The notes beneath the pieces were generated by a model that was given only the letters and a program-made list of their open reading frames with translations, searched no databases and had not been told where the DNA came from. A program made the position numbers and the translations under genes. This document shows, in pieces, positions 1 to 64,000 of a DNA stretch of 64,000 nucleotides (within the stretch, counting starts at the first letter, position 1; each line of letters starts with the position of its first letter). This DNA is from Iphione sp. A-MEVVRFRX5 (Eukaryota): assembly GCA_976226885.1 (NCBI GenBank), contig OZ320321.1, positions 35,836,001 to 35,900,000 on the forward strand. The letters are read 5' to 3'.

Positions 1-504
1 GAGGTGGGAGAGAAGGAGGGGGAGCCGGCCATCCGAACCGGCAGGTGATAGGTGGTGGTGGTGGTGGGGGGCTGACAGGTGAGTGACACCTGGTAAGACA
101 CTGTCTTGAAGAGGGTCAAGTGGTACTAGCTCCCATCGATAAGTGGACTCAAAACGTGGAGAGGTAGGGAGAGCAATTAATGGCCCGCCAAAATTAGGCA
201 CCGGCAAATTCTTAGTTTTACCAATAAAATGGACAGATAATACAACGAGGAAAAACTTGTATGCCAGTGCTGACCTTCAGCGAAAGATCCAGTCCATATA
301 CAGTTTACCTGACGACGGATGAGTTTTGCACATGAGGAAGAAGTAGAGGCGAACTATTGAGAGGGGTGCGCAATGATTTAAGATTTGAATTTCGCCCTAC
401 TTTTGCAAAGCAGTTACCGTTACAGATGCTCATATTGGTCATATAGGTAAGCTCATATAGATTAGACTGGTGAGAAAAAAGGTAATGTATTACATGTACA
501 TGTA

Positions 505-663
505 TAGTCGAAACTCTATTTAAGACAGTTCCTATTTGAGTTGATATTTGTGGGAACCAAGTATTTGATCTCTATGATTATTAATTATCGATTTCAGACC
601 AAACTAACAAATCAGACCACATTTGGTAGGACCCAAGGGGTGGTCTTAAGTAGGTTTCGACTG
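505..663. mobile_element. Degenerate Tc1/mariner-type MITE
   Basis: Imperfect terminal inverted repeats (TAGTCGAAACTCTATTTAAGAC ... GTCTTAAGTAGGTTTCGACTG) of the CAGTCGAAAC type; a relative lies at 23264-23442. Confidence 0.45.
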
Positions 664-2899
664 TGTTTGGTTGCCGTTTTCTCTCATTAAATTCATTACG
701 TCACAGATGGCCGAATGGTGAACCAAACTGAAAGATGCGTCGTAAGAATGGCTCAGATGATGAGCTTAGCATAAAGGAAGAACACTTAAAAGATAGAGGA
801 GACATTCAGAGGATGAAATTCAAAGAAAAAAGGGACTAGAGGGGGACCACGTGCCATACACAGAAACTAAATGCCAGACATGAACTTTATATAAATTATG
901 GAAGGCACGTCCTTATTCAACTGCCTTTCACCTTGTTATGCAATCATTGATGAAAACGTATCGACGTTGTATATTTATAAGGCGATCCCTAAGGTCAATA
1001 AGTAGACCTAGTAAAAACGATCTGTGTTTCTGGTAACCTGACCAACATTATATTGTGGCCATACATTTACTTTTTTTATTGTTTTGTGTATATCTTCAGG
1101 ATGGGTAATGGTAGAGACATATAGAGTATACCGTCTTGTTGCTTGCATTATTAGCTTTCATTTGATATGAGTTTCATTAAAATCTAAATAGTAAAACCTA
1201 CGTAACCATATACATATGTTGCTTTGAGTATTAAGGTTGAAAAAGAATTTTAAAAAAACCTCAGCAACCTACTGGCCCTCTATTTTTTCAGCTTGTTACC
1301 AGAGACACAGATTTTTTAGGCCCTGTGTACATTATACTCTCACCCATTGTGTCGATCTATATAAAATACCAACGAATCTGATTTCCTAAATGGGTTTGGA
1401 ATGGAAATGGAAATGTATGACTGTATCTCATATAGAAGACTATTGAACGCAGTGAGTTTTACTTATTATTTGTAAGGTTATTCCAGTTTTTAAGGCACTT
1501 CAAATAGAATAACTTGCCTTTACATGAGTACATATGTGAGAATCAATTGTAAGGCACAGCTTTTATATGGTAAAAGCTTAATGTTGACATAGAAAGAGAA
1601 AAATCCTTATGATGCATGCTCACTGCGTATGTTAACCAGGTTTGATGAATAGTTTACTCAGATCCTTCTGTTATCTATCAGTGACTAAGGTTTATCATCA
1701 AGCCAAATACATGTACTTTTTCTATTCAAACCAGATAAATGTTCATTTTAAAATCATACCTGAAAATGATAAAAATGATATACAGGAGTCCCTCAACATC
1801 TGACAATTGAGGAAAGGCAATACCTTCTGACCAACTGTAGTTTTGATTAACAGAAAATATATTTATTCATAAAAGAATCCTAAACCAACAGTTTCAATAT
1901 CCCCAATTTATTCATCAGAACCCAAAGGTTCAGTTATGGAGGAACCACTGTAGTTCAGACTCCAACAAGGGAAATATCTCCATTTTAAGAATCATAATAA
2001 TCAATAATATTTCATGGTCAAAAATATTTTAGAATAGTGCACGTTATTTGATTTTTTTTTCAAGATGCAAGATTCTTTATTTATTATCTTCGCGGGTTAG
2101 CACAAAGCTCTCTATGACCAATATGCAACACAATTGACTAAACTTGTTCAAGAGACCTCAAGTCACATTCACATTCTACAAGGGATACATCACAGTGCAA
2201 CATTCCTTACTGCAATCTTCCAATATGGAGTACAAGATTGATCACGAGGACAACACCGTGTGCAGTTTCCCAACCATATTAGATACTTCTGACCCATGCA
2301 GCACCAATAGATAAATCCTCTTATGTAGGTTCTGAGCAATTCCACCGAATACAAAAAAAAGATACCTCACAGTTTGACGTTCTTACAACTATTCTCCGTT
2401 CCGACACATGCAGCACCAATACATAAATCCTTTTAAGTAGGTTCTGAACAATTCCACGAAATACAGAAAGATACATCCCAGCTTGGCGCCCTAACAACTA
2501 TTCCCGTTTCATTGCCTCCCCAAATACATGTATATAGCGTTGCATATTCAATTAACACAGTTTGCTTTGCATAGCCATATGATCCACCCCCACATTAATT
2601 TACCATATAGAAAATATCCCTTGGTTACCCCTGTACAACATTCTCTTTGCACGGCCTCATAGAACTACCTTTGACATAGATGTATGATACACGTTCCATC
2701 AATCTGTTTTTTCTTTATCATTACCATTACATTCCCTTCGCTACCCAGATAAAGACATTGGGTTATAGCTCACCCTCCAATGATAACTCCATACTGTCCC
2801 GCTATCACTACAGCTTCTCACGTATGACTAATGGCCCACCCTGGAGGCAATTTCTGCCATGGGAAGTGTTACCCGGATTTTGTATGCTGGTGAATTATT

Positions 2900-3660
2900 A
2901 TCCCACCACCCATAAATACGACTATCGCCTTAACACACTTTACCACGTTTCTCATCTCCTTTGATACATGATGACCTTAAGGGCACCCCTTGAGGACCAG
3001 CTTATGCGCAGAATTCACAGGTTGCAGCAGCGCTTTCCTTCTCCGCACACTGGCATAGTTCAAGCTACAGGTCAATTTGGGGTGTGTGAGTTTACCCCTG
3101 ATCTCACCAGCTTCTCTTGTTTTACCCTTCCTTGCAACCGGCAGAAGACCCAGGCCCATCGTATGATGCACTGCTGTTATACCCTTCCGCCATTATTGCT
3201 GTTCTGACCCTCTCAAACCCAAGGCCATGGTGGATTTGCCTGGCACATAATGGCCTTCCTGCTTGTACCCCTACTCGGACACATTTATTTTAGTGTATCT
3301 GCAGTCGTGCAACATCCGATTCTTACAGTTCAATGTAGAGACCAGCCCCATACTGCAGGTGCAGGATCACAAGTGCCTTTGTAAGATGCACCCTTGACTT
3401 CAACGGGACAAAAGATTTAACTCTTCCAACTTGCATAACGGCTCTGCACATTCTTGCCTTTACACCCTTGATGCTCTCCTTGAGGGTAAGGCCAGCATCA
3501 ATCCTGTATCCTAGGAGGTCGAGCATCGCTGTGCATTTAAGCTGGCCACCCTGTAGGACTAGGTCCAAATCAACATCCCTTGCTCTCTTGACAGGCATGT
3601 ACATGCATTTGTTTGCACTTAGTACCAGCCCATGACGTACACACCATTCGGACACATATT
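2900..3660 (-). mobile_element. 3' fragment of a CR1/L2(Crack)-group LINE, reverse transcriptase C-terminal region, decayed
   Basis: ORF 3323-3655: WCVRHGLVLSANKCMYM...LGYRIDAGLT...LTKALVILHLQYG matches the non-LTR RT thumb pattern W..NGL.LN..KC..M / LG..ID..L / LYKALV.PHL.YG; stops and frameshifts downstream; boundaries approximate. Confidence 0.75.
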
Positions 3661-4225
3661 TTAAAATCCTTTTTCTATTCAGATCTAAAATATTTGGCCA
3701 GGAACATTCGTCAGCAAGTCCAAAACTATCAGGATTGGTGTGGGCATAACCATCAAGAGCTTTTCAAGAAAACCAAGTGTGTACAGAAGATGAAAGTACA
3801 TAACAAGCCCAACGGAAGAACAGAATGAGAAGTACTTAATGATCATAAACACAGACAGAATTGTTTACATCCATGTCTTTGTGAAGAAGATGACAAAAAC
3901 ATACATGAAATTCACTTGCTTATCTCAGGAAACTAGCAGGAAAGCCACCTGACTTTTTTGCTATGAACAAAGTGAAATATTTGCAGGCGGAAGGACCTAG
4001 AGAAGATATCTCTGGCATGCCAAGTCATGTCAGAGCAGGTTAGGAAAATTATTTCCATAGTCTAATATGTACAGTCAGAACTCGATATCTGAATTCTCTC
4101 TGTTTCACAACGTTTTGGTCAGATATTCAGTAGGTTTGGATATTGAGTGCTTTTTTTCTTGTAGTAAAACACCCTTTTGTATCGACAAAAACAATTTGAA
4201 AATGGGTAAATTTGGATGATAATTT

Positions 4226-5290
4226 TGACCTCTTCCGAAAGCTCTCCTCAGACCTCGCAGGTTCAACAGACACCAAAGCCCTATCAGGGCCCTTCCGAAA
4301 GTTCTCCCCAAACTCATGTATCTAAGCCCCATAAGGGCCACCTCTAGAAACAAATAGCCACCCAAGGCCCTACCAGGGCCCCTCTGAAAGTAAAATAGAC
4401 ACCAAGGCCCTATCAGGGCCCCTTCCGAAAGTTGCTCCCAAAACTCATATATCTAAAAGCCCCATAAGGGCCACCTCCAAACGCAAAATAGCCAACCAAG
4501 GCCCTATCAGTGCCCCTCCGAAAGTTAAAATAGTCACCAAGGCCCTATCAGGGCCCCTCCGAAAGTTCTCCCATCTAAGTCCCATAAGGGCCAGCTACAA
4601 ATGCAAATAGCCGAAAATCAGGGCCCCATCAGGGCCCCTCCGAAAGTAAAATAGACACGGAGGCCCTATCAGGGCCCCTTCCCGAAAGTTCCCCCAGACC
4701 TCACACAGCTAAGCCCATTTGGGCCACGTCCAAACGTAAAATAGCCAACCAAGGCCCTATCAGGGCCCCTCCGAAAGTTAAAATAGTCACCAAGGCCCTA
4801 TCAGGGCCCCTCCGAAAGTTCTCCCATCTAAGCCCCATAAGGGCCAGCTACAAATGCAAATAGCCAAAACCAAGGCCCTATCAGGGCCCCTCCGAAAGTA
4901 AAATAGACACGGAGGCCCTATCAGGGCCCCTTTCCGAAAGTTCCCCCAGACCTCACACAGCTAAGCCCATTTGGGCCACCTCCAAACGCAAAATAGCCAA
5001 CCAAGGCCCTATCAGTGCCCCTTCGAAAGTTAAAATAGTCACCAAGGCCCTATCGGGGCCCCTCTGAAAGTTCTCCCATCTAAGCCCCATAAGGGCCAGC
5101 TACAAATGCAAATAGACAAAACCAAGGCCCTATCAGGGCCCCTCCGAAAGCAAAATAGCCACCAAGGCCCTATCAGGGCCCCTTCCGCCGTTCCGCAAGA
5201 ACAGCCCTCTAAGGGCTCTTCCGAAAGCCACCTCAAACCGCACTTGCAAGATTCTTCTCTGCCAGAACAACGGCCCTTCCAGGGCCATCA
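4226..5290. repeat. Higher-order tandem repeat (about four 252-256 bp units built from 37-80 bp subunits with a GGCCCT-ATC-AGGGCC hairpin)
   Basis: The ATAGAC(A/C)C marker recurs near 4395, 4651, 4903 and 5155; the core CCAAGGCCCTATCAGGGCCCCTCCGAAAG repeats many times. Confidence 0.9.
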
Positions 5291-6019
5291 TCTGAAAGTA
5301 TACCATCCCCCCCAGCGGCGAACCAGACCTTGACACCGGCGCACCAGGAGTCCAACAACACAAGCCCCACCAAACGTCAGACACCAAACTGCCACCAGTC
5401 CCCACCAAAGAACAACATCGGAGATCAGACGCTCCAAATAACAAGGCAATTGTGCTGCCCATTGGGCGAAGCACCTGACTGGCCCCTCCGGGGCCAGCCT
5501 AACCAGCTCCAACTCCAATGATAATTTTGAATCTTTTTTTAGAGACGTTAATAGCTGCTACGTAGGTGGCAAAATGCATGGACATTCCCAGACATGAATG
5601 CTGTTCATAGCATCATCGTACATCCTCAAAATCATGTACCTCAGGGAGTAAAAGCCATCAGTGAACCTTCTGTAAAAGGGTATTGCTGAATATCCAGGAT
5701 ATGTGGTCTAGAGGTATGAAAGCTGTGAAATGTTTTGCTAGAAACTTCAAAGACGGCAAAAGGCTTATATATTTGGTAAAAATGTATGTACAAGTAGGAT
5801 ATCATAACGTTTCATTTTAAAAGAATGGCCCGTGCAGTGTATTCAGTTTCATTCACGTTTTCATTCCCAGCTGATGATAAGCAATAGAGTATGATAATAT
5901 TTTGATTTAACTCTAGATATCTGGATATAAATGGACCTACTACTCAAGAGATTAGACACTTTTGACTTTTTTTAAAGGCGAGTTAAGCCTAGCTATCTAC
6001 CTTGACAGAATTGACTCTT

Positions 6020-6339
6020 GTGTGGGAGATATATGGGAGGGAGAAACCTAGGTATGGAGGGGGGTATCTTTTTAAAAATTTGTTTCCACTTTCTTCCTCT
6101 GGTTTTCAATAATAATACAATATGTAGAGTTTTGACTAATTTGCATGCGTTTTACAGTTTTTTTGCTAAATTTCCATGGATTTTATTGTTTTCTTCTGAA
6201 TTTATTAAAAACATGACGTGAAAACATTTATCTAAGAAAATTCAGCCTTGGAAACTCTTTGGGGCCAAAATCCTTTTAGGTAGGGTGATGTTTTACTAGG
6301 TAGGGGTGGATAACCAGAAACACACCTATTTTTTTGGCC
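6020..6339. mobile_element. PIF/Harbinger (Tourist-like) MITE, reverse-oriented copy
   Basis: Ends ACCAGAAACACACCTATTTTTTTGGCC|TTA; internal sequence matches the copies at 23517 and 51619; the left end is degenerate. Confidence 0.7.
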
Positions 6340-8057
6340 TTACCCCAAATTCAGGTTGTACTTGGGACAACTGTTGGATTACCTTCTTCTGTCGTAATGA
6401 TTTCCTTTGTTATTTGTGTGCTCCATTACACTAAAAACCTATTCTGAGGAGATTCTTTATACTGATTGGAATTGTTCTTTTTTATCAGATCATAGGGGGA
6501 TCTTTACTGTCAGGCCCGCACTATTTCAGCAGTATTACACATGCTTCATTTTAGTTTACATTATTAAAATCCCCTCATATTTATAACATGCTTATATTCC
6601 CTCTTGTCCCTTTGGGCATTTTGTCCAAACCAGTTTGGGGAAAGTCTGTTTATGAGATTGAGATTGAGACTTTTTATTTACTTCTCAGTGATACATGAGA
6701 GGGGTCTTCCAGTGAATGTTGAAAACATTAACAGTTAGAAATAGAAAACTAAATTGGATTAAAACAATAGGCGAATAATAGAGGTCACGATAGATAAATA
6801 GTAACGAAAGGTTAATTGATGCTAAATATTGAGATATCATGATCCTAGTTACGAGTTGAGAAAATTTCCTGTAAGACAACCCTTGCAATTCACGGCTTGA
6901 TCAATCACTTCATACAGACAGTAGGGCGAGGACAGTACAGCTGTACTTAATAACAACAAAGTACATGATCACAACTGAAATCCTATGCTTTTTTTGAGCT
7001 TAAACTACCCCTACGTCCTCTCTCTCTTTGTTCCTATCGTCCCTCTGAGTAAATTATTCTATGTAACTATACTGTGTTCGACTCCTCTCTTGAAATTTTG
7101 CCAGCTAATTATAAGAGCTGTTCTCGCTTCGCTGACGAAATGTGGTCCGAGCTTGATCAAGGTTCAAACCCTGGTCTCCTACCTGTGTTCTTCACTCTGT
7201 TAAGTACCTATGTGAGGGCCAGTGCTCTTATCCACTGCGCCCCAGAGGACGAACATTGGTTAGGCAATAATTTTATCATTCATTGCAAGGTTTAAGTTGA
7301 TCTGTGGTTAGATGTTTTATATTTCAATTAAATATACTTTCATAAATGTACTAATGTGGGGAAAGACCCCCACAACCGCCTTTCTTTTCTTTTTTTTCAT
7401 TAATTAATGGTATCTTTAGCATGACCTCCAGAAATGTTTGCCACTTTTTCATCAATGCAATCCATCTTTAGTGAAACATCCAGTAAAATTTGTGACTTTG
7501 CATAAATTAAATGTATCTTTAAGTACCTCTGGAAAAATTAGCCAATTTTCATAAATTTCATGCATCTTTAGCATAGCAGTGGGAAACATCCCTTTTTTTC
7601 TTTCATTAATGTGGGGGAGGCAATCCACAGTCCCTTTTCTCTTCTTTTTCAAACATTAATTATGTTACTTAAAGTACAGATTCTTTTTAGACCAACATAC
7701 ATTATATTTTCCTGCCTACCTATAGTGTACTGCCCCTTTCGCTCTCTTTCTACAAACCTTCTTGACTGGGTCGGCAAATGACACAATTAGGATTGAATCA
7801 CTCAGAATAAGCGAGGGGTTTGATTGGAACTTGTCAGTCATCTCAGCTGTCGCCTTGTAGCCCTCTAGTCTGGTAGATGGGGAGGGGAAAAAACCTTCTA
7901 GACTGTGTTGGCGGTGTTCAAACCCTGGCCTTCTACCTATGTAGACTGATATGGGAAGGGGGGGGGGGTTGAAAGCCACCTCATTTTCGACTCGTTGGAC
8001 TTAATCCTCTTGATGTGGTCGGCAAATCACTCAGTTGCGGGGAGGGTTGTTCAAATT

Positions 8058-8148
8058 AGATAAAGTTTTCATGGAGACAATTACACTCATAATGTCCTCA
8101 TGAACTTGAATATTATATTGTGTAATTGTCTCCAATTGTACTTTATCT
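8058..8148. repeat. Short fold-back (mini-MITE-like) palindrome
   Basis: AGATAAAG..TGGAGACAATTACAC ... GTGTAATTGTCTCCA..CTTTATCT inverted arms. Confidence 0.7.
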
Positions 8149-8499
8149 CATACCTACAAAGGAAGGCTTGGTCACTCAGTTCACTCAGTGAGGACAGCAG
8201 AACACTACTTCTTAACAACAGAGTACATGATCACGAATGACCACCTATGTTTTCTTTTGACACTCTCTAGGCGTTTCTGAGCAGAGGTTAGCATATTCCA
8301 CGCATTCGTCCCTTGGTACCAGAATGACCTTTTCTACATGGTGCTTTTTGATTTGCTCTGCACAAGCAAGGAACCTAGGCTATGTCTAGTTGTCCTTCCA
8401 CTATTCTTTATGTTACAGAACCCTAAAAGGTACATCCTGTGCATCAACAATTTTAGTTAGGATCCACCTATGCTCATTAATGATAAGAGATAAAACACA

Positions 8500-9260
8500 C
8501 CTCTGAGTGAAAGCGCAGACCGATCAGTTTAGAGAGTGCCTAGCAAAACTATGTGCACCGTTAAATTCTATTTGCAGATCATTCATATTGTTTTTACAGA
8601 CAGTTGCAACAAATGGGAGACCATATTCAAAGAGACAGGTAATGAAAGCTTTGAAAAAATATATATATATATATATATATATGCGATGCTCAAAGCTTCT
8701 ATATTTAGCAACCTTAGGGCGTAGACTCTTTGTTCGAGTTTGCTTCTGGTTTTTGCTACTTCATCACGCTGTAACCCAGGACGTCACATAGCGTGCTTCT
8801 CAGACTTTGGTTTCCAATAGACAAATTAAAATGAAACCCTCTTGCTTTGCTGAATGGCATATAGGATGTCTTGCTTTGTTAGCAATTAAACCATTCTTGT
8901 GACACAATTTTATAAAATCTTTCATCCCTCTCTGAAGTTTGAGCTGCAAAGCAACAACATTTAAGATTGTAAAATACAATGAAAGGTCATCTGCATAGAT
9001 ACGTTTGTGATTACCAGGGCTCTTGGGAGCGAATTTATCATATCAAAGAGCAAAGGGCCTACTTGGCTCCCTTGTGGTACCCCTTGCCTTATTGGTAGTA
9101 TCTGTGACACATGATCATTACATTTGACATACTGCAATCGGTTGGATAGGTATAACATGATCCAATTTAACGTGAGCGTACTAGGACCTGCTTTAGATGA
9201 CTCTTCAACCAACAGACTGTTATTAATTATATAAGATGCCATGGTCATATCGACAGATAA
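8500..9260 (-). mobile_element. CR1/L2-group LINE reverse transcriptase fragment, decayed
   Basis: ORF 8961-9248 contains WIMLYLSNRLQYVKCN...SQILPIRQGVPQGSQVGPLLF, the canonical RT GVPQGS.LGP motif; boundaries approximate. Confidence 0.85.
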
Positions 9261-12200
9261 GGCAGCAGAGTAAAATTATCATTTATGTCATTATAACATT
9301 ATACGTGTCCCTCAAAAACGCTGATACTGCTATTGAAGTACTGTTGCTGCCTGAAACCATGTTGTTGGTTACAAAAAAGCCTGCAACCCCATTAAAGAAC
9401 CTTCATTCACAGAAGCTTCTTAATACAGGCATACGTATACCCGCTGCTGCTTATACAGACACTATAGATCCAACTTGGCGGTAAAAATCTAACAGCCCAT
9501 CCTCGAAACCGTGAAGCCGGAACAGGAAATTCATTAAATTCATTCACCACCTGTATTTGATATATCTGCACAGTTATCAGCCATATCAAGTACAGATGGT
9601 ATTATGTAAATGGTCATCATCAATGAGAAAGAGGAAAAGCGCCATCAAGTTACAATAATTCCTTGAGGATGGCCTAGGAAAGAGAAGAGACCCAAATGAG
9701 GGCCAAGTATTGAAGAACTACCGGGAATTATCTTACAGGAAATATAGACCAGGAAGGGGATATCCCCTCGACGTTGTAATGTGGATTATTAAAAACGAAA
9801 CAAGGGTATCAACACGTGAGGAAGTCTAAAATACCTATGATTGATGTAATATAAGATATTACCAGCTCCAGTAACGTTATTTTTATACGCCAACATTCTA
9901 AGTTCACGTTTCAGATTCACTGAAGGCTTTGTATGGAAGAAAGTAAAGGATATGTACGAGCCCGGACAAATACTTATTGCATATGCGATTTTGTTGATGG
10001 AAACCGATACCTTTCGAGGGAAAATATAGGGGAAGGAGATTAATTGATACTGGACCACCACTCTCCGCGAAAAGATCCTCAACGCTTTGATTAATCAATT
10101 TTACACGTTTTAACCAGAATTACCGAATGATTCTCCTAGGTATAGGATTCCCCGTCTACTGGTTTATCCTTTTCTGCTTTCATGACTTGTTTTGCCTCAC
10201 TGATGTATACCCACTGGAGATCTGGAGAGTACATGTACATGTACTTACCTTTGTCAGCGTCTGACTTCGATTTCCTCATACCTCTCAGCTGCTCTAATTA
10301 GTATTGCACTTAAAAGAACTATTTCATATTTGTTCATGGTGAAAGGAAACCTATATATGTCGTCTCCGAAGGTGATTTTGTGGAAAGAGAGACGACACTG
10401 GTAATCTTATTAACAACGATACTTATTTCTGAAACATTAATGGTGATATGGTTTATCAGGAGAGTGCACTAAGATTGGGGCGCAAAGGTAAATACATATA
10501 GGTAAAGTGGGGGAGAGGACTGTCAAATGTACATCAGCCTCTAAACAGATGTGTGAGGAGTGGAAAATTGAGAATTTGTGCGTATCGAAAGGGGATACGA
10601 TAAGGCAAGAAAGGAGAAGATGATTGCACGATGCAAAGGGAATGTAGGATTACGATTCATGAAAAATATCGACCAAAAGCACACGCGGATGGATACAAGA
10701 AAGGAAAGTAATTATGACATCGAGATATGGGAGACAAATGGACAGATAGATTACACACTTGACTTTTATTACGACAGACACACAGACGGACATATTTGAC
10801 AAAGGGATAGGTCCACACTGTTATCGATAAATGTGGCAAGAGTCGATGAGCTTGCATCCAAATGCTGACTTGAGGTTTTCATTTCTACATAGTTCAAACC
10901 CTACGTTGAAATGTTAAGAACATACAAAACTTTCCTGTTCTAACATGACCCTATGATTGAAGAGTCCTATCGCTTTGGTCCACGTTGTTTTAATCTACAT
11001 GTGCATCACTCGGAATAAATGTGAGCCAGGTGGTGTTAGGTACGATCTCACCTGGTGGTGCGGGATGAGACTAAGACTAGACTGGCTGCTACGTCGTAAA
11101 AATGTCTACCGTCATTAATATCCTAGACTAAGATGGATTCATCTACTTTAGGTGTGTCATCGTGGGATGTAGTCTTATGGATAGGGACGGTACTAATACG
11201 AAATTAAAATGTCAATTTAAATTCATGAATATGTTTTGGTCTACTATACTAATATTACTTTTCTAATGAAAGGTGTTACATGCAAGGGTTTGTGTGTTGG
11301 GCATGCGTGTTGAGTAGTATTTACGTCAAACTGAGCTAGATCACGTGTCTTACCTCTCGTCTCCGATTCAGCTATAAAATCAACAACTTCATTATACATG
11401 ACATCAAAAGCAGAAAAAGTGGTTGTAATAGGTGAATATCAGTGAAGAACAACACAATGTGATACATGAAGAAGAGAATATATGGAAGTCAGGCCTATTG
11501 GGATACAATGCTGCTCTTTCCACTCTTGTCACTGTTTTTTTTTTCAACGCTACGTCATATTGCCGTGTAAATATCATTTATGTGTACTATCCTGACGTCC
11601 ACTGCCTCCTCTTTTACTTCTACTAAACGTTGACGGATTAGTGAGGAATTCCCAGTGCTCCAGGATAGCCTACGGATAGCAGAAGATGACAAAAATCTAA
11701 TTCCGAAACGGTCTTTCTCCTCCAGAATCTGTGTACCCTCCAAACGGTCTGCCAGCAACAGCTTTCATTCAAGGCCCACTCACCTTGGTATCAAAGGTAT
11801 AACCCGGGCTGAAAGAGGCCGAGAGACATGGCCGCGTCTCTCATATATTAACAAAAGTGCTGGGTGACGCCTTCGGCTAAATTCAATTACTCCTGTCTGC
11901 ACCCGTAGTATTGTGGTGGGAGGCCTCGCTATTTGTCGGTAGGGGGCGTAGGGGCGTTGGGGGCGGGGGTTGTCTCTTGCCTCTTTCCCGGCGGCCAGAC
12001 TCTTGCGGCACAAGGGGGCGGTCCATAGGCTTGCTAATAAAATAGCACCACCCCACGACTCAGCTGGGCCCCCCCTCTCTCTTGATATTGTTAGTTTTTC
12101 TTCATAGGTTTTACGTTTCCTCGGCCATTTTTGCCCCCCTCCCCGTCAGGAGGGAAATTGGCGGATACGACGAGAGCTTTGGCCGCGCGCTCCGTCGCGC

Positions 12201-13129
12201 GGGCCCCGGCTTGCCACCAGAGGGCGTCATGTGGCTTCTCGCTGTGTGGAAAATTCAATTAAGATGGTGATTGGATACGTTGAAGCGGCGTCTCAGATTC
12301 GGAATTAATCACGAGCACATCACGCTGAAATCGCACAAGGGATAGACAGTTTTGTTATCTTATTTCGCCGCCGTGACGAAGCCCCTCCATAGCCAGCCCC
12401 TGCTGCACTTGCCGCCTGCCCAGCACCGCGCCCTTACTGGCTATAACCAGCATTGGTCACACTCTTTTGTTGTCTGTAACTCCGTCAGGGGAGCAGCTGA
12501 GGCTTCGAATCGACCGCCATTGGCACTTTGTAGGGATTCCTGCTTCTCGTTATAGTCCGCGAGCAAATAACGAACTCATCGCAAACAGGCCTCCGTGTAA
12601 GAAGTTGTCGATCAATTATGTCATTTGATTAGCATTAGACGAGCCCGGTCAAGACGCGGAGGGAGCAGCACGCCTTTAGTTAACAAGCAGAATGAACAGT
12701 ATCAGAAGAAGGTCATGCATAACTCTGGATGAACAGGATCGCGTTCATTTTATAATGGCATATTACTATGTCAATTCCATTCCACATCAGAATACTTACA
12801 GCATTGCCTAAACCGGGCAATTTTAAACTCATACAAAGAGGCGAATATACCGTATAGCAACACACTTTGTGGACAACTCATAGTGAAGGGCGCATTTGGT
12901 TAGTCCTAATGATTTATTTTGAATAATATAACTGACTCTTGAAAGTGAAAATTGAATGGTCCCATTGGTGGTCTTTTAATTCTCCGTTGTTTCTGTATAA
13001 CGGTAAATATAAGAGAGAGCTTTGTTCTGTGATGGAGTTTTACTCTTCCTCTTATGCCGAGCATCTACTGTTCTGTCGGGTGGTCTGGATATACATGATG
13101 AATGGAAGTCCTGGCTTCTGCGTAAACTA

Positions 13130-14760
13130 GTATTGCACAAAAATAGTGCCACATAGGGTTTTGGTACTGCATTTAAAAAGACTGCTGGGTGTTTATCACC
13201 CTAGGTTTTCACTGGTTACACAAGTCACATGACACTTAGCTGGCCTATATAAAAGAGCACATTTTCTTGTATTATTCTTTTTTTCATCCCAGACCTGATA
13301 CCTGTGTGGACCTTGTTTCTTTCAACCACCTGCTGCAATAACACCGTGAAGACACATATAAGGTGTTGTTCGGTAAGTCGAATAAAACTATACAAAATGT
13401 TACATCAAGTAAGGTCACTTGGAACAGCAAAAAGACTGGTATGAAACATATTTACCAGTCTTCGTTTAGTAAATTACTGTTTGGTTAAATATCTTGCAGG
13501 AGGGCAGGAGGGCACCTTTTCCCTAGCAGTTGTGGTCCATTCGCCGGTTGGCCAACTTATACATGTACAGTAGGATCCCAGGGCAAAGGTCGTGTGTGTC
13601 TCCGCATAGGCGAGCCGGCTTCTCTGTCTGTCTGGCGATGGATTGAGCCAGGCCGAGGTCTTCTCTTTTATATGCAGTCCCATGGGATAATACCAGTGAG
13701 AGCAGGTCCCCTCCCACCTTCAAGCTGCCCGGTCCCTCTCCTAGGAATAGCTGGGGGCTGTAACATGTGGGACTGCTGCTCCAGCAGGGACAGCTTCTGG
13801 TATACACGCAAAAGTCAGTTTAAAAAATGGGAGAGGAAAGCAGAGTGCAGAAGAAATTACACACTGTGTGTACAAGGGGCGAAAATGGTGGTGAACAATG
13901 CAAGTGTTTGCGAGGAGAAAGGGTGCACAGGAGGAGAAGGCGGAGGAGGCGGAGGAGGGGGAGGAGTGGGAAAGGAGGAGGAGGAGCAGGAGAAGGAGAA
14001 GGAGGAGGAGGAGCAGGAGGAGATGGAGGACGGAAGGATGAGTAGGAGAAGGAAGAGAAGTAGGAGTAGGTAAAGGAGGAGAGGTAGGGGGTGGTGAAGG
14101 AGAAGTGGGAGAAGGGTGAGTAGGAGGAGGAGCAGGAGGAGGGGGAGGAAAGGAGGAAGGGGAGGAGGGCGAAAGGAGGAGTAGGAGTAGGAGTAGGAGC
14201 AGGAGCAGGAGCGCGGGGTTGGACGTTTCGGGTCAGCAGGAGTGTCACGCCAACCAAATAGAGATGTCACGTGGTGGCCCAGTTGATGTGATATACCGCC
14301 GGCCGTGAGAGGGCGGCCGCCGTCCCGCCGCGCTCGTCCCGGACTTCCCGCCTGGCCGGGCGCGGCGTGCCAGTCGCCATGCCGCCAATCTCCAGCCTCC
14401 CCAGGTCCCAAGCCCCTATAAGTTTTCGTTACCACTGGCCCGGCCGCTGTCTTTTGATGCCGCCCAACCGTGCCAAGTGGCACATCTAATTGTTTTATTG
14501 TCGCCCTGCTAGAACAATATGGCCGACTACGCGATCGTCGCGTCGCCTCATCGGAGTCGTTCATCTCTCTGACATCCTTTTCATGGAGGTGGGGGTGGGG
14601 GCGGTGAATGGAGTTGGTGCAGCTGGACAACGTACCTTGAGCCTTTTGAGTACTTATAGAAAAGGCCAGGCTCTAAAATTGTGTAGCCATTGCCTTCTAC
14701 GTCGTTTTGGTCGTAGCAGTCGAGCTCTATAGCATCATGCCCATTTCTACGAACTATAGG
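13130..14760. other. Unclassified retroelement-like relic with a purine-rich low-complexity tract (13900-14210)
   Basis: LTR-like stretch 13140-13400 (TATAAAAG, AATAAA), GC-rich 14220-14600, a weak C-x-x-H-x-C knuckle-like string (RLCGDTHDLCP) on the minus strand; no RT motif found. Confidence 0.25.
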
Positions 14761-16166
14761 CTTGTCTGGCTACCGCTGGCATGGCCAACCCCCTTTGTGT
14801 CTATGGATCTGTGCAACTGGTATAGTCCGTATTTCTGTTATAATGTGCCATTTTTCGTTGTGTTGAATGTGTTGCCAATCTCTTTCCTCGCGCCTTCAGC
14901 ACCTTTTCTTGAATACTCAGATTTATATTCAGGAGAGAGACTAAGAACTTCTTATGCATCGTGAAGTCGCATCATCCGTCCTCTTTTGCAGTGTGCTTCC
15001 CATCGACCTTTTATCAAGTGATTAAAGTGATCGATATATTTATTTCTTAATGCATTCTCAATGTACCATGAATGCTGGAAGCTTTATATCAACAGGAAAA
15101 AATTGATCCTCGATTGTGTTTGTCCTGCAGGAGTATGGCAGTATGCCAGACAAGATCAACCGGATCCAATCGAGAGTAGATGCCACGTATAATTATGACA
15201 CACAACCTCTATAGATCTAATATATGTCATAGGTGTTTTCTCATGCTTTAGTACCAAGGAATCTCTCAAGATTTCCGAGAAGGTTCTGCAACAATAACGA
15301 GGACTGGAATGTTTTGTAAGGTAAACGGGTGAACAGTGTTAATATGCGCTGTACCTGTCACACTGTTACCTTCAATCGAAGTTTTTTTGTCTATTCTTAT
15401 TAAACCACATAACAAGGTGATAATGAAAAGAAGATCGATATCCCCCGAAGCCATGCGTATTATCGGCACAATTTGCTGTATACACATGCATTTAAGAACA
15501 TCCGCGAGAGTTGTGTTTGTGTTGTAATCAGAGTTTTTTTACTTTTATTTCTTTTACATGTATTTCTTTTTTATATTTTTTTTTACAGAGTAGGCTTGAG
15601 AGCCTTACATATCCAGTTCATATGTCATAACTTACCACATAGACAGTATAACCTTAATGTTGCAGATATTTTACCGCTCATCTTGCCTTTGTAAAAGTGT
15701 TTCAAACATGCGATTAAATTATGAAAATACTGTAAAGAATTGGTCGTTTTGAAAAGTACTCATAGTTATAAAAGATATTGAGAGCGGAGTATACTGATAT
15801 GTTAAAGTGCAAATATGTAGCTATCAGAATACATGTATAGAAATAGATGGAAAAGGATGAATAAAGATAAAAATAATGTGCGAAAACTTCACACGAAGCC
15901 TTTAAGAAAATGACGTCAACGAATAATCAAATAATTATGTGGGTTGACAAGCAGGACAAATATTACTATGTCAATACGACAGTCATATAAGTGTATTGCA
16001 CCGATCCCATCTGTGTTGCATGGCTTAAGATGTATACATGTATCACGTCACAACTTGATGTATTTATGTTGCGCATGAAGGAACAATTTGAAAAGTCCAT
16101 AAATGTGCTAATCGGGGTGTGGGGGCGTTAACAGGTTGTTTTCTCTTTTCACTTACTCGCAGGTTA

Positions 16167-16473
16167 GGCGGTGTTCACATGTATCCTGATTTTTTTGTTC
16201 CACGTCTGCACATGGGGCCGGATATTTTTGCAGCCATACTTGAATATTGTACTCGTTCACATAGGTGTGTATTTTTCCATGCACACACATGGGTGCATAT
16301 CTCAAACCATCAGGGATGGGTTTGGTCTGGATGGAAGCGGATATCCATAGGAGCAATGGTTAAGAGATATGTGCTACCCATATGAAGGCAATTAACTGCG
16401 ATCTCTGCAGGGGGTTTACGCCACACCCACACACAGGGATGTATATTTCATCATGATACATGTGAACAGGGCC
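16167..16473. mobile_element. PIF/Harbinger-type MITE
   Basis: TIRs GGCGGTGTTCACATGTATC / GATACATGTGAACAGGGCC flanked by TTA and TAA; same TIR family as 34544-34840. Confidence 0.7.
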
Positions 16474-19177
16474 TAAGGATTGATTTTAGATCCACTTTCA
16501 CTATTTGCGTGGGAAATGTAATTATTGGTGACGAAATAAAATCACAAGCCTCGTTCCTCTCATGTCTGCACCGCTGAACAGTTCCTATTTTGACTAAAAA
16601 AAATAAAGTCCCCATGCTATGCTATTGGTTATGGACTACGTGTGATATTTGAGTAATAAGAATAAAGTTCAGCGACTCCCTCTTTTTTATTTCCCTGAAC
16701 TCCGCCGCGCATATCCAAACAACCCCCGTGTGTAGACACGAGTGTGCATGTGTGTGTCCTATTCTTGTGCAGGAACTCCGACACTTTTATATCCGACTGT
16801 TCCCCTCCACAGCATACATGTGCCATACAATGTAAAGCACCTTGCATTTTGCAGCCCTCCCCTTCTTAACACACCTATATCCTTTCCACCCTCAGATAAT
16901 AGGCCCCCATGCCCCCTTGCCACTTTCTGTCTCCGCCACCTTCTTGGCTGAGCCTTCGTGAATCCGTGGCTCTCAGAATTAATCCCCGTGTCTAGAGCCC
17001 CCAGCAGCTTGTCTCTCCAAACCGAGGAATGTCAGACCGGAATGATCGGAGGGATTGGCCAAGCAGAGGGGATGCTTGTTATTAACATTAGAGGCGAGTG
17101 GATAGGATTTGGTGTTTCTTATTACGGCTCATGTCAGCCCCCAGCGGGCGCTGACTGTTTGAAATGCCGTGGCGGCGGCTGGCGGCCGGTTGTTTAGGTT
17201 CAGCCGGTTTTCTCTGCTCCTTGGAATCTACACCCTGTTTGAGGGGGGTCATGTTCAGAATTTTCAATCTCTATCTTCCCTTTTTGCTATGCTACCCGTG
17301 CCCTTCACACATTCGAGCCTTTATAGATCGAGACTCTATCAAAAGTCTCTGGCTTCTCCCCTCTGTTTTCCTTGAGTTCACCTCCGTCTGTCTCCTTCTT
17401 GATTTCTTTGCCGTTTTTCTGCATACTTGGTTTTATATCTATACTTCCTCTGTTGTCCATTGGTCCTTTTTAGCGTCAAGCAGTCAATTTTCCTGTCTAC
17501 TTACGTCTCTGATTGTCTATCAGGTGTAGTGGTTAGAACTGATTTCATATGCCATGTAAATGTACTTCACTGCGTCATCTCCACCCTGAACGTTTTGCCA
17601 GGAGCTTTTCAATCGGTTTTGCCGAGCATTCTATGTGCTCTGTGTCAATTGATTTGGTATACTTCCCACATGTAGGCCTATGTATTGACCTTTGTAACTG
17701 CAGGTCGTAAATCACTCAAACCTCTTAGTAACGTGTCCTGTGAAAACTCCTGGGACTTGTACGCATATGGATTGGCACCACTGTGTCGATATATGAATCG
17801 GTATATCGGATGTTTCAGACTCAAGTAGACAAAGCGGTGTTGCAGGCTCCAGGTTAGTGTCTAAGGTTCCATGAGGTCAAGCAGTTTTAGGTGATATAAC
17901 CTGAATACATCAGTGCTATTACAGTGTATGTACGTAAACCACAATCCCTCGTTTCAATCTCCTTTTGCTTTTAAGGATTTAATGACTATTTTACCTATAT
18001 TTATTGCATTTCACACATTCTACAGTCCACATATATATAGTTACAAATACATAGAAGAAATAAGCCTGCCGTGTCCCTGAATTATAAGGGCGTACAGAGG
18101 CAGACGGCCAGCCTCATATTACTTTCAGATAATTCAATAGAGCAAACCTATATGATAAAGTATTTCTTGGGGGTGGTGGATGCCGGAACGTGGAGGCCAT
18201 AAATTTATAGAGTTTCTAGAGCAGCATTGTAACCTACAGGTGCAGATGATAACAGACGGGCATTCAATATATAAATGTAACATAGATGGGTCTGAAGTAT
18301 GGTGTTGAATAGGGAAAAGTATAATGTAAATAGTTTTATTAGATTCATATTTACCAAACACACATAATATCAAACCTTTACCACATCTGATATCGATATC
18401 ACATTCATGACAAAGAAGTTATATAAAGAGGAAACGGAGTTATACATTGAGTTGTTTGTGCGGAAAGAAAGAAATAATGGACTAGAATTGAAAGATAAGC
18501 TCATTATTTGTGAAATTATGATTTGTTCTTTCGCAGAAGATTTTTGTAAGAAAAGACGTGTAGCTGTGGAATGGCGAGCCTCATTACGTTATCTACACTA
18601 CATACCATGTATGTTGGGTGTTGTAAAAATGAGACATCTTTCAATTGTTAATTCCCCCCCCCCCGGGCCTACCTTCTATCTGCCTACATACTGTGCCCTT
18701 AAATAATGCTTAAGAAAAGTAACAGGACCTATAATCCGTAGGCACTGGTCACTTGTCCGTACCACCTCCCCTTTTGGATGTGTCCTGTACCGCTGGGAAG
18801 CTCTAAAAGAACACTTACTGAAACGGATATTTCTGCCGCAGTGTGGATTTGCCCTTCACCGACCTCTATAGCTCGTCGGCCATAAGGCACACAGTAACCC
18901 AATGAATAGACACTAAGCTCATTCCATCTTGATGAATCTAGTCCTGAAGAGAGCAAACTTCTGGACTCATCATTCTAATCCTTAATACAAACCTATAACA
19001 CGCGTTGCTTAAAACCCAAAATGGAGGGTATTTTGAAGAGCGAGAGTCGACCGCGGATGGAAACTGCGATCTGGTTGACACCACGGAAACGTTAAGGGAC
19101 ACTACGGGTACACTTGGATATAAATACCCTCGTGGTAATTGACGTGTGCTGAAAATGTGCTAGTCTTATCATCTCAC

Positions 19178-19781
19178 CTTCCTTTTGTTCCGTCTGTAGG
19201 CCGATGCAGAGGTCGTTGTCCAGCGGGAACTTATCGCAGCGCAGCATGTCCGGCCAGGGGAAGCCATAGTTGCTCATGTAACCGATGCATCCGACACGGA
19301 CGGCCTCGCACAGCGACCGGCACGGCCAGATGGGACGGTCGAGGCAGACGGGCGAGAAGAGGGAGCACAGGAAGAGCTTCGTGTCCGGATGGCAGCGGAT
19401 CCCCAGCAGAGGCATCCAGGAGCTGGCCTGTTGCACCACCTCGGTGACCGAGTCGTGGTCGAGCAGGTTGGGCAGACGCATCTGCGTGTAGCCGATGTTG
19501 CTGCACAAGCTCAAGTTGGCGGGGATGTCGATGCACTTAGGTTGGTTGAGGCGGCCGCTCAGCATTGCCCAGTCCTTGGACCAGTCGGCCCTGTACGAGT
19601 CATCGGCGTACGGGTAATCCAGAACATCCGAGTGTTGAACAGGCAGGCCAGATGCAGCCGATGGACTGCCTGCCTGAAAGAGGATGACTATCAGCATAGG
19701 CAGGAGGGCCATTGGGCCGACAAGCCGGACAGGAGGATTGTTCTGTGGCTTGCAGTACGATGATAATGTCAGCGGCCCCAT
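19178..19781 (-). CDS. sfrp1/2/5: Secreted frizzled-related protein (sFRP1/2/5 subfamily), coding exon 1: signal peptide and frizzled cysteine-rich domain
   Basis: Translation ...MALLPMLIVILFQAG...PKCIDIPANLSLCSNIGYTQMRLPNLLDHD...CHPDTKLFLCSLFSPVCLDRPIWPCRSLCEAVRVGC...YGFPWPDMLRCDKFPLDNDLCI has the 10-Cys Fz-CRD pattern typical of sFRP1/2/5. Phase-1 donor G|GTGAGA follows 19178. Start is ATG 19781 or ATG 19712 (the latter directly precedes the hydrophobic stretch). NTR-domain exons not located in the window. Confidence 0.93.
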
Positions 19782-22286
19782 AGCATCCGAGTAGCCCACA
19801 GCTCTCACCTGGCTCAGTGAACTGTAGAAACTAAATCAAACCCCAGCAGCTGCAGTGAAGCTGCAACGGTATGCCCTGTCGTCACGCCACGAGTCCGTTT
19901 CCTTCAGCCTTTTAAGGTTCAGTATCAAGTAACACAGGACCTGACAGCTTGATAGTGTCCCAGAATGTTCCTTTCAAATGTAGCTTTCGTTTTGATCAGA
20001 GAGAGAGAGAGAGAGAGTAGAGAGTAGGAGTCGCTTAGGAATACAGATCGTCACATCCAGCTCACAGAGCTGTAACTGAGTTGCTCGCTTTGTGGGCCTT
20101 ACGTCCGACGAGAATGCTGTCTGTGTGGTGTGGTTGGATGCACAGTAGAGCAGTTTGACCAGACGGCAACTTTTTCTCACTGCATAGAACAAACATACAA
20201 GAAAAGATATATCAATAAAGGCAGGAGATTGGCAAAACAGCAACATGGATTGCGGTTAACCGACACGTGTCATTGAGTTCTGACGTTTGACGTTCTGACA
20301 TCTTGGTGAAAAAATAATGCAGGGAATTCAAGAGGAAAAAGAAGAAAATATGATAGCAAACACATTAAGGTTTTATCGACTTAATCTGTAGGTAAATCCC
20401 CCACTGTACATCGTATGCGGTCATTGATACACACCTTCATGATGGCGATGATGGAACAGCTAGTGGAGGAGGCATTCTTTAGCCGCTCATAAAACTACTC
20501 CAGATAATCACATACTCAACAATAGACAGCATGCAAGCTTAGTAATCTCGAAAATGTCACACTTCGGGGGGGGGGGGGGCGCTAACCACAAATCAAAACT
20601 AACAGCCTCCTCGTCATCCTTCTGCTCATTCCGAGGATTAAACATCCTTTGTTTTAAACTGTTTTTGTATTCCGGCGCCCGTCGCACACGGCGGCGGGCT
20701 CCGAATTTAAGGGGGAGTTACATCTGTGAAAGTAAGAGATAGAGCAAGGGATGTAAGCTGACTATGGGAGAGCATTTATACCTGACATTCACCATGACGA
20801 GCCAGCAGCACTCACACACAATGGCCCTGTCTAGTGGTCGTCCCCGGCTCAAGCCCTAGACCAACCAGCCCGCCCCGATCTGCCGCCCTCAGCGCCAGTA
20901 CCTGCGACGTGGACAATTTTTTCCCCCTGTGTGTGCGCGCCCACTTTAGTGCACTCTCTGTCTGTCTCTCACTCACACATACACTGCAGGCCGGAGGTCT
21001 CTGGGTGACTTAAAGTAAGCACTGCCTATTGTGCCTTTTAAGTCAAGTTCTCTCGGTCTGCCGCTCGCTATTCTGTACACACTCGCCCCGCCGGCAGACG
21101 AAGCCCCGGCTGTCTCCGGGGTTCTACCTAGACATGCTAGAGCTCCCCTTTTATGCTGTTTTGATCCACTAGACGATGCCACCTCTTCAGAGCACATGTA
21201 CATACACGTACGGGTAATCAGAGCACACATGCACGCAAATTCATCGTAGAGTGCCGGAAAAGCGAATTTTCTCGGTGCCGTTGCGTGAGTAGATGAGCCC
21301 GTGTGAGAATGCCTTAAGAAATTTGCTCATTTTTCCGCTCTTGCAAGGTGACAAATGCCCTCATGACTGAAGCAGAGATAACATTTTCGCTGTATCAAAG
21401 AAACCGGACACCTACCTGCAAACAACAAGAAGAGGCTTGTGTCGCGAGGAGATGATAGAAAGAGATAATAAATCTCACGGCGTCGTGCTGTATAATTTGA
21501 GAGAGAGAGAGAGAGCAACCTGTTTGGTGGCGTGAGCTCACGGAGGCCGGTACCCAAGACAAGCGGGCGTCCACACGGGGCGCGGAGGCGATGTCGGCTG
21601 ACGACCGTCCGCTCCGATGCGATCCCCGCCAATGACGTGTAGGAAGAGACCGTGTAGGTGGGCGAGGGGGAGGCCCGGGGTGCGCCGCTGTGAGGTGGGT
21701 CCTTTCACTCTCTGCCGACACGCGCTCCGCCTAGTGGCACGGACGCGAACCTGCCGGCCCCTCCAGCCGGGAATAGGGTGCGTGCGCCGTCTAGGGGCCG
21801 GTGGGAAGGGCGATATGTTGAAACGCTGTGTCTCTGCTCAGCGTCCCCAAGCCCCATCTCGCTTTCTCAAATCTCCACTGTTTCCGCCGTCCCCCAACTC
21901 TTTTTCCACTACACACCCACCCCACCCCATCCACCCACCCCCCGCAAGCAAGGTCAGTCCATCCTTGGCAGCCCCCTCACCTGTCAATCACGGACCCCAG
22001 GTGGCGCTAACAACATCCCATCTAACCTCATTACTTGGGTTAACGTCCCCAGCAGGAGATCCACTCACGAGACGCCCCCTGCAGGGAATGTGAGTAAACC
22101 TGGGAGCGTTGGCTGTCAGCCTTCCACTAATACACCCTTCTCTCCCTCCCTCACTTCGCACTCCTTTCCCTCCCATTTTCCTTCCACCCTTCCCCTCACT
22201 ACCCCCCCCCCCCCGCCCGCCCGCACACACACAGATGGACATCTTCACGAACAAATCTGTCCCGGACACGATGGTCACTGACTCAT

Positions 22287-22490
22287 TTGAGAGGGCAGAG
22301 AATGGAGTGGTTCTCATTAGCAGACTGTAGTGGTCATCGAGTTTCTGCTTTTGGAGATGCCGGGGACTGTTCGCATTGTATCGACACTCGACCCAGAAAA
22401 AAAGAGACACTGAAGATTTGTCCAATCTGTAGACACGAAGTCTATGCTGGGATTGTTATAATTCCTGTTTCAGCTAGAGGTTTCATTTGA
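22287..22490 (+). pseudogene. Degenerate C3HC4 RING-finger relic
   Basis: ORF translates CSGHRVSAFGDAGDCSHC...KICPICRHEV, resembling CGH..C..C..CPICR; the first Cys pair is missing or frameshifted. Confidence 0.35.
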
Positions 22491-23263
22491 ATTTATGATA
22501 ATGCCATGAACATTCAACTAAGAATATGCTGCTATGTGAACAATGACCCCTTTACCATAAATTATAGCAATATCTTCTTTGCAGTGACACGTTTATGAAT
22601 ATACATATACATATATTTGATTTGATAAAAGATAAAATGTTTTCAAATATACGCTTTAGGATGCATTAATATACACTATAAAAACTTGATCCATGAGCTA
22701 TATAGTTAAATGCAATCACACTCTTTGCCTGTACACTATGCTTTTCCCTGATATCACATCACAATGGAGGAAATATGTAGGTGCCGAACCATTTAGTTAG
22801 GAGATTTTTGTTTGAACAGTCAGAGATGAGACATTCATACCCTCCTGTATTCTTTTTACAGACCTGATAGGTGCAGATGCGAATACAGTGGTACCCCCTA
22901 ATCCAACAACTTTATAACCAACATTACACTCTGATGGAACCAAATATGAAAAATCATCTGAAAAAGATTCCCAAACAGACAATTGGCATATATCTGATGA
23001 AGTTTTAAGGAACCCAAAGTGTCTATTATGGAGGGACCATCCACTGTACACAGTGGCAGGAAAGTTTGGGCTAAGATGTCAACAACACTGCTGTTTTTAA
23101 GTGGAACTTCAGTTCTGGAGATGGATATCAGTTCACGCAATAATGAAGCAAACAAAAGTATATATACATGTACTTTGAATTCGTTTCTAATCTTCTGTCT
23201 TACACATCAGATGCGGAATACCACAAGGATCAACCTTAGATCCACTACTGTTCTCAAAGAATA

Positions 23264-23442
23264 CAGTTGAAACTCTATTTGCGACCACCATTCTGTTCCA
23301 AGCTCAAATGGTCACATTGGCGAATTTGGTCGCAAATTGGGTGTTGCTACCATAAGGATTCATGACTTCTGTTCCAGGCTGAAGTGGTTGTAATAGTAAG
23401 AATGGTCGCAAATTGGAGTGGTCGCAAAGAGAGATTCCACTT
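23264..23442. mobile_element. Tc1/mariner-type MITE
   Basis: TA|CAGTTGAAACTCTATTTGCGACC ... GGTCGCAAAGAGAGATTCCACT imperfect TIRs with TA at both flanks. Confidence 0.6.
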
Positions 23443-23516
23443 TACCTGCCCGCGTTAAGTAAATGGCTGCCTGGACGAAGGGGGTTACTCGATTGGGCAT
23501 GAACCATTATAGCTAA

Positions 23517-23785
23517 GGCCCCCGAAAAATAGGTGTGTTTCTGGTAACCCACCCTTACCTAGTAAAACCTCACCCTACCTAAAAAATTTTGGCCCCAAAG
23601 AGTTTCCAAGGCTGAATTACCATAGATATGTGTCTCATGGTATACAGATTGGTCAAAGTTCTTGATATTGTCTTTATTATTATTGAAAGCCAGAGGAAGA
23701 AACTGGAAAAAAAGAAGATACCCCCCCTCCCTACCTAGGTTTTTGGCTGGTTGTTACCAGAAACACACCTATTGTTTTTTTTGCC
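23517..23785. mobile_element. PIF/Harbinger (Tourist-like) MITE
   Basis: TAA on both sides (23514-16, 23786-88); TIR core AATAGGTGTGTTTCTGGTAAC / GTTACCAGAAACACACCTATT; GGCC-type terminus. Confidence 0.85.
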
Positions 23786-25319
23786 TAACTCTTCTTATTG
23801 TTGACATTGATTTCATTGGAGTTAGGTTAGTGACTGACAGTGATGACTCGGCTGTCATATGACAGTAGGGATGTATCAGCAGTAGCTTAGTTGACACTGG
23901 ACTCTCTATCTTAAGTGCTATCCCCATGGACGTGAATTATTCGCATGCAAATTGTGGCATGGTGTGTGCTTCCCGGATCTTCCCGAAACAAATGGCAGGG
24001 TCTATCCCCATGTGCGCGAACTATATGCATCATCTTCCTGATTGGTGTGTAGTGTATGTGTGTGTATGTGTGCAGATCTCATTGAATTCCTGTCAAATCT
24101 ATGTAGATAATGTGTCTTTTTTGCAGATCTTCCCAGACAAAACCTGATCATCCTACACGCAGCAGGTGGCGGGTGCAGTTTGTCCACGCACATGAGGATA
24201 ATTGTATCTTAACTGCCTGGTCTGGTCCTCCCGCTGTTCATGCACAAAGTGGCAGGTGCGGAAGGTTCATGCACATGGGGATAGTGGTTAACATCTGTGG
24301 TGTGGGCCTGTCTAGCCAGACCTTCACATCTGTTCAAGAGGGATAAGTGCCAGGGAATACTAGTATATTTCTCGTTTTTATCATCTACCATGTCCTGATC
24401 CTATGATGTCGAGTGATTGCCAGTCAGCCATGTTGCTTGTGGCATTCGTTCCTAGTAATGCATGTAGGCGTGTTTTAAGTTGTGGATTCAGGGTAAGACC
24501 ATAAACAGTAGATGGACTTAATGTCTGCCTTTTGTAATCATCAAATTCGACACAACCATAATGAGTCTGAGCCATTCATGTATGTTAGTGACTATATGAT
24601 TTTCTCAGAGAAAGGCTGCCTCATTTAACTGTGATACTATATCTGTAATTTGTTGCATACTTATATTTTTTTCTCGAGAAACTGTATAATATCCCTCTCC
24701 CATGCATCATTATGACTGATCCTTCCTGAGGCACCTCTTAAATTGTTTTCTTTCCGTAGCATATTTTCATGGCCTTGAAAAGACATCAAGACCATCCCAT
24801 TGTTGGTGTTATGGCCCCAAAACACCCCCAAAACACAGTACCATGGCCATGAAAACACAGGCCTAAGGAAATTCAGGTGAACATGGCAGTATTTCCCATC
24901 ACAGTTGTAGAAGATTCACCTTATAATAAGACCACTCCTGGTTGTTTTCAAAAGTGGTGATGACCAAGGGCTGCACTTATTATTTGTTAGAAAATAATAT
25001 ATAAAATAGCAAAACGGTATTTTTGTTTCATGGAGATCTGATATTTTAAGAAGGTTTCAGTGGTATTTCAGTAAAAATCTACTTTATAGGAAAATGATTT
25101 TTGCAGTACCTGCTTTAAATAAATGCTCTGGAGAATGAACACGGAACAGTGTCACTTAGATGTCATTTGCATGAATTGGCCATTTGTGACACTTGGCATT
25201 AAGCACATCACATTATTTGTTGAAGAACATTATGATTGAGAAGTATCATGACCATTCACCATCTCGACATGTCACATAGTGATGCATCAATTAGCATGCA
25301 AGCAAAACTCAAATGACAT

Positions 25320-27350
25320 GACCAAAGAAACATCAGCAACAAAGTCAAGCAAACATCCAGACAATGGGCATATAATCACTGGCTGGAGCTATGCCAAAGC
25401 ATCCAAACAGCAATTGACACAGGAAATATCCACAACATGTATGATGGCATAAAAAGGCTTTTGGACCAAGAAAAGCAAAACCTGCCCCTTGAAAACACTC
25501 ACTGGAGAGGCAATATATGACAATCAAATCAACTAAACTGCTGGTGGAACATTATTCTAAACTGTGCCAATGTGAGAACCAGGTAGTTGAATATGTACTC
25601 CATTTGATTGTTGAATTCCCCATGATGCATGAACTTGATGATCTTCTAACAGTAGACGTTTCAAAAGTAGTTGACAAAAGACAAATCAGCAGGACAAGAT
25701 AGAATACCACCAGAAATCTTTAAATGTGCTAAAACAACACTGCTAGCACTACTACACAAACTCCTCTACCAATGCTGGAATAATGGAGATGTACCAAAAA
25801 ACATGCATAATATCAACATCATCACACATTAGAAAAACAAGGGAGACCACAGTGACTGCAACAGCTACTACAGCATTTCTCTTAACTTATGATATCACTG
25901 GAAAGCTCTTTGCAAAATTTAGGCTATCAAGATTCCGAAAGCTAATGGAGACAGTATCCCAAAAGTCACAGTGTGGTTTTCATCCCAGAATATCTACTGT
26001 TGACATGGTATTCTCCATCAAACAACTACAAGAAAAATGCAAGGAACAACCAAAACCACTCTACACAGCCACATAGGACTAACAAAGGCCTTTGGTCTAG
26101 CATGTAGAGAAGGACTATTCAAAATACTTAAGAGAATAAGCTGCCCACCAAAGCTACTCAACATCACTAGGTCCTTTTACACCAACATGATGGGTACAGT
26201 GCAATATGACAGCTTCCTCCCTGACCCCTTTGCAATAAATAGTGGGATAAAAAAAAGGCTGTATTCTTACCCCAACACCTTTTGGCATATTCTTCTCCCT
26301 TCTATTCCAACATACCTGTATCAACTTGACAGAAGGTGTCTATTTCCACCTAAGATCAGATAGAAGCCTGTTAAACCTCAGTTGACTAAAGGCCAAGACC
26401 AAGATATGGAGAATCCTAGTGAGGGACATGCTGTTTGCAGATGAAGCTGTCCTTGTTACCCACAATAAGGAAGAACAAAAACTCATCAAAGATTTCACTA
26501 GAACAAATAGGCTTACCATTAGCTTGAAAAAGACCAATGTTCTGAGCACAATCAACAACCCAATCCCAAAAATTAAAATTGAGAACTACATACTAGACGG
26601 TAAGCATGACATTACATATCTTAGATCCATAATTACCCTGGGCAACAAACTAAACAGACAGCTAAAGCAGCAGGAACCCTAGTGGGACTCAAAATCAGAA
26701 TATGGCCATGTATGAACAATAAAATCAGTGTTTACAATGCCTGCATACCAAGTTCACTCTTCTGTGGTAGCAAAACCTGGACAACATACTCTTATCAGGA
26801 ATGTAAACCAAAGACCTTCCACATGCACTGCTTAAGAAAGATACCTGGCATTTCCTGGCATGACAAGATCACAAACCAGAAAGTTATCACAGGAACAAAG
26901 TCATCTAGTATGCATTCTGCATTCTGAAGAAGTGTAGGCTTTGATGGCTTAGCTACATTCAGAGAATGGATCACCACAGAATTCCCAAGATCATCCTGTA
27001 TGGTGAAGTAGCCTCAGGAAACAGACCAGTACACTGGCTGAAATATTGCTTCAAAGACCTAGTGAAGAACAATCTGAGGGCCTTCAACTTGATTCCCTAA
27101 ATATAGCAAGACCTGGCAAATGACCACACCAAGTGGAGATCAGTTCTGCACAAACGGGCCATGACACTGGAATCTAACTTAAAACAACAGGGAGAAGGAA
27201 AGAGGTCACAAAGAAAGAGCCAAGTTGTGATCTGATACATGGACATACGTGTGCAATGTGTGGCAGGTCATGCTTATCTAAAATAGGCCTGTACTGCCAT
27301 ACAAAAAATGTGCAAATCCATAGTCAACAAGACCAAAGGAAGCCAAAAAC
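25320..27350 (+). mobile_element. RTE-clade LINE, 5'-truncated and frameshifted
   Basis: Fragments QCGFHPRISTVDMVFSIKQLQEKCKEQ, LTKAF...REGLFKILKRISCPPKLL, RDMLFADEAVLV, CGSKTWTTY...FHMHCLRKIPGISWHDKITN are RTE/BovB-type RT motifs; the 3' end ...ATAGTC..AGAC..AAGGAAGCC is RTE-like. Confidence 0.9.
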
Positions 27351-28429
27351 AGTCATGTGAATAGCCTAATTCTTTTCTATTTCTTTCTTAGATGTTAACA
27401 TTCATAGGGCGGCTAAGTAGGTCACGAGAATGTCCGCGATTTCGGAGGTCAGGGACACCCTATTATCACTCACCAGGAGCTGGCAGTGTAGACGAGTTAT
27501 GTGCATTGAGAAAATCATTCTTTATTAATAAACTAAGAGGACTTCAGACAAATCCTTAGGCACATTAATAGAATAGATATGCATGCACAATATGTGCTAT
27601 ATTATTTTCCCCTAGTATGTGCAGATATTATCTAATGGCTGTAAACATTGGTGGACACTGTAGTGAAGTTTTCATTTGCAGAATTCCATTTATGACATAA
27701 TACATTTTGCTTGTTAAGGCAATAGTGTTGAAAGATATGCTTTACATTTTCATAAAGCCAATGAAATTTTCTTTCAGGTGATAGTAAATTTGTGTAAATC
27801 AGATAAGCAGGTCTCTCACAATCTTTAAGAGAAAACTGAATTTAGTGATAGGATAAATGATGGGTAGTAGGTTGACTCAGCTGCCAACTGACTCGGCCAT
27901 TGACCAAGTTAGCCACTGATTCCTCCATAAAATAATTACACTTACATGGGGAACATCTATATAGATGCTCCATTGAAGTTAAATAACTATGACTATGGTC
28001 AGTGCTATGGATTTTGGCAGCCAAGTCTGTCCATCTGCTACCACGAAGAAAATCAAAGATAGAGTGGCCTGTGGGTGCAGGACGTTTCTCTTGTTGGTGG
28101 CCAAATCTGTTGGTGGCCAACATTGTTGTTAGTGAGGCAGACGTGTCAGACGGTGTGTGGCAATTTTGAGTGAGTCAGGCTTAAAGGAACCACATAGTAA
28201 GTTCAGAAAAGCTGAAGGAATATAAAACTATAGGACGACAAAACTATGGTGATAGTCATATGATACAGATCTATGGAATTTAGTAGTTTTGAGGAAAAAA
28301 CAATGAAAATATAGCAATACAGTGACCCCTCAGTATTCCGTCACCTCACTATACCAGGCATGATTGTCAAGAACAGACTGGCATAAAATCAGGTATGGAA
28401 GGGAGACCCTCACCTAACAACACCTAACC

Positions 28430-28822
28430 TTGGCCACTCTTCCTGTCATCCTAGACATCCCCACACCTCGTCAGATGCTCCCTCCTGCGTTTGTCACCCT
28501 TAGATGTCTCCACACATCCTCAGATGTTTCCTGGAGCCTTGGCCACCCTCCTGTTGCTCTCAGATGTCTCCACACTTCGTCTAGCCTCCCCTCCAGCCTT
28601 GGCCACCTACCTGTCACCCTTAGATGTGTCCACACCTCATCAGGCCACCCCTCCAGCCTTGGCCACCCACCTGTCACCCTTAGATGTCTCCACACCTCAT
28701 TAGAGGTTCCCTTTAGCCTTGGACGTCCTCCTGTCGCCCTTATATCTCCCCAACCTCTTCAGGTCTCCCCTCCAGCCTTGGCCATCCCCCTGTCACCCTT
28801 AGATGTCTCCACACCTCATCAG
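28430..28822. repeat. 60-bp minisatellite, about 6.5 copies
   Basis: (T/C)AGATGT(C/G)TCCACAC-like marker recurs near 28501, 28561, 28621, 28681, 28741 and 28800. Confidence 0.9.
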
Positions 28823-28985
28823 AGGTGTTTGCCAAAATATTATCATTTTTAGGCAGGTTGACAGGTCAAACCCTTCAGTATCACAACACCTCACTATTAC
28901 ATGGTAGATAAGGTACAAGTACCGAGGATTACTGGTTATAAAGACCGAGGCTTAATCCAAGGTACAGGTACCTTATCTGGTTTAA

Positions 28986-29201
28986 ACCACCCCACCCTCA
29001 ATTGTGCGATTTGCCGACTCAGTCAAGAGGGTTGAGTCCAGCGAGGCGAAGCCGAGATGGCTGTCAAGAGCAATCAGTCAAGAATAGGTCCACCGAGGTG
29101 GTAGCCGAGGTGTGAAGTTGAAAACAACAACCAGTGAAGAAGGTTTCCGTCATTGAAATGTCACTAATACCATCCCTACTCTAGACACACACACACACAC
29201 A

Positions 29202-29232
<31 letters not shown>

Positions 29233-29667
29233 TCACGGCCATCAGGTCAGTCCAGAAGGTTTGATTGATTGTTAGAGAGAGAGGGAGAAAGAGACTCAGG
29301 TGAGGAGAAGCCCAGACGGTTGTGCCTTGTAACCCTCCCCCCCCCCATTCCAAGTCTAGTTTTCAGTTGGTGAGGTACAAGTGGTCAGTCTGTGACGTCA
29401 CTGTGTCCTAGGCAATGAAGGCCAATTAGACCACCGTCAATGGACAGACCTTTGTGCAGCCTCAGTGGCGCAGTGGATAAGAGCTCTGGGTATATAGACA
29501 GAATACGGGCAGACCTGGGTTCGAATCCCCAACCAAGGCTTGACATATTTCGTCAGCTACACACAACACCACAACCCTTCCTATAACAGAGAACAAACAT
29601 GATTACTGGATATAATGGACTCGGGGGGATGGTAGGAACATAGAGAGAAACGGGTGGCAGGGGTGGT
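28986..29667. mobile_element. TTAA-flanked non-autonomous element carrying a SINE
   Basis: TTAA|ACCACCCC ... GGGGTGGT|TTAA; the right-end sequence recurs at about 62845-62920. Confidence 0.5.
29456..29556 (+). mobile_element. tRNA-derived SINE head
   Basis: Pol III A-box TGGCGCAGTGG and B-box GGTTCGAATCC; shares its 5' end GCAGCCTC.GTGGCGCA.TGGATA.GAGC with the copy at 55062-55258; no clean tRNA cloverleaf. Confidence 0.7.
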
Positions 29668-29810
29668 TTAAAGGCATAAACACTTGGTACCAAGAGGTGT
29701 CATTATAGTGAGGTTTTACTGTACATACTGGTAACCAGACAGCAAGAGAGGTCGTACAACTGTCAAGTGGATTACATAACAGGAGTGTGTGTAGTCACTG
29801 AGCCATAACA

Positions 29811-31140
29811 ATGTCAACCTATGTTAGGCCACAACAAAAAGCAATACAAGAGGAACTAGGGGACGATAAAAAAAAGAAAATATCAGAGTCATTGACAACC
29901 TCCAGTTATCTAAGTCCACACCAAGGAGCAAATCCAAAGAAGACTAACATCGAGGGGACATTGGATGAACGAATTGACAAATCAACAAATTTAATGGAAA
30001 CAACACTCCACGAGAGTAGAACTGGTGTTCAGTCGATAAGACAAGGTATTAGAAACCTATATGACTGCTTAAAAGAGTCAGGAGGAAAGGTTGACATTGT
30101 TGGGCTCCACCCTCGGCGGAGTCCGGTTGCATTACCAGAGTTCAAGTTGGGGGCTCCACCTGGAGTTACAGTTTGTGTATAAATATAGGGCCGGGCAGAG
30201 CTTCGTTGCCATTAGTGTCTTTCATCTTTAGAAATAAACTTCAGTTACTCAGCTAGTTATGTCTCTTCAATCGGGGCATACAATATGCACGGCCAGAACA
30301 TTATCTCATTGGCGGAAGGACTGGTCCGAAAGATACAGGAGACAAACATTTTAGAAGCAAAAAATCAGTGTCTAGAGGAGGAACTTTTAGATCAATACGT
30401 GGTAAAGGTGTTACTATATGCAGATGTACTGATAAAATCTCTAAAACTGAAGAAATACCGAACAATGGGTCACTATAGCTTTGATAAATTGAGAGAAACA
30501 TTAACAACGAGAACTGGTCTTTTATTTTTAGAGAATCTGAAGCATTGGAATGTAAACGGAATTACTTTGAAGTGAAACTGGAAAAAATCTTAAATCGAAT
30601 CTGCCCACTGAGAGAAACTAGAAGAGGTAAAAAGATGAATGCTTGGTTTGATGAAGATTGTAAAACTCAAATAAGGATAAGGAAAACAATGTATTAGACT
30701 TATTGTAAGTTGAAGAAACTGTCAGACCTATTAAGGGAAGCAAAAAACCAATCGAGAAGGGCCAGAAAAATAATTACTATGAAAAAGAGAGAATATACCA
30801 TGAAGGAAATGGAGCAACAGCAATGAGATGTCCAGAAATGAAAGAGGAAATAATTGGTGACAAGACAACTATTTATATACAATTATATGTAGATCAAGAC
30901 AAACGACCAGTAGAGGAATCAGATGTCGCAGATACAATAAATGACTTTTTTTTATTAATGTTGGACCAAATATATTGAAACAACTTGGAGAGGTAATCAT
31001 ACCTCAAGGGATAGAACACATGGATAAATTTCATTTTAACTTAATAACAGAAAAACAGTTAATGCAAATAGCAACAAGCTTATCTGAAGCTAAACCAAAT
31101 GGCTGGTTAGGAGTAAATATGAAATGTGTAAGGACATAAT
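29811..31140 (+). mobile_element. Decayed, internally deleted CR1/L2-group LINE (ORF1-like part and ORF2 linker)
   Basis: ORF 29811-30182 ends in KVDIVGLHPRR, like the esterase-type ORF1 motif; downstream frames give AWFDEDCK and INDFF.NVGPN, typical of the endonuclease-RT linker. Confidence 0.55.
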
Positions 31141-31440
31141 TAAGATTACGAAAAAAAAATATCGCATTCAGTGAAAGAGACGGGGAAGTATAGAGAGAGG
31201 AGAGAGAGAGATAGGGAAAAAGAGAGATAAAATCTAAACTTATGTGACTCTTTGGATCAAGGGTAAATCTATGTATCTTTTATGTATCTTTACAATGGAT
31301 TCATATGATGTCATTAAAATATGCATTTAACTGGGCTTGACAACTCTTTGTTTGCACCTTAATCGCCACAAATGCCGCAAGAATTCTCCGCGACTGGGCA
31401 CGTTTTCGGCCACAGACGGGCAGCAAATGCAGCTATAGAT

Positions 31441-31499
31441 ACATGCTGTAGCTCATTGGAAAGCTCTCAACAAGAGCTTTCCAACGAGCTACAGCATGT
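31441..31499. repeat. Near-perfect palindrome (27-bp arms)
   Basis: ACATGCTGTAGCTC(A)TTGGAAAGCTCT-CAACA-AGAGCTTTCCAA(C)GAGCTACAGCATGT. Confidence 0.9.
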
Positions 31500-33540
31500 C
31501 TTGATAGCGTAATTAAGGGCTGTAGTAGCAATGATTTTTCGATGCACACACAGTGTCAGCACTGGCTGCTGCTGGTGGGTGATAATTGGGTGTCCCAGGC
31601 CTCTAACTAGGTTACGAGACTTACCGGCCCTATTACTGCATTGCATTTCCATCACTGCATTACATTACATGTATGAATGTGTGTACATGCATTGTTCCTT
31701 ATCAAGCACTGCCTGTTAATTTCACATTACACAAAATGATATACATGGAAGTGCATGAGTAAATATCACAGATTGCATGTTACCATGTAGCGCAGATTAG
31801 AATATCTGTGATATATGTTAGATCATGCTAAAAAGTACCGAATTTGCATCTTCTGCACATTTCCACACATTTCTGTATATCAACTGGTCAAATCTGCTGC
31901 TAATCAGTATTTTGCTCATCAAATTAGGCACTTATCCATAATTTATTTGTCAAAGTTGCTACAAATTGGCATTTTACTGCTCAAATGCAGAGAAATGCAA
32001 TGCAATGCTAATGCGATCAGAGGACAGAACCTTGCTTGTATCCTTCAATATGATGTGAGAAAATGCAACACACATGCAATGGCATGCACACACATGCACA
32101 CGCATGCACATGTAGGTATAGAAGGTTTTTCATACATCCTAATGTGGAATCTCTATTCCGGGTCTCCGAGATAATCTCCTATGAGCAGTATACATGTATA
32201 TGCTATTTTACAACAGCCAGGACGTAAATTTTGAACAAGCAGGTACAGTGTTGTGGCCGGAAGCCCATCGTCAGCCCCTCTGCCGATCCTCCCAGCGCGA
32301 CTGTGAGATGCGCGACGTCGTCTTTGAGAAGCGATAATGAGCCGCACCGCCGCCGCCGCCGCAACCACCACCACAACCACCACCACTACTATTACAGACC
32401 AGTATGTCGACCTGGTGTCGAACAGATGAATTACAGCCAGGACTTTGGACCTCGTGTTGGCAAGCAATCAACCACCAACAAAAATTGATTATAAAATTGA
32501 TTAGGACAAACCCGTAGTGTAAAGTCATCATTAAGTTAATAAGATAGACAATGCTGGCCTGCATTCTTATGTACAGATTAAGCCCCAGCCCATTCTACGA
32601 ATGAACAATAGCAAACAATCTTTAAATAAGGAAAACACTTGAATCTACTCTTGGAGTGAGAAAGATGACAGAGGCGATGGTTTAGATTTAGAGTTTTATT
32701 GTAATGTTCAGGTAAATAGCAACGTGCCAAAGGTAAAAAGGGAGTAATGCGTCCGTATGCCACCAGATGAAATCAATAGCCACAGCCACCTGGTGTCAAA
32801 CAGATGAATTACAGCCAGGCTACATTGTGTCATCAAATTAATTCAAGGACGGGGCAACAATACTTGTTTTTGAACACCTAATATGTGATTCCTCATTTCA
32901 GTGTTCGATTTAAATTTTAGCGGAGAAATCTCAGCATCAAATGGTTTAGAAAGTTTTGAACCAGATCCAACACAGAGGTAACAGTAACTGAGCGGTATAT
33001 ATTGCTTCGGGTCTATAGCCGGTACTGTGGCCAACTAAATGGGTACGTTAAATCAAATTTTATTTTAATCATACATCCTTAATGGCCATCTGATTTCTTG
33101 GGAAAAAGTTGATTTTTCACTTTTATAGTATTTTGGTTTGTGAGGAACATTGAAAAGGGTTTATGTTTTCTGATCAAACAGTTCCTATCTGTTATTACTG
33201 GGATCAATCTATCACCCTAAAAATTGTGATATTGATATGTGAATTAAATCAGTCAAACCCACTGCCCTCTACGCTTTGCATGCTGGGACATAGGTTAATA
33301 TGGCTATCAGCGACACTTCTATACTTCCTTCGATTATTACCCTCCCTCTTTTAAAACGGCTGCCGGAAATGGACTGAAAGTAGATCGGTCAAGCAGTTCC
33401 TTCCCTTTGTAAAACAAACTATGTTATTACTATATATTTGTCATTCAGAGAGGCCTCTTTCACAGAGATTTGCACTACAAAACTATTAAACATTATTAAA
33501 ATGCTGTAATAAAAAAAAAGAATTTGGAACAGGGGCACTA

Positions 33541-33603
33541 TTTTGGTGGGTAGGCGCAGTGATATCATCCTACTCACACATGTGGGTCACCCACTTCGAG
33601 TGG

Positions 33604-33645
<42 letters not shown>

Positions 33646-33679
33646 CAATGTCCCCATGTCTGCTGGAGCACTGTCTCTC

Positions 33680-33741
<62 letters not shown>

Positions 33742-33803
33742 GTCTGTATCAGCTACCAGTGCAAGCGCCGAAGGCGCTTGTAAGCAACATGCCAACACTC
33801 TAG
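33541..33803 (+). mobile_element. Non-autonomous Helitron/Helentron-like element with microsatellites
   Basis: (GA)n, (TCTG)n and (TC)n tracts, then hairpin CAAGCGCC-GAA-GGCGCTTG (33762-33780) and CTAG at 33800-33803. Confidence 0.5.
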
Positions 33804-34419
33804 AACCGGAAGTTAGTTAGTAAAAATACTTTTCATGGGTAGACAAATTTATTCATTCATAGCCTGGCAAAAATACCAAAATAGTGGAAAGGTCATCGAT
33901 CCACAAATATTGGAAGACTTTTTCATACATTTTTGTAAATCCCGTATGGAAATAAATACACACTAATATACAGAAATACAAGAATTATATATAAAGTTGT
34001 GATACTACATACATATGAAGTGCCTTATTCTTGCAATATTTCGACGAAGAAAACACCCGTCAGCTATTTAATATAAAGAAGGGTCGAAACTGTTGTGATA
34101 GAGGAAATATATTACCCGCAAGCAAAGAATTTCCAAGTGCACAATGTCAGAGACTTATGCATATCAGCTACAAATGCCTTAACAAGCATGTTATTTGGGG
34201 GCATGGAAATCGATCTTGATGATGCATTCACCAATGGTTGGCACTTTAGTAGGTATTACTAAGACGGTCAATGAACCTCGCTTCTACTTTCATAGAAGAG
34301 CAGTATAAAGAAAGAAGTCAATTGGAAGAGTATAGAAGAGATGGGTACGTACTGACAATTTTCAGAAGTAAAAATTGTTCTTTTCATTAAGAAAATTATG
34401 ACCAGAACATGTCTTTGAA

Positions 34420-34975
34420 CTATTGTACAACTTTCAAATCAATGTAGTGCCGACTGAGTAACATGTAGTAAAAACGTAAATACTTCTGGTGCTGTTGTAC
34501 ATCCTTCAAATCAATGTAGCGCTGACTGTGTAACTTGTAGTAAGGCGGTGATCACATGCATCCATAGAAAAAACACATCTACGGGTCCAGAGGCGTGAAA
34601 TATCTCTTGCGGAGTGTAAAATAAGGACTTCCATACATATAAGAGATATATCCTCACCATTCCTTAATATTGAAAATGGATCCGTTTCCGTATAAAATCC
34701 ATCGCAGACGAAAACGTCTATGCATCCGTTTTTTAAAATGGATGCATATAAAGTCTCTTTATGATTGCTTTTGTATGGGTATTTTTCTACAGATACAGAT
34801 CCGTTTGCATAGAGGAAAACGGATACATGTGCACGCTGCCTAAAAGTAAATACTATCTGGTGCTGTTACACAACCTTCAAGTCAAGGTAGTGACGACTGA
34901 GTAAAATGTAGGGAAAAAGTAAAATTTCTTCTGGTGCTGTTGTACAACTTTCACGTCAGCCTAGCCCCGACTGAG
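34420..34975. repeat. About 72-bp tandem repeat array interrupted by a MITE
   Basis: Unit TTGTACAACTTTCAAATCAATGTAGTGCCGACTGAGTAACATGTAGTAAAAACGTAAATACTTCTGGTGCTG has diverged copies on both sides of 34544-34840. Confidence 0.75.
34544..34840. mobile_element. PIF/Harbinger-type MITE
   Basis: TAA TSD on both sides (34541-43, 34841-43); TIRs GGCGGTGATCACATGCATCC / GGATACATGTGCACGCTGCC. Confidence 0.8.
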
Positions 34976-36627
34976 TATCATGGGCTGAATATTAGATAAA
35001 ATGTCCAAATTGAATTATTTGTTGACTTCTTCTGCCTTGCCGAATATAAAGAAGAAAGAGGAAAAAACTAGAATTAAAGGAAAAACCTGGTTAGGAAAAA
35101 GTAATGTTGAAGAAAGTTAGAAAGAGCAACGAAATAGACCTAAGGAGAAACATGGTTAGGAAGAGATAGAATTAAAGGAAGGATTTGGTTACGAAAGAAA
35201 AGATAAAAGAAGGTTAAGAAATATTCAATTAAAACTCGGGCAAGAAACATTTCCAGTCAACCTAATGGGCGCAATGTATCCGTAGCCAACGATTGATTTT
35301 GGTCCAGTACTTACCTTGTGGTTGTTGGTTGTTAAGGAGCCACTGGTTGAGGTCCTCTACATACTGGTCATAGTGACCCAAAAAATTGGCCGCTGTCTCC
35401 CACAGCTGGCGAGCAGGATGAGCAGGCCTTATGCTGCATGCTGAAAGGAAAAAAGCAAATTATTTGATAAACCTTAACGTATATCTTTGTAGACTAATTT
35501 CAACAAGAACAGCATGTGTGCCAGTGAATAGAATTATGAAGGCACAATTAAAATAAACATTCCCACTTGTACTCACCAATATTGTAGTGCCATTGCCATG
35601 TGTGTCATGTAGAACTGGACTGTGCCCTGGCTCAAGCTGGGTCAAGCATGATCAGATGCCCTATGTACCCTTGCATGCAGGACGTTATACTCCAGATCTT
35701 GGGATTGATCCTGAAGTGTTCTATTTCTAAAACTGTACGCATTCATTAAACATACAGGTACAACAGGAAAAATACCGGTAAAGCAGGAGGAAGTCATTGT
35801 TCTACTAAAGAGCACAGGTACCAGAACTGTACAACTGGAATTGTAATGTGCTTATGAATTTATATGTCCAACAGGAACATTTTACCTTAAAATAATTGGA
35901 TATAGATACTACCACCCTACATATATTCTTGTCTGACAGCAGCAAACATCAACCAGACTAGGTAGCAAATGATGGCATAAAAAGCATTGGCAAGCATACA
36001 CACATGTAGTTATAGTCAGAACTACATGTGAGAGGCATTGACCAGCACAAAGCATGAATGTAGCTAGCAGTATACAATGTTAAAAAAACAGCAACTGAAA
36101 TGTAGCCATTGACACCTACCTGGCTCTCTCTTTGCAATGGACTGTGTATGCAGGACTAGCTAAGTTTGACAGTAGAAAAGGACACTTCAGCATCAAAATG
36201 ACACCTAAAAGGAAGCTGATACTCATGCAAAGGTTATTCAACTACTGCTACGCTCACTTATAAACAGTGCTACATACAAGACATGAGTGAAATCTACACT
36301 GAAAATGCATATGATCACAAAATGGCATGAGAAAATACACAGCATCTCCATACCTCAAAAAAAGCTGACCCAGAACTGGAAAAGTTCAACCTTTGCATTT
36401 TTGGACAACTTGAAATATCCTGATAACTTGGATCGTCCAGACAACTTTCATCATCCACAGGGTGACAGTCAGTCTGACAAAAACATATGCGACATACACC
36501 TGCCTAGGTGGATGAAAAACTCGTATACAAAATAACCTGTTTGCACAGGGCAAGTTATCACGTATTAGCAGTACAAATACAGTAAATATCAAGGGTGAAC
36601 AGAGTTGAAAACAATGTTTGGACTCAC

Positions 36628-36790
36628 CTGTAGCCATGATGCCCACCTCCTCCATTATGTCCTGCCAAGCTTGAGTCACCTTGATGATATCCTTGCACTT
36701 TTACCATGACTGATTGAACAGACAGGGACACTTTTTGACTGTTTTCATCAAAGCATTAATGTCCTTATCCCTCTGATAAGGGTTCAGCTG
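36628..36790 (-). pseudogene. MADF (Myb/SANT-like) domain relic with an in-frame stop
   Basis: LMKTVKKCPCLFNQSW*KCKDIIKVTQAWQDIMEEVG fits the MADF pattern L...V...PCL......YKD......AW..I..E.G; ends at a G|GTGAGT donor. Confidence 0.55.
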
Positions 36791-38723
36791 CTTCTTCTTT
36801 TTAGGTAGCATCTTCACATTTTCATTGAACTCGTCCCAGAAAGAAAGTCCAATAGTTCCCATACATGAAAACAGGGTTATAACTGCATGTGGAGTACTGC
36901 CACCAAAACATCCATCCACAACTAGGTCATGCCCAAATAAGGTCGGTTATGCCACATGGTTAACTTTGACCTAATTGTTGTTGTCTATGAATCTGCACTC
37001 GTAAAAAACCTGTACCCATCTAATTCAAGTTCTGCAAATGGATGTTTGGCTGTAATAGCATCTGAATGCTCTAATAGCAGAAGTACAGGTGGAGAAAATA
37101 CGTCTACAGATTCAGAGCCATACATGTACCAGAATGGACACAGTCATGTGAACAGCCCCTCACTGTACTTCACACATTGTATTTCACCCTATGATGACTT
37201 TTACTATGACCTATTTTTACAGAAAGTGAACTAATTGTATCTGTGAGATTGGTTAACAGTTGTTGATCTTGATCCTGGCGATCTTTCTGCAGAGCAGTTG
37301 TTGGGTAGACTTGAACAATTCTATGCTACTGTTTGCCCAAAGTCATTGTATATGTGCTCCAAGAGTGACATAAGAAAATCATTAGATATGGATTATACAA
37401 CACCATCACATCACCCTCTTTTCTGCCATACCTTTAGTATCATGCAAGACAATTTAGACAAGGAAATTTGTCATATACTGGATATTCGGAGCACAGGGAC
37501 GCACAAATCTCAATACCAGCCATATAACCTGAAAGAGCAAATCTCCCTAAATATAAATTCTTCTCTCTCCCCCTCCCTCAATAACTGCATTGGAGGCCCC
37601 TACCCACTCCTAAAACATGTTCAGAAATGTCTCTCCCTGTGTTTTACTAGAGGCCCTTCCCCTCTGTTCACTGGGTCATGTATACCTGGCCATGGCACAA
37701 GTTCTGTTTACAGTACATGTATACTCTCATGCTTACTACCAGTACAGAGCTCCTGTTACAAGCTTTCCAATGGCGTATAGCACATGTTTGTAGGATAAGT
37801 AAGTAGATAACAGCATTCAAAAACACCATTAAGTGTAAGAGGTTCCTAGGTAGGTCTATGAAACAAACCATTTTCTCTGCTTTAAAATGTCTGATTGTCA
37901 TAAACCTTATAACTTTGGAAGGCTGCAGATCTGCCCTATCCACATCTATTCATATAGTTGGTCTCTACTTTCTGTAGTCAAAATCATATTACACTCTCTG
38001 CTTCAAAGTCAGGTGTACCTGACCTACTGATAAGGGATAATATCATCGAGCTAGGTAAAGTTGGGCAACAAAGGTTGGTAACTTTTCATTTATTCTATCA
38101 TATTTGACTGGAGACGTCGACGTTTACTTCATGTAACAATGAGATGTGAAATACACAATTGTCAAATTGTCAAATAACCTCACAAAACTTTTTGGCATTA
38201 TGTACCAGACTGTTTTTGGATAGGGTAATATTCCATAGTACTGCACTGGATTTGGGCTGCTTGATTGTGAAGCCCTGTAGTATCTGAACTGTCTAGGTTC
38301 CAACCTGAAAATCACCCGATCTTTTCATCATTACTGATTCCTCATATAGGTAAAGCGTTCATCACAATTGTTAACTACATTATTCTATATCTTTGTAATA
38401 TTTGTCATACATGTATTGAATATGTTTGTTATGTTGGTGATGTTTAAAGACTTCAAGACGTTTTACTCACTTCTCATTGTACGGATACAATAGCAGCTCA
38501 CCCTGAAGGAAGCTCATCTAAGAAGGCAACTCAAAATTCAGTGCCAGTTTTGCTGGTACCAATGCCCTATACTTGAAATACACAAGTATATTAACCCTTT
38601 ATTAATGGCAACCTTTTATTAAGCTTAGAATTGGCTGGTCCCTCCCGTGGTGGCATTAGAGGAGTTCTACTGTACATCAAGTTCTTCCAGTGAAATGAAC
38701 TAACACAAAGTAAGATATATACT

Positions 38724-38928
38724 TATTGCCCCATCGTCTACACTGTCTTTGAATGGAACATTAAATACAAATCACAGGAACACTATAAGTTGGAGACAAA
38801 CAAATACAAGGTTTATTCAAGTGAAACCCTAGTCTCTTGAGACTGACATTTAATACATAACCTGAACTAAACATCACAAATATGACACACAAGGAAAACT
38901 TGGTCTCTTGAGACCAACTAATCATCCA
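38724..38928 (-). repeat. Split direct repeat B2
   Basis: 205-bp copy of 39169-39373, one mismatch seen; contains AATAAA on the minus strand. Confidence 0.95.
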
Positions 38929-39036
38929 TGTTGATGGAACACGACACAATATGGGTATACAACTTAACAGGCACACTTGTTTGCATTATAGAAATGTACA
39001 ATTACTGTTCATCAAGACGGGTGGGAGGGTTGTGGT

Positions 39037-39171
39037 AACTGCACTCGACTGAAACCAACAGGCCACTGACGCTTCTCCCCTAACCACCAACATAGGTACA
39101 GAACAACTCAGTAGGGGGCGACACCTCAACTTGCAATACCTAGCGACCGGCTTTGACGGTAGCTGTACTAT
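39037..39171 (-). repeat. Split direct repeat A2
   Basis: 135-bp copy of 48635-48769, two mismatches seen. Confidence 0.95.
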
Positions 39172-39373
39172 TGCCCCATCGTCTACACTGTCTTTGAATG
39201 GAACATTAAATACAAATCACAGGAACACTATAAGTTGGAGACAAACAAATACAAGGTTTATTCAAGTGAAACCCTAGTCTCTTGAGACTGACATTTAATA
39301 CATAACCTGAACTAAACATCACAAATATGACACACAAGGAAAACTTGGTCTCTTGAGACCGACTAATCATCCA
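39169..39373 (-). repeat. Split direct repeat B1
   Basis: 205-bp copy of 38724-38928; overlaps the YR stop codon and shares TAT with A2. Confidence 0.95.
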
Positions 39374-40053
39374 AACCCAACAGGGGATTATGCCCAGGCT
39401 CTTGGGACATTAGTTTGGCAGCCTGGGCAGACGCCATCATCCTGCTTGTGTACCTGGATGAACCTGGGAGAGTCTTCCACGTTCCTTGCACTAAGATCTG
39501 GCTATCTGAGGCCCCTGCCAGTTGGAGTGCCTGGGCGCCCCCCCTTCTGAAACTATGCAAGGAAAACATCTTAGGGTCATGGCCAATGGCGGACAACGTT
39601 TTCCTCAAAATGGATTGCAACTTTCGTACTGTAAATGGTTGCTTGTATATCGGATCCACGAATAGAGGTTTTTCATTACCTTCGTTCTTAATGACTGATA
39701 ACATGTTGATCATACAAGTGACCGGGCAGTAGACAGCGTTCACACTGGGTATCGTAATTACCTCGGGGGGCCCGGAATTGATGGTTTTTGACCATTTGAT
39801 ACTAACTTGAATACAATCAGATACAAATGAAACATCTTGCCTAGTCAATTGCTTCTTGGAGTCAAAGGCGTCCTGGGTTTTTGGGGCTATGTTGCTTTGC
39901 CTGACAAGTGAGAAGAAAAGAAATGTAAAAATGGCGTTCAGGGCCACTCCCAGATGCCCTAACAGTTGTAGGTAACGAACAATTTTGGACAAAATGTTGA
40001 CTGTGATGGGAGCTTTCTGATCCACCTGGTGTTTGGAATTCACGTGAACAGCC
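39363..40053 (-). pseudogene. Tyrosine recombinase, C-terminal catalytic part (interrupted by piggyBac)
   Basis: FFSLVRQSN (R), SLHSFRRGGA (H-x-x-R), QGTW...SRY (W, Y); joins in frame to 45487-45764 as VATAL-KAVHVNS when the piggyBac and one TTAA are removed (about 322 aa). Confidence 0.92.
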
Positions 40054-40776
40054 TTAACTCTTTGCTGACCGCTAGATTGCGTCATGCGAGCATTGGTTTT
40101 AGGGGTAATGAAGTCAAAATTAGATTTTTAGCTGTTAATAAAGGTATTAAAATGCGATTTTCGGTGTCTGGGCATAGTAGAGATGTGGAAGTAATACATA
40201 GTATCAATGGAATATTTTAAAACAAATGGATTTTATGGAAATGATTATGAATGAAATGTATCAACCACCTCGAAATGGACACTGGAAAGTATCTGCGGAA
40301 TAGACAAGTGCATTTTTCTCTATGAAGGAATAATTTTCGAGCCAATATATAAGTGGATGAAATTTTCCTGAAGTGTTTTCCTATGCAATGATATATGAAT
40401 TTAAAAAGAAGGAGCGAATTTGTTATAACTTACGAGCATTCAAAGTCACTGATGCCACCTGGTGAAAACAACAGTATTATTCTGTAGTTCTGGCATGAAA
40501 CACTAGGGAAGTGACGTACTTGTATAAGCATATTTGAAATGACAACAGGAAAGATCGTAAGCAATAAAATCAATATTTATTCAGCATACACATAGTGTAA
40601 GTATAAAAATGACATTATGTGGAAAAATATTTGAGAAATAAATAAAAAAGGTTTTGAAAACACACAAATTAACCGGTGCATGTACGTCGCGTGACGTCAT
40701 GTTGTTGCATCACTCGCACCTGCAGTTGTGTCTGTAACATTCATTGCAATTTTCCATACAAGATCATCATCTAAAC

Positions 40777-41686
40777 ATGGAGCAAATGTTGCAAGCCTTT
40801 AAGGATGAAGGGTAAGTGTATTTGGTATGGTCCGGTGATAAAATAAGTATATGTTATATAGAATAAATGCAAGAATATATGGAACAAGCGTACATTGCAG
40901 TAGGCCATATGTCACGATAAGAAACACACATCGCTGCATCTGTCCAACAAGAAAAATATTTTTGATATGGGGTGAATCTGGGCACGAATGTATCACTTAT
41001 TGCTAATAGTCTAATGATTTGAACAATATAAATGTGATTTGCACATATGTATGTGACATCATATGATTGTGATGCGATGTATTGCTGGAATTCGTATGAA
41101 CATGTCTTGTGTTAGTGGCACTGATGCCTAGGTGATGAGGTAGTAAGTGAATTACTGTTTTTCACAGGCTAGAGGTTCCTGCAGGCTTGGTCGCCTTGAT
41201 TACATCTGGTCAAGACAGAAAGGCAATTTTTCATAAATTATGGGCAGCGGCGAAGGTAAAGTTCATTGTGACATCACAGATTGTATGACTGTATGTTGCT
41301 CACTAACCAGTATTTGTTCCTATATAATGAAACCAATCAATGCAAAGTACATTTACTCGTGATTGTACAGCATCCTAATTATACACTGAATTGTGCTATT
41401 GTTTGCAGTTACATAAATACATACATGTGACAGTGGTATTTATTCCCCTGAGGAGAAACCTACCTAAATTATTGATAGTGCTTTCCATTGGTATTGATTG
41501 TTATCAGTAGAACATTATTATATGCTGCTTTTTCAGTTTGGTGCTGGCCTAGGGGAGAACAAGAAGACATTTGTTTTCCCAGTCCAAGTACGTCTCGCAG
41601 TTCGAGAGCAATTCCCAGAAGACAGCTACGCAAGCTATGACCAGCAGTACAACGATGATGGCACAGTAAGGAAAATATCTAAGTAA
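40777..41686 (+). CDS. Second piggyBac-internal gene: 3 exons (40777-40811, 41168-41255, 41537-41686), 90-aa protein of unknown function
   Basis: Two GT-AG introns with compatible phases (2, 0) give MEQMLQAFKDEGLEVPAGLVALITSGQDRKAIFHKLWAAAKFGAGLGENKKTFVFPVQVRLAVREQFPEDSYASYDQQYNDDGTVRKISK*; convergent to the transposase; TGACGTCA at 40692-99 upstream. Confidence 0.7.
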
Positions 41687-41883
41687 ACATCATTTCAAAA
41701 ATCCTGTTAGATCCTACTGACATTCACTGTGGATAAAATACATTGAGTATGAAAAAATAATATTGGTTACTATACATTTCAGATTTACTATGTGTCCATC
41801 AAGGAAATGGCCTCTATGCCATATCCAAAGCTGAAAGGAAGCAAATGACTGGCACGAGAGAATGACAGAAGCCATTACCACCA

Positions 41884-44800
41884 TCAGTTTGAATGACAAT
41901 GCCGGTGAGTGCGGTACTTATCAAACTCACGGGAATGCCATATGGGAAAGCAATTCCGCACTCTGTTGAGGCAGAGGTGCACATTGCACTCATCATCCGA
42001 ACATTTGATGTATGATTTGATTTGTTTGTTGAACAGGATGTAACACACCTTACAGTTACGCCTCACGTCTGTGTATGCAGGATCGTGTGGGCCTGTTAAA
42101 ACCAGTGTCTTCCTCCTCTTCGTGGGGTGTGTGAACAATGGTGGCTCCTCCTCATCATCTATGTTTGCTAGTTGGCGGACTAGTTCCTCTCTGTATGAGA
42201 GGTGAGAGTAGCCTGTAACAGAACAAGAACATTGCTAAATGAATGAACAGAAAATACTCACTGCACCAGACAATGTACATACAGATTGTCTTTGCTTTTT
42301 CCCTTCCTGTAGTTACAGTCTCAGGCCATTCAATGAATGACCTTTCATCCTCGCAGTTACTTTGCCATTTAGGTGCATTACCTGTCAGTTGAGCTGATGA
42401 TGATAAAAAAAAAAAGATGCATTTACACATTCTGTTATTACCTGCTTTACGCTTGAGGGCAGGATACTCTGTGTGCAGGTTTCTCCATTCTTGAAAAAGA
42501 ATGAAACTGTTCACGATGGCAACGTCCACCATGTGGAAGAAGAGTGTCTTCCACCATCGGACACACTTCTCAAGACAGTTGTAGCTCTCTATCATTTGAT
42601 CCGCTAGATCAACGCCCCCCATATTCCTGTTGTATTCAGAAATACAGAGAGGCATCCGGACCAGCTGTGGCCTGAAATTTCCTTCAGGATCCTTTCCCCG
42701 ACGTCTTACATACAGTCTGGCGTGTCCTGCATGTTGGGTACTGATCATTGTGACCATTCGTTTGTCTATCCACTGTAGGAAGAGAGTAGGTCCATCCCTG
42801 ATATATCTCATCTCTCCACGTTTGGATTGTTTTGACCATGTCGGATCTTTCAAAGCCTGGAGAGAAAGAAAGAAAACTGAGCATGTTAAGAAAAACAGTT
42901 ATAAAAAAGTAAAGAAATAACATGTTGTCGAAATTCTAATAACCAGTTCACTGAAATGACTGCTATCAAAGCTCCTTCATATTGAGATATTTGGTGAGAA
43001 AGACAGCACTAGCTGACTGTACCTTACAAAATTATTGCATTTCACAATGTTACTAACATATCTTACCGTAGGGAAATGCCTCCTCCAGGGCTGCATTGTC
43101 CCACACATCAGGGTTTTGTATGCATAGAGGTGATCCGCTAAAACTTTTGATGTAAAGAAGTTATCACAGAAAACTCTGTATCCTTGGTTCCTGTACGAGT
43201 CCACGAGTGTAGTGACAACGTCATACCCAAGACCCAACTTGCTTTTGGTGGCAGATCGTCCGGTGTATATGCTAAAAATATGTATGGCAGATAAAAAAAG
43301 AAAGAATGATATCTTTGTATGTAGACTGTCATTAGATTCAAGATTCAGTACAATGTAATAATTCCATACCACACGAGTGAGTGGCTTCCCATTGGGGAAA
43401 TCAGTATGCATACATAATACACATCATTCAGTATTCCTAATGTTTTCGTCACCTAAATCAAATAGTTACCTGAACTTGCATGTATATCCAGTCTTGGCGT
43501 CACATACACACCAGAGCTTATAACCAAACTTTGTTGGTTTGTCTGGCATGTATTGACGGATTGGCGATCTCCCCTTTGACTTAACCATCCTTTCATCCAC
43601 AGATATTGCCATACGTGGTTGAAAGAAGGCTTGGCAAGCATTTTCCATGTGAGTGAGAAGAGGGCGGATCTTCGTCAACTTGTCATTGGCGTCTTCGTGA
43701 CCTGGCGTAGAAACATGAAGCATTGCATTCATGGCCTTGAACCTGCAAAATGTAACATCAGTATGGCAGTCATCGTAGGTGATGGATGGGGGCAGCACAG
43801 TAATGGTGACAGAAATGGTGACAGTGCCTATTCATAGATCATGTATTGGCCAATTTTTACCGGAATAAACAACGTTGATTACTACATACTTCTTCTTACC
43901 TATTTCTTGAGAGAAATTGTCTGGCCCAGCCACCTGAGTATAAGGTGGCTTGGGACCAATTCCGTTCCAAGTCCTTCCTACCAGCAAATCCAGTAAATAT
44001 GATAAGGGCAATCATATTTTTTAATTCCTGTAGACAGACTTCTTCCCAGGAACCATCAATTTTTTTCCCATAGCTGGGCTTATCATGAACGTGTAACCAA
44101 CCGTAAAGGTTAGTATTGTCCACAATTGAGCTAAGATGGAGAGAACACACTAACACAACTCAGCGAATAAAGTGATATGTTGTTTTTTATTAATAATCCC
44201 AACGTTTCGGACACGTATTGTGTGCCTTCTTCAGGGGTCCACAATTGTCTGAAAGAAAACAGGTGCAAATGTCACCAACAATGTAAGCATTTCAAACAAT
44301 TTCTGGCAGTACCATATCTGACATCGAATCAACACTTCTGTTCTATTTTCATATGTACGATAAAAATTGAGTTAGTCATTTAATATATATTAGATGGGAA
44401 ATACATATTTATTCCCAACAACAGGCTGCCTTTGTGACATGTATTCTTCTATACATAACAAATATGATAAGGGGGGTCACGAAAACCACAAGACATATAA
44501 ATAACATACCTGAAGGATAGTATCATCGAAGAATAATTGAAAGAAATCAATTTCTCTAGTAAAACGAGCCATTCCTAATCTAGTGATCCTTTCCGCCAGA
44601 TGGGGCCCAGGTAGGCGAGAAGGCATGAACTTAACACTAGATGGCAGATGGTCTACGTCTTTGTACGTCTTGAAACTGTAATTTATGACAGACAAAATCA
44701 CATTAAATGAGGCGAAGTCATCCCAAAAATTGATTTAATTCCATCAATTTACATATACTGGAGTATTACTGGCAAAATTAAGCATAAATGTTGCACATCC

Positions 44801-45255
44801 ATAAAGACCACGATGCACTGCTGCAAATAAGGTCAACATTACGTCAGGACGACGTCACTGGTTCAATAGGCAGTGCTCTGACCGTCATGCTTATTGGGGC
44901 AAAATTCTTCATTATGGTGGTAGGTAACTATTTCTGACAGCATAAATAGCTTCGATACTCATCAAATTAAAGATGGTAGACATTTTAAATACTTCTGAGA
45001 CATATAATTTTGTAAACAAAATACTTACCCTGAGGGTTCGCCTGTCACATCTAGTGTTTCAACACCAGCGTCAAATTGCAACTCAGTTCCAGCAACACAT
45101 TCAGGTGAAGCAAGCAATTCCATCTGCTCATTCAAGTTGTCTTCCTCTTCTGGGGTTAACCCTTCATTTCCAATGGAATCTATAACAGCTAGACCATATC
45201 CAGCTGATATAAGCTCTTTAGCCCTACGGGCAGCTTCTCTCTGAGGACGTGCCAT
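41884..45255 (-). pseudogene. piggyBac (PGBD4-like) transposase, 7 exons, 614 aa when repaired; disrupted by a 108-bp insertion in exon 3
   Basis: Exons 45255-45029, 44675-44510, 44248-43900 (minus the insertion and one TSD copy), 43742-43470, 43271-43067, 42856-42442, 42212-41884; all six introns GT-AG and in phase; catalytic SVDERM, FCDNFFTS, GGVDLADQ; C-terminal Cys-rich domain CKVC...C...CNVHLCL...CF. Confidence 0.92.
44129..44236 (-). mobile_element. Penelope-like element terminal fragment with a minimal hammerhead-ribozyme motif
   Basis: CCCTGAAGAAGGCACACAATACGTGTCCGAAACGTTGGG then AATAAA; flanked by the 11-bp duplication CAATTGTGGAC (plus-strand copies at 44118-28 and 44237-47). Confidence 0.75.
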
Positions 45256-45486
45256 GACGCAGACGCATGTCTTATCCGTGACTCAATGAAAATGTGTTCG
45301 ATTTTATCTATTTACTTTTATAATCTGAGAAAATGGCACCCAGTTGCTAAAATGTGCTTTACATCAATAACTTAACATAACACAAGTGTTAAATAATACT
45401 TCTTTATTTCAAAATACACAACTCTCATCATGACGTAACACATCATCCAGATCTGGATGATATTCCCATTGGCGGTCAGCAAAGAG

Positions 45487-45764
45487 TAAAGGGCTGTCGC
45501 CACCTTGTGGGATTGGAACACGGTAGTGGTAAAGTCTTTCTGCAGCAGCACGTACTTGAGGGAAGATATATGCTGGCTACAAACCTGGGGGCACAAGCCT
45601 TGCAATGCCAAATATTCAATATACAACAGTAGGTGAATGTCCTCCAATGCATGGAGTGGGAACTGATAGTGTAGACAAAACGCTAAGCCTAGCTCAGCTT
45701 GCTGTATACGTCTCTTGTGAGTTGCGGGAGTCACGGCCTCGTGCTGGCGCTGTATGGCTCTCAT
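45487..45764 (-). pseudogene. Tyrosine recombinase, N-terminal SAM-like part
   Basis: TPATHKRR...LAFCLHY...LLLYIEYLALQGL...QHISSLKY fits the DIRS YR N-terminal pattern; ends at the piggyBac TIR. Confidence 0.85.
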
Positions 45765-45794
45765 GGCAAGGGGCTGTAGTTCCAGGGCTGTAAT

Positions 45795-47747
45795 TTAAAA
45801 TGATAATATTGAGTTGACATTGGATTTTGTCGGGAAGACCCTTTTACAACTCGGGTAGGCAGTTTGAAACCTCCTGACTATAGTGCTGTATTTTGGAGCT
45901 GTACTCAGCCTAGACAACGCATCTACGTACATCATGTCAACACCTGGGACGTGGGTAAATACCAAGGATGTTCTATTCTTAGCTGCTCTCATCCATACTG
46001 CCTGTGATATCATAGCCAGGAATGAGTCTCTGGTTTTACCTGTAGATAACACAAATATTGTTGCGGAGTTGTCACATAGAACCTCCACCTTCTTATTAAT
46101 GTGGTGGTCAGAGATGAGTGTATAGATAGCTAGTGCAGAATTAAATGCTTCAAGTTGAGAAATTGGCAAGTGGCTTATGCGGCTAGGCACAGCCACCGAA
46201 TAATACATAGTATCGGAGTATGCTCCAAGGCCATGCAAGGACGCATCACAGTAGAACCTGTCTGATATGGTCAAAGGTGGTATTAGATGAACGCCATTAA
46301 AGCATGGGAGGTACTGGTGGAACCATTGTAAATCGCGTTTTGATTGATATGACAATCGAATGGTAGTTTGCTCGTTTTTGTGGGCTTGCCTTAACTGTTC
46401 TAACAATGAATTAATAAAGTGCCTTGTAGCGGGACTACACCTTGATATGAAATTAATAAGTCCAAGCAGCGATTGGAGCTGAGTGACTGCTACATTTTGG
46501 TGACTCATTATAGCTGATATAGTGTCAAACAGATCTTGGATTTTTTCAGGCGGAATTGACATAATCTTTCTTTTGGTATCGAAATTGACGCCTAGCCAGG
46601 TGTTCTGATAGGAAGGAGGGGAGCACTTCTCGTGGGCAACTTGGAGGCCTAATTTAGAAAACAATAGAAGGGAATGTTGATATGCATTGGTGATAAGGTC
46701 TAGATTCTGGTGGGCCAATACAAAATCATCTAGGTAGGCTAGGACAACGATTTCAGGGAATTTAAGCTGTATTTTCTGGGATAGAGTTTCAGAAATGGAT
46801 TGTAGGAGGAGGGAAGAATAACGGGTTCTGAACGGGAGTGAAAGATCAGTATAGAATTTGTTTTGGAATTTAAAAGATAGTAGGGGCCAGTCTAGAGGGT
46901 CTATGGGAAAATGCCTATAGGCTCTTTTTAAGTCAATAGTCGCAATATAGAGGGGGGCTGCAGAGGTGGAGATAGTATGTGCTAATTTATCTGTAGTTGG
47001 TAACTGGACCTTGGCCGGAATTGCAAAATAGTTGTTGCGAGGAATCCACTTATTGACATTGCTATGACTCAGATCTACTATAATCCTCCTGTCATCTGAA
47101 CCTTTTTTGGGCCTAGTAGTAATAGGGCTCACTGCTGAACGGGGGAGGAATGGATCTGTATCAAACGGGCCGACTATAGCTTTATAGGATAGCTCAGTTC
47201 ATATATACTTCCGCACATGCGGAGGGTCACCTTGTGCAAGCGGATAATTTGCTTTATTAGCTACAGGTAATGCGTTACCAACATATCCAATCGGAAAACC
47301 GTAGGTTAGAAATTGTGACAACATAAACTGGGAAGGATCGTCAAGGGAAAGTACTTGATACCAGCATTGTAGGTTTAAACAGGAAGATAGGGGAATCTTG
47401 GCCTCTAAGTGATTCGGAAGACCAGTGGATTTAACAGCCGAGTATATATATGCCAGATGACTAGGAAAAAGTTCGGATGGCTTTGGCCAGGAGAGGACTC
47501 TACTGGCCAACAGTGTGTAGTGTGAGGTGGACTCTACGTCCACTGTTGGTTCAATGTTCATAAATGGATAAGTGGATAATAGCTCATCTGTAGTAAGGCT
47601 GCTCTGGTCTGATGGCTGCGGGCCTGGACGGTGGTCCAGGTGATCTACCACTCTGGGTCTTGACGTTGACGGCGGAACTCTTGACCATTGCTGCTCTGTT
47701 TCGTCGCGCTCGGTCCCGGCATCTGCTGTCTCCTCCTGGACCGACAC
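45795..47747 (-). pseudogene. DIRS-order pol (RT and RNase H) with one in-frame stop at 47199-47201
   Basis: FLTYGFPIGY...KYI*TELSYKAIVGPF continues in frame into ORF 45795-47132 with IDLKRAYRHFPI, AYLDDF, FYCDAS, QLEAF, LCDNS, DALSR. Confidence 0.93.
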
Positions 47748-48607
47748 TGGTCCAGCTTGTGGTCGAGCTGCTTGTTGTTGTTATATAGGCAATAAGGGCA
47801 TACGTGTAAGAGAAACAAATCGTTAGCAAGGTGTGGTGAATGATCGGTGCATTTACCATAATTCCATTTCGGGCATGGCACAGAATTTTCTTTGGATAGG
47901 AATTGATGCTTAGCTTGACTGTCCCTGATATGTGAGTTGATGGCTCGTTGTTTCATTTTCTCAATGCGGTCAGTCTCTGACCATTGAAGCCTATCGTTAG
48001 TAGTGTGCCACCAGAGTTCGTACACCCATTCTTTAATGGCATCCCAACTGGACGAATGAACTTCCTCTGATACGTCCCTGACATGGTCTAGGATTATGTC
48101 ATAATCACACTGCTGTTGAACGGACTCATCTAATAGCATAGACATGACGGCTGCGGTGTACTGGGGATATGTGGCCTTCCTTAGATCTGGATTTGTTGTG
48201 TCTTTAATAACTATGTATTTCGCAGGGTGAGGTTTTGCAAGTCTCTTACCTACGGTTTCCAGCGCTTCTGGATACATCGTAGAGAAGATTTCTTTGATTT
48301 TTCCTGCTTCTTCTTCCTTCAGGTGAGTGGGCCCTGGTACGGACGGTTGTGCTCCACCTTGGTTGGTTTGATCGTGTGACGGTTGACCGTTGCTGGACTG
48401 GTTGTTGGCGGGATCGTTATGTAATGCTCTCGCCGCAGAGCGTGTAACAACGTTCGGTAGGCCTGTGTGTTGTTTTGGCCTAGCTCCACCGCTTCGAGAA
48501 ATACTGAGATTGTCGAGACAATCCTCAATTGACTGCATCTTGCTGAGTAGTTTACTCAGCACGTCAGCTTGGATCGGATTCTCTCCCGCGCCCTGGGTGT
48601 CCGGCAT
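47645..48607 (-). CDS. Gag-like ORF1 of the Ngaro element (320 aa)
   Basis: Open frame directly after repeat A1; C-terminal CPKWNYGKC...H...HVCPYC...H...C zinc-finger string; 3' end overlaps pol in another frame, as usual in DIRS-order elements. Confidence 0.85.
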   Translation of the reverse strand: MPDTQGAGENPIQADVLSKLLSKMQSIEDCLDNLSISRSGGARPKQHTGLPNVVTRSAARALHNDPANNQSSNGQPSHDQTNQGGAQPSVPGPTHLKEEEAGKIKEIFSTMYPEALETVGKRLAKPHPAKYIVIKDTTNPDLRKATYPQYTAAVMSMLLDESVQQQCDYDIILDHVRDVSEEVHSSSWDAIKEWVYELWWHTTNDRLQWSETDRIEKMKQRAINSHIRDSQAKHQFLSKENSVPCPKWNYGKCTDHSPHLANDLFLLHVCPYCLYNNNKQLDHKLDQCRSRRRQQMPGPSATKQSSNGQEFRRQRQDPEW

Positions 48608-48634
48608 TTCGGTTGGTCACGATCGAATATCTCC

Positions 48635-48769
48635 AACTGCACTTGACTGAAACCAACAGGCCACTGACGCTTCTCCCCTAACCACCAACATAGGTACAGA
48701 ACAACTCAGTAGGGGGCGACACCTCAACTTGCAATACCTAGCGACCGCCTTTGACGGTAGCTGTACTAT
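48635..48769 (-). repeat. Split direct repeat A1 (element 5' end)
   Basis: 135-bp copy of 39037-39171. Confidence 0.95.
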
Positions 48770-50361
48770 CATGAATAAGGGTGTGATGCCCTCTACATAT
48801 GTGAATTGTCAAATTACATTTAACTAATCACATTTCATAGCACTAAATATTATTTTTGATACACAGGTTGCTGATTTGATCTATTCAGGTAGTGTATTCC
48901 ACTTTAGCATACTTAAATACCAGAATGAGGATACTGCTATGTTTGTTGTTCGCCATTTCCACGCGATCATCCCTACTACATGTATACGTTACAAGGTGAT
49001 ACTGCAAAAACGCTTTGTGTGCACCTCATGTACGATGGTAACTCGGAATACATAGGAACAACCTTCTATTAAGGGCAACCTTCTCTCAAGGGTATAATAT
49101 TATTTTCGATGAGCTTTTGTTATTCTGTATAATATCTAAATAAAACTACCTATGTTTCCCCAAACATACACAATCCATTATCCTTCGTTCCGGTTGGCAA
49201 ATCCCTTAACGGTTGTTCCACCTTATTCTGAGGGCCTTAATATTGGCTGCTGAGCAATAATCTGTATGATTGTCTATCTACAGTGTACCTCTTGTTACTA
49301 TTTGGGATCCGGGTACTTCGTTTAGATAACGATGTAGATTACAACAACGTAACATTTGAGTGTTCAATTTATTGTTTTTGTTTTATTGTTATTAAGTAAC
49401 TCAGCACAACTCAGAACGTGAATGTCATGAAGGCCATTTGGATTCATGGACTGCATTTGTGTTACATTCGCACTGCATTTGTGTGGTTTTTACAATGAAC
49501 ACATGATAATCAGTCTGACGATTTCCAGATGTGCATTGTTTGGATGTGTTTCTGTGTCGGGGTGACAATGCATTTGTGCATTATTCACTTCAAGCAGTGA
49601 TTACTCAGTTCATGTTACAATATATTCATACATTCCAATGCAGCTGTACCATATGGAACATGGTAAAGCACAGACATTCATATCCATGTCGGTCTGTTTG
49701 TCATTCATTTCTATACATTTCCTGAAGCCTGCGAAAGATGTTTTTAATTAATGAAAATATGGAGATTCTTACTGGCGGTTATGCTCAAGATGTCTCTAAT
49801 CCATGAAAATACAGTGAATTTCCTTGGGTAGGCTAAAGATGCCTGTTATTTAAAAATATGGGGTATTTTACTGGAGGTAATGTTACAGATCAGACAAATG
49901 TGGCCTTTGTATAACTTGAGAAAGAATGATGTCCTCTCTTTACCTCTCAAGCATGCGCTCAAATCGACAGTCTCTCGCAAGTATGACCATCTCTCTGTGC
50001 CATTATGCGAGACAACTTCCCCAAAAAGCAAACACATAAGCAATGCTAAAATGTAATTTTGGAAAGCCACCCTAATGTAGGTGAATTGAGTCAAAGGTTG
50101 AGTCAAATTCAAAGGTTAAAGGTCTTTGCGCATTTTAGTTAATTATTTTAAAACTTTATTTCCACTGGAACATGAAGTACATAAAGTCATTTTTCAGTAA
50201 CAAATACGGTTATAGATTTAAAAAGCTTCAAGCTCAAAAACATCTTTTAATAAGAACAGGTTTTGGTAATGCCTTTCCGATGTCATTGCGTGCGATGAAA
50301 AATGAGTTAGTAACCAAAGCATGGAAGATAAAAACATAATCGCTGTGTATTATGAAGTAAC

Positions 50362-50367
50362 TTTATT
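50362..50367 (-). terminator. Probable polyadenylation signal of the protease gene
   Basis: AATAAA on the minus strand about 250 bp after the TGA at 50620. Confidence 0.5.
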
Positions 50368-50619
50368 GAATGTAATATTCACACAGAACGTAATCTATCA
50401 TGTGACGTGTATTTATATACGTGGTCCATGGTCGGGAGAATCGTCTTATAGAGGCTTTCTTTCCATGTATCTGGATTTTCTGTTCATTTTTCCTTGAAAC
50501 TATATTGAGGCCGTATCTCTGTGCTTGAAGCAGGACCCAATGACAGGAACACGGCCACCATGTTGTTTCTACGGACACGTGAATAGCGGACATAGAAAGG
50601 GCACATAGGAATGAGGGGC

Positions 50620-53600
50620 TCAGTTCGAGAGGATGGTACTGCGAATCCAGTCGTTGAAGTATTCAGTGCTGGCGAAGACAGTCGGCCTGGTGCCCAAATA
50701 AGAACCACAAGGCGATCCAAACGAAACGACGCCAACCAAGGTGTACCTGCCATTCTTTTCACAAATCAGCGGACCTCCAGAGTCTCCCTACAGTTCAAAA
50801 CAATTGGGTACACGCATGAAATGAATTCCAAATTTTAACCATATAACCGTGGAACAAATTTATAACCGTCAGAACACGTTAACTGGTTGTTGATCTGCAC
50901 CTCAGTTTTAATCCATATTGGTAGATGTATGTCATTTGGAAATCGAGTTGATTCGGAGTCTTATTTCCCTGTTTGCTACTAATCATTCGAAAATCTTATA
51001 TCTGCGAAGACTGAATGTTCTGAAGTGGGAGGCTTGACTGCACATAAGCCAGTTATTGGTTTTGTTCGAGTTGTTATAATGCAGCTAAGCAGATGTCTGG
51101 TCCTTTAGTCCCTACCTGGCATGCACTGCCCATTGTCCCACTGCGGTAAGCACACACAACGTCGTTCCCGACATGGACGCCGAAGTAACTCCGGCATGTA
51201 TTCTGGGAGATGAGGTTCACATCGACGTGGAATAGCTTGTCAGATGGTGCTGTGGTATGAAGGACAATAAAATCGTTTATCTCTACTTCATGTGTCCATC
51301 AATCAACAAAACGGCAGATGTAAAATACAAAGTACACAGTCACACATAATCTGTAGGTGCAACAGCAAGTGGTGCACCCCAAGTGTAGCTCTCTCCCGTG
51401 GTGGCAGTACGGGATAGGCGAATAGATCCAGTGACAGCTTCATGCCTATCATTTTTAACATCATCCAAATACATGTACACGTATTTCATTTTCAGTCCTT
51501 GGCGATAACATCTACATGTGGAGACAACTGTGTACTTAGTAGATGTGCAGTCTACCCGCGTTACCAGGCACCGAATGGTGGCATTTCTTTTAGTCGGTTA
51601 TATGGATACTGCTGGTCAGGCCCCCCCAAAAAATAGGTGTGTTTCTGGTAACCCCCCCCCCTACTAAGTAAAACCTTACCCTACCTAAAAATCTTTTGGC
51701 CCCCAAGAGTTTCCAAGGCTGAATTTCCTTAGATACGTGTTTTCAAAGCACATGTTTTAGTAAAGTCAGTAAAAAACAACAAAATCCATGGAAATTCAGC
51801 AAAGAACTATAAAACTCTTCATATTGGTCAAAATTCTTGAAATTGTCTTTATTATTATTGAAAACCACAGGAAGAAAGTTGAAAAAAAATAATAAAAAAA
51901 AAGATACCCCCCTCCCTACCTAGGTTTTTGGCTGCTGTTACCAGAAACACACCTATTTTGGGGGGGACCTTAGTGAAATATGATACCAAAAGTAAATGGC
52001 CTACTGTCAATAAAGTAGAAAACACTAATGGAGCTGTCGTTAAGTGAGGTTAGACTGTACAGTGTACCACCGCTTGTAATGCATGTACATATATTCACTC
52101 TTGTGAGAGGAAAGCTATTCATTTTAACGTACCACCATTTAGCGTAGTTCTTCCCCAGCCAGTGACGTAGCAAGGGGTTCCAACAGGGAACTCCCCAGCA
52201 TAAGTGGGGGTACACACCGTGTTGACGTAGTCGTTCAGGGTGACTGCGCCGGCTACCTTTACCAAAGCAATATCATTGGGACTGACACCCGCGCCTGTAT
52301 GTGACAAAAAAAAACAGAGATAGTATCTGTAGTGTACCTGTTGTTGGAGTACGAACACGTGGAGAAAATAAGCTCATTTGAAAATTGGGGCTTCACCCAG
52401 TGGGTAGATATACAAATTACATAGGATGTTGTATACTCACTGGTTCAATAGCAAAAAAAGTAAGAATAGCATTGAGCTGGTGGATTGGTGGTCTGTCACA
52501 GCCCTTGTGACATTTTGCTTATAAAAAACAATAACATCAAAGGAGGTCATTTAACCATTTAAGCCCCGGAAAGAAATATGTTCGCCTGGAAATAAACACT
52601 AAAAGGCAGAATAGCACATGACCAATCAAGGGTGGGATCCAAGGTAAAATTGTTGAGTATGTATAAACATCCAATTATACTAATCCCCGTCATGATTACA
52701 CGACATAATTATAAATGCATAAAACATTGTCCAAAAGTAGTTCTGATCTAGATCTCATGTGTAGGTGTTAAGTTAATGAGGCCATAAGGACAACCTCTAG
52801 CCCTTGGCTAGGGGGGATGGTTAAGTGTTTGCCTGTCATGACAAAGGTTTGGGGTTCAATTCCCGGCGGCTGCTAGATCCCCAAGACCGGAAAAGTCTTC
52901 ATAAACTAAAATAGGCTCTTTCTAAAGCTCATGATCTTTCTCTGTTATGTGAACCTCTTTCTGGAATAATGGACACTTTCATATCTTTCTTTCTTTCAAT
53001 ATTTTCTTCAGGCCCAGGCTTAGGGCCCAGACAATGAAAACAAGTAAAAATCGACAAAATTCATATATATTTTTATAAAACCACACAAATTCCACAAATA
53101 TGCTTCAACTTCTGCAAAAAACCTCACAATTTCCACTGATGTGCTTCAATTTCAACTAAATCAGCACAAAAGGCATACAACTGACAGAGAGAAAGACAAC
53201 GGGTAAGAAAGAGGAGAAAACAGAGAAGAACACCCCTCTCTATGCAAGTTTGGAACTGTCCAAGAAATTGACCCAATTCCCCTACAGGTCCTGTATATGG
53301 GAAAAATCAGACATACGGAAACCCGGCTTAATAGGCATACATACTTCCACTGCCAACGTAAAACTATACAATGATAGCTACCCCATTGCTTCTGTGATAT
53401 TTATGTACACCTTCAACGAAAAGGGGAGGAGTTGGAAGTTAAGCCGAATATACATGTGTATGAAGTTTGCATTTTAAATAATTTATCTGGGTTGCCATTG
53501 GTCGACCATTTCCATCCAGGTTCGAAAATATTCACATTTTGGACACCTCGTGAAAACACATGCACTTCGTACGCATTTGCTGTTGGCATTTGATACATGC

Positions 53601-56600
53601 CGTCTTTGTAAGAGTAGCTCCATTGTACTTACCTGAGCGTCCAGGATGAATAATGACTTTTGAGGCTGACAGTGTGTATTGAGAGTGGTCCCAGTCGTCT
53701 GTGTCATGCTCTCCAAAGTGTAACCTAACACGTGTTGGGTCCGTTATCGAGATATCAGTGTTGCTGAAATTGAGAGGGAGAAAGAGAAATATATTCCACA
53801 AAGCAAATATCATTTTTTTCTTTGAGCTTGTGAACTATTTCGTTCAGCTGTTACAATGTTTTGGTTCTTCCACCATTCGAAATACATCATATGCATGTAG
53901 TAGAACCCCTCTAATACGACTGCCTGAGGGACTAGCTTATTCTGTAGAGTTTTCTTATGTATTACATTGTATTGAGACTGACCAACTTCCCTAATTATTA
54001 GGAGTTGCCTTACTATATGAGTTGCCCGTTAGGAGATTTGCTACAGGACTTGCATGCAGAGATTAATTCAGTCCAAGGACACATGGAGAGTATAAAAAAA
54101 CCCTCGCTAATACACAAGTGCTTGGTTCGTACTAATTGTGCCTGCAATGGTGAGTTGATGGAATACTGTAGGTTTTGTATTTTAGTCCCCCCGATTTTAG
54201 TACCTATTCTATACATATTATATCCCTTAGTAGCATCCGATGGATATTAAACACATCTGCAGCGTCTAAGGTAGAATTAAAGAGAACTATGAAGCTTTTA
54301 TAGGGAACAGGTAAAAGTATTGCGAGGTGAGGGTCTGCACCCTCTCGTTGACTTCTTGCCTTGAATAGTTAGGGTTTTTCACATATTGGAGTACTGAGAA
54401 TTTAACTCTTTTCCAGGATGCTATATCTGGAATAGCGAGGAGAGAGGGAAAGTGAGGGATTACTGAGCCAGTGGAGATAAAGATGTAGGTGCTTGGACTT
54501 CATCGCAGGAAGAACTTATATAGGACAAGATGTTCATGTTGTCTGTTATCCATTCATCCGTCAAAGAAGTGCATTTTATTCATCAGAAAATGGTTATCAT
54601 AACTTTCGTCAGGAGATGGTAATCTCCATTGCTAGAGCAGATAATGTTGTCCGCCAAACTGAAAGAAAACGGACAAGGACAAGTAGGCACATTGTATATT
54701 TTATGTTGGCCGTGTCTTCTTAACATGCCTATGTCAAGGGCGTGGTGAAAAAAGCCCCAAACACTCAAGCAGGATTTTCATCCTTTTGACACCATTTACT
54801 ACATATGCGTATAAAAACTCCAGACTCACCTGTTTTCCACACAATGAGCGGCAGTGAGAACCCACTCATTGTTGATGAGGCTACCACCACACTGTGAATA
54901 CCTCGTCTGGGAAGTGTAATTACGAAGATGCACGATCCAAGGCCACTCGCCGTGCCTCGACAAATCTCCCTGGAATATCCGTTTGTCGAATCGGTTCGTT
55001 CCACAATTAGGAGCATTCAGTCCTGTTAAGTGTAAGCAGTGACAGAGAGAAAAGAATCATTAGAGAGAGACAGACAGACAGACTGGGATATATAATGTCA
55101 TACAGCACGGCTATTGATGAGTGAACTGGCCAATTAAGATTGGAGAAGAGATCGCCTGCCGACGAAATCAATGTATTGGGCTTTGCAGGGTTCGAACCTA
55201 GATTTTCAGGTGGCAGTGGACTGACCAGCGCTCCTATCCATTGCGCCACAGAGGCTGCACTTAAATTTCACTCACCAGTAAGATCCACGCCGGTGGCCGG
55301 TGTGGGGGCCGGTGTGGGGGGCGGTGTAGGGGCCGGTGTAGGTGCCGGTGTAGGGGCAGGTGTAGGGGCCGGTGTCACGGGTGATTGACCAGGAGAAACA
55401 GCCAGGAACTGTGCCTTGAAGCCGCCGCGGGATCCGCTACTGTCCGCCTTGAAGAGGACCGTCAGATAGTGGCTCGACGACGTCGTCACCGTGGGTGCGA
55501 TGTTACCACAGTAGGTGCCCAGTACTGGAGCACTGGAGGAGGAACCGTCGTGCAGCACCAGTGTGTCGAAGTCGCAGGCGCCATTGTTATCCTCGATTTT
55601 GAAGTTCTCCTCGAACGTAAGCTGCACTACCTGGTAGTACGGTATATGAATGGAAGTACAGTCAGTCCTGATTATCATGATTCTCTTCTTACAGATTTTA
55701 CCTGGATAAGACCTGGTTTAAAATGTGTCCAGGTTTTTCCCATATATGGGAGAGACTGGAGATTTTGATTGATTTTATGGATGCCTACAGATGCCGATGG
55801 AGGGGTAATTTCCATGTGTATGGAAATTTGTTAAAAATGTGTGTTTTTTGAGCTGATTCTGCCCAAATCTGTTTAAACTGCTTTTATGCCAATTGCAAGG
55901 AATTCCAACCAAATGAATTTTTTATGCAAATTAGATAAAACGAACTAACACGTGTAGAAATGAAACTCCTATTTCTCTAGTCTACTGGTCCGTATGGGTA
56001 TGCCAGAATCAAAGAAACATGGGCACTTATGGATATTGCCCATTTTCCATTCACAGACGCCTCTGGACCCTGGACTCTGGACACTGGACTTCAGCTCTGT
56101 ATTCATGGAATACCCTCAGTTGTCCTACATAGAATTGTTTCTTTTCTATACTATGGAGTCCAGAATCTGGAAGCAAAACCTAGACACATAGAAAACAGGC
56201 CTAATGTCCTGTTTCCAGGAATGTGACAGTGTGGAGTGCATATGCACTGTGTACATGTAGTGATTTCCCTACATAATGACTGTTGTAGAGAAGAGCTAGG
56301 TCATTGGGTGCAATCAAGGGGCACTGGGTAAAAGATGAGCTGTAGCAGAGTGTCACATAGCCCCAAATGACCTTATATCCATAAGACACAGCACTCCTGA
56401 CATCATGGACATTTCCATTACCTAACTGCTGTACAACAATTGGTTGTTTTTAGACAACCAGCCATATTGCGCCCCTTATTACTTATCTGACACCTCATTG
56501 GCTGCATGCTGATCATCCCATACTACCATGTAAGCAGGACCACCCATGATTGGCTAGTCTTTATTCTAAACTTATGTTACATTGTATTACTTTAAGGAGG

Positions 56601-59600
56601 AAATGCAAGGAAATGGCAGGAAACATTTAGAAAGTTTGGGAAATGATTAAAATGTACTCTGCAGTCCCCTGTGCATTCATTCCTAATGTTGCAGAAACAC
56701 CTATTCAACAAGCAGTCATTTCCCCATATAATATGCATGCATGCAGCAAAAAATGAACTAATGGAAATGCAGGCCCAAGTAATATACAGATAAGAAAAAT
56801 ATAAGACCAATAAGGTCAGTTTCCTTATACATGTATGTGTTGAAGTGCATTGGGGCGGTTGCCTTCTGTGTGCATTTACATGTGTTTTACATGCGTTTTG
56901 CAGACCCGAACAGGCCCAAAACGGACCCCAAATACATAGACCTCAATGCAGGTATGGGGTCACCCAAAGGGACCGTCTCGTAGCCTTTCGTATAATGACC
57001 CAATGACTGCGAGTCGCCCTCTGACCTCGATAAATCAGTCGGCTCCCTCAATACTCAAGCTGTGTGGCCTTCATAATTCATTGATCCCTCAGTCTCACTT
57101 CATATCATTTGTATGCCCGTGACGATTTACCTTTCCATAGGGCACGATGATGCGCCACTCACACACGGAGTGGTTATAGTAGTGCGCCCACCCGTACCGC
57201 TGTGTTTGGAGGATGCCGGCCGTGAACCCGTTCAGTATGCGACGACTCCACTGCCTGGACCTTGCCAGGCACTCGAAGACCCTCACCCTCGCTCGCTTGG
57301 TCACAGGCAAGAGACTTCGCAACGCAGGTGGTAATGCTAAAAATGTAAGTAAGAGGGGTATGGTAATTAAATCGTACATGCATATGAAAAGGTTTACCTG
57401 GTGTAAGTTGACCAGCAAGAATCCCACACAAGCTTGTAGATCAATACTCTTATTTTCTACTTGCACGGGATGCAGTAAAATGTCACAACTGGGGACACCC
57501 TGGTTCCCAGTGAAAGTGTTCCCAATCAAGAGGCGTTCTTAATTATGAATGGTGCTATGCATGGCCAAAATATGATGCTGTTTCAGTCAAAATTGTCTCC
57601 AGGCTTATAGCGCACCTAGTCTTTTATGTCTGCAGTTGCCAAGTTTTATTTTACTTGTACCTCTAATATAGATAGTTTTTATCATTTTCTATATGTGAAT
57701 ACTGCTGAACGTTGTAGTGGGGGAGATGGGATGAAGGTAGATGAGTGGAAAGTTTGTTGTTTCTGGCAATCTGATGCTTTGTCAGCGCAAACAAATTTGG
57801 CCTTAACCACAGAGATGACTGTTGCAGTCATCTTGATCGTCGGTTCACTGAAAATAAATGACACATAGAATATATAAATAGTCAACTATGATTTAATTGA
57901 CCGACAGTGGGACTGCAGAAATTTGGTCTCTGTTACGGCCTGGTCTCCACTGTGGTCTGCATCTACATTGAAATATGCAGTAGGACCTGATGACTAGGGA
58001 CATCCAAGACATGCAACACCCTTAGAACACGTACCAGTAGAAGCCCATGATTGGGGATACCCGATACAGGGGACAACATTACACCTTTTGACTGGAACGG
58101 CATCATATTTTTGTTGTACAGGCGGCTGGGACTTGCTGCACACTGAACATGGATTCACCTCAAATCCAATTGCATTATCTAGGAACAGTTTGGCTTTAAA
58201 TCAGGCAGTAAGAGATCTCCTATCTCAGAAGGATCCTGTTGACCGCTGACCCCCAGCCATGTCTCTTCCCACGGGACCCTTCCTGCTTTTGTAAAACTTT
58301 TTTGTTACAAATGTTACCCTCTCAGTGTTTGGTCTGTGGCCTCCCAAGGTAACAACCCTCAACGAGAACCTTGTTAGAGGTTCTGTCAGAACTGTTTGGG
58401 CTATTTTATACCCTTTGTTGCGTCAAAGAATCAGACTCCTCAGAAAATTGCAGGTGCTTAAGACTTAAACGGACGCAAATCGCATTAGATGTGTACATTG
58501 TCGGTTGAACTGCCACGTACAATCTGCTCTTAAGAAACGCTTGCCAGTGCCTCGCATTGGTCAAGACTTATGTAATTTACAGCCAGCGGTTCTGTGTCTG
58601 TTCACTTGTTCAGTCTACGCCGCTGTTTTCCTCAGATTGTTTTAATCCCGTTAGAACACTCGTTGGGAGAAGGCCGTACATGTCTGTGTGAGTTTCTTGC
58701 CATACACAAAAATACCTAACAGCTTTCGTTAAACGATCTATTTGCTCGGACATATTCTTAAATCGTCGTCTTCAAAGTTTCTCCTCTATTACGAAAGGAG
58801 ACTTCCCAGAAGCCATTAGCACTGTTTTGAGCGGCTTAAGAGATACATGTACATGCATGTAATCATTGAAAAATAAAATGAATAGAAGGGGCGTGGGAAG
58901 GCTGCTTTGTGGGAAACAAGATCTAATAATAAGTTATACATGTATTTGAAACGTCATTTAAGTTTGACCTCTGGGTCTTTTGACGCTGTGTATTTTTGTT
59001 CAAACTAGCTTGTCAGGTTAAACAGGTGCCCTTTGCAGTAAAATAAATAGTGGTCATCAAAGTATTGAGGGCCTAAATAGTCGACTCGCACTTCAAACTC
59101 TGGCAGATGGAGTTATCAATTTCTTGTTCGTAGACGCAAGCCCGGCATATATACATGTAATTTAATGGCAGTTGAAATCAAGAGCAGTTTCAAAGATTGC
59201 CAGTTGTTTCGTTTCTAGACAATGTTAAACGTATGCTTTTGCACCTAACAGTGATATCAAAATGCCTTTGATGTTACTGTAGCTAGTCAACATACCAGTG
59301 CCATCAATTCAGAATCATGGACCACCTCTGGATCGGTTATATAGAGAGATCAGGTACTTTGTGGACTGATGATAGTCTACGTTCAGTGTAACGTGCTTTT
59401 CATTACGTATCGAGGGCACAGATACTTCAGAAAATCTCACATCATCTTGGTGACATTATTTAAGTGCAATGGGGAATATTTACACACTGAATGACTAATT
59501 AGTCTTAGTCTAATTAGACTAGTCTAATCTAAGCGCAAAATCAAACTAGAAGATTTATCAACACGATATAGAATAATATGTACGTGTCACACTTGTCCCC

Positions 59601-60398
59601 CGAAAAGGAAAACGTTTTTCAATGATACCTGCACTTCTGACCTCCTCCACCTTCAGAGCCGAGAAATTTTCCTCCCTTTGGAGTAAGTCACGGAGAAGGT
59701 TGCGGGTTGCTTGGCTGAGTGGTTTATCAGCTGCAAAATATGATGAGAAAGGGAAGGTTAAGCGGATTGTCTGCGTGTTTGTGTGTTTGTCCATGTATAT
59801 GTGTACGTTGCAATGGTCAACCCTGTACATTTTATAGAAACATTCGGTGAGAATATGGTATTATAGGAAGGCACAGCACAGAAACGGGATCTAATTTTCT
59901 CACATACAAACATAGCTATATAAATAAATGTTTACCCGTTATACCAACGAACCACGCATACATGGATGGATTGAGTATTAGCTATATATATATGGTATAT
60001 GGACACTAAACACGTCCTCTTTTTCCTACAAAGGTTGAAAAAATTACATTTTCTTCACGAGAAACAACAGCGATTTAGGTCCACAGTATTCAAATCATGA
60101 AGGTTGTATCTATTCTCAATCAAGGGTCTCGAGGTGTTTGCTACTCTCTATCTAAGAATTTTCCAGCCAGTCGAACTACTTATGTTAATACATTTGATCC
60201 CGAACAACATGAAAGAAACATCTGGGTATCTTAGTGGTTGTTTTATTTGTTAAAATAGTGTCGGAATTTCGCTTCATGCTTTTATTCCAGCAAGGGATCA
60301 TTCAAATCTATGCCAATTATGTGTTGTCAAAAGCATAGCGGTAACTCACCTGCACAGCAAACAGCCAGGAAACAGCAAAGAGCCAAAACGACCCTCAT
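50620..60398 (-). CDS. Secreted CUB-domain S1-family serine protease (499 aa; signal peptide, propeptide, CUB, PAPT linker, protease)
   Basis: Coding exons 60398-60350, 59730-59629, 57336-57131, 55630-55276, 55022-54830, 53763-53633, 52294-52133, 51249-51116, 50787-50620; all GT-AG and in phase, 1500 nt in total; [16 protein letters not shown] signal; catalytic TAAHC, NDIAL, GDSGGP; activation site DKR|IFQG. Confidence 0.9.
51619..51969. mobile_element. PIF/Harbinger (Tourist-like) MITE in a protease intron
   Basis: Same TIR core (AATAGGTGTGTTTCTGGTAAC) and internal sequence as 23517-23785. Confidence 0.85.
52795..52900 (+). mobile_element. Degenerate tRNA-like SINE head
   Basis: A-box-like GGATGGTTAAG and B-box-like GGTTCAATTCCC. 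Confidence 0.4.
55062..55258 (-). mobile_element. tRNA-derived SINE in a protease intron
   Basis: GCAGCCTCTGTGGCGCAATGGATAGGAGCGCTGG...GGTTCGAACC; simple-repeat tail; homologous to 29456-29556. Confidence 0.7.
55285..55380 (-). repeat. 12-bp coding tandem repeat (PAPT)n linker
   Basis: GGCCGGTGT(G/A)GG units encode [27 protein letters not shown] between the CUB and protease domains. Confidence 0.9.
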
Positions 60399-60863
60399 CG
60401 TTCAGTCTGCAAAACAAGAACTCCTAATATTGAATCCGTATTGCTACACTAGACCGCCCCCCGCCCCCACCCACCCATGATTGCAACACTGTTTTTTACC
60501 AAGTGCTTATGCCGGTAATGATGAGGTGTTTGAATTGTGAAGGGTTTCTTTACATTAAATGATATCGTCGGTATCAATGAAATGTCCCTGGAATAGTGAT
60601 CTGTTTTCAACTGGGTAAGAGTTTAAGAGGTCGGAGAATCGTACCAGAGCTCATCCCGCACGGACTTTCGAGTGGTTTCATAGCACTTCCCTAGAATCAC
60701 AGAGCATTATTTAACCCTAACGTACAAGATGGTCAGTCGATATTACTTCCCTAAACTTGCTAAGATTCGAATCGATAAATGCATACAACTTTTTTCTAGT
60801 ACACTCAGAAAGCCGCATATAGACATTACAAGCACAAACACACCAGAAAAAAGTACTGCTTAC

Positions 60864-60968
60864 CTATGCGATTGCCTCGAATTACACACAGTCAAGAGAG
60901 GGAAGGCTGAGCATGTAGACCGACACGAACCCAGTGTGTACCAAGGGGTATAGCTTTTGACCTTTATA
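60864..60968 (-). promoter_or_regulatory. Probable TATA promoter and non-coding exon 1 of the protease gene
   Basis: TATAAA at 60968-60963, donor G|GTAAG after 60864, acceptor TTTTGCAG before 60406 just upstream of the ATG. Confidence 0.6.
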
Positions 60969-62198
60969 GCAGCCTTTCCCGCTCGTGTTCAAGCATGTTT
61001 AAAGCACGCACCCCGTCAATCGGGAACTTTTATTTTTGGGTACCTTTAGGGCAGCACTGGACCAAAGAATCTGTCACAACACCTGACGTTGATCCCAGCT
61101 CACCACTGAGAATAGAGGTCACTAAAAGAACGAATCACATGCATGTGATTCGTGCTTTCCTTCAAAGCAGTATGTCCCTATATATGTTGTCCTTGTGAGA
61201 ACAATCAAGAATAAATATTTAATGCATTATAAACTGGGAGGATGAGTGTTGAAGCGGCATAAAAGACAGTTATTCATGCATTTCACAAATGATATTCCAA
61301 GTAAGTAAGAACCACAACTTATTCGGAATAGCGAAGTCGTGTATACAGACTACGAAGTACAGGTATACCTCTATTAACGACACATATGTGTTCCATAACA
61401 TCATTAGTTAGAGAAACCTTTATATCGGAGGAATCCTACTCCAGTACATGTATGTGTTTCCAGGGTTACTTGATCATGAACCACTCATACTGATAGAGGT
61501 CTGTGACCATCACCTTCATTTTCAGTTATTTAATTTCAAAATGAATTTTAATAAGAGGCCTCAGACTTCTGTATTCCTTATACGAGAGCTTCTCTTCAGT
61601 AAACGAACACATTCTCAGAACAATTACTTAACCTACAACTGAAATCCTTCATACTTGTGATGCAAGCGCTTTTTTGAAGTGCTTATTGTTTTGGCTGGCA
61701 CAAGCCAGCAAAAAAGGACATCTGTTGAGATGGACGAACTCATACGGACAATTTTGTTTTTCAGATATAAAGTGATTTCGATGTATGTACTCACTCATGA
61801 AGTAACAGTTGACCCTAAGACGTTCCCCATTGGACGTATAAGCTATGCCATTGTTGGCACCGTCGGCCACATGCATGTGTTGCTTTGTATGACCGTTCCA
61901 GTACCAATACGTGACGACCTACATATTTACCTTTCATTTTTACATAATACTTCGTGCGAACTTTCAGAGAGCCGATTCGAGGATTTGAATGTTTTCCTTG
62001 CACTGTACTGAGGGAAGAATTGGTAACAGTCGCGTCACTTAGCGTCGCTGAGTGCTAATTTGATCAATATATTTGCTCGATATGTAAGATTGTTTTCAAT
62101 TTTGATCGTAGATGGTTACGCAGTGAAACAAAATAACGGCCAATATGATGGATCACTCAGTAGCAGTTAGTCGCAGTGGAGTTTGGCATACCGGAATG

Positions 62199-62357
62199 CA
62201 GGCCCGTAGCCAGGACCTTTTGTGGGGGGTATCGGCCGATACCCCTGATACCACAGGGGTGGAACTATTTTTTTTCTATTCCCATAAAGGCCAATAGATA
62301 TTAATTGCTCTGGGGGTATCGTCCGATACCCCCGATACCCCCTTGGCTACGGGCATG
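62199..62357. mobile_element. 159-bp MITE with a 5-bp TSD (hAT-like termini)
   Basis: GAATG|CAGGCCCGTAGCCAGG ... CCTTGGCTACGGGCATG|GAATG; internal GGGGTATCG..CGATACCCC palindromes. Confidence 0.7.
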
Positions 62358-63499
62358 GAATGGGCTCTGGTACTCCAGACTCCAGCATCTGGCTTCTGTG
62401 ATTCAGGAAACGTTCGTGGAGGGCTTAGTGCAATTGTAATTGCAAAATATGATGACACTGTTGTGAAAGCTTTTAGGGTTCTGACTGCATATAAGAGGAA
62501 AACTAACTTTGAATAAACAGACACTCTTATACCCACATACACCCTTACACTGTGTACTTGGAGTGAGCAGATTTTGCTAGTCAATTTTATTCGCTATCAT
62601 TAAAAAAATACAGATACTGACATAGTTCGTCATCAGTCTAAGGCACGTGACAATGATATACTATTCACTCAAATGAAATAGATATTAGATATTCATGCAC
62701 TGGAGTACCTAAGTATTAGAGAAAGTACGAGGACCAGCAATTACACGATATAAACTGCGAGGCAGAGCCGAGCTGTTTATAGAGTGTATTGCATGTTCGA
62801 AAAAAGACAACAACACAGCCCTCCCTGACAGAGACTCAACAGTACGATTACTGCATATAAATAATGGACTTGGGGGGATGGTAGGAACATAGAGAGAAGA
62901 GGTCGCCAGGGGTGGTTTAATGTTATAAACGTCACAGCGTATAGACGAAATAGAAGGAACAGAGTACATAATTATATTGTTATTTTTTTCACCTATGGAG
63001 CACCACACACCACATTCAAATAGTGGACGGAACGGAGTGATTTGGAACGTTAGACTCTGTCTACCTTTGTAATCCAGCTCTAAACAACTGCCGTAACTTT
63101 GGTACTGAGAGCAATTATAGAGGAACCGCGATAGCCAGAGGGCTTTATTCTAGTAACAAAAGTGTTCTTTTAAATCCAGGGCTCTTCTCTGAGTGGAAGC
63201 TTACCTGTGATTGTGTCCTGAAAAGAGAATGACATATACAACCAAGGTATTGGTGTATCGCACGAAAATTTCACAATTTCGCAAGAAATATTTTTATATG
63301 ATCATATGCAATCATGTGGCATAAGGTAAAATCTGTGCAAAATTAATTACAGTCAGGAGATATGAATGTAGATTGGTTGAAGAAAGAAACCACATATGAA
63401 CAAGGGTCCATATGCTAGGACCATATTTATACAAATAGTACAGAAGTCATAATTACATAGTGGCATCTGGGATATCAATGTTAGTGAACATTTTCTTAT

Positions 63500-63960
63500 T
63501 TATTGTCGTTACAAGACGACACATGCCAAATTAAGCAGAAAACATATAAACATAGGAACTACAAGGGGTATAATTGTGCAAATTTATGCTGATGATTTGG
63601 AGAAACAGAACTGGGATAATCCTGAGGGAACAACATTGCAGGAAGGGTGGGTCCTGTTATTAGGTAACGGTATAAAAGCATTAGATACAGTTGCACATTA
63701 CATGGAATGTAATCAGAGAGGTAGGACATTACCTTGGGTTAATGAGATAACCACAAACCGTAGGAAAGAATGAGATTATTTTGTAAGGAAATTTCGTATC
63801 GCCAAAAACATTGATGATAACAGAATAGCGATTTACTACAGAAACCGGGTTAGTAACGAAATGTGTAGGGTGTATACTGGGATTGTAAGAAACAACATCA
63901 GGAAGTCACAAAATGATCCAAGGAAACACTGATCGACTTTAAGTAAACACATTTTTGGCT
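63500..63960 (+). mobile_element. Decayed LINE ORF2 linker fragment
   Basis: TLPWVNE... and YRNRVSNEMCR...RNNIRKSQNDPRKH resemble the PW.../YRN.V...R...W..L pattern of CR1/L2 ORF2. Confidence 0.4.
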
Positions 63961-64000
63961 TAAGTACAAAATCTTTCTAAAGGAGAATGGGCTGCTACTA

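Follow-up and report, generated by a model that had tools for sequence, protein, structure and literature searches.

Genome engineering relies heavily on piggyBac, which is regarded as a one-gene element. The locus analyzed here raises the question of whether a natural piggyBac carries a second, spliced gene beside its transposase and, if so, what the product of that gene might do. From the 64-kb window (the whole stretch of DNA that was analyzed) and its comparison with related loci, this second gene, called ORF2, proves to be a real accessory gene, and it seems reasonably likely that its product is a remote relative of KolX and the P2X7 ballast that would help or regulate transposition in trans.

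The ends of the element and its inner repeats are located as follows.
40054 to 40057, no strand: left target-site duplication, TTAA
40058 to 40072, plus strand: left TIR, CTCTTTGCTGACCGC, the perfect 15-bp reverse complement of 45472 to 45486
40668 to 40781, plus strand: left arm of an inner imperfect inverted repeat, which starts with TTAACCGGTG, contains TGACGTCA and extends to the ORF2 ATG
44740 to 44867, minus strand: right arm of the inner imperfect inverted repeat, within transposase intron 1
45472 to 45486, minus strand: right TIR, perfect over 15 bp
45487 to 45490, no strand: right target-site duplication, TAAA, one substitution off TTAA

Each 15-bp TIR occurs once in the window, and the element they enclose is 5,429 bp long (40058 to 45486). 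The host site is the ORF of a tyrosine-recombinase retrotransposon, and when the flanks are fused over a single TTAA they give one open host frame (...KVATAL/KAVHVNSK...). The element belongs to piggyBac by its DDE_Tnp_1_7 transposase, its TTAA/TAAA duplication, its short TIRs and the empty site that restores the host ORF. The inner arms lie about 610 bp (left) and about 604 bp (right) inside the element ends, and their local alignment scores 61 vs 36 ± 4.3 in shuffled sequences (maximum 53, n = 200). TTAA at 40669 and TTCAA at about 44864 were rejected as alternative element ends: these repeats are imperfect and contain indels, exon 1 of the transposase joins exon 2 in phase although it is situated beyond them, and it is the outer 15-bp TIRs that are perfect and whose removal restores the host ORF. 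The claim that ORF2 lies within the piggyBac element is true whichever repeats are taken as its ends. The palindrome TGACGTCA was correctly placed upstream of ORF2, at 40692 to 40699, 78 bp 5' of the ATG, and it occurs three times in the 64-kb window. The left inner arm is probably the promoter or 5' UTR of ORF2 and/or a subterminal transposase-binding site. An Rfam search over 39800 to 45700 gave no hammerhead and no other RNA.

The transposase gene occupies the minus strand in seven exons, one of which is interrupted.
45029 to 45255, minus strand: exon 1, with the ATG at 45255 and the donor GG/GTAAGT, in phase with exon 2
44510 to 44675, minus strand: exon 2
43900 to 44248, minus strand: exon 3, interrupted by an insertion
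44129 to 44236, no strand: foreign insertion of 108 bp, with an 11-bp duplication, GTCCACAATTG, at 44118 to 44128 and 44237 to 44247
43470 to 43742, minus strand: exon 4, from Pfam DDE_Tnp_1_7 (E = 5.2e-24) and splice sites
43067 to 43271, minus strand: exon 5, from tblastn to the L002 and L003 transposases
42442 to 42856, minus strand: exon 6, from Pfam DDE_Tnp_1_7 (E = 6.9e-14) and splice sites
41884 to 42212, minus strand: exon 7, with a Cys-rich C-terminal domain and the stop at 41884 to 41886

The N-terminal transposase exons were undetectable by similarity. Exon 3 has gained 119 bp in total (the 108-bp insertion, for which no Rfam family was matched, plus the 11-bp duplication), and as present it reads TIVDP and then a stop. 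Past the insertion, the frame stays open as far as the normal stop, and the insertion is the sole defect of the transposase. Since the transposase of the window copy is broken, the intactness of ORF2 in this one young copy is a weak guide to selection.

On the opposite strand, the following exons make up ORF2.
40777 to 40811, plus strand: exon 1, 35 nt, with the ATG and ending in phase 2; the first exon of H. asinina P0001 is also 35 nt
41168 to 41255, plus strand: exon 2, 88 nt, coding for the R29-K30 motif
41537 to 41665, plus strand: exon 3, 129 nt, the conserved core, found by homologues in tblastn with E from 1e-13 to 2e-5
41783 to 41848, plus strand: exon 4, 66 nt, with the TGA stop at 41846 to 41848

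The original prediction had described a three-exon ORF of 90 aa. Its exons 1 and 2, the in-phase splicing and the frame from ATG to TAA stand, but the model is one exon too short: it ran exon 3 on to 41686, and its last six codons and TAA are intron read-through. The fourth exon is reached through a donor after 41665 (ACA/GTAAGG) and an acceptor at 41783 (tttcag/ATT), and the product of the four exons is 105 aa. The exon-4 peptide can be aligned with every full-length homologue, and against the C-terminus of the Nucella homologue 7 of 13 residues are identical and 12 of 13 positive (E = 1e-5). The donors of introns 1 and 2 are GTAAGT and GTAAAG, and the two acceptors are rich in pyrimidines and end in CAG. 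Exon 2 is 91 nt in both Haliotis genes, which corresponds to a one-codon gap in the window copy. The 197 bp given earlier between the two stops is the distance from the TAA to 41884 and was measured correctly, but with the fourth exon at 41783 to 41848 the true gap between the ORF2 and transposase stops is 35 bp. The minus-strand AATAAA at 41439 to 41444 was confirmed as the sole canonical one downstream of the transposase stop. It lies within ORF2 intron 2, so the transposase 3' UTR would run antisense across ORF2 exons 3 and 4. ORF2 is a genuine four-exon gene that converges on the seven-exon transposase gene within the 5.4-kb piggyBac. Neither a second copy of ORF2 nor a second copy of the element was found within the 64-kb window.

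A spliced ORF could also arise by chance, where AT-rich transposon DNA happens to offer open frames next to GT-AG dinucleotides, and the lack of a Pfam match and of a second copy within the window would fit such an origin. However, a phmmer search of 1.84 billion representatives gave five true relatives (E from 1e-8 to 7e-4), which places ORF2 beyond chance, and a family profile search of 5.8 billion clustered proteins gave E from 2e-47 to 4e-12. The relatives come from Haliotis asinina, H. rubra, Nucella lapillus (five near-identical family members at six loci) and two further assemblies. Coding exons measure 35/91/126/102 nt in H. asinina (lengths of the NCBI-annotated gene), 74/91/123/126 nt in H. 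rubra and 35/88/129/66 nt in the window. Introns 1 and 2 fall at identical alignment columns in the homologues, intron 3 falls within one codon, and all phases are equal. P0006 represents an intronless lineage and reads straight through all ORF2 junction positions. The homologue alignment leaves T52, V54, P56, R60, R64, F67, Y75, D76 and Q78 of exon 3 invariant. The AF2 models are confident (pLDDT 83, pTM 0.73–0.75), including the exon-4 region, where a strand is modeled at residues 85–87 and the mean pLDDT is 84–88 over residues 81–100. The homologues in several species with matching exons, the intronless version, the confident model and the match of exon 4 to Nucella together refute a chance ORF, which we consider extremely improbable. 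The suggestion of a real spliced second gene thus holds, with conservation in at least three gastropod species with matching introns. Other routes were blank: a word-indexed protein search with the single ORF2 sequence and a metagenome contig scan gave no match, and ESM Atlas feature and structure look-ups returned nothing for P0001 and P0010.

The expected co-occurrence with piggyBac was also borne out, as a transposase adjoins the homologue at all five loci with readable context. DDE_Tnp_1_7 lies beside the homologue at L002, L003, L004 and the P0005 locus, and the L001 transposase is present but uncalled. TTAA-type TIRs surround both genes at two loci, L001 (21 bp, perfect) and L002 (18 bp, 94%). 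Comparison of these loci shows that the predicted ORF2 product belongs to a small conserved family adjoining piggyBac transposases in gastropods (Haliotis, Nucella) and in the two further assemblies, and ORF2 is therefore an element-borne accessory gene and not a chance ORF. ORF2 might instead be a passenger, i.e., a host gene or fragment captured by one piggyBac lineage and without a role in transposition. Its position relative to the transposase does vary, with a tail-to-tail order in the window and at L001, L002 and the P0005 locus but a head-to-head order at L003 and L004. However, no free-standing host homologue of ORF2 was found in the 1.84 billion representatives or the 5.8 billion clustered proteins, and the linkage to piggyBac is seen at every locus where it can be read. 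Additionally, the partner transposases are just 27–40% identical in the DDE core, so the pairing with ORF2 has outlived long divergence, intron gain or loss, and a switch of orientation. Analogous KolX-like second proteins in red-alga and oomycete piggyBacs and in Kolobok also speak against a passenger, which is very improbable in our judgment.

Turning to ORF2 as an accessory gene, small non-catalytic partners beside the transposase within the TIRs are familiar from the Myb-like protein of PIF/Harbinger and TNPA of CACTA. We detected no sequence or fold relation between these second proteins and ORF2, and the likeness is one of analogy only. A closer precedent exists within piggyBac itself, where KolX-like proteins were described in two families, piggyBac-2_GrCh from a red alga and piggyBac-14_PI from an oomycete (Kojima and Bao, 2022, Mob DNA 13:24; PMC9587614, Data S6). 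The idea of a piggyBac with a KolX-like second protein has thus been on record since 2022 (PMC9587614). ORF2 is likewise the second protein of a piggyBac element, and it fits this group by its position inside the TIRs, its similarity to KolX and its missing cysteines. The GrCh 2p protein and the ORF2 family have a common register, RK-x-x-Y ... P ... [IV]R-x-x-[FW]P ... G-x-Y. They differ in that the mollusc proteins are from animals, usually have three introns and have a different N-terminal helical half. Most of the relatives also have a motif of their own, H-x3-[H/C] ... C-x2-C, all four residues of which are lost in the window protein.

The original prediction had drawn by eye a resemblance between ORF2 and the C-terminal motif of KolX and the ballast. 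Profile alignment with hhalign supports the resemblance in that same register, and the kinship is remote. The best sequence similarity is to Kolobok-1_XT 2p (P = 3.6e-4, 34% identity over 44 columns), which includes the block AVRE-x-F, and this alignment scores 25.0 vs 10.1 ± 2.0 for shuffles, with 0 of 400 shuffles reaching it. The family profile also aligned with Kolobok-1_NV 2p (P = 0.014), human P2X7 540–593 (P = 0.012) and, weakly, piggyBac-2_GrCh 2p (P = 0.083). The targets are single short KolX/ballast segments, and the four alignments share one register, but these targets are homologous to each other and are therefore not independent tests. The GDP-site motif, R-[HK]-x-A-Y ... P-x-C ... 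R-x-x-x-R-x-x-[FY]-P ... Y-x-G-[FY], is recovered in ORF2 at R29-K30, F33 (Y in relatives), P56, R60, R64, F67-P68 and Y75. The GDP ligands of P2X7 are R546, H547, R574, R578 and K583 (PMC7016195). Four of the five, R546, H547, R574 and R578, align with ORF2 R29, K30, R60 and R64, and P570, F581-P582 and Y588 of P2X7 align with P56, F67-P68 and Y75. The fifth ligand, K583, stands opposite acidic residues or glycine, and C572 is also not conserved.

Collectively, the alignments support a remote homology of about residues 28–75 of ORF2 to the C-terminal sub-domain of KolX from the Kol0 lineage of Kolobok, and therefore to the end of the P2X7 cytoplasmic ballast that binds GDP. This C-terminal GDP-site sub-domain appears to be what ORF2 shares with the P2X7 ballast (PF20478; rat 6U9V) and zebrafish Nanor. 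KolX is also the accessory protein of a TTAA-targeting cut-and-paste transposon, but Kolobok transposases belong to another superfamily than piggyBac, and KolX is longer, with the full ballast fold and seven conserved cysteines that bind two zinc ions. The predicted ORF2 protein lacks the cysteine-rich, zinc-binding half of the ballast: none of the seven zinc-binding cysteines is present, the window protein is free of cysteine as had been claimed, and the relatives have only C-x2-C and H-x3-[H/C]. The P2X7 ballast is moreover a domain of an ion channel, whereas ORF2 is a free transposon protein.

ORF2 might also be a real piggyBac accessory unrelated to KolX and the ballast, such as a small helical DNA-binder that recognizes the subterminal repeats and either brings in or holds back the transposase, like the Myb-like protein of PIF/Harbinger. 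This reading draws on the Pfam P2RX7_C (PF20478) search, in which hmmscan gave no match at E ≤ 10 for the window protein (90 or 105 aa) or five homologues, but matched the positive control piggyBac-2_GrCh 2p with E = 1.4e-6. The family profile matched no P2X7 chain in PDB at E ≤ 10, and Foldseek against PDB with the predicted structure gave no match. An all-against-all structural search of 48,161 chains speaks for kinship with the ballast by rank but not by score: rat P2X7 (6u9v_A 480–595) ranked third at a noise-level Z of 2.9 (rmsd 3.9 Å, 76 aligned), and with a second model it ranked fifth of 48,161, also at a noise-level Z of 2.6 (rmsd 3.8 Å, 71 aligned, 17% identity). These Z-scores are tied with those of unrelated helical domains, among them BEN domains on DNA, N-terminal domains of Xer/IntB recombinases and the initiator-binding domain of IBP39. 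The best profile matches in PDB were to the LEM-like domain of LAP2, over the RK-VY--LY motif (E = 0.6), and to protelomerase TelA (E about 1), and the conserved inner inverted repeats would be candidate binding sites. However, the DNA-binding matches are all at noise level (E ≥ 0.6, Z ≤ 2.5), none was hypothesized beforehand and none is in a consistent register; LAP2 and protelomerase were rejected as leads because their PDB matches are non-significant. The KolX alignment is in contrast significant against shuffles, and the conserved columns are the ballast landmarks P570, R574, R578, F581-P582 and Y588. We therefore regard an unrelated DNA-binder as rather unlikely and favor a KolX-related accessory protein.

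For such a KolX-related accessory, we propose that ORF2 would be transcribed inward from the left subterminal region that holds the TGACGTCA site. The protein is modeled as a compact domain made up mostly of helices, plus one small sheet of two strands, and this fold would display a conserved basic cluster of R29, K30, R60 and R64. The cluster is predicted to bind a guanine nucleotide or some other ligand with a phosphate group, and the protein would help or regulate piggyBac transposition in trans. As the ORF2 and transposase genes converge so closely, their transcripts are expected to overlap in antisense, which might add a second layer of control.

The structure of the P2X7 ballast has been solved with bound GDP and zinc; to our knowledge, no biochemical role in transposition has been assigned to either KolX or the ballast. 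A wider proposal, which we hold to be decidedly unlikely, is that a mobile accessory module common to Kolobok and piggyBac, two unrelated TTAA-targeting superfamilies, gave rise to the GDP-binding end of the P2X7 ballast. In piggyBac, the module would serve as a small free nucleotide-sensing switch that ties the activity of the transposase to the state of the cell, or would have a role in TTAA-specific seamless excision and integration. If this were true, the two-gene piggyBacs of molluscs would be the first tractable system for the role of the ballast and KolX. A free, cysteine-less version of 105 aa tied to assayable excision and integration would offer a simple handle on their function. From a conserved partner protein, a new level of control or of efficiency in natural animal piggyBacs could also come to light.

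Only a handful of family members are found among 15 billion predicted proteins, and several of these are mis-called as single exons. Genes of the ORF2 type are overlooked by genome annotation.

ORF2, the small spliced plus-strand gene that faces the transposase inside the window piggyBac, has four exons and encodes a product of 105 aa. The original prediction had three exons (40777-40811, 41168-41255 and 41537-41686). Spliced together, these stay in phase and give a 90-aa frame from ATG to TAA, and their splice sites are present in the sequence (donors GTAAGT and GTAAAG, two pyrimidine-rich CAG acceptors). However, the end of its final exon is wrong and the fourth is missing. Intron 3 runs from the donor ACA/GTAAGG after 41665 to the acceptor tttcag/ATT before 41783. 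The exon 4 peptide can be aligned with every full-length relative (7/13 identical and 12/13 positive residues against the Nucella lapillus C-terminus, E=1e-5 for this single comparison), AlphaFold2 (AF2) models it as a strand and a short helix (mean pLDDT 84-88, residues 81-100), and full-length relatives extend about 30 residues past the predicted stop. Given this donor and acceptor and this support for exon 4, the last six codons and the TAA of the 90-aa frame are read-through of intron 3. The reported 197 bp is correct as the distance from that TAA to the transposase stop at 41884, but the true ORF2 stop is only 35 bp away.

Features of the window piggyBac element
40054-40057, TTAA, left target duplication
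40058-40072 and 45472-45486, perfect 15-bp terminal inverted repeats (TIRs; CTCTTTGCTGACCGC)
40777-40811, plus strand, ORF2 exon 1
41168-41255, plus strand, ORF2 exon 2
41537-41665, plus strand, ORF2 exon 3
41783-41848, plus strand, ORF2 exon 4, stop TGA
45255-45029, 44675-44510, 44248-43900, 43742-43470, 43271-43067, 42856-42442 and 42212-41884, minus strand, seven transposase exons, with canonical splice sites and in-phase junctions throughout

The palindrome predicted upstream of ORF2, TGACGTCA, is present at 40692-40699, 78 bp 5' of the ATG, and occurs three times in the whole window. The minus-strand AATAAA at 41439-41444 is also there, as the sole canonical polyadenylation signal in the neighbourhood of the transposase stop. 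No AATAAA or ATTAAA was found within about 850 bp downstream of ORF2, and no further copy of ORF2 or of the element elsewhere in the window.

Among 1.84 billion representative proteins, a full HMMER scan identified five true relatives (69-137 aa, E 1e-8 to 7e-4); a sixth match was a repeat protein and was dismissed as spurious. Exon lengths are 35/88/129/66 nt in the window gene, 35/91/126/102 nt in the NCBI-annotated Haliotis asinina homologue (P0001) and 74/91/123/126 nt in that of H. rubra (P0002, also NCBI-annotated). Intron conservation, named as a check in the original prediction, is found: introns 1 and 2 occupy identical alignment columns, intron 3 falls within one codon, and the phases are all equal. 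The relative P0006, from an ENA assembly, is intronless and reads through all three junction positions. P0005 and P0007 (ENA) are prokaryote-style single-exon ORF calls on eukaryotic contigs, made up of exon 3 and translated intron ends (e.g., ...IIFQ/FGGG), and therefore place introns 2 and 3 again at matching spots. These calls illustrate how small spliced transposon genes become mis-annotated or missed. Five near-identical family members are found at six loci in Nucella lapillus. The ORF2 family is almost unannotated, as a profile search of a 5.8-billion-cluster collection yielded only one extra fragment. Judged by these sequence comparisons, ORF2 is a real, conserved gene.

The proposed co-occurrence with a transposase is borne out, since a DDE_Tnp_1_7 transposase adjoins ORF2 in every homologue locus with a readable neighbourhood (5/5).

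Gene arrangement at the homologue loci
L002 (H. rubra): ORF2 8001-8937, plus strand; transposase 9197-10894, minus strand; tail-to-tail
L001 (H. asinina): ORF2 8001-8867, plus strand; transposase as an uncalled 406-aa ORF, 9079-10299, minus strand; tail-to-tail
P0005 locus: ORF2 8001-8210, plus strand, exon-3 ORF call; transposase pieces 9969-11323, minus strand; tail-to-tail
L003 (carries P0006): ORF2 8001-8354, plus strand; transposase 5195-7000, minus strand; head-to-head
L004: ORF2 7001-7468, plus strand; transposase 4722-5929, minus strand; head-to-head

In H. asinina both genes lie between perfect 21-bp inverted repeats starting with TTAA-CCCTTATC (7893-7913 and 10525-10545), and in H. 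rubra between 18-bp inverted repeats that are 94% matched and start with TAACCCTTG. The transposases of the homologue loci share just 27-40% identity with the window transposase in the DDE core; therefore, the pairing of ORF2 with piggyBac has persisted while the lineages diverged far, introns were gained or lost and the orientation changed. At the intronless head-to-head locus L003, both genes are flanked by long, mutually inverted arrays of ~150-190-bp repeats (3666-4941 and 8803-9901), and L004 is similar.

The original prediction also noted a resemblance to KolX, the second protein of Kolobok transposons, and to the P2X7 cytoplasmic ballast. Standard searches were blank: the Pfam profile P2RX7_C gave zero matches for any ORF2-family member at E up to 10, a PDB profile search matched no P2X7 chain, ESM Atlas look-ups of P0001 and P0010 gave no match, and the Foldseek comparison suggested as a check returned none. 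The resemblance was borne out, as a remote one, by targeted hhalign of the ORF2-family profile (A1) against short C-terminal segments from Kojima and Bao (2022; PMC9587614, Figure S6, Data S6) and a human P2X7 segment. Kolobok-1_XT 2p aligned with P=3.6e-4 (34% identity over 44 columns), human P2X7 540-593 with P=0.012, Kolobok-1_NV 2p with P=0.014 and piggyBac-2_GrCh 2p with P=0.083, all four in a single common register. When the Kolobok-1_XT segment was shuffled 400 times, no shuffle scored as high as the real sequence (25.0 vs 10.1 +/- 2.0, maximum 18.0). The GrCh protein is itself a clear P2RX7_C member (Pfam E=1.4e-6), with P2X7 as its sole PDB match. The ORF2 family thus appears remotely KolX/ballast-like at the sequence level.

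AF2 modelled both the window protein and P0001 with confidence (pLDDT 83; pTM 0.73 and 0.75), and the ORF2 product is a small, compactly folding protein as modelled, element-borne and conserved. In an exhaustive structural search of 48,161 chains with the two models, the rat P2X7 ballast (6u9v_A 480-595) ranked 3 (Z 2.9; 76 residues aligned at rmsd 3.9 A) and 5 (Z 2.6; 71 residues aligned at rmsd 3.8 A, with 17% identity). Such Z values do not rise above noise, and unrelated helical domains score equally high. With the two models, 65 and 33 chains reached a Z of 2 or more, and chance placement among them of the ballast, a target named in advance and placed in the correct sub-domain, seems unlikely from these models.

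In the alignment, ORF2 R29, K30, F33 (Y in relatives), P56, R60, R64, F67-P68 and Y75 correspond to P2X7 R546, H547, Y550, P570, R574, R578, F581-P582 and Y588, respectively. The GDP ligands of rat P2X7 are R546, H547, R574, R578 and K583 (PMC7016195). The ORF2 family has conserved basic residues at 4/5 of these positions, several of them family-invariant columns, while the K583 equivalent is not conserved. The chief rival reading, that the ORF2 protein binds DNA, draws on sequence and structure matches to DNA-binding modules, but these lie at noise level only. The ORF2 product might bind nucleotide or phosphate through its R/K cluster and could act in trans on transposition.

Whereas the P2X7 ballast has a cysteine-rich zinc half, the ORF2 family is without it. 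Most relatives (among P0001, P0002, P0006, P0010 and P0012) carry H-x3-[H/C] within helix 2 together with C-x2-C at the C-terminal end, which suggests a distinct four-ligand zinc site. The window protein is without all four putative zinc residues (compared at residues 19-25 and 100-105), with its TGA just before the C-x2-C position; this may be a lineage trait or decay of the window copy, the one copy compared. Our literature search found no paper besides Kojima and Bao (2022) linking piggyBac with KolX/ballast. That paper reported KolX-like second proteins in two piggyBac families, piggyBac-2_GrCh of a red alga and piggyBac-14_PI of an oomycete. Compared with the piggyBac proteins described there, the gastropod ORF2 family is animal, spliced and beneath Pfam detection, and is a further, more divergent piggyBac-borne KolX-like type.

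The window element is a young copy with a single disabling lesion in its transposase, a 108-bp insertion in exon 3 that, together with its 11-bp target duplication (GTCCACAATTG), spans 44118-44247 and brings a stop after TIVDP. The frame is open elsewhere, and the insertion matched no Rfam family, hammerhead included. In so young a copy with one transposase lesion, the intactness of ORF2 is weak evidence of selection; the argument for selection is carried by the cross-species data. With just 35 bp between their stop codons, the ORF2 and transposase mRNAs would overlap in antisense, and the only AATAAA of the transposase lies within ORF2 intron 2.

ORF2 lies within the element as predicted, but the TTAA at 40669 is not the element end and merely belongs to an inner imperfect inverted repeat (40668-40781 vs 44867-44740; alignment score 61, shuffles 36 +/- 4.3). 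The inner repeats are near-symmetric, one about 611 bp and the other 604 bp in from the element ends, and ACGT-core motifs occur twice in each arm (ACGTCG ... TGACGT). On the left, the arm extends to the ORF2 ATG and includes the CRE-like palindrome; on the right, it lies within transposase intron 1. ORF2 may be transcribed from this left subterminal region. The inner TTAA is 108 bp from the ORF2 ATG, almost the same spacing as between the terminal TTAA of the H. asinina element and its ATG (107 bp).

The right target duplication of the element reads TAAA. When 60 nt from either side of the element are joined across one TTAA, the host reading frame is open again (...KVATAL-KAVHVNSK...) and runs on into a phage-integrase-like ORF (39363-40085, minus strand, weak Pfam Phage_integrase match); the other split part is an ORF at 45372-45764 (minus strand). 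The piggyBac therefore inserted in a retrotransposon tyrosine-recombinase gene. The host retrotransposon is bounded by two direct repeats of 135 bp (39037-39171 and 48635-48769; 98.5% identical). The host site targeted by the piggyBac was itself an imperfect palindrome with arms of ~30 bp centred on the TTAA (40023-40057 and 45487-45525).
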